Below, in pieces: positions 1-43,402 of a stretch of 43,402 nt of DNA. Both the position numbers and the translations under genes were made by a program. The stretch comes from Ministeria vibrans ATCC 50519 (Eukaryota; Protista; Filasterea), in contig CALSCP010000157.1 in assembly GCA_943704425.1 (NCBI GenBank), forward strand, positions 1 through 43,402. Direction: 5' to 3'. How positions within the stretch are numbered: position 1 is the first letter of the stretch; each line of letters begins with the position of its first letter. The notes under the pieces are model-generated. The model saw only the letters and a program-made list of their open reading frames with translations. It was not told the DNA's origin and ran no database searches.

Positions 1-330
1 GGTTCATCACACTCTACATTGATGTGCTGCCGCTGCAGACCACTCTGCGCGTGTGGGGGAGAGGGAGAGAGATCGGACGGGTGTTGGGCGCAATTTTCGT
101 GTTCGCGACGGAAATAGGAAAGAGATGCGATGCAAGCGATTGATCATGGTTTAGTGGCCAAGCCAGTGGTGTGGGGTGAGTGGGGCGTGAGCAAAGCAGT
201 GACATGAAGGAGAAGGCGAAATATGACAGTGGTGTGAAAAAAAAAAAAAAACTCGATTTGTGGAATTTTCCATTTGCAGAGCTGCAGAGCGCCCAAGTTC
301 AAGACGTTCTCATACAGCCGACCATTTAAA
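1..330 (-). other. Possible 5' end of a gene running off the left edge of the window
   Basis: Polypyrimidine tract plus CAG acceptor at ~47 followed by an open frame to the window edge (SGLQRQHINVECDE...); candidate ATG|GT donor near 325. No recognisable homology. Confidence 0.25.
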
Positions 331-1062
331 GGAGTAGATTGATCGCGACTTTGAATATTGCGAGTGATATTGGGTGCAAAAAGCGACTGGATCCTTTATA
401 GGACATGTCTGGAATGCATTCCAGCGAGACGGACGCGAAGCAGACGAGGGTGGCGGACGGTCGCGCGCACGGCGGGTGGTCGGGGAGTGAATAGGAGGAG
501 TCGGGCGATTGCGAGAGGGGAAGACGCTGGGTTGGCGGTGGGAGGGAGAGCGAGACATTAAGGGGGGGCGGCAGTGACGAGCGACGGAGTGGAAGGCGCT
601 GTGCTCGGCGACGGGGGTCCTGCCGGAGGCGTGGCGTGGATTGCTTGCTACCTTAGGTCGCCTTCGTCGACGCTGCTTCGGCGGCGCACTCCTGGAGACG
701 AAGCCATTGGTGGAATTCCAAAGGAAAATTCCGCGGTTGTGATGGAGATGCGATCAACAGAGGCGGGAGAGGGGCGGGAGTGCGGCAGCAGCGTTTGGCG
801 TAGAGCTGCGGTTTGCACAATGAGTTGAGAAGGGGTTGGAAAAGGCTGAGAAGGAAGAAAAAATAGTAAATTCGATTCTGTCTGAAACTCTGAATAATAA
901 ATATTCTGATTCAGTCCATCCTCGGGGGATTTAAGATTAGTCAATTATGAATAAGTTTGGTCAGCAAGACATTGTACTATCTACTTTTCATTCTTCGGAC
1001 TGCTGTGTGGTCTGTGAAGCCAAGGGTGATCTTGTAGAAGCTGCTGTTTTTTTGAGACTCAT

Positions 1063-4075
<3,013 letters not shown>

Positions 4076-4246
4076 AAACGAATGCATGCTAAATATGCGC
4101 ATACAAAATTGAAAATAGAGAGTTGAGAGAGATCAATCAGTCAATTCGGCATTTGCGATCAACAGCAAGTTCAAATTCCAAATCGGAAGACGGAAATCCA
4201 AAATAATTGAAGAATCGATTTCTTGAACCATTGCACTTGCCGTCTA

Positions 4247-5021
4247 ATGACGCTCCATTGTGGTGTCGACGGTGGATCGGGACCATCGCTTACGCCGTTG
4301 GTCGACTCGCTGCGAAATCTCAACAATGAATTTTCAAATAATTCAAAATATTACGTCCCAGAGATCTTTCCGGAGGAGCTTGGAGCGCAGCAGTCACAGC
4401 CATGGCAACATCACACGCACCCATTCGACAATGGCCGGGGGGAAGACACATGTGGAGTGGCGTCGTCGAGTGAGCTGGAGCGTCGTGCGGAAACACTGAT
4501 GCGGCGCTGTCGGGAAGTGCTCGCCACTGAGCCGTCTGTGAGGAGGTACGGCGGTGCGACGCCGCACTGTTCTACCAACCACGACAGAAGGCTGGCAATG
4601 GCGCAAGCGGGTGCGTGCGCCGGAGACTGTGCGCAGCGAGAGGGTTCAAAGAAACATAAGGTATCGCATGTTTGAATAATGCAAAGTACATTATACTGAT
4701 GGACTATTTTAGAGAATTAAGAGTCCCAACGCAAAGAGAAAGCTGACGTCCCGTCGAGTAAAGGCTGACACGTTGACGGCGTCCACGCAAACGGAGGGGA
4801 GGACGCAAACGGAGGCTCTGGAGCATGACGAGCGTCTCCTTGACGACGAAATGTACTCGATGCTTTTCAAGCGCGTTGCCTATTTTGCCGAGCAGATACG
4901 GTGAGTCTTGTGAAACAAACCAGAAGAGAGAAGTTGATTCTGTCTGAGATTGACGGATCTTGTTTTTTGTTATGACAGACGGGTTGATGAGTTGCTCGCG
5001 GACACATTAGAGGACGAGTGA
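4247..5021 (+). CDS. Hypothetical protein, 3 exons, tandem TQT motifs, C-terminal helical segment
   Basis: ATG 4247; introns 4661-4712 and ~4900-4978 (GT-AG) keep the frame open to TGA 5019-5021; ends DDEMYSMLFKRVAYFAEQIRRVDELLADTLEDE. Confidence 0.65.
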
Positions 5022-5368
5022 GAGACGCCCACCCTTACTCACTCTCGACGACGGATGGGTCTATTGTATATATTAATAGTAAAACATGATTGACAAAGAG
5101 TCCTGCTCTGTGATTAGATATACTATTTTTGCATACATTCATGCTAAAAACGAAAATGACGTACATTATTGTATGATACTACTTTTAACCATTTTTGACA
5201 TGTCGATAACAACGTCGGATGATCATATTGATTGGTGTATAGACAGTATAGTATTGATATATGTCGAACTCGACTCGTTTGACCCAACAAATCCTGATGG
5301 TTTCGTGATGATTTGAGTCGCTTAGTCATCTCACGAGATGAGTCAGTTGACCACTATTTTTCTTTTTG

Positions 5369-6637
5369 ATGAACAGGAGAAAAGCAGCACCCGCAGCACC
5401 GGCTGTCGACGGAGGGGAGCGGGGGGCGACCGACGACCACCACCAGCAGTACTGGAGGCGCCGATTGCTGTCGTATCACGAGTTACACGGTACGCAGCGC
5501 ATTTGTGTGGTTGTGTCTCGCTGTGTCGTGATCCTCGTCCCCATGCGCAGGCTTTCGCCGCGACAACCACAACATACACCATTGGTATCGTCCCAACGAC
5601 GGATCCGCGGCTGAATTGCTCTGTTCATGCCTTCACATTCACAATCAGGTAACACACTCGCACTTACCGACACCCTCACACGGAACCGGTTACTGATCGC
5701 CTCACACGCACTTCCCGCCCCGACCCGCCGTGCTCGCCAGACGGGCAACATATGGACGCATCTCATCAGTGCCGTGGGGCTGCCCGTCCTGTGCTACTGG
5801 ATGGTGACCCAGACCACAATGGCGGTACACAGTCGATAGTGCGTCTTGTCGTCTGCCCTCACACACTGTGCACTCCTCCTGCAGCAATGGCCCTGGGACG
5901 ACCAATTTTACTTTATTCTGTACATTGCCGGCGCCACCTGTAGCATGCTGGCTTCGACCCTCTTTCATTCTCTTCTAGCCCACTCCCCTCGAATCTTCCA
6001 TTTCTTCGCCACTTGCGACTACACTGGGATCTCCTTTATCATTCTCGGAGTCAATCTGTTCTTCATTCATTTCTTCTTCTACTGCAATCCGTAAGTATGT
6101 TGGTCTATTCAAAATTGAGTTTGAGAGAGAGGGAAACCTTTGACCTTTTGCTTTGTTTTGAAGTGATCTGCAAAAGATCTATTCGCAAGTGACTCTAGTC
6201 TTTGCGTCGCTCTGTCTTCTATTCAGTTTCTGGCCGGAATTCGGTTCGTCACACACCAAGAAACGAAACGAAAAGGGAAATAAGAGGAATAATTCTGTTG
6301 TGTGTGTGTGTGTGTGTGTGTGTTTATAGCGAAACCGCACTATCGAAAAACGAGAGTATCTCTCTTTTGTGCCTTTGGGTATTCCGCTCTGATTCCGCTC
6401 TATCACTCAATCCAGTATACATATTCATGAACATGATCTATAGCACACACCCATGCAACACCTCCCTGCTTGCTTCCCGTCTTTCCTGTAGATTGAATGG
6501 AAGCGACATGATCTTCTCGCGAATCCCTCAAGACGAACTGGTCATAATGCTTCTTGTCATTCTGGCAGGCGCGCTCATTTTCGGTATTATATTTATATTT
6601 ATATTTATATTAATTATATTTATCAGTTGCCTCTTTC

Positions 6638-6675
<38 letters not shown>

Positions 6676-6847
6676 TCCGTTCACAGCCTTTCGAGTTCCA
6701 GAAAGTATCTTTCCCGGTCGGTTTGATCTGCTCTTTCATTCGCATCAGTTTTGGCACATGTTTGTCAATGCGGCCATTCTTATTTGTGCTCATCTGATGT
6801 TTGTTGTGGGTAACAACTTCTCGCGTTTTCACAGTTGTGATAGATAA
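5369..6847 (+). CDS. PAQR / adiponectin-receptor / hemolysin-III family 7TM protein, 8 exons
   Basis: Spliced translation gives HNQTGNIWTH, STLFH, DYTGI, FRVPESIFPGRFDLLFHSHQFWH: the PAQR motifs including the Zn-binding His residues. Confidence 0.92.
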
Positions 6848-6851
6848 TTCA

Positions 6852-6897
<46 letters not shown>

Positions 6898-7021
6898 GTG
6901 TGAAGACAATACATTCATTAGAAAGTAAACCATTCAATTGGTTCAATTGGGAAGCTGGTCACTTTCACACTTTGACAGAAATCTGAAATCTGTCAAGTGT
7001 CAAAAGTTTACTCTTTTAGTA

Positions 7022-8244
7022 ATGACTGAAAATAGTAAAGAATGCTGTCCGCCGCACGACCACACCAAGGACTGCACGACGTCGCCGTGCAACCGCTGCG
7101 TCAATGACGACGTGGGCGTCACACCGACATTTCATCCGTTGGACGAGAAAAAAAAAGAACTCAAAGAAGTCCTCAACAAAGCCATGTACAAGGCCATTGG
7201 CGGGGGGGTTCCCGGGGCACTTGCTATGGGGCTGCAGGTAGGCGGTTGAAATTGCCTCAGGCGGTGTTATGGCGCCATACGAGCAATGGTGGGGCCATTG
7301 GATGGACCGACTTGCTCACTGGTCTGCTCGTCTCGTTCCCTCTCGCGTGCAGGTCACGTCGCTCATGTGGATGCGCACGACCATGAACTATCAGTATCGC
7401 CACGGTACGGCGCCCGTCCGTCCGTCCTTCTGCGCTGACGGGACAGAGAGTGAGAACTGTTGAGCACTGATGCTCTCGCTTTAGGTGGAACGACGACCAA
7501 TGCGCTTCGCACGCTGTATGCCGACGGCGGAGTCCGTCGCTTCTATCGTGGCTATGGCCCGGCCATCTTTCAAGGTTGGGGGAAATAAGAAGTTTCAAAA
7601 TCAGATCATCAGCATAAACTCAGTCATATTTTAGGTCCCCTCTCTCGATTTGGCGACACGGCCGCCAATGCGGGCGTTCTGGCGCTCGTGGAGGATTTTG
7701 AGGCAACAAAGAACCTCCCCGTGGGGGTGAAAACGGCGATTGCCTCCGCCACGGCTGCTCTCTGGCGCATATTCCTCATGCCCATTGACACAACCAAGGT
7801 GGGAGACTCACTCTTGAACGACTGTGAGCGCAAAGGCGACGCGCAGCTGTGGCGTGTATATGCGGTTTCTGATTATTCTGGTTGATGTAGACTATCCTGC
7901 AAGTAGAGGGCGCAGAAGGGCTTGTAAGCAACACAAAGTGCTCATTGCGATATTCCGTGTCACACTAATTATTTTTATGTATTATTCTTGTGTTGTGTCT
8001 CTCTACCTTTTAGTCTGTGTTGCGCGCGAAGATTGCTAAAGGAGGAGTACCAGTGCTGTACTCGGGGGCACTCGGGGCTGCGAGTGCAACGGCGGCGGGC
8101 CATTTCCCGTGGTTCTTCACATTCAATTGGCTCAACTCGATTGTGCCAAAAGTGGAACCAGGCGTGGAGAATGCCAAGATCAAGACTCTTGCACGCTCGG
8201 TAATCATATGAGTGTATGTATGTATGTATGTATGTATGTATGTA

Positions 8245-8282
<38 letters not shown>

Positions 8283-8738
8283 TTTGTGGTGCGTGTGTCT
8301 TTGTGGTGTGTGTGAAAGAAGAGAGAGAAAGTGTGATTGAATGACAGAATATGCGTGTATGTGTGTGTGTGTGTGTGTGCATTTCATGCGAGAGTTGCAG
8401 AATGTGTGAATGAATGGGCGTTGCGTGTTTTAGGCACTGTTAGGGTTCTGCTCAAGTGCAGTGTCGGACACAGTGTCAAATTCACTGCGAGTCCTCAAAA
8501 CAACAAAGTAACACACACAGACACACAATGACCAAATTGAGACATATGATTTTGCAGACAGACATCGCGTGAAGTGATGTCGTACCCACAGGCACTACGA
8601 ACAGTGGTTGATGCAGATGGACTGATGGGATTATTTGGGCGCGGCCTTAAAACGCGACTGATGGCCAATGGCGTTCAAGGGTTGGCCTTTGCAGTGCTCT
8701 GGAAGGAGATTCAAGGGAGACTCTTTCCCGACCAGTAA
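7022..8738 (+). CDS. Mitochondrial carrier (SLC25) family protein
   Basis: Three carrier repeats after splicing: [10 protein letters not shown]...[20 protein letters not shown]...[16 protein letters not shown]...GLFGRGL; stop TAA 8736-8738. Confidence 0.9.
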
Positions 8739-9006
8739 CATAAAACCAACTGCACAAATAGCGCACAATCAATACAATTATACACAATTCACAAACCTTG
8801 CTCAGTGACACTTGACACTTGTAGCCTTGTGGAAAATCTGCTGGGGTGTTGATCGAACAACAAACTAGGAACTAATAATCATTAATAATTAGAAGAAGAA
8901 GAAGAAGAAGAATACAACCCATTTATTAATGATACAGTCACCACACATATAATTCTTATTATTAATTATCAATCAATATTCAAAAAAATTCATTATTATT
9001 TCGCTC

Positions 9007-10915
9007 ATGCAAATTTCCCTTTCCCTTTTTGTTCTCGTCGCGCTTGCGAGCAGCGCCACGCTTGCGCTGAACAACGGGCTTGGGCGCTTGCCTCAAATGG
9101 GCTACAACACGTGGTATGACTTGGAGTGCTCTGAGTCGATGAATGAGACAGTCATTAAGGTACACAAAGCACAACAAAGGCCGAAAGTGATCCGCTGTGG
9201 CTCAGGCGACCGCAGATGCGATGGTTTCAACCGGTCTGAGGGACCTTGGCTACATCTATGTGAACCTCGACGACTGTTTTATCCAGAGTCGCGACGAACA
9301 GGTTCGCCAAGTCAACAAAACAATAGTCATACTGATTATCTTTCTTCTCGAAGGGAAATCTCGTCGTCGACCCCAAGAAGTTCCCTTCCGGCATGAAAGC
9401 ACTTGCCGACTACATGCACGAGCGTGGGCTGAAGTTTGGCGTGTACACCGACCGCGGTGCGGAGACGTGTGCGGGCAGACCGGCTGCCTTGAGTCACGAA
9501 GGCCAGGATGCGCGCACGTACGCCGCATGGGGCGTGGACTACGTGAAGGAAGACAGTTGTCATGCATCGGACGACCACGGCACAGCCGTAAGAATTAGCC
9601 ATATATGAAGAAGAGGAGGGGAGATGATGCGATTTAGCCCCTACACTAACCCTAACCCTAACCCTATCTCACCAGTTTGCTGAGTACGGAAAGATGCGAG
9701 ACGGACTGAACGCGACGGGGCGCCCCATGTTTTTCTCATTGTGTGGCTGGAACTGGTGGTATGCTCCCGTGGGTGGGTCTCTTGGCAACTCGTGGCGAAT
9801 TGGACCCGATACCAACGACTGGGCAGCAATCAAGGTGAAAACCACCCACAACACAGTTGCACAAACTCATACTTTTTGTGTTGTTGTCCTCGTGACCTAC
9901 TTAGACCAACATTGACATTGACAGTACACTCGCAGCCTTTGCGGGCCCCTCAAAAGGTTGGAACGATCCGTGTCTGCTGATCAACGAGGATCACGCAGGG
10001 AAGCAGCTGGCGACACCCGCACAGGCACGCGCGCAGTTCTCCATGTGGAGTGTGCTTGCCGCGCCCATGCTGCTCTCGATGAATGTGCGTGCGCTCTCGC
10101 CCTTTGCGTATGAGACGTACACGAATGCGGAAGTGATTGCAGTGGGGCAGGACACACTGGGACAACAAGGATGGCGGGTGATGGGAGGGAATCTGACTGG
10201 TGTGCAAGGAGGAGCACTGACAATGAGCGAGTGCGCTAGTTTGGACCATCGTACACTCTGGCAGCAAAACCAAGTCATGTCAGGTACCCTCAGCAACAGT
10301 GCCACGGGAATGTGCCTCAATGTCGACGACTGCGGCTTGGATGTCATCCAGTACCCGTGTGTGGCCCAGCCAGGCTCCTGTTGCTCCACTCAAGGTGGTG
10401 CGTGTCCCAACCAGCAGTGGCGCGTCTCACCCTCAAATCACTCAATCATTTCCTACCTCCCTCGCGACAAGTGCCTCTCGCTCAGTTCATCGCTCTCCGT
10501 TGCCCCGTGCAACTCTTCTCTCTCCACCCAACAGTGGTCGTACACCTCAGACTCACAGCTTCTTCACATTCCTTCACGACAGTGTCTCTCTGCTTCTCTT
10601 CCACTTAACGTCTGGTCTCGTCCCCTCTCAGACCATTCAGTTGCAATGGTCTTTCTCAATGCAGATCATTCTACGACTCACAATGTCACGTGCAATTCCA
10701 CCTGCTTTGCCAACGCAAAGGTGTCCGCCACTAAACTACGCGTCAGAGACCTTTGGAAGTACGTCAACAATTAAAAATTAAAAATATTAATAAGTATCTT
10801 GTTTTATTTTAGACATGAAGAAGTAGGCATCGTTGAGACTGCAAAGGGATTCACCGCAATGGATCTCGCCCCCGACGGTGGTTCCGCCATGTTTCGTTTC
10901 TTTCCGCTCAATTAG
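9007..10915 (+). CDS. Secreted GH27 alpha-galactosidase with ricin-B (CBM13-type) lectin insertion
   Basis: Signal peptide, LNNGLGRLPQMGYNTW, YVNLDDC, YVKEDSC (nucleophile Asp), WRIGPD (acid/base Asp), QFSMWSVLAAPMLL, QxW repeats, VRDLW; TAG 10913-10915. Confidence 0.93.
9646..9666 (+). repeat. Short (CCCTAA)n telomere-type repeat at an intron branch-point position
   Basis: ctaaccctaaccctaacccta ending 8 nt before the AG acceptor at 9674-9675. Confidence 0.8.
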
Positions 10916-11016
10916 ACATTGAAATAATAATATTATAAATTATTATTGTTAATTATTATTATTATTTTTTATTATAATAATATTATTATTATTATTACAT
11001 TTTATGAGTACTAATT

Positions 11017-13798
11017 TTACATGTCTGGAGGACGAGGCCCATCGCCAGTAAAGGCAATCCTTTGCAATCGCCTTAGAGTAAGACTACGCTCAATTGACAG
11101 CTGAACTTGTGCCACATTCTATGGATTGTGACACAATAATAAAAAAGTTACGTCTTTTCAGTTTTGTTGTTGTGTTGGTACTTACGCTCCCGATGTGATC
11201 CTTAGCGCTCTGGGCAGTGTTTCTGCAGATGATCTCGGCAAAACGTTTCTTGGTGAAGGCGGGCCAGTCACTGCCGAGCAGAGCGCCACACGCGCGTGCT
11301 CTCAGTTGCTCTGCATCGCGCACGTGTCCCATTCGCATGTGCACGTCCGACAGATGTGAGATCAGCATCAGAGTGGACGGCGTAATATTCCCGGTGCCGT
11401 GCAGATGATCCAGCACCTTCAAACTGCAATCGTACATCTACACCCCCAATAAAAAAACGCAAAAGAGAAACAATAAATTACGACAGTGATTGTGTCGTGT
11501 GACGGTTTGTTTTGTGTTTGCACCTCAACTGCTTCGGGAAGATCGTTTTCCTTGTGCTTGATGTAGCCAATGTTGCGCAGCACACGAGCGACCCGTGGAT
11601 CCGAGTAGCCGCAATGCGTCACCAAAATGCCCAGCAGTTGTTGAGCCTTCTCCGTGGCCTCCATGTGCCTGTACAAAAGGATTATGATGATAATTATTTT
11701 ATTATTAAAATATTTCTACTCATTCATTCATTCTTCCCCAAAACCACACACAAACACACACACACATACATACACGCAGACACACACAGAAACACACACA
11801 CACAGACAGATGAAATACCTATTTTGCATGACGTATAGATTGGCAAGGTCATCGAGAACGTATGCCATGCGCATCGAGCCCGTGACAGCGTGCGTGCGAC
11901 GGCGGGCAGTTTCGTGGAGAGTGATCGACTCGGTGAAGAGCTCGGCGGCAAGGACATACATTTGCATGTCCATGCAGCAGAGCCCCCACAGATGCAACGC
12001 GTCTGCTGTGTTCTCTGGCAAGGATTTTCCCGTGAGGTTGAGAAGGCGCTGGAGTTTCACAAGACGTTCGCAAAGGGGAGCGGCGCGTCGGTAGTACCCG
12101 GCGCGAAACTGCAGAGCAATTCGGCGCGTCAACGCGTTCACGACGCGTCTCGTGTCGTTGGTCGCTTCGTGGATCTCAATGGCGAGCGCCAGGTGTCGAT
12201 CGGCCGCAACGTACTGGCCGCGCTTCTCAAGGAGCAAGCCCATGTTGGTGACAATGGACGCAAGCAGAAGCGGCGGGCACTGCTTGAGATGATTTCGCGC
12301 TGTACGAAATGCGCTGTGGAGAACAAGGTAGGCGCGCTCCTCCTCTCCCAGACGACGATACAAGGAGGAGAGAGTGCTTTGGATAAAGGTGATGAGAAGG
12401 GATCGCTGGACGTGAGTGAGACGGCTCTTTTTGCTGAGAGGCGCCAAGGGAGTCGCGGTGGCATTGGCTTGTGCTGCGCTGTGCCGACGGGACGCCTCCT
12501 GTTGCAACAGAAGTAAGGCATCCTCGGCGTGTCGTACTGCCTCGCCGTACTCCTTCATAGAAATGTATCGTTTGGCAGCGCGCCATGCAAATGATTGGGG
12601 GCTTTCATAGTGTGTAGTAGCTGCCGTGGGCACACCGCTGTAGCGCCGATGCATCGGCTCGGTTGTTGGTGTTACTGTAGATTTCAGGGTGGTGGTGGTG
12701 GTGGTGGTGGTGGTGGTGGTGGTGGTGGTAGATACAGGGCGTGTCAAGCCAGACGCGTCGCGTGCCTTGATTTGGTGCTCACAAAGGTCGTCGTCGTCGG
12801 CCTCGTCGTCGCTTGCTGTCGTGTCCTCCATAGACTGTGGACGCGTGTCCATGGCACCCAGCACGGTCGCATCCGTCTCGTCTGCATCGCGCTCGTCGTC
12901 GTCGTCGTCATCGCCATAGTCGTGGTCCACCAAAAGACGACTCTTTTTGTTGGCGGTTGCGGTTGCGATGGAGTGTCGCTTGAGAATTGGATTGATGGGA
13001 ATGGGTTCGATGTCGCTGTCAAAGAGAGATTTCGCACGATTGACACACACTGGTGAGCTTGTGCTGAATGCGGGGGGCGGCGCAACCAGAGAGCGCAATG
13101 GCGAGCCTATGGTTGGAGGTGACGTCGGAGGCATCATACGGGCAGGTGATGGAGGGGCGGGTGGATATTTGAAGAACTGAAAAGAAAAGACAATCATTAT
13201 TATTGTTATTGTTATGATTATTATTATAATAATAATGTAATAGGAAACTTCGCACCTTTCCCGGTGGCGGACGCGCTGGAATGAGAATCTCTGGAGGGGT
13301 CTTTGTGCGTGGGCGGGGGTTGGCTTGGGAGAGAGTTGGCGCTGGGTCGTCGAGTTTGGGAGAGGAGCGGGCGTGTTCGACAGCGCGGGTGATGCAGGCA
13401 ACGGTGGTGGGCTGCAGAGGAAAATTCAAACTTTGTGCAGAGGAAGAGATGAGGGAGTGTGGGGGCGGGAAGAAGCCGCGTTCACTGCGCGAGCTAGAGA
13501 TGGGGACACGGGGGGTGCGCTGCTGGTCGCGCCGACGGTCGAAGGAGTGGTAGTGGGTGGCGGCACGGCGAGGGAGTGCTCTGGAATGCCCCTGGCTGTT
13601 CCGGGGGGTGCCGAGCAGTGCGTCGGAGGCGGCAGAGGGCCCGGGCGGGAGCGGCAGCTGCCCTAGCGTGGCGGCGCGCTGGGTGTGGTGCGCTGAATGG
13701 CTGCGCTGCGGGCGGCGTGTGCCCGGCGGCTCGTCGTCGAGATCTTGTCGCGTCCGCAGATGCGCCAAAGTCAGCCGGCCGTGCGCAGCCGTGTCCAT
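11017..13798 (-). CDS. TPR-repeat protein with long low-complexity N-terminus
   Basis: Helical TPR-like repeats (ASIVTNMGLLLEKRGQYVAA, AYVLDDLANLY, ARVLRNIGYIKHKENDLPEA) in exons linked by GT-AG introns; Pro/Ser/Thr/Asp-rich N-terminus; 5' exon structure uncertain. Confidence 0.72.
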
Positions 13799-13991
13799 TG
13801 TCGTCGCTCAGCGTGTCCCTGGCCGCTCAAGGATGGTGGTAATGCAATGGGATCGGACGAGCCAGCAGCCAACACCCGACAGTCAACCGCCAACAGCGAA
13901 GAGATCAACAAAACAATGAATAAAAAAAATCGGAAATTCCAACTCATAATTTTTTTTGCTCATTAATAATTGATATTCGACGATCGACATT

Positions 13992-15742
13992 ATGAACGCT
14001 GCCGTGAGACTGCAACGACTGCGTGCGGCTATGCAACGACACAAGATCCAGGCTTACCTGGTGCCCAGCGAGGATGCTCACGCAGTACGGGACGCACTTC
14101 AGAAACGCTCATTTCTCGATCTTGATCGACTCTCCATCTCACTCTCACCTCAACTGTCTCTCTCCAAAGAGTGAATACATTGCCGAGTGCGATCAGCGGC
14201 GCGCGTTTCTCTCGGGGTTCACAGGCAGCGCCGGTACGAGTGGCGCGGACGTCTCCCGGCCGTTTCGCAAACACACAAACTTTAGTTGATCATGGGACGA
14301 TTCTCTTTTTTCGTTTTCTTTTTTCCTTAGGTTGGGCAGTTGTGACGGAAACTCAGGCGCTGCTGTGGACGGACGGGCGGTACTTCACGCAGGCGGAGCA
14401 GCAGCTGGACGGGGCGCACTGGACGCTGATGCGCATGATGGAAGGCGTGCCAACGCAGCAGGAGTGGCTGTGCGCTCGTCTGGCGCCTCCTGCACTCATT
14501 GGAGTCGACCCGGCGCTCATGTCGTTCGCCAAGTACGACGAGTATGCGTCTGCCTGTCGCAAGGTCGGCCACGAGCTGGTGCCGGTGGCAGACAATCTGG
14601 TGGACGAGGTGTGGGCTAGTGAGCGTCCGGTGAAGCCGTCAGGCTCGATTGTTCTGCACACGCTCGAGTACGCTGGACGCACGACGCTCGACAAACTTGC
14701 GGATGTCCGTCAATGCATGAAAGAGAACGACTCTGAGCTACTTGTGCTGTCGGGACTGGACGAAGTTGCATGGCTGACCAACCTGCGAGGCAGCGATGTT
14801 CATTGTACGCCTGTCTTCTTTGCACACGCCATTGTCACACCCACCTCGGCCATCCTGCATGTCGACGAGGAGCGCCTCACGCCCGAAGCACGCGACAGTC
14901 TTTGCGGTGTTTTTACGGTCGCACCCTACTCGAGTGCAGCGCAGTCTGTCACAGCCCTTGCGACTAACGCGAGCACAACCAACGCGATGAGAACGAACAA
15001 TGTGTGGCTGTCGCCGCAGTGCTCCGCAGCAATCCGCTGTGCTCTTCCTCCCTCACACACACTTCTTGCATCGCCCACGCGCGACATCTCCCCCGTCTGT
15101 CATCTCAAATCCATCAAGAACGCCACTGAGCTGTCGGGGTTCCGTGCGTGTCACCTACACGACGCAGCCGCCCTCTGCGCGTACCTCCATTGGCTTCAGG
15201 GCGCTCTCGCAGCTCACGAGACGGTTACTGAGTGCTCAGGCGCAGACAAACTCGCTGGCTTCCGTGCGCAACAACCCGACTTTGTCTCACTCAGCTTTGA
15301 TACGATCAGTGGAGCCGGTCCAAGTACACCACACCCAAATTTCAATCGAGGTGTTCATTCTGTATGTTCTCTAGATGGAGCTATTATTCATTACAAGCCC
15401 GAACCTGAGTCGTGTGCGCCCATTCGCGCTGATCAGCTCTATTTGGTGGATAGCGGTAAGAGAAGTGGATAGGTGAAAGGAAGAGAGAGAGAGAGGAGCC
15501 GAGTGGGAAGATAATATGTGAGGGGGAGAGAAACAAAGGCATCATTGAGGGGGAAAACTAAAATTAACTAATAATAAACTTATTATTATTAGTGATAGAC
15601 TGAATAATAACAATAATAAAAAGAATTAATTATAATAGTATTAATTTTAATTTTTTTTTGGGTTTGTTTTAGGTGGACAATATCTGAGTGGCACGACGGA
15701 CATTACACGAACTGTTCATTTTGGGGAGCCCACTGATTACGA

Positions 15743-15841
<99 letters not shown>

Positions 15842-16818
15842 TGTGTGTGTGTGTGTGTGTGTGATAGAGAGAGTGAGAGAGAGAGAGCAAAGCAAAGCAA
15901 AAAGCAACGTTATAGAACGGATGCGAGTTTGTATATTGTTTTGTATATTGACAAGTCTCTTCTCGCTTCTCGTTGCATCAGACGGGAGTGTTTCACTCTG
16001 GTGCTCAAGGGACACATTGCGCTTGCGCAAATGCGTTTCCCCAAAGGTCGCGTGACGGGCCAACACTTGGATGCGTTTGCGCGCAGTGCCCTGTGGCAGA
16101 CTGGGCGAGACTATGCGCACGGCACTGGACACGGCGTGGGCCACTTCTCAGGCGTACACGAAGGTATCTTCTTCGTATGTCTTGTGCGTGTTTTTTGTGT
16201 GCTGCTGTGTGACTCACGTTTGTGTGTCTCAAAGGTCCTCAGCGTATCTCTCATCGGTTGGGTGGACCTCAGGTGGTGCTCAAAGAGGGAATGATCGTGA
16301 GCAACGGTACATACATGCGAATAACATAATATTTTTATTTTGTGTCATTTATATCACAATACTTATTTCATTTATGCGTTGCTTATGTCTATTTTGGTTT
16401 TATCCTTTTTTTTGTATATTTTAGAACCTGGTTATTACGAAGTGGGCAATTTTGGAATTCGCATTGAGAATCTGGTGGAAATTATTTCCTCTCCCTCTCA
16501 CGAAAACTTTCTCGAATTCAACACAATCTCGCTCGTAAACTATAAAAACACTCACGCACATAATATCACTGTACTCTCTTTTCTCCTCACTGAGTTGACA
16601 ATCACACAGCAATAGTGCAATATACTAATTGAAACAAAAACATAATTTAGGTTCCTATTCAACGGACAATGATTGACCGAGCACTGCTGACGGCCAGCGA
16701 ATGTGCGTGGCTCAACGCGTACCATGCACAGTGTCTGTCCGCTGTTGCCCCCATTCTCGAGCAACAGAACCGCCCTCAAGTGCTCGATTGGCTTCAGTCG
16801 CAAACTCAGCCCATTTAA
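13992..16818 (+). CDS. XPNPEP1: Xaa-Pro aminopeptidase (aminopeptidase P, cytosolic XPNPEP1 type), 9 exons
   Basis: [72 protein letters not shown]; TAA 16816-16818. Confidence 0.95.
15746..15838. repeat. (GA)n microsatellite directly after an XPNPEP1 5' splice site
   Basis: Perfect GA run starting within gtaag donor, followed by (GT)n. Confidence 0.97.
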
Positions 16819-17121
16819 ATAAACCTCCTCCTCTTTTTCTTTCTTACACTGTTGGATAGCTTCAAAATTCTAGTGCGCTTCAGAGCCTCAAGTCGATAGA
16901 TTTACGAATGATTGTGCCCGAGCATAATAATAATTATTATTAATTAATTGTCGTTTTTAAATGTCACCTTGGCTCCAATTTTACCGCACAAGAGTGACAG
17001 CAATTTATAGACAATAAATAAACGAATAATCCTTAAAAGAGACACACAAATAATTTTCTTTCATTCAATCTCTTTTCTCTCCCATCTCTCTCACTTAACA
17101 CACTCTCTAACTACAATGAAG

Positions 17122-19923
17122 TCACTTTTTGCTCTGATCCTGCTCGAGCAGTATGACAAAGCGCTCGAGGCGGCGCATAACTTCGCGTCCGGCGACAATG
17201 GCCTCGGCAAGGTCAACGCGGTGCCCGCTTAGAAGCGTCCGCAGCTGCTCTGTGTTGCCACTCAATGTCTCCATGGCGTCGGACGCGTCCATCTCCAGCG
17301 CCGTGTGCTGTGTCTCCAGCTGCATCCGCACCGAGTTGCTGGCGGCGCGCAGACCACTCTGGATGCGCCAGAAGAGCACGACGTCCTCGCATTCGAGCCC
17401 ATTAGCGGCGCCCTTGCGCTCCCCTGCTGTCGTGCCCTGTTTGCCCCGGCAGAACCTTGCTGCCTCTGCACTCCGCTTGGCAAACTCCTCGGCGTACATT
17501 GCCTCGTACACCTGCTCAATTTCCGTCTTGCTGGTGCCCGTCCCGTCCTCATCGTCAAACGACACGCCCCGTCGCTGCACAAGATTCTCACGCACCGCCG
17601 TGCGCTGCGTCGCCGACAGACGCGCCGGGGGTAGTGATCCCGCAGGCGTCGCATTTATGAGATGCTGCAGCTCCTCGTGAATACGCTGGGCGCGTCTCTG
17701 CACAGGCGTCGGCGAGCGCCACTTGACCCAGCACTGCCACACACCCGTGGGTCCCAGGACCTGCTGAAGTTGCTCGGCGTGCGCTTGCGCTTGTGCGTGC
17801 ATGCGCTCCAGTTGGAACGCACACGCGTCGTCCCATGCGCGGCCGTCAAGCGGTACATCGCGAAATGTGTCGCCCACTCGCGCTGCCAGACTGGCCACGG
17901 CCGAGGGAGGCCAGTCGCGGTCGCGCGCACACTCCGTCTCCACATACGCACACACGTCCTTGAGCACCGCACCCGCCTCGCCCCACGCCCCCAGACTGTC
18001 GACTAGCTCCCGGTGGAACCCGTCAAGAAGCACACGCAGCCCCACATGCACGCAGGTGCGCGACAGTCCTCCAAGGTCGTTCCACTCGCGCAGGCGGCGC
18101 TGCGAGTGCGTAGCAAACGTCATGGGCGACACCACATTGGAAGTGACCCCACCGGAGGTGGTCGACGAGAAGGTCGCGTCACCTGCGGCACTCATGTACA
18201 CTTCGTGCAGCAGCGTATCGCCCACCGAACCCCACAGGTGCGCAAGGACCGTCTCCTCGACAGCACGCGGTGAGGTGGTGCGCGCCGACGCCTGCAGTGC
18301 GTCCAGGACACGATGCTGAAAGCGCTGGTAGAGAGTATCACGCGACTCGGGCGCGCCTTTGAAAGTCGACTTCCACTCGCTCTCGCGCAGGTCCAGTTCG
18401 CGCTGGATGCGCACAGCCTCCTCGCGCACCGACACGCGCACCAAGCGCCAGAACTCATGATCGATGCGCGAGGCAAGGGCGCGCGTCGAGCGCTGGTCGT
18501 GTCGGATGTGTCCGTGGCGCACCAGCTTGCTCTGACGGAAGAAGTCGTTCTCATGGCGTTTAATCGCCTCAATGCTGTTATCGTCGGGCGACGCAGTGCC
18601 CGCAACCACGGCAAAGTACGCGAGTGCATTGAGGTTGAACACGTTGCCCTTCATAATCTCCGCCACGCGCTCTTCGCGCATCTGCTGCTCGGCCACGTCC
18701 ACCTTGGTCAGCACGACAATGGTGCGTGTGCCGTCCGGGTCGGCCGTGCGCACCACGTCGGCTGCGTTGCTGCGTTCGGCGTCCGTCGACCCGTCCTGCA
18801 CACACAAAATGAGTGCGTTTGGGTTGCTCATATGTGTGCGGCACATCTCTTCAATTTCGCGCTTGGTCGACGCCGGCATGCTGCGCGTGGGCGCTGCAAT
18901 GACGCCCGGTAGATCGACTAGCACCACACGACGCAGCCCAGGCCCCTGCACCGACAGCGAGATGGTCTCTGTGCTAATAGCGCCCCCAGCACGCTCTGCG
19001 CTCTTCCACATGAGCTCTTTGATGTCGGTGCGCAGTCGCTCCAGCTCGGTCTCCTTGCTGATCTCGTAGCGTTGCGTACCGATCCACGCCAGGCGCTCCG
19101 GCCCTTCCTCGAGCATCACCTGCACTGGCGCGCGTGTCATCATTTCGCCGCCACCGCGCGGGAACACGCGTGCGCCCGTCATCACCTCGAGCACCGAGGT
19201 CTTGCCGGCCGACTGGTCGCCGACGACTACGACGCGTGGCAAATGCTCCTGTACGCGATACTCAGCGCTCGCTTGTGACAACAAGTCGAGAATGTCGCTG
19301 TATTCGCTGAGGAGCGAACCGGCGGCGCCCGACCGGCGTCCGCCCGCCCCGTCCTGCTGCAGTTTGCGACGCAGTCTCAAGAGCTCTGCCATGAGCTTCT
19401 CATTCTCCGACTTCCAATGGGCACTTTCGCGCCGTGCGTCGTCTGCCTCGGTGCGCAACAGCTCCTCTTGCAGACGCGTCGCCTCGTCTTCGTCTTGGCG
19501 ATGTTGCGCCTCGACGTCGTCGTCGTCGTCCTTGGTGCCTTCGTCCGCCGCCACTGTTCCCGGCATGGGCTCGAGGGCACGGTGACGAGGCGGCGGGGGC
19601 GGCTGCGACGGCGGCAAAGACGAGGTCGAAGTCGACTCGATGGCGCGACCCGTCAAGTCGTGCAGCCGCGCAAGAGCCGCGTCGCGCATTCCGTAGAGAC
19701 GGTCTGCCGCGTCAGCCATGTTGGGATACTGGCTGAGCTGTGCCGACAGGTAGGCGGCGCCCGACGTCACCACCGCAACGCCCAGAAACCCCGTGCGCAT
19801 GATCAGCGTTCGCATTCCGCCCCCACCCGCCCCCGTCATCAGCGTGCGCCCCCCCGCGCCCCCTGGTGGCTTTATCAATCGTCCTGGCATCAAGCCAAGG
19901 CGGCTCGATGCTAAGCGAAGCAT
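17122..19923 (-). CDS. OPA1: Mitochondrial dynamin-like GTPase OPA1 (animal type), intronless
   Basis: Arg-rich presequence MLRLASSRL, TM segment, LPRVVVVGDQSAGKTSVLE, FPRGGGEMMTRAP, LVDLPG, CVQDGSTDAERS, VLTKVD, LECEDVVLFWRIQ: closely matches metazoan OPA1. Confidence 0.95.
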   Translation of the reverse strand: MLRLASSRLGLMPGRLIKPPGGAGGRTLMTGAGGGGMRTLIMRTGFLGVAVVTSGAAYLSAQLSQYPNMADAADRLYGMRDAALARLHDLTGRAIESTSTSSLPPSQPPPPPRHRALEPMPGTVAADEGTKDDDDDVEAQHRQDEDEATRLQEELLRTEADDARRESAHWKSENEKLMAELLRLRRKLQQDGAGGRRSGAAGSLLSEYSDILDLLSQASAEYRVQEHLPRVVVVGDQSAGKTSVLEVMTGARVFPRGGGEMMTRAPVQVMLEEGPERLAWIGTQRYEISKETELERLRTDIKELMWKSAERAGGAISTETISLSVQGPGLRRVVLVDLPGVIAAPTRSMPASTKREIEEMCRTHMSNPNALILCVQDGSTDAERSNAADVVRTADPDGTRTIVVLTKVDVAEQQMREERVAEIMKGNVFNLNALAYFAVVAGTASPDDNSIEAIKRHENDFFRQSKLVRHGHIRHDQRSTRALASRIDHEFWRLVRVSVREEAVRIQRELDLRESEWKSTFKGAPESRDTLYQRFQHRVLDALQASARTTSPRAVEETVLAHLWGSVGDTLLHEVYMSAAGDATFSSTTSGGVTSNVVSPMTFATHSQRRLREWNDLGGLSRTCVHVGLRVLLDGFHRELVDSLGAWGEAGAVLKDVCAYVETECARDRDWPPSAVASLAARVGDTFRDVPLDGRAWDDACAFQLERMHAQAQAHAEQLQQVLGPTGVWQCWVKWRSPTPVQRRAQRIHEELQHLINATPAGSLPPARLSATQRTAVRENLVQRRGVSFDDEDGTGTSKTEIEQVYEAMYAEEFAKRSAEAARFCRGKQGTTAGERKGAANGLECEDVVLFWRIQSGLRAASNSVRMQLETQHTALEMDASDAMETLSGNTEQLRTLLSGHRVDLAEAIVAGREVMRRLERFVILLEQDQSKK

Positions 19924-20299
19924 TGTTTTACCAAAAATGCAGAAGGAAGGAAAAAAATTAGTGAAGTTCAAGTTCGATTAGGTTTCGTTTTCCGAATGAC
20001 GTGATCGCTTTTTTTAAAATAGACATCATATTCTGTAGCGTGCACTATAAATTATACAGTCATAAGTATCAAATAAAACAATCTCTTTAGAGGAACTGTC
20101 AGAGTGGGAAGGCAAATATAATTCTATAATTATTATTATAAAAATTGTACGAATTATTTTGTTGTTTAATCAAACTTATAATCTCTCTCTCTCGCTAAAC
20201 ACACTTTTAAAGGGGGAGGGGAGGAGGAAACATCAAACAAAAAGAAGAAAACAACAAAACAAAAAGAAAAAAAAACGACACACAAGGCAGAAAGATTTT

Positions 20300-21892
20300 T
20301 TAGTTCCAGATTTTGAGGGTGGCATCCCAAGAGCCGGTGCAGAGAGCAAGGCCGTCCTTGCTGACACCAAGGCAGGCGACACGAGACTGATGGCCGTCGA
20401 GAATGCCGACGTCGACGCCCTTGACGGCATCCCAGATGCGCACGACGTTGTTGTCGTAGCCGGCAAAGAGGAGTCGCCCCGACTTGCTGAATGCAATTGA
20501 CGTAATGCCCACTTCGTCGCTCAAGGCCAGGTTGGCCACTTCGTTGTCCGATCGCATGTCAAAGATCTTCACTGAGCCGTCATCCGAGCCAGTTCCAAAT
20601 GACTAATGAAATACAGACAGCGAAGGGGAGAAAGAGTGAGAAATAAAAAAAGGAGATTTAAGATGAAAGAAAAGGTCATCTTACCTGATAGTTGGGGAAC
20701 CAGGCAACACTGTTGATGTCACCAGTGTGGCCGAAGAATGACTGAACTGACTTGCCGGAGCGCACGTCCCAGACCTTTGCGACATGGTCACATGAGGCGG
20801 AGACGAAGAGGTTGGGGTTGGACTCGTTGACGGCAATGGACATGACATCGGCTGTGTGGCCCTCGAGACGCGACTTGCACACCTCCTGGTTGATGTCCCA
20901 CACACCGCAGGTGCTATCGCCCGACGACGTGATCATGGTGTCGTCGGAAACAAAGCGGCAGCACGACAGATAGCCGGTGTGGCCCTTGAGAACGTGGTGT
21001 GCCTTGAAGTTGCCCTGTTGCGAGGTCAGACTGTACACGGAGCAGTTGTTGTCGAGGCCGCCGCACGCCACATAATTACCTGACGGTGCATATGCACACG
21101 TCATTACCCATGATGATGTCAATGGAATTGCGTGCACTGCAGGAGAGGAGAAGAAAGAACGTTAAGAGCAAACAAGAGAACAAAAAAAAAACAAAAAAAG
21201 CCACTTTTACCTTTGTTTGTAGTGTACGCATCCCAGACGATCAATTTACCATCCTGTGATGCACTGACGATGTGTCGACTGTCGTTTGCCCAATGCATGG
21301 AGTAGATTTTTGACAAGTGGCCCTGTGGGAAACAAAGGAGGAAAACCGCACAGGTTAAAAAAAGACGCTCTCTCTCTCGTTCGCTTTGCTTACCTTCAAG
21401 TTCCGTGCTTGTCGCATCACAACGCGGCCTGTGTCGGGAAGATCGCCACATGTCTGGGCGAGGTTGGTGTCCTATAATAGCAAAAGGGCGATGAGAAGAA
21501 GGAAGAAAAAAAATTCCACAAGAACATTATTCGATGGGACAGGCAAAAACAGGCAGGAAATTGGTGGGTTGACATTACAAGCGAGAGTGCACATGGTCAA
21601 GGGAGACGTAAGGGGCAGGAAAGGTTGAGAAGGAGAGAATGGAAGAAACATATCGATTCGATCTATTGAGTGTGCGCGCGCGAGAGAGAGAGAGACAGGA
21701 GGGAGGGAGCAAGGGGAGAAGACAAGCACGAAGACGGAGAGGGCGGTGGGTTGTTGAGAGAGTGTATGGGGTTGGGGTTAGGGAATGACGCAAAAGACGA
21801 TTTGCTTACGGCTGCTGAAGCTTGCACGTCCCTTCGCTTGTTCTGCAGCGCTTCCGCCTCTTGCTTGAGGGCATTTACTTTTGCGTCAGCCA
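20300..21892 (-). CDS. GNB: Heterotrimeric G-protein beta subunit (start codon unresolved)
   Basis: [10 protein letters not shown] coiled coil, [53 protein letters not shown]; five exons with GT-AG introns. Confidence 0.96.
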
Positions 21893-21901
21893 CTGCGTAG
21901 A

Positions 21902-21905
<4 letters not shown>

Positions 21906-21976
<71 letters not shown>
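21906..21976. repeat. (GA)n/(CT)n microsatellite forming the polypyrimidine tract of the first G-beta intron
   Basis: Perfect dinucleotide run ending 12 nt from the CAG acceptor at 21893-21895. Confidence 0.95.
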
Positions 21977-21981
<5 letters not shown>

Positions 21982-22395
21982 TTAGTGGAAATCACAGAGG
22001 TTTATGTTCCAAAAAAAAGAAAAAAAAAAGAAGAAGAGGCTGGAAGAAGAGGCATGTAAGGGGGTGCGGAGGGGAGGGGAGCCGTGAACACGGTAGTGTG
22101 GATGGGGAAAGCGAGGGAGGGCGAGGGAAACGAGGGAAGGAGAGACGGGTGGGAAAGCGGTGACGGCTGACGAAGTGGCAAGAGACGGCCCTAGCGGTGC
22201 ACAGGCCCTGGGGCGCGCATCTGGCGGCGCCATCACAGAGCAATGCCTGTCCACGGGCGTGTCCCAGCAACCAATGAACCCTTGGCGTCTTCTCAGAGTC
22301 GTTTTACACCTCCTTTTTTTTTTTTTTTTTTTTTTTTTGCCTTTTTTGCGTTGTGCTTTGTTGTATCCGACGCGCACGACACGACACGCCCAAGA

Positions 22396-22472
22396 ACGCT
22401 GATGAACATCCTACAAATCCAACGCTTAGTGGCGACTCAACAAGAATCGTCGTGTGCTGATTTGTCTGAGCT
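22396..22472 (+). ncRNA. Box C/D snoRNA 1, guide antisense to LSU rRNA AAGCGUUGGAUU (flank of the A-loop)
   Basis: C box cTGATGA 22399-22405, guide aatccaacgcttagtg 22416-22431, D'-like gcga, C' gtgctga 22454-22460, D CTGA 22466-22469. Confidence 0.8.
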
Positions 22473-22672
22473 TTTTAACCCTGAGTTTTGCTTTGAGTGG
22501 TCCTTTGTGTTGTGTCTCGTTGTGTCTTGTCGCTTCTCATCCGTTTCTGTGTTTGTGTGCTCAGGAGTCGGTCGTGCTGGTCTGTGCGCCACATCGATTG
22601 GAGGAGAGGACGGTAAGCAATGGCCCATTTGTTAGAATGTTTGTGTTCGTGTTGTGAGTGTGCAAATTAAAA

Positions 22673-22771
22673 ACTATGAGGAAAGTGTAATGACGGGCGG
22701 ACAGAGAAGCCACATCCCAAAAGTACAAACCCGTGGCATCTATTTCAATGTTGAATGTCATTCTTCTGAGT
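22673..22771 (+). ncRNA. SNORD43: Box C/D snoRNA 2, U43/snR70 homologue (SSU decoding-site Cm)
   Basis: C ATGAGGA 22676-22682; TGACGGGCGG-A-CAGA 22691-22705 is antisense to SSU CCGCCCGUC and identical to the human U43 guide+D' as recalled; C' atgttga; D CTGA 22766-22769. Confidence 0.9.
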
Positions 22772-22936
22772 CCTGTCATGTTGTGTGTCTCATGTGCGCA
22801 ATATCTCGTTGACTTGGCTCACACGTCGCTTTGTCTTTCAGATTCCGTTTCTCTCTTGTGTGCTTGCGACGACCGTCTTTGATTCTATAATCAGGTACAT
22901 TTTTGTTTTTTGAGCGAGATTTATAGAAATGTGTGT

Positions 22937-23023
22937 CAGTTGGAAGTGATTAGAAAGCGCTAAACTTTTCAAAATTATTTTATGTTGAGAAAAATGTTGT
23001 TCGGTTCATCGATGATTCAACTG
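22937..23023 (+). ncRNA. Box C/D snoRNA 3, guide antisense to LSU rRNA GAUGAACCGAAC
   Basis: 8-bp terminal stem cagttgga/ttcaactg, C GTGATTA 22946-22952, C' atgttga, guide gttcggttcatc 22999-23010, D ATGA 23012-23015. Confidence 0.82.
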
Positions 23024-23214
23024 TTCCGTTTTGTGTTTGTTTTTATTCTCTTGTCGTGTATGTGTGTGACTCATTCAAGCAATGTGTAGATATGGATATA
23101 GACAGCATACGCATATCAAAGCGAAGGCCCTAGAAATAGATAGGTGAGGCAGAAAGAAGAAAGGATGTGAGAGACACATTGTTGTTATGAGAGAAGTGTG
23201 TGTTTGAGTTGCGA

Positions 23215-23328
23215 GTGGAAAGGATGATTCCAAACCCGAAATACAATAGGAAGTGCCGTCTGATTTGGGCCTGGTGCGCATCGGCGTGCCAGTGTCCCAC
23301 TGCTGCATAAATGGGTGTCTGATTCTAT
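23215..23328 (+). ncRNA. SNORD49: Box C/D snoRNA 4, U49 homologue (LSU peptidyl-transferase-centre Cm)
   Basis: C-like AGGATGA 23221-23227; AATAGGAAGTGCCGT-CTGA 23245-23263 antisense to LSU CGGCUCUUCCUAU and matching the recalled human U49 guide; D CTGA 23319-23322; terminal stem gtggaa/ttctat. Confidence 0.88.
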
Positions 23329-23539
23329 TTTTTGTGTCCAATATTGTTTCTTACGTTTCTTTTTTTTTGCTCAATAATAACAATTGTTTTTTGTTTTAGA
23401 TTTTGTGTGTGTTCCGATTTGGCACAAATCACGGAAGGGTTCTCTTGTCAAACAAAACAATACACAAACCCTTTTTTTTTTTGAGATCGAATTTTTTGAA
23501 AGATTTCATGGTGTACAGAAAAGAGAACTTTTGTTTTGG

Positions 23540-23986
23540 TTAATCGTCTGGGTGAGAGACAGTGTGGGAGAGAGCCATATCCCAGTACTGGTCGACGTTT
23601 GCGGCGCGGAGGACGTCCCGGGCAGCCATCTCAGTCGCACAGCGACGCGTCTTGAACCCTTGGAACTGGCGGGCGGTGACGACGCCCTAGAGGGAGGAGG
23701 GAAGGGGAGTCAGGGGTGTCGTGTGTTGATTGTGTGAGTTGTATGTGTATGTGAGAGAGAGAAAAAAAAGTGTATGTAAAAGAAGGAGAAAGACACAAAA
23801 GTGATAGAGAGAGTGCAATTGTAGTTGTCCTTTCTATTATCGAATAGGTGATTTGTGCGTGTGCGCGCTTCGCGTGTGTTTTGTGTGTGTACCTCCCAGA
23901 CAAGGAAGCATGCATTTGCGCGCGGCTCGTCGTTATCTGCGTTGGCCGCCCCCGCCAGTGTGCTGCTTTCCACATTATCCTCCTAT

Positions 23987-24025
<39 letters not shown>

Positions 24026-26192
24026 CGACCATGTTCATATTCCGGGGGCGAACACCTCTGTTTCACACAGTAAAAGTGAAACACTGACATATCTCTTCTT
24101 CATAGACAGACACACACACACACACATACGCAACAAGAATGTTGTAGTCATACCTCCCAGTCAATGCGCGTGAGCAGCAGGTGCTTGTACTTCTTGAGCT
24201 GCTTCGGCCCTCCCTCGACCACAATGACATTCACATCTCCATGCAGAATCACACACCCCGTCAAATTTAGCTGCTCTGCGTTCTTGTCCACTTTAAACTT
24301 CTTTTGTGCGTTGCTCAGATCAAGAACTCTACATTACAATATTATTTAAAAAGAGAGTGAGATACAGTCACAGCAGGAACAATCGCCTCTCTCTCTCTCT
24401 CTCTCTCTGTATGCTCTGTCTTACCGGTAAATTGCGACATGAACCATAAGTGATGTATCTTCCGTGAGCTTGCGTCGTGCTTTGGCTTTGCGCTCCTCGT
24501 CCGTCAGTTTCCGGTCCGCATTGGCTACAATTCAAAAAAAAAATCAACGATATAATGACACACAAGCACACTACACTGTAAGAGAGTATCATGGCCTACC
24601 CTGTTCGTGTTTCCTGAGGCGCTCGGCCATTTGATTGCGAACAGAAAGCTCAATAGACGTGGGGTCCATGACCGCCTCCTTGCCCTTGGCCGACATCATG
24701 TTGCGCAGCGTCAGACGGTCAGATGGCGCAATCTCATACCCAAACTGCACTCGCTCTTGCTCCTCCTTTAGGCGCTCTTGTCGTCGCTGCTTCCTCAATC
24801 TACATACAAAAGATGTGTTGTATGTGTGTGTGTGAATAGGGTGAGGGTGCCTTCACACACGAGATGCATATGTACTTTTTGGTCTCCTTGGCCGTGAGAA
24901 ATAGGGGCATCTGCGGGACAGTCGTAGGCTGGCCGGCCGGTGCGACCTGCACAGGATGCTCAATAAGATGCGTGATGCCGCGCAGGGTGAGTGGGTCGAC
25001 GGGCCCTGCACTGTATCCCTCGGTACCCTCCGGGAGCACTGCCAGGTCCCACCACTCCATGTCGGGCACCTTTTCGTCCTCGTCGACAGCTCGCTCGGGT
25101 GCCAGCAGCGCCAGACGCGTTGCCGCGCTCACGTTGGATGTTTTCGCTGCTTGCGCAATTTTGGCTTGTAGCGCTTCAAGTTGGGCGCGTGTGCGTTGCA
25201 TCTGTGCCTGTTGCTCAAACTTGCCCTTCTCGTGAAACTGAAAGGCGCGCTTAGCTCGTCGTGCGCCGCCCCCCTGTGCCCCCTGCAGCTTGTGGTCAAA
25301 GTAAGGGTTGTCGGGCTGCATGGCTGTCTCTGCCGGGTCTGCCATAGCCATTTTGGTGGCTCGCTGTGCGCGCAGATTGGCTTGCAGCTCGGGTTTGCGC
25401 TGAGGCATGGCAGCCTCGGCGGCCGCCTTGGCCGTGGCCGCGTCAGGTGCCGACGACAAAGACGCCAGTTGCGCTACCAGTCGCTCTTGCCCTTGCCGGT
25501 CCTGGGTGCTTCGCTGGCCCGCAAGCATTGCTGTCGGGATCACTTGCGGAGCAACCACCGGCTGGGTCTCTTCGCGCTGTTTCCGAGCGCGCTCCTCGAG
25601 CATGCGCTTCGCATTGGCCACCATGGCCTTGACTGCGTCCTTGTCCACTCCAGCACCAGCGGGCACAGCAAGCGCCGGTGGGGGCGCGGCCGTGGTCGCT
25701 GCAGCAAGTGAAGGTGCAGCTGGGGCCGCGTCGAAACGGGATCGCTTTGCGGGCTGAGAAGAGAGGAGAAAAAGAGCGAAACGAGTGAGCGACGATCGAT
25801 GGCTGAAATATTATTATTAAAAAAGACCATCGCATACCCGTTCGCTGAGGATAGCAGCAGAATCGGCTGGTCGCTTCGGTGCGTCGAACTGTCTGAGAGC
25901 AATTGAGGACTGCGGAAGATAAAGAGAGAAGAGAGAGAGAAGAGAAAGGGGTTTGAAAAAGGAGCGACACTCTCCCTTTGCGTACCATAATCAGTCGCTT
26001 CTCTCGCATCAGTGCACTGACAAACGCAGAGGTTTTGTCTTTGAGGAGGGGCCGCAGACGCTCGGCTGCCTTCTCCGCCGTGCTGCCGTTCTGCAGAAGC
26101 TGCAGGCAGACGCGCGCAACGGCCGGCGGGGCCTGCTGCGTCGCCAGGAAGGGAGCCAACGCCTGCTGGATCTCTTCAACGGGGACGTCCAT
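23540..26192 (-). CDS. PRPF3: U4/U6 snRNP protein Prp3 with N-terminal PWI-like domain
   Basis: [86 protein letters not shown]; TAA ending 23540. Confidence 0.95.
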
Positions 26193-26400
26193 GGCAGATC
26201 AAGATCACACTGGCCGCTACCTCGCTTGATTAATGAGAAACTTCAATGATCAGTAAAATAAAAATTTCAAGTTCCAATCTTTTCGTGACTTTTGACTTTT
26301 CCTCTATTAGTAATTAGTTTGTTATTACCTCTTGTTGCCCCCACGTTACGCTCGGGTGTAACTTGTAATAATACGTGATCATCGGCCTTGGTCCAATTCA

Positions 26401-26631
26401 ATGCGCAGGTCTGTGCAATTGTGTCCTGTGTGTCTGTCTGTCTCGATTTGACTCCTCCTCCTCCTCTGCCCCTCCTCCTCGCCTCTCTCGCACAGCTTCC
26501 GTGTAGGCGCCCTCTCGTTTGTGTTTGCAGTGGCCGTGGGCTCGGTCGGTGGCATGTATGTGTTTGACGAGGCTCTCCGTGCCCGATTCCAGCCGCTCTC
26601 TCGCCGCGAGCCAGAGCCGGACGCCGAGTAG
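26401..26631 (+). CDS. 47-aa single-pass microprotein, PIGBOS1-like, 2 exons
   Basis: Exons 26401-26408 and 26496-26631 (87-nt GT-AG intron with strong pyrimidine tract) give MRSFRVGALSFVFAVAVGSVGGMYVFDEALRARFQPLSRREPEPDAE; FAVAVGSVGGMYVF resembles PIGBOS1 FATVLGIAGGVYIF. Confidence 0.75.
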
Positions 26632-26712
26632 CCCCCGCATGCCCATGCATGCATCCTTGGACTCAACCGCAGATAGATTGTAATAATAAATACTTATTGC
26701 TACTGTACAATG

Positions 26713-28648
26713 TTACACCGACTGATGTTGCTGTTGCTGTTGCTGTTGCATCACCTGAAACTCAGCGACGAGTCGCGCCAGCTGATCGCTTTCTCTGGCC
26801 AACTCGACATTTGCATTCCTCGACTCGTCTGTAGCTGGCAATCGACGGGGTGCACTCCGGCCACCACCACTGCTGCTGCTGCGTCCATGCCTTGCCCCTT
26901 GACGTGCTTTCCCCTCTTGCGTTAGACCTTGCGGCGGTGGTTCGCTCGCCTCGGGCACTCGCACCCGCAGCGTAGCCAACAACAAATCGCGCTCGCGCTC
27001 CAGCTCAACCAGACGACGTTCGTTCTCGTTGCATCGCTTCTCAAGAGCCCCTCGCGCCGCATCATTCTTCTCCGTAAGATGGCGTACCATCTCAGCGTGG
27101 TTGCGTTGCGCCTCCTCCAACCGCACAATGGCGACAGCCCGCTCGCGCTGCGCCCCGTCCGCCTCCATCTGCAACTGCACCTGCTGCGCCCGTAGCTCGG
27201 TCAGGGTCGCATCGCGTGCCGCCAGCTTCTCCGTTGTTTCCTCGCGCAGCGTACGTTCACTCGATTCCCACTTGGCTCGCTCCAGGACAAAACGCTCCTG
27301 AATGGCGCGCAACTGCGCTCGCACTGCCACACAGTCGCGCTGCATCTCCTCCACTCGCGCGTCCCGTTGCGCCACACTCTGTCGCATGTGCACCACACGA
27401 TTGCGACAATGTGCCACCGCTCGCTGCAACAACCCCACTACATCTTCGTCGTCCTTGTGCCGCACCAGCCCCGGCTGCAACAGCGCATCCGCAATGCGAC
27501 TCCCCGCGTCCACTGCGTCCCCTCCACCATCCACCTCACGCCACGCCCCCTCCGACGCCTGTGCCTCAGCACTTTCCAATGGCAACGCCGCAACAAGGCG
27601 TCGTAAAGATGCAAGCTCTTGCGCCACGTCCGCCTGACGGTCTGTCCACAGCGAATGCACAAGACGCACACGCGCGTCCGCCGTGGCAACTCGTCGCGAC
27701 GCAGCACCACACGCATCCGCAACCTGCGCAAACAGGTGTGCCACGGTCTGTTTGTGTCCGCTGACCATATCTTGTAGAGCACGAGCATTTGCTAGGGCTG
27801 TCAAGCGCCACTGTGTCGCCTGTGAGTCCGCCTCGCGTGCCTGCTCCCGTTCACTTCGGAGTGCCTCGCCTATGCGAGCCTGCTCGGTCTCAGCCAACTC
27901 CGCACGTGCCTGCAAATCCGTCACCTGGACTCCTCGTGCTCGCGACACTCCCTGTTCGTACGCAACGTCTCGACGGGCCGCACGGAGTTCGCCCGCAAGC
28001 ACTCGATTGGCCGTCTCAAGCTCATGCACTTCGCAACGACGCTTCACAATGAGCTCGTACGCCTTGGCACGCCACTGCTCCCCCAGCGTTCGCTCACCTA
28101 TCGGCTGTCGCACGTCTGCATGATGCAATAGCTCCTGAAGCGCGCTCACTCGGATGCGCAGCAGTTCGCAGGTGCGCTCCAGTTGTTCTCGAGTGCCTGT
28201 TTCGAAAATAATGAGACGTGTCTTATTTTTTGAATATTTTCAATGCACATCTCGCCATACCGCGGTCGTCAATCGATGGCGCATAGCTGCCACATGATAC
28301 CTGTGACATGCTTTCGGTCAATGGACCCTCTGCAGTGGTCGTGGCAAGTCGCTGTTCGTCGTGGAGGCGTTGCAAGCGATTCGACTCGTTCCGTAAGATG
28401 CCATCGACAAAAGCACTTCCAACGACGCCAACCTCGGACGAGACGGGCGATAGCGATAAAGGATCATCCTGCGTGGTGTCCAATGGCAGAGTGACCCCGG
28501 GATCGTACACACTTGGCTCTGAATATTCGTCGTCGGAACTCGGCCAGTGATCGTCCTCAAATAGCAGATTCGTCACGGATCTTCTCGCTTGCTGTTCCTC
28601 AACCGCCATTAGCTCACAATGTCCATCGTCGTCGCTCCGTTCGCTCAT
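26713..28648 (-). CDS. Coiled-coil protein, CCHCR1/HCR-like, 2 exons
   Basis: Intron 28197-28260; heptad-rich; TCELLRIRVSALQELL, QWRAKAYELIV and LVELERERDLLLATL resemble recalled conserved CCHCR1 blocks. Confidence 0.7.
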
Positions 28649-28845
28649 CGACAATTAATATTAATTATTAGAAATATATTTTTACTGTTTTTTAGTTTAT
28701 TTTCATTTGGTGAGTAGAGGTACGATATTGCCGCTGTGCCATCGTGAACATGCATTAATGTAAATTATTGTTAATTGGCACATTGTCAAAGCAAGCGACG
28801 TTGAGCGTGTGCGGCTTTTCACGCACAATTTTTCTTTCCGCGTCC

Positions 28846-28859
28846 GTCACCTTGACAAC
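28846..28859 (+). promoter_or_regulatory. Candidate RFX X-box
   Basis: GTCACCTTGACAAC fits the GTNNCCNTGNNAAC palindrome (10/14 identical to GTTGCCATGGCAAC); half site duplicated at 28861-28870. Confidence 0.45.
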
Positions 28860-28907
28860 CCCTTGACAACCGACGTTCTCTCGTGTATTGCGCTTAGGAC
28901 AGTCCAA

Positions 28908-31900
28908 ATGCTCAGTCAGTACACCGAGTCGGTGAGACGTACCACTATCGAGCGGGATGTGCGCGCTGTTGCCGAGTCAAACGTCGGACGTGAGGCGTCG
29001 TCTTCGAATTCTTCGACGGCGCAGCATCCAAGTCAATCAAGTGATGCCACTGCAAAAGCACGTCTCGTCAAAGAGCTTGCCGACTTTGATCTGCAACGCG
29101 CTTTGCCTTGTGCGCCGCCCCACCCTGCAGCAGCCGTCACAAAAGTCCCCAAGGTGAACAACGAACGAAGGGACCACATTCGATAGTTTTAACTAACACC
29201 CTCTTCTTATATTAAGATGCCATTATTGGCGTCGTGCGAACGTCACGTCACCAACACTGTCAAGCACCGTCTGACCATTGATGTGCCCCCTCAAGTGGCG
29301 CCTGTTGTCAACGTGGACGACGCCAGTGGCGACGAACAGGCAAAGGACGACTCGAAGGCTCTCTCGGAAGATGCCCTCGCTCTGACACTGCTTGACTTTT
29401 ACACCCAACGCGTCCACGACCTTGCAACACAGCTTGAGATGTTGCAGGAGCGTTGGGCACGCTACTGCAACGATGGAGACATGGCAAAGCGACTGGGAGA
29501 CGCCTATCACGAACGATGTGCCATGCTTGTGGACGAAGCCGAGGACGCCATGGCGCGTCGCGACCGCCTCTTCCACGTGGCTCAGTGCCAGGCGGCACGT
29601 CTCACGGGTGACGATCGTCAAGTGCTTCACGAAAGACTCTCGCAGTGGATTGTGCACGAGGGCAACGATGTAACGCGTCTCGTTGAGTGCGCCAGCGACG
29701 CAAGCAGCAGCAGCAGCAGCAGCAGCAGCGCACGCGTGCTCCCCGACGATATTGCTCTGTACGTGCGTCACATCATTTATTGCAATGCGACCGAGCGTCA
29801 CATACGCAATTTCTTCCGTCTCTTTGACACTGCGGCGCTCACTCACGGCATCTCGCTTGCGCCTCGTGAGTCTTCAGATGCCGTCTACGGCACCGAAGAA
29901 GACAAACTGGGCGCCCTGGGCGGCATGAGTAGCCGCAATGGCAACAGTCACTTTGCTGCCTACGGTTATGCCTCCTCATCCATCAGTGGTGTCTCCTCGC
30001 TCCATTCACGTGCCTCATGGAACCCTTCGTCACGTGCCTCACACCAGTACGGTAACTCCAGCACACGCAAGGGGGCCGCATCCAAACTGGGCGCGGGCTC
30101 GCGCATGAAGTCGACCTCTCCTCTCGTGCACAAGAACCTGGGCGATGCACCCGCCAAGATGGATCCGGTGCTCTGCAACTTGCAAAGTGACGTCGCGGCA
30201 ATGCTTGTGGGCTTTGGAATCGAGGTGGAGCCGCTGGACGAGCGCCAGTCGCAGCTACCAATGCACACCGAGTTTGGTCACTATGCCTCGCAGCTGCTGG
30301 ATGACCATTGTAAATCGTCCATGCCCGACTCTATTGTGGGCGTTACAGTGCCGTCAGCTCAATGGATGGCCACTGTGACCGTGCGTGCGCGCCAGAGTGC
30401 CGCTGTGCTGGCCCAGACAGACGCCCTCGCGCGCTTCTCATCGTCGGCCATTGACGAGACGCTGCGGCTACACGCGTCGCTCTTGGACCTGACTGACGCA
30501 GATGCAGTGCGACTGCGCCTGCGTGACGCCACCGAATCGTTTCTTGCAAACATCCTTGACGGAGAGCAGCAGCAGAGAGAGCAGGAGAAGAAGAGACGGC
30601 ACGGTCGTAAGAGCGCGGGAAATGCGACCGGTACCGCTGAGGCGCAGAGTGATGACTCAGACGACGACGATCCCATTCGCGCATCCCACCAAGCTCTCCT
30701 TTCCCATCTTGCAGCTGGCGCCGGCTCCTCCGTTGTTGCCCGCAAGTTAAGTTCTGGCGTATCAAACGCAGCACCGTCGAGCGGTGGTACACACACGCCT
30801 CGTGCCCAGCTGATGCTTGCGCGTGCTCATCTGCGCTACATCGAGACGCGTGCTCATCAGCAGCTCTGTCGCGACACACTCAACTACTTTGAATCGGTGC
30901 GTCGAACCGTCGCTGCAACGTCGACACCACTGTTCACTGCTGACCGTAGGCCAGCTGAAGAAAGTCAGTCGCGGCGCGCAGACTTCCATCGGTGGGACAC
31001 GACTGCAAAGCGGCTGCTTGTGTTGGATGGGTCCACTGGCGAGTCAATTGTGCACCAGAGTGCTCTCGACGAATACCGTCGGCTTACTCACGAGCTCCTC
31101 TCCGTCGCCTCGTGGTATCTTCACGAGCGGTGCACGCGCGAGCCCAAGACTGTGCACGATCGTGCCGAGGTGCTCCATCGCTTGTGGCGCAGCGAATCAG
31201 AATTCCTCACGGCCAAGCGACGTCTTGTTGATGTCTACTTGAGCGCGCACGAGCACATTTCGCAGGGCCCGCAACGCGTCGAGCTCACCCAGTGTATTGT
31301 CAACGCACTCGACCGACGCCCTCGTCTCGATCTCGCCTCCGACGACTTTGTACCGTCGTACGAGAGTGAGACGCGCGCGCTGGCACTCCACCGCGAGCTC
31401 GCCTCGTTGCTCTACACACGTCTTGTCGCCGAGAGTCGTGCCTTTCTCGTGCGCACCCATGCCAGCCCCTCAAGCACTTTTAGTCTCACAACAACGGGCG
31501 ACGCCGAGCAGTCGGTCCGCTCGGCAGACCTCACAGAGCTGTCGTACACTCCCACGGCAGAGCAGGTGCGCAACTCGGTGGGCATGGGCTGTCCGCCAGC
31601 CATTGTGCGTGTCTGTCGCATCACTCAGCGTCCCCACGCGGAACATCTCGACAGACCCGATCACTTGGACCACATTGTCGACGAGCACACCGCTTTGCCT
31701 CTGCCCGAGCCATTCTTGCTGGAGTTTTCTGCGACACTCGGCCTCCTGGCACAGCTCGACACTCAGCTGCAGCTGTGTTTTGACAGGTTTCTCACGTGGG
31801 AACATGTTCAAACGGCTGCTGCTGCTGCGGCTGCTGTTTCAGCAGCGACAACATCAGCCGAAGCTCAAGTGGCGCATCCACATTCGATTCGCACCGTTGT

Positions 31901-34900
31901 AGATGAACTGCGTCTCGAACTCAATGTACTCCAGCGACTCCTAGATATGTGGAGTGCTCACTCGATGGCCGATACAACGCAACTTCCGACTGCCACAACG
32001 GCTCTCGCGCTCACCCAGCTTGACACAACAGCCACGACCAGCGTGTCGCAGGCTCGCGAGTTGCTTTCCACTGTGTGTGTCGATGATCCTGTCGTCGCGC
32101 TTGCCGCGGTGACACCGGCACACGACGTTGCATCCCTTGTACGACTTGTGGATGCGCTCGTGCAGCGCGAACTTCTCGCCGGCGCCATGTTTGAATCGTC
32201 ACTTCTTGCGTCGCTGTATCAGTTGCAGGCAAGTGCGACACTGTGCTGCGATGATGCAGTGCCACTAGCACTGTATGCGGAGACCCTCGACACATCCAAG
32301 GGCTACGACCACGACGATGATGATGCCGGCTCTGTGTCGACAAGTGCCGCCACGCAGTCGAGCTTGTCGTTTACCCCCACGTCGGCCGCTGCCTCGTCCT
32401 TTACGAGTCTGTCCGCGTGCGCAGCACTCGCCCTCAACGAGCTAGATCCATTTGTGGCGTGTGCCTTTCGCTTTGACGATCCTCATGAATTCCGCGAGCA
32501 CACTCTATCGACCAACGGCATCGCGTGTCTCCGCGCGGCCGCTCGTGTGCAGGTAGCCCAGGCACGACTATTGGCAAGTGTCACACGCGAAAACTGTATT
32601 CTTTGGGTTCGCATGCTCTCGTCTAATGTGAGCGATGCACGCCGCCTCTTTGTCTCGGCCGTACACCCGAAGCAGAGGGCGCGCGAGCGATCGTTGCGGC
32701 TTCACCTGACGGATTTTCGTCGAGCAAACTCGGGCGTTGGGAGCAGTGTCTCGTTGGTTCTTGCCACGCGCCTTACCTATGTACATTCGTATGCGCGTCA
32801 GGTACAGGCTTGCGCCACGAGCGAGGCGTCGCGTGTTCAAATCGAAATCAACAGCGTTCAGATGCGCCGCCTGCTCGCTCGCGCTACCAACGGCACCTCT
32901 GCCTGCTCGCGTGTGTTTGTGCTCAACCAACGATTCGACGAAACACATAAGGTAGTGCGTGCACATGACCCGTCCCCGGACAAAGCGAATGACGCGCGTG
33001 CCACCGCGCCTTTCTTTGATTTGTCCCTCATGTCACGCGACGGCACACGACTCGGCAACCCTTGGTTTGTGGTGCAGCCTGGTGATGCATGTCTGATGCT
33101 GCGCTCTCCGTCGGCCGTGCCACACGAACACAGTGCACTGCGAGCGGCCCTTGTGGCCACAACGGCCGTGCACGATCTCACCCTGTCCGCCCTTCTCAAT
33201 GCAGTGCTCGGCGAAGGCAGCCTGCGTCAGAGGAGGGTGTGGCACGCGGACGTCGAGTACGCCCATGCCACCGACGATGTCACCGAGAGCTGTTTTGCGA
33301 CTCTCCAGCGAGCCCGCGACCAGTTTGCAACTGTTGCCGGCGACGCCTCGTTGACCCTCGAGCAACTGCTGGAGACACTCAACGACATGCGTTGTGCCGC
33401 TCTCATGCGTGACCAACTTGTCTTTGCGCACCTTGTGCCTCACACATTTGCGACCTTTTTTGGGCCAAGCAGCCGCAGTGGTAGAGGCCACAGCACTTAT
33501 AGCTATAGAGCGACAGGTACTGCAACAAAGCCATCGCTCAAGGAGACTCCCGCGTCGACGTCATCCACGGATTCCGGGACGGTGTCACCATCGAAAGGCG
33601 CCTCCTCCTCCTCCTCCAGCGATCATTATTCCAACATTCGCGGGTGGCAGCGAAGCCAAGGTGAGCACATCAATGTGCACTGGCGACAGCAGTTTCCTCG
33701 AGAATACAGTCGACGCTCGGCGACGGCCGCGATCGACGGATCCATAACAAGTGTGCCCTTTGCCAACGTGGTGGCCATTCAGCGGGATGTTCGGGCGAGC
33801 ATTGTGGGGTTGACTGACATTGAGCGTAACTATGTGCACGGAGAAGTGCTCGGCGTGCGACTCATGCTTGAGGAGGTACTCATTGACGAAGCAATTGACG
33901 AGTACGCGACGCCTCGCGAGGCTGCGCGTGTTCAAGTAGCCTTTTTGCGCGACGCACTGTCGCTCGAGCGCGCCAAAGAACAATGGGCCGAGGCAGTGTT
34001 GAAGCAGCGCGATGTGTATGCAACCGAGACGCACGCGAGTTTCGTTGCAGCGTACAATACTCTATTGACCTCGACTGTGGCTCCGAATGTGGCTCCGACG
34101 ACACACGCAAGTGCTGTTCATGTGTCGCGCGAGTGGACAGCACGCCAACAACAGGTGGCGCTGGTGCACAATCAGCTTGTCGTGGCTGCGTACGGTGCCC
34201 TCCGACGGTTTGTAGCACAGGCAATGCACACACTGGTGCGCGAGCGAGCGCTAATGGCGACCAACCTTGAGCTTGCAGCTGAATCCACAAGCGGCTCATT
34301 TGAGCACTATCCCACGACGACGGATGGCGATAGTGTTGATCGGACTCATACCGAGCTGGTGCAGACGTTCCTGTTGCGGTTGTTTGCCGGGGCGCAGGAA
34401 GAGCAAGAGGGAAAGAAGCAGCTTAAGTGCAGTACGACGGGGGCCGCGACAGGCTCGAGCGGCGCAACGGTGACGTTTGCGCGTGACCATGTGAATGACT
34501 GTGTGTTGGATTTGGGGGCGGCGGTGGCGCGTTTGAACGAGACACATCGGCGCGAGCAAGAGGGGGTGTGGCGGGAGCGGGTGACACACTTGGAGCGACT
34601 GGTGGAGGCACGTGAGAGGAACGTGACTCAGCTGAGAGCGGTGTTGGAGGAAGAGCGCATACAACGCACACATCTGATGCGGAGCGAAGGATTGGCGCGC
34701 GCGCGTGAGCTCATGCGGGAGATCGCAGTGCTGCGACATCGCACGGAAGAACGCGAGCGACTGTGGGAGACGGAGCGAGCGCAAGTGAGACGGGCGGTGC
34801 GTCTCGAGTACGAACAGCTGGTGCGGTCCATGGCTGCGGTTACGGTGACGTACAAGAGTCGCCTGGCAGAATTTCGCACGTCGCTTTATCATGACGTGGT

Positions 34901-36008
34901 GGAGGCACTGAGTGAGACACGCGAGGAGGTACTTCAGGAGATTGTGACGCTGGCCATGGTCGAGGAGGACGGCGGAGTGCCCGAGGCGAAGCGAGCGTTA
35001 CAACGCAAGATTGCCGAGCGGCACGGTGAGATCAGCACACAAGAGCTGCTGACCAAGGAGGCGATGGAGTTGACGGCGTCACTTTGGTCGCTCATGGTAA
35101 AGAAGAAGGTGATGAACGAGTTCAAGAGCATGGCCATGACGACGCGCTACTCAAAGCGCACAACAAGTGCCGTGGACGACCTGACCGGCTGTCAGCGTGA
35201 CCTGTGGGAGGAGGAGACGCGCGGACGGAGCGAGCGGGTAGCGCAGCAAGACCAAACGGCGAGTCTGGCGTGGCGCATCCGTGAGCTTGAAGACCAGGTG
35301 GGTAAGCTGGAACGGTCGTTGGAGGGGGAGCAGCGCGAGCGACTGGCGCTTATGGCGTGGAAGGAAACGCACGTGAAAGAACGGGAACGCCTCGAGGAGC
35401 GCCTTGCCACCTACTCGGCCATTGAGCACTACGATGTGGATGAATTGTTGGCTGAGCTCAACGAGAAGCGTGGTGCAGTGGTGGAGCTCACGGAGGCAAC
35501 GAGCCGCGCGGAGCACGAGGCGCGACTGTTGCGTCACGAGAAGCAACAATCAGTGCGAACGTTGGAGCGTCAATTGCGACGCGAGTCGAGTCTGAAGCAA
35601 CGTGCCTTTGAAACCATTGATGTGTTGCACGAGCAACAGCAGGAAGTTCAACAGGTCGAGACAGACGGCTACAGCATGGTTGGTGCGCGACGAGCGTCGC
35701 GTGGTAGTACACTAGTGGACTTTGATGAGTTGCATTCAAGTGAGGAGCGTGCCGCACAAGCTCGACTGAAGTATGTGAAGCAGCAGTTGGCAGCGGCAAC
35801 GTCGCGTGGCACACTTGTCAATCAGAGTGCACAACGAGTGCTCGCCTCCACCCAGCCTCGATCTGTCGTGGTGCGTCGCGGCTCAGGCATGGACAATCCC
35901 CTACCCGATCTACCCGCGTCCCCCTCGGCGGTCACTGCCGACTCGCACTCGACAAGTGTTGCTTCGCCGCCTCCCTCAAGTTCGTTGCCGCCGATCCACC
36001 TGAAATGA
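28908..36008 (+). CDS. ~2,350-aa protein with C-terminal coiled coil, CCDC162/DUF4549-like
   Basis: Exon 28908-29153, intron 29154-29216, then a 6.8-kb exon; blocks LWRSESEFLTAKRRLVDVYLSAHEH...RRPRLDL and ESSLKQRAFETIDVL resemble recalled CCDC162-family sequences. CDS is certain, family call is tentative. Confidence 0.65.
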
Positions 36009-36268
36009 TTTGAATTATTAATACTTATTTTGACAATAATTATTATAATAATACGTATTATTAATATTATGTGCACAACAGCCAATATCCCTAGCAAACA
36101 GTTGTGTAACAGACTAACAGGCGAAAATCATAAGAAAGAAAACTTTCCATCACATGATAGGTTCGTGTGAAGTCGGTAGATGTGCGTCTCCCCGAAGTCT
36201 CCCCCTGAGCCCCATGCAGTCTCCACCAGGATAAAGAAGGGGGCCGATCACCTCACTACTCATTTGTC

Positions 36269-36325
36269 TGACTCACACTCAAGTGACTCAACTCGTCTCC
36301 GCTCTCTGCCTCCCTCTGAGTCAGC
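36269..36325. promoter_or_regulatory. Cluster of three AP-1/bZIP sites
   Basis: TGACTCA 36269-36275, TGACTCA 36284-36290, TGAGTCA(GC) 36317-36325, about 140-190 nt upstream of the ATG at 36460. Confidence 0.5.
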
Positions 36326-36459
36326 GACCCCCTGTCGTTGCTTGAAAGTAGTCAAAATGAATAGGATAATATAATATAACTAAAGACGTTATAAAGTATA
36401 AACTATTATTTAATTTACCTGGCTCAACAAAGCAGTAATCTCATTTTGGCGTGATCCTC

Positions 36460-36646
36460 ATGAGTGACGCCGAGCTGGAGCAGTGGCTCACGGCCATTGG
36501 AATGCAGCAGTATCTCCCTAACTTTGTGGAGAATGGCTATGATTTCTCAATGGTGCCGAGCCTCGAAAAGGACGACCTGACCGACATCGGCATCACCATG
36601 GTGGGCCACCGAAAGAAGATCCTCATGGCTGGTACGTACAACGGCG

Positions 36647-36679
<33 letters not shown>

Positions 36680-39600
36680 AGCTGCTTTTTTTTTTCGCTT
36701 CAGTCTCATCCCAGTCGATTCAGGATGAGTTTTCGCCTGTTTCATTGCTCCTCCCGACGTTTCGTTGCTCCCCGCTACTCCAAACCACGGATGCGATGCG
36801 GGGTTGTGTCGAATATACTGTGCAATTGCCAATTTACTTTTGCGAGTCGATAAAAAAAAAAGAATCCGCCGCTCAGTCGCATTGTCGCTTGGTAATGGCG
36901 CTGTGCTGCGAGCCATCCCGAAGAAGGGCATGGCTAAGGACCTGTCGGCGCGACAGAGGGCGTCGCGATGACTTGTGTGTTGCGCAGAATTGTCTTTCTT
37001 TTATTTTTTTTTTTATTTTTTTGCTCGGTCGTTTTTGAGAGATATTGCTTGTGCCTGCATTGCTATGTAGGCAGTACGTGACGCTTCTTTGGTTGAGGGG
37101 CATGATGTTTTTCTTATTTTGGTGTTGTTTGTTTTGTGTAATGTATTGTGTTTGCGATTCACCACTGTTTTGGTCTCTCTCTGCATGTAGCGACGAAAGG
37201 AGCACCCTCTGCACCAGCAACGACGGCAACACCTGCAGTAGCATCAACTGTTGCTGCTGCTGCTGCTGCTGCTACTCCCGCTGCTGATCCATCGCCGGCG
37301 GTTGTGCAGCCACCAGCGCCATCAAAGCCGACGGCGACGCCACCGGCCAAACCTACAAATGCACCTCCAGCCAAGCCAACGGGCGCACCCCCGGCGAAGC
37401 CAGCGGCCGTGGCCACGCCGGTCACATCTATTGATCCTACTAGTGGCGCCGAGAGACCGACCACCATGACCCGCGCAGCACCTCCCAAGGCTGAAGACGT
37501 CTCGACTGCCTTTAGCTTTGACGCCATTGATGCACTCATGGTCGACCTCGACAGTGAATTGTCAACCATCACGAAGGCCAAGACGGAGAAGCAAACGAGC
37601 AAGGCCCGTTTGCTTGAGAGGAATCAGAGTCTCGAGGAGAGTATCACGGCAAAGGCACCACCTGTATCTATTGCTGCCGCTGCCGACGTTTCTGTTGCTG
37701 CTACTCCCTCCGCTGCTACTGCACCACCGGCCAAAAAGAGCGCCAAGCCACCGCCACCCGTGCGATCACCTAACACGAAAACTACAGCGCCACTCAAGAA
37801 GGCCAAGCCCACCCCGTCGGCGGGTGGCATTCCCGTGACCGAAACACACTCAACGTCCGCCGAGACGGTGCCTCGACCGACCCTTGCCGACATGGTTACC
37901 GAGGAGAAGCCCAAGGCAGTGCCTCCGCCCAAGAAGCCGGCTAAGCCTCCGGTGCCTCGCCCCGATGTGCCCACACCTACCGAAGATTCAACATCGACTG
38001 AAACGGCAACACCCGCAGCGAAACCTCCGCCGCCGATGCGTGCCACCGACACCAAGGTACAAAAGCCAACAAAGGCGCCACCACCGAAGCCTATGTTGCC
38101 CCCACCGAAAAAGCCCACTCCACCGGCGCGCGCTGTGCCACCCGCTCATGAGCAGCAGGCGACTGAGCCCGTCAATGCCACACTTACCCCTACTAGTGCC
38201 ACCGAAGTTGCCACCGAAGCCGCTTCGTCTACATCTACCACCTCTACTTCTATTCCATCCACTCACACTACAGAGGAGCCGGCGGCCGACACAACCGGCG
38301 CGCTCGTGTCAAACACCGCTCCACCGTCAGTCGTTGCGACGGTGCCGCCGCGCAAAGCACCACCGCCCATGCCATCACGACAGGCGCCCGAAGCAAGCGA
38401 GGCGACGCCGACCGCCGCGGCCAAACCAGTGCCTGTGAAGCGAAAAGAGCCTCCTAAGACTCCTGTGGTACCTGTTCCTCGCACGCCTGTTGCACCGTCG
38501 GCACCCGTAGTGCCCGTGGCGACACCTGAGACACCGCAGGCTGACACAGACGACGTGAGTGGAGTCAAGTCGCCGGTGGTCGCACCGCGCAAGCCACCGC
38601 CGCGTCACCAAGACGATGGTGCTGTGGCGTCAAAGGCAACGCCGACTCCTGTGGCGCCCATGAAGCGCGCTGCGACACAGGGCAAGATTGTGGGCACGAC
38701 GACGACTGCAGCAGGTGCAGCAATGGCCGCAGCCGCCGCTGCGTTTGCTGCCAAGAAGAAGGGTGATTCGAGTGAGCCGGGCAGCGACGATGACGACAAC
38801 AACGATGAAGAGGAAGAAGCTGCTGCTGCTGCTGCTGCTGCTGAGCAGGAGAAGGAGGAGGCCGCTGTGCAGCCCAAAGCAAAGCCCCACTTGCCACCGA
38901 GACGGCATAGTTTGCTTGCGCGAGAGCTGAAGGAGGTGCAGAAGGAACGAGGCGATCAGAGAGGCAGCGAAGCGATTTCGGATGGGGACGAGACCGAAGG
39001 GGGAGTAGGAGGTAGCGAGGGGCAAGCGGAGGAAGGGGAGGCGGGTGACGGCGAAGGCGAGGAGGACGAGGATACTGCGCCGCTTGCAGATCCGATGCGG
39101 CATTCGATACTGGACGAGGACATTGCTGTGCCCAAGATTGCGGAGGATGAGAAGGAACGCCTGATGCAAGACGCGATTCGACGAATGGAGGCGGCCAACA
39201 TGGTGTCGTTGCCGGTGGAGGTGTACTATGAGCCCATGCATGGAGCCAAGGCGATCACGGTCAACTCGATGACGACGGTGGACGAGCTATCGGATAGCTT
39301 TCAGGCGGAGGCAAACCTGGAGCCGGTGGTGGGCGCCGGCTGGGGAGTGTACGAGGTGTGGGCAGAGCCACCGATTGAACGACGCCTCGCGGGCGAGGAG
39401 AAGGTTCTCGACGTGGTCAACAGCTGGCCGCGACACATGCCCACGGCCATGTGCAAGCTGGAGGTTCGGCCGGTAGTGCCGCTTGATTTGACTATGGCAG
39501 CGTGCAGCTCTATGCCCACTATGGAAAGCATGATGAACAAGGGGGGTGGCAAGCACAACAAGTCGTGGAAGCAACGCTACTTCAAGCTGCTTCCCGATGG

Positions 39601-40003
39601 TATTCACTACTTTAAGGAGGACCTCAGCAAGCGACCGAATGCGACCGCACTGGGTTGCTTCAACTATGGCACGGCGCTTCTCTACTATGTGCGCCAGTAC
39701 AAAAAGGCCCCTGGCAAGTTCTTTTTTTGCATCAAGCAGGCGCAGTGCGAGCGGGAGGCTGCGCCTGGGCGAGCATGGCCCTCGGGGCGTGCGGACGTAC
39801 TAGAAGAGTACGAGGACCGCTGCAAGTTTATGTCGTGCGACGACTGGGACCTGCGCGAGCGGTGGATGAACGCTCTGCTTGTGGCACAGCGCTATGTGGC
39901 CACTAAGAAGGGCACTAGCGAAGAGGTCGTGGACGCGTCCGAGGGCACTGTGGGTGCCGAGGAAGACGAGGACGACGATGCCGACCAGAGTTCGACCGCA
40001 TAG
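36460..40003 (+). CDS. SAM + proline-rich + RA + PH adaptor (MRL: Mig-10/RIAM/Lamellipodin-like), 2 exons
   Basis: SAM exon 36460-36631 (EQWLTAIGMQQY...GITMVGHRKKIL), intron 36632-37190; RA (AKAITVNSMTTV...WGVYEV...IERRLAGEEKVLDVVNSW); PH (KSWKQRYFKL...YKKAP...RERWMNAL). Confidence 0.85.
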
Positions 40004-40128
40004 TCGATCTTTTTAATCAGGCAGAGGCGAAAGAGAGACAGAGAGACAGAGAGACAAAATGAAGGGGTGGGGGTTTTTTTTTCAATTTCTCTTTCTTTTT
40101 CCAATTCCGGTCATGGTCACACGCCTGA

Positions 40129-40611
40129 CTACACAGTGGACTCTGTGGCGCGACGGAGAGCAGCCTTGGCACGGGAGAAGGAGACGAAGGCGACGAGGAA
40201 GAAGAAAGAGCTCATGCCCAGAGTGACGTACAGCCAGGGCAGCATGTTCTTAGGCACAATCACGTCGTGCAGCTGAAACATAATGCATATATGTTTGAGT
40301 CGTGGCGATTTTGACTATTAGTAGTGGTACCTTGCCGCCTTCCCAGCTAGTGAAGTAACCACGGTGAACGATGAGAGCGGTGGACGCAATGATGTTCATG
40401 CTGAGTCCCGCAAGACCACCGCAGCGACCGGCCACGTTGGGAATGATGCAGAAGGAGACGAGGAAGCCGATCCAGGAGAAGACGAGCGACAGCATGAAGC
40501 TGAGGAAGAAGTGAGCGTCGGTACCGACGCGCGCAAGCAGCGACTGGTCTGTCGAGCGCACCAGCGTCACCTGCACAGGCTCTGGCATCGGCTCACCAGC
40601 ACGGCGTTTCT
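40129..40611 (-). CDS. NDFIP: NEDD4-family-interacting protein (NDFIP/Bsd2-like) three-TM region; N-terminal PY-motif exons not found
   Basis: Exons 40611-40331 and 40272-40129; RVGTDAHFFLSFMLSLVFSWIGFLVSFCIIPNVAGRCGGLAGL matches the NDFIP signature. Confidence 0.82.
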
Positions 40612-41113
40612 CTAATTGAAGTAGCGGTGTGTGTGAGTTGTGTATGCGCCGCTCGAAAGTGACAAATAATCATTATTTCAGAAGAACAAAAAAAAAAAAA
40701 AAAAAAGACGAAGATCCCAAGAGACTGGAAGAGTATCGTGGTGAAACAAGAGGGGCGGGGAGTGACAACCCAAAGAAGTGCAGTGGCCTCTGGGCGAGAG
40801 AGAGACTCAGAGAGACTTGCGTTCCGTTTCTTCGAGTGAAAACAGGGAAACAAAAAAAAAAACCTCAAGTCTGTCTCAAGGGAAATGTGAACGAGAACGA
40901 CTCGCACAGCTACGACACATATGTGTATGGAAGAGAGAAGGATGCAGGGGGGAGAAGGGGTGCGAGATGCTGGGCAGAGCAGGACAGGGCAGTGACGAGT
41001 GCACAGTTCGCTCTCTTGCGTCGTTCCCTCGCTCTCTCTTGGTGCCCGTCCACCCCAACCGCACGGAACGCACACGTGACGCAAGGAGTGGTCATGTCAA
41101 GCCAGAAGCATAC

Positions 41114-41256
41114 CGTTTCAGCCTATCCTTGTACTGCATCAGGAGGTTTTCATAGAAGAGCTCCAGGGTCATCCGTGCAGCGGCTGCCTTGTTATTTGCG
41201 GACGCCGAGAAGCCGTTGCCTGTGGCTGGCACACTCTCAGAACCACCCGATTCCAT
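41114..41256 (-). CDS. Isolated first exon of an NDR/STK38-type kinase (first helix of the MOB-binding N-terminal regulatory region)
   Basis: MESGGSESVPATGNGFSASANNKAAAARMTLELFYENLLMQYKDRLK(R)|gtatgc, compared with NDR1 TKERVTMTKVTLENFYSNLIAQHEEREMR; no kinase exons follow on this strand in the window. Confidence 0.75.
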
Positions 41257-41462
41257 AAGTGTGAACAGGGGCTCAAGTTGGTTACAAAAACTGATCTATT
41301 GGCGATTTGTCGATTTGGCCCATTTGATTTTGCGACAACCCGAAAGAGCGAAAAAGGAAGTTTGAAATATTCAATTGTATTCCCAACCGCTTGTGTACAG
41401 CCTTGTAGCTTTGAATTTGGGGCTCTGTCTTCACGTGTCCATAGCATTTAGTGCACCTCAAC

Positions 41463-42540
41463 ATGATTAAAATCTTCTCGTTGAAACAACAGGTAAGTGT
41501 GTGTGTGTGTGTGTGCCTCTCCCAGGGCGTCTGGGCGGGTTCTTGCAATGGCCGTCGGCGTGTACCCTTACGACCGACATCTCGGGACTGGGCCCGGTCC
41601 CGTCGAGACGCGGCACACAGTCCGATAAGCGTTGCGTTCGACCCGTTCTTCTGACCTGTTCCTTCGCCTTCTCTGTGCATTTCGCTTCTTAGAAAGAGGA
41701 CGAGCAGTCCAAAGGCGGGTCTGGCAAGAAGACGAGCGCCGCACAATTGCGATTGCAGAAAGGTATTGAATTTCTTTTTCTTCTTCTTTTCTGTGACGCG
41801 TCTCTCTCTCTCTTTCGCTTTCTCTCTCGCTCTCTCTCTCTCTCTCCCCCTCTCCTCTAGACATCAGCGACCTCCACTTACCACCCACGTGCAAGCTCGA
41901 CTGGGTTGATCCCGACGACTTACTACACTTCACACTTGTGGTAAGCAGCGCACTGACGTCCTTCGTTGGATTGTCCAGCGTCTCTCTCAGAGCGCCCTCA
42001 CCTAACCCCGCCCTTCTTGCGTTTTGTCTCGCAGATCAAGCCCGAGGAGGGCTACTACCATGGAGGCAAGTTTACATTCAACTTTGACGTGAGCAGCAAC
42101 TACCCGCATGAGCCGCCGAAAGTCAAGTGTGCACAGACGGTATGGTAGCGGAGGACGCACAGGACAAACCACTAATATAATTGTGCAGATTTACCATCCC
42201 AACATCGACACGGAGGGCAATGTGTGTCTGAACATTTTGCGTGACGACTGGAAACCCGTCCTCACCATCAACTCCATTTGCTTTGGTCTTCAGTTTCTCT
42301 TCAGCGAGCCGAATCCGGACGATCCCCTCAACAAAGGTATGAACGCGTTGCGACGCGACGCACACACAAGCCATTGCGCCAGTCACTCACGTCTGTTTTT
42401 TTCTTTTTCTTCTGGGGGTTGGTGGACACGCAGAGGCGGCACAGGTGCTGTCGAGCAACAAGAAGCAGTTTGAGCAGAACGTGACGCGTACCATGAAGGG
42501 TTGTACCTTCAACGGGCGAGTCTACGACAAGGTCATGTAG
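41463..42540 (+). CDS. UBE2M: NEDD8-conjugating enzyme Ubc12, 6 exons
   Basis: [10 protein letters not shown] docking peptide, [53 protein letters not shown]; TAG 42538-42540. Confidence 0.97.
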
Positions 42541-42728
42541 TCTTCTCTTGCAGTGTAGTAAATGGATGGGGGTTGATCACCAATAATTGATTATCGATAA
42601 TTGATAGACGATCGTAATATGTTTGCTGTATGAGCAGTCGAGTAGTATTTTTTTTCCGGTATGATCGTTCGCTCCGATCAAATTTTTTCACTAGTCACTA
42701 CATTAAACATTTTTTTTGTTGCATCGTC

Positions 42729-43289
42729 ATGTCGACAATAAGTGGAATGAAAGACCATGAGGAGGCACTGCCGGACTACACGATCATGTCTCAGTTGGGA
42801 TCGGGACACACAGGCATCGTTTTGTTGTGCGAACATGTTAAGGACGGTCACAAAGTACGACAAGCGGCCCCTCTGGCCTTTGTGCGTGTATTCACGGTCT
42901 TCCTCTCCTGTTCATGCAGGTGGCTGTGAAAGTAGTACATCGAAAAGAAGGCTCCAAATCGTTTGCGAAGAATTTGCGAAGAGAAATTGTACGTCAGCGT
43001 TGGATTTGCGCATTTTTTGTGAGCCTTTCGCAATTCCTAGGCTTTTCTGACGCTTCTATGTCACCCGAATGTCATTCGACTGTACGAAGTCCGCAACCGT
43101 CCCAACGGCGTTTACCTTATTATGGAGTATTTCGACGGCAAAGAGCTCTTCTTCTACATTTCGAAGAAGCCTCTGTCGGAGACCAAGTTCCGTCCGCTCT
43201 TTCGTCAAATTGTCGACGCGCTTGACTACACTCACAGACACAACGTGAGCCATCGTGATTTGAAGCCCGAAAACATTCTTGTCAACAAG
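42729..43289 (+). CDS. Ser/Thr kinase, CAMK group (AMPK-related/BRSK-like), 3' truncated at window end
   Basis: LGSGHTGIV, VAVK, LRREI, HPNVIRLYEV, MEY, HRDLKPENIL across three exons. Confidence 0.9.
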
Positions 43290-43294
43290 GTTTA

Positions 43295-43402
<108 letters not shown>

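Follow-up and report, generated by a model that had tools for sequence, protein, structure and literature searches.

Non-coding host genes that carry snoRNAs in their introns are best described in animals, where UHG/SNHG1, GAS5 and the Drosophila dUHGs have a common design: a spliced multi-exon gene with short exons, no meaningful ORF and one C/D snoRNA per intron. UHG, GAS5 and SNHG hosts have a 5'TOP start and a spliced RNA sensitive to NMD, and their exons are less conserved than their snoRNAs. The position of the snoRNA in the intron follows a rule, some 70-80 nt separating it from the 3' splice site and some 50 nt from the branch point, both downstream (PMC5519232). In Neurospora crassa, the UHG-like clusters I-V are non-coding, with short ORFs (159-267 bp), and carry one C/D snoRNA per intron, spaced from the splice site as in animals; some 3' splice sites are used alternatively and one snoRNA is encoded in an exon, according to the same study, which likened the clusters to animal UHG/gas5 (PMC2780460).

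We analyzed the snoRNA cluster found in a stretch of 43,402 nt of Ministeria vibrans DNA (hereafter the window). With a probability of roughly 80%, we consider it to be a short gene of the + strand, transcribed by RNA polymerase II and spliced, without coding potential, that delivers box C/D snoRNAs from its introns. The features of this locus are as follows:

22315-22346, + strand: T25-G-CCTTTTT tract, the point of assembly ambiguity, where DNA and RNA contigs all break
22340-22564, + strand: 3' part of intron 1; the acceptor CAG (22562-22564) is used, and the donor and exon 1 are on another contig, C1031
22393-22489, + strand: candidate snoRNA 1 in intron 1, functional counterpart of SNORD36/snR47 by guide and boxes
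22565-22612, + strand: exon 2 (48 nt), with GT..AG borders and junctions in the runs X1, X2 and X3
22613-22841, + strand: intron 2 (229 nt, GTAAGC..CAG), skipped in RNA contigs and collinear in the run X19
22673-22773, + strand: candidate snoRNA 2 in intron 2, functional counterpart of SNORD43/snR70 by guide and boxes
22842-22894, + strand: exon 3 (53 nt), with GT..AG borders and junctions in RNA contigs
22895-23089, + strand: intron 3 (195 nt, GTACAT..TAG), skipped in X1, X2 and X3 and collinear in X19
22937-23023, + strand: candidate snoRNA 3 in intron 3, with stem, boxes and guide, no Rfam family
23090-23143, + strand: exon 4 (54 nt), joined to exon 3 in three runs and followed by the donor TAG/GTGAGG
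23144-23399, + strand: predicted intron 4 (256 nt), acceptor 23399 unobserved in use; retained in an X3 contig
23213-23330, + strand: candidate snoRNA 4, functional counterpart of SNORD49 by guide, boxes and stem
23400-23484, + strand: exon 5 of the initial annotation, unsupported by contigs

Splicing was observed for the central part of the gene. The junctions 22612/22842 and 22894/23090, both GT..AG, were present in contigs of X1, X2 and X3 (three RNA runs from two studies), with skipping depths of 237, 309 and 131 for intron 2 and of 237, 309 and 80 for intron 3, respectively. By contrast, neither junction was found in the DNA-like run X19, where introns 2 and 3 are collinear. Since flanking minus-strand genes show CT..AC junctions in the same runs, X1, X2 and X3 are RNA runs. 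The RNA evidence consists of unstranded assembled contigs, with small RNAs, levels, starts and ends outside their reach, and gaps in contig coverage count as no proof of absence. The exons of 48, 53 and 54 nt with canonical splice sites and the two junctions between them, as predicted by the initial annotation, are borne out by these data. That annotation had also proposed four introns with one snoRNA each. One snoRNA per intron was found fully for introns 2 and 3, across the contig break for intron 1 (whose acceptor and donor exon are confirmed) and as a prediction for intron 4, whereas exon 1 lies outside the window and the junction of intron 4 was not seen. A genome-wide search for a second copy indicated that the snoRNA cluster is single copy. 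Both neighbours are on the opposite strand, PRPF3 being convergent and the coiled-coil gene on C1031 divergent. The neighbourhood also contains an OPA1-type dynamin gene, whose nearest clusters are animal; this was the one hint in favour of the unicellular relative of animals supposed by the initial annotation.

The four snoRNAs share a similar position relative to the splicing signals. From the end of the D box to the last base of the intron, we counted 80, 72, 74 and 77 nt for snoRNAs 1 to 4, the fourth value assuming the predicted acceptor 23399; from the end of the D box to the A of a CTCAY motif, the distances were 55, 52, 58 and 51 nt (counted by hand, the branch points being inferred). 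Distances of 95, 72, 74 and 77 nt had been given before; the last three stand, and the first is corrected to 80 nt since the D box of snoRNA 1 is at 22481-22484. These values support the 70-80 nt position rule, with the same placement as in animal hosts (PMC5519232). In addition, an Aquarius homologue is encoded in the genome (Aquarius_N_1st, PF16399, 360 bits, E 1.2e-106, G000:C1890). As judged from the sequence, the spacing fits a splicing-coupled snoRNP assembly of the Aquarius/IBP160 type.

For the last intron, the predicted junction 23143/23400 was absent from the contigs of all three RNA runs (X1, X2 and X3), in which gaps prove nothing. Instead, a minor junction 23143/23250, using an alternative acceptor at 23249, was observed in X1 at a depth of 8.5 versus 237, and X3 contained a collinear read-through contig, 23088-23426, at a depth of 80 versus 131 at the exon 2/3 junction. 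The X2 contig of exons 2-3-4 (depth 309) ends 6 unaligned letters past 23143. No leftover contig depth was detected over 23427-23474, nor over 23400-23474 in X1 or X2, and exon 5 would run into the 3' end of the PRPF3 mRNA, which is convergent and aligns from 23475 on. Since 23143/23400 was unseen and only the minor junction and read-through contigs were recovered, the intronic placement of snoRNA 4 is putative. The missing junction, the read-through in X3, the abrupt end of the X2 contig and the lack of depth over 23427-23474 would also suit a gene that ends with exon 4, alone or with read-through, in which cleavage and trimming of the precursor's 3' tail would free snoRNA 4, or in which it would come free once the first step of splicing alone had taken place at 23143, comparable to the snoRNAs that some fungal clusters encode in exons or tails; the exon-encoded snoRNA of Neurospora cluster III provides a precedent (PMC2780460). 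We regard this alternative as possible but rather doubtful. Contig gaps prove nothing here, and several points argue against it: the minor junction shows a canonical donor, TAG/GTGAGG, in use, the predicted acceptor comes with a long pyrimidine tract and with a D-box distance (77 nt) that fits the other three introns, and the depth over snoRNA 4 is intron-like in X1 and X2 (15-17 versus 237-309).

The longest ATG ORF in the local spliced model encodes 53 aa; this length is reached by 30% of shuffled models, and five ATGs precede the ORF. Local ORF counting revealed no long ORF. SnoRNA introns inside mRNAs are common in ribosomal-protein genes, and the exons could be those of a protein-coding gene or specify a micropeptide, the snoRNA introns then sitting in an mRNA. 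The 53-aa ORF does span exons 1-4 of the local model, and one frame is open for 79 codons through exons 2-5. However, the shuffled models and the upstream ATGs weigh against this proposal, as do the size (48-54 nt) and AT-rich composition of the exons and the lack of a same-strand coding gene either upstream, where the gene on C1031 is divergent, or downstream, where PRPF3 is convergent. A coding host is, in our view, very unlikely. Overall, the junctions, the guides, the absence of a meaningful ORF and the spacing support the GAS5/UHG-style non-coding host initially proposed.

A search for exon 1 or its donor inside the window found neither. In X1, X2 and X3, the RNA contigs have loose ends of 29-255 letters before the acceptor 22564/22565, and these are an exact and unique match to C1031:49-77, then GTAAGC. 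Exon 1, which had been placed in the window, is thus joined by RNA to exon 2 from C1031. The exon joined to acceptor 22565 ends ...TTGCAACG in the RNA contigs; its end is at about C1031:48 (minus strand), at the end of this 38.6-kb contig, and the exon continues upstream on C1031. In host orientation, the terminus of C1031 reads ...CAACG/GTAAGCGTCCCAGAATGTG-T21-CCTTTTT, and the same 7 letters CCTTTTT follow the T-run on both the C1031 end and the window. An unspliced contig spans 22351-22593 at a depth of 10-15. Since the end of C1031 shares the T-run of window 22315-22346, the adjacency of G-beta and the snoRNA cluster is probably an assembly misjoin at the T-run, and the gap between G-beta and PRPF3, in which the gene had first been located, is probably a product of this misjoin. 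The far end of C1031 is a (TC)n/(GA)n repeat, and bridging it to the left flank of the window left the order unsettled.

With exon 1 on a separate contig, cis-splicing needs the assembly to be wrong or incomplete at the T-run. Alternatively, exon 1 would be at a physically separate locus and trans-spliced to exon 2, or two structural haplotypes would exist, one of them expressing the host. This proposal draws on the window assembly, which runs from G-beta through the T-run to the snoRNA cluster without interruption while exon 1 is at the end of C1031, and on the copy number, both flanks and the cluster being single copy (for the left flank of the window, from a search of the genome for a second copy). 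However, C1031 ends in a T-run followed by CCTTTTT, as is typical when a homopolymer breaks a contig or causes a misjoin, and every short-read contig, DNA and RNA, breaks at this tract. Moreover, G-beta is without its first exon in the window (depth 14 versus 2012), as a misjoined or incomplete assembly at the T-run (22315-22339) predicts, and joining C1031 to the window would make intron 1 about 270-280 nt long, similar to the other introns. Trans-splicing or structural haplotypes therefore appear highly improbable; if true, trans-splicing of exon 1 or a haplotype-specific promoter would be an unprecedented driver of a snoRNA host gene. Evidence for a misjoined or incomplete assembly at 22315-22339 is a by-product of our analysis.

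We then considered the snoRNAs themselves. A typical box C/D snoRNA is a stable RNA of some 70-120 nt that binds fibrillarin, Nop56, Nop58 and Snu13; a terminal stem joins its C box (RUGAUGA, close to the 5' end) and its D box (CUGA, close to the 3' end) into a k-turn with tandem G.A pairs, and its guide, which forms at least 10 bp with rRNA or snRNA, stops 1-2 nt short of D or D'. Four box C/D-like RNAs with predicted sizes of 87-118 nt are located on the + strand between 22393 and 23330, and all of them have C and D boxes with both GA dinucleotides of the k-turn kept. All four guides pair with the organism's own rRNA and obey the fifth-nucleotide rule, with duplexes at 18S A618 (13 bp), 18S C1637 (10 bp), 28S G1306 (13 bp) and 28S C3070 (13 bp with one mismatch). 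Complementarity to this organism's rRNA had been anticipated, and so had a C/D snoRNA with an rRNA guide in every intron; boxes and guide are indeed present in all four intervals, although the predicted junction of the snoRNA 4 interval was unseen. The 5.8S rRNA was looked for in the assembly and not found. A search of the window (87 kb, both strands) for anchored guides forming 12 or more Watson-Crick pairs gave 4 places, of which 3 are in the cluster (two real guides and one antisense of them). Looser matches of 9-10 bp were equally common with reversed rRNA (83 versus 86).

At gathering thresholds, Rfam gave no match in the whole window. Permissive scans gave partial matches, centred on the guides, to SNORD36 (18.7 bits for a gathering score of 30), SNORD43 (15.4 for 45) and SNORD49 (18.1 for 37). 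Since these scores are below the gathering thresholds, snoRNAs 1, 2 and 4 were classified as functional counterparts by guide and target, and not as scored family members. In comparison with RF00049, RF00221 and RF00277 (SNORD36/snR47, SNORD43/snR70 and SNORD49), their guides match the consensus exactly or almost exactly, as do the D or D' boxes next to them, and their targets are the corresponding conserved rRNA positions, whereas the sequences outside the guides are unrelated.

SnoRNA 1 has a C box CTGATGA (22399-22405), a D' box CTTA (22425-22428) and a D box CTGA (22481-22484). Its D guide (22467-22479) pairs with 18S 615-627 through 12 Watson-Crick pairs and 1 G.U, leading to a predicted Am618, and the guide with the D box is identical to the SNORD36 consensus at 17 of 18 nt. 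The second guide of SNORD36 aims at a 28S site; by contrast, the D' guide of snoRNA 1 (22415-22423) forms 9 bp with 18S and weakly predicts G633. A D box at 22466 was rejected, its guide pairing poorly with 28S (9 Watson-Crick pairs, 6 G.U and 1 mismatch). The terminal stem is weak, about 5 bp with a bulge. Such weak terminal stems are common among splicing-dependent intronic snoRNAs.

SnoRNA 2 has a terminal stem of only 2-3 bp, with a C box ATGAGGA (22676-22682), a D' box CAGA (22702-22705) and a D box CTGA (22766-22769). Its D' guide (22691-22700) pairs with 18S 1634-1643 over only 10 bp (9 Watson-Crick and 1 G.U), with a predicted Cm1637, a position that corresponds to C1402 of E. coli. 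SnoRNA 2 has its guide GACGGGCGGA and its D' box, CAGA, in common with the SNORD43 consensus. Since matches of 9-10 bp are as frequent with reversed rRNA, this assignment draws on the likeness to SNORD43 and not simply on pairing. When U6 and U2 were tested as targets of the snoRNAs, the one result was that the D guide of snoRNA 2 matches U6 weakly over 10 bp, inside the background range.

In snoRNA 4, the boxes are AGGATGA (C, 23221-23227), CTGA (D', 23260-23263) and CTGA (D, 23319-23322), enclosed by a terminal stem of 8 bp (23213-23220 with 23323-23330). The D' guide (23246-23258) forms 12 Watson-Crick pairs and one U.U mismatch with 28S 3067-3079, predicting Cm3070. A guide of 14 nt is identical to the SNORD49 consensus, and the U.U mismatch beside the target C is also kept. 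SnoRNA 4 differs from SNORD49 by its length (118 nt), with an extra internal 9-bp hairpin at about 23271-23292.

For snoRNA 3, a permissive Rfam scan gave no match. A single bulged G interrupts its terminal stem, in which some 8 bp link CAGTTGGAA (22937-22945) to TTCAACTG (23016-23023), and the boxes are GTGATTA (C, 22946-22952) and ATGA (D, 23012-23015). These boxes display a compensating G-C to U-A change (C-box position 6 from G to U, D-box C to A). The D guide (22998-23010) pairs with 28S 1303-1315 (12 Watson-Crick and 1 G.U), with Gm1306 as predicted target. A metagenome scan with the guide and D box of snoRNA 3 returned 120 matches, none with a C box and terminal stem, and all were therefore taken as chance.

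A fifth snoRNA was sought in or near exon 1 on C1031, and none was found. A snoR29-like match near exon 1 was AT-rich, on the opposite strand and with an E value of 0.22, and no C box accompanied the 13-bp match to 18S found across the donor of exon 1; both were taken as chance. That all four elements are likewise chance look-alikes in an unrelated spliced lncRNA, as the sub-threshold Rfam scores, the 9-10 bp background and this 13-bp match might suggest, has a next to negligible probability given four consecutive elements whose C and D boxes are correctly ordered and spaced, all 72-80 nt from a 3' splice site, three guides identical to the consensus guides of three different Rfam families and directed at conserved methylation sites, two duplexes of a kind otherwise rare in 87 kb (12 Watson-Crick pairs), and the compensating change in snoRNA 3.

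Overall, these observations suggest a model in which the primary transcript would start on C1031, and exon 1, ending at about C1031:48 (minus strand), would be spliced to 22565-22612, 22842-22894 and 23090-23143. SnoRNAs 1-3 would be carried one per intron, and snoRNA 4 would follow the donor at 23143. According to the known pathway, the lariats would be debranched and exonucleases would trim them to the ends protected by the snoRNP. The snoRNPs may then direct 2'-O-methylation of 18S A618 (perhaps also G633), 18S C1637, 28S G1306 and 28S C3070. The D boxes end 72-80 nt upstream of the 3' splice site and some 51-58 nt upstream of the CTCAY branch-like motif, a spacing that could allow an Aquarius/IBP160-type coupling, and the spliced exons would be a by-product.

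The host gene described here, supported by RNA and hitherto unannotated, and its four candidate guide RNAs are additions to this genome, with five predicted rRNA methylation sites, among which 28S G1306 is without a matching Rfam family. The initial annotation had ranked this locus as its best candidate for an undescribed system. However, the design, the spacing and the alternative splicing are published for Neurospora crassa (PMC2780460), and the position rule is textbook knowledge (PMC5519232). Since the design is known from animals and fungi, we regard the present gene as soundly annotated but not as a new system; it can serve annotation and comparative studies of snoRNA biogenesis, and opens no new question. 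Compared with the animal hosts, it is much smaller, its exons measuring 48-54 nt and its introns some 200-280 nt, and it carries a different snoRNA set. Human SNORD36, SNORD43 and SNORD49 reside in other hosts. The fungal and yeast cluster holding snR70 also holds snR41 and snR51, whereas here the snR70-like snoRNA is found with snR47-like, SNORD49-like and orphan snoRNAs. The alternative splicing and the exon-encoded snoRNA of the Neurospora clusters parallel the 23143/23250 junction and the doubt about snoRNA 4. The "inside-out" gene design of animals and fungi, in which some 75 nt separate the snoRNA from the 3' splice site downstream, holds here too.

Contigs assembled from three putative RNA runs (X1 and X2, which share a study, and X3, of a second study) and one DNA-like run, X19, were aligned to positions 20200-25200 of the window. 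In the minus-strand genes flanking the snoRNA cluster, G-beta and PRPF3, X19 is collinear but X1, X2 and X3 skip the introns, which have CT..AC ends; those three runs are therefore RNA-derived. The same three runs, but not X19, skip two further stretches with GT..AG ends, 22613-22841 (contig depths of 237, 309 and 131 in X1, X2 and X3, respectively) and 22895-23089 (237, 309 and 80), while unspliced contigs cover the intron regions at a depth of ~10-20. Thus, the junctions 22612/22842 and 22894/23090 proposed in the initial annotation were present in all three RNA runs and absent from X19, confirming the + strand and the following exons:

22565-22612, + strand, exon 2 (RNA-contig junctions in X1, X2 and X3)
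22842-22894, + strand, exon 3 (RNA-contig junctions in X1, X2 and X3)
23090-23143, + strand, exon 4 (RNA-contig junctions in X1, X2 and X3)

By sequence inspection, we observed box C/D snoRNA anatomy in all four of the + strand elements previously proposed, from 22393 to 23330:

22393-22489, + strand, snoRNA 1: C box CTGATGA; D box CTGA at 22481-22484
22673-22773, + strand, snoRNA 2: C box ATGAGGA; D' box CAGA; D box CTGA
22937-23023, + strand, snoRNA 3: C box GTGATTA; D box ATGA; terminal stem of ~8 bp with one bulged G
23213-23330, + strand, snoRNA 4: C box AGGATGA; D' box CTGA; D box CTGA; 8-bp terminal stem; extra internal hairpin

In snoRNA 3, position 6 of the C box has changed from G to U, and the D box carries a matching change from C to A that preserves the pair between the two boxes. 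An internal CTGA, first mistaken for the D box of snoRNA 1, was dropped in favor of 22481-22484. The distance from the end of this D box to the last intron base is consequently 80 nt and not 95 nt, while the distances of 72, 74 and 77 nt for snoRNAs 2-4 were retained, the fourth being measured to a predicted acceptor at 23399. Each tail contains a CTCAY motif, a putative branch point, that lies 51-58 nt downstream of the D box and 17-27 nt before the acceptor. Such spacing would match the preference of human snoRNAs for a position ~50 nt upstream of the branch point (PMC5519232). An Aquarius/IBP160 homologue is encoded at G000:C1890:76812-77879, minus strand (PF16399, E 1e-106); the match includes one TAG, probably within an intron.

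Guides were searched as duplexes ending beside a D or D' box, using the 18S and 28S genes recovered from the same assembly. In agreement with the rRNA-antisense guides initially reported, all four snoRNAs have guides complementary to the organism's own rRNA. The D guide of snoRNA 1 pairs with 18S 615-627 (12 Watson-Crick pairs and one G.U), A618 being opposite the fifth nucleotide, and guide plus D box align to the Rfam SNORD36 consensus over 17 of 18 nt. The D' guide of snoRNA 2 pairs with 18S 1634-1643 (CCGCCCGUCG) and selects C1637; the SNORD43 consensus has this guide and the same unusual CAGA D' box. C1637 is the C that follows G in the decoding-centre motif and corresponds to E. coli C1402, a site targeted by snR70 in yeast and SNORD43 in humans. 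In snoRNA 4, the D' guide has the same sequence as the Rfam SNORD49 consensus guide and is complementary to 28S 3067-3079 except for one U.U mismatch, which immediately follows the target C3070. For snoRNA 3, which had no match to any Rfam family, the D guide pairs with 28S 1303-1315 (12 Watson-Crick pairs and one G.U) and selects G1306. Since no family reached its Rfam gathering score anywhere in the window, we name snoRNAs 1, 2 and 4 functional counterparts of these families, not scored members.

As a null, real and reversed rRNA were compared over both strands of the whole 43-kb window. Duplexes of 9-10 bp were equally frequent with reversed rRNA; those with at least 12 Watson-Crick pairs occurred in only four places, three of them inside the cluster. 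Two weaker candidates are the D' guide of snoRNA 1, which matches 18S over 9 bp (G633), and the D guide of snoRNA 2, which matches U6 over 10 bp. The only U6 snRNA match (G000:C648:2679-2741) is missing the 5' third of the model, and an N run begins a few bases past its T-run. The assembly yielded no 5.8S rRNA and covers small RNA and rDNA loci incompletely.

In a spliced exon model built in a local script for ORF counting, the longest ATG ORF was 53 aa, a length reached in 30% of shuffles, and was preceded by five ATGs. The locus has no coding gene next to it on the same strand.

Upstream of exon 2, contigs of X1, X2 and X3 all carry sequence absent from the window, 29 to at least 255 letters long and ending ...CTATTGCAAC. 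Its only genomic match is to positions 49-77 (minus strand) at the very end of C1031, a 38.6-kb contig of the same assembly. Directly after this match, C1031 reads G/GTAAGCGTCCCAGAATGTG, the slash marking the exon 1 donor, then 21 T, then CCTTTTT, where the contig ends; the window at 22315-22347 reads 25 T, then G, then CCTTTTTT, and the closing CCTTTTT has the same letters as those after the window's T-run. All short-read contigs, DNA and RNA, break at the T tract, and the cluster and its left-flanking sequence are each single copy in the genome. The simplest reading is that C1031 runs on into the window from 22340 onward, giving a first intron of ~270-280 nt that contains snoRNA 1. The window's join between the G-beta side and the cluster is probably an assembly error (a misjoin at the 25-T run) or one of two haplotypes. 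RNA depth was ~14 over 22045-22303 versus ~2000 over the G-beta exons, the G-beta mRNA contig (depth ~2000) ends at 21838, and the window shows no first exon of G-beta, the one that supplies the A of its start codon; the low depth and the missing exon fit a misjoin.

On C1031, the host gene would begin downstream of a coiled-coil gene in divergent orientation, an arrangement suggestive of one bidirectional promoter for both. The coiled-coil gene (~690-1450, + strand) encodes a small protein and runs in the opposite direction, its start lying ~400-600 nt from host exon 1; beyond it, 1655-4591 (minus strand) holds a 978-aa ORF with the look of a heavy-metal P-type ATPase, its translation judged by eye. 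The exon 1 donor region (C1031 35-57, host orientation; ACGGTAAGCGTCC then CAGA) is complementary to 18S ~740-752 over 13 bp, 12 of them Watson-Crick. As this region has no upstream C box, the match was taken as chance, and it illustrates how readily guide searches yield false positives.

For the last intron, the exon 4 donor at 23143 is canonical (TAG/GTGAGG) and the acceptor predicted at 23399, 77 nt past the snoRNA 4 D box, is strong-looking. The annotated junction 23143/23400 was in no contig of X1, X2 or X3; holes in contig cover are no proof of absence. Found instead were a low-depth X1 junction, 23143/23250, and one collinear X3 contig running from exon 3 through 23426. The acceptor of the former (AG 23248-23249) lies within the snoRNA 4 D' guide, so these transcripts cannot yield snoRNA 4. 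The abundant exon 2-3-4 contig of X2 stops six unaligned letters past 23143, and depth bins over 23400-23474 left nothing unexplained. That snoRNA 4 is processed from a 3' tail, or once splicing has gone no further than its first step, is a less likely alternative. At 23475, the X1 contig of the PRPF3 mRNA carries 30 foreign terminal letters, 28S rRNA up to ...GGGATGAACCGA, which happen to be the snoRNA 3 target region; the likeliest origin is a chimera with abundant rRNA, through template switching or assembly.

Overall, the locus holds a genuine non-coding host gene that is expressed and spliced and carries four box C/D snoRNAs. Of the four introns with one snoRNA each initially described, RNA contigs bear out those holding snoRNAs 1-3, which are intronic; the last lacks its junction. 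Elsewhere in the window, 17125-19923 (minus strand) encodes a 933-aa OPA1-type mitochondrial dynamin whose nearest Atlas clusters, with OPA1_C, are mostly animal and not of the fungal Mgm1 type, only a hint that the organism may be close to animals. A literature search on snoRNAs of unicellular animal relatives gave nothing specific; for these organisms, this would be a first description, though an expected one. Mammals and Drosophila provide the classical examples of non-coding hosts whose introns each hold one box C/D snoRNA. Such hosts have been described in Neurospora crassa too (PMC2780460). What had been presented as an undescribed system is a host-gene design already known from all three, and its interest is modest.
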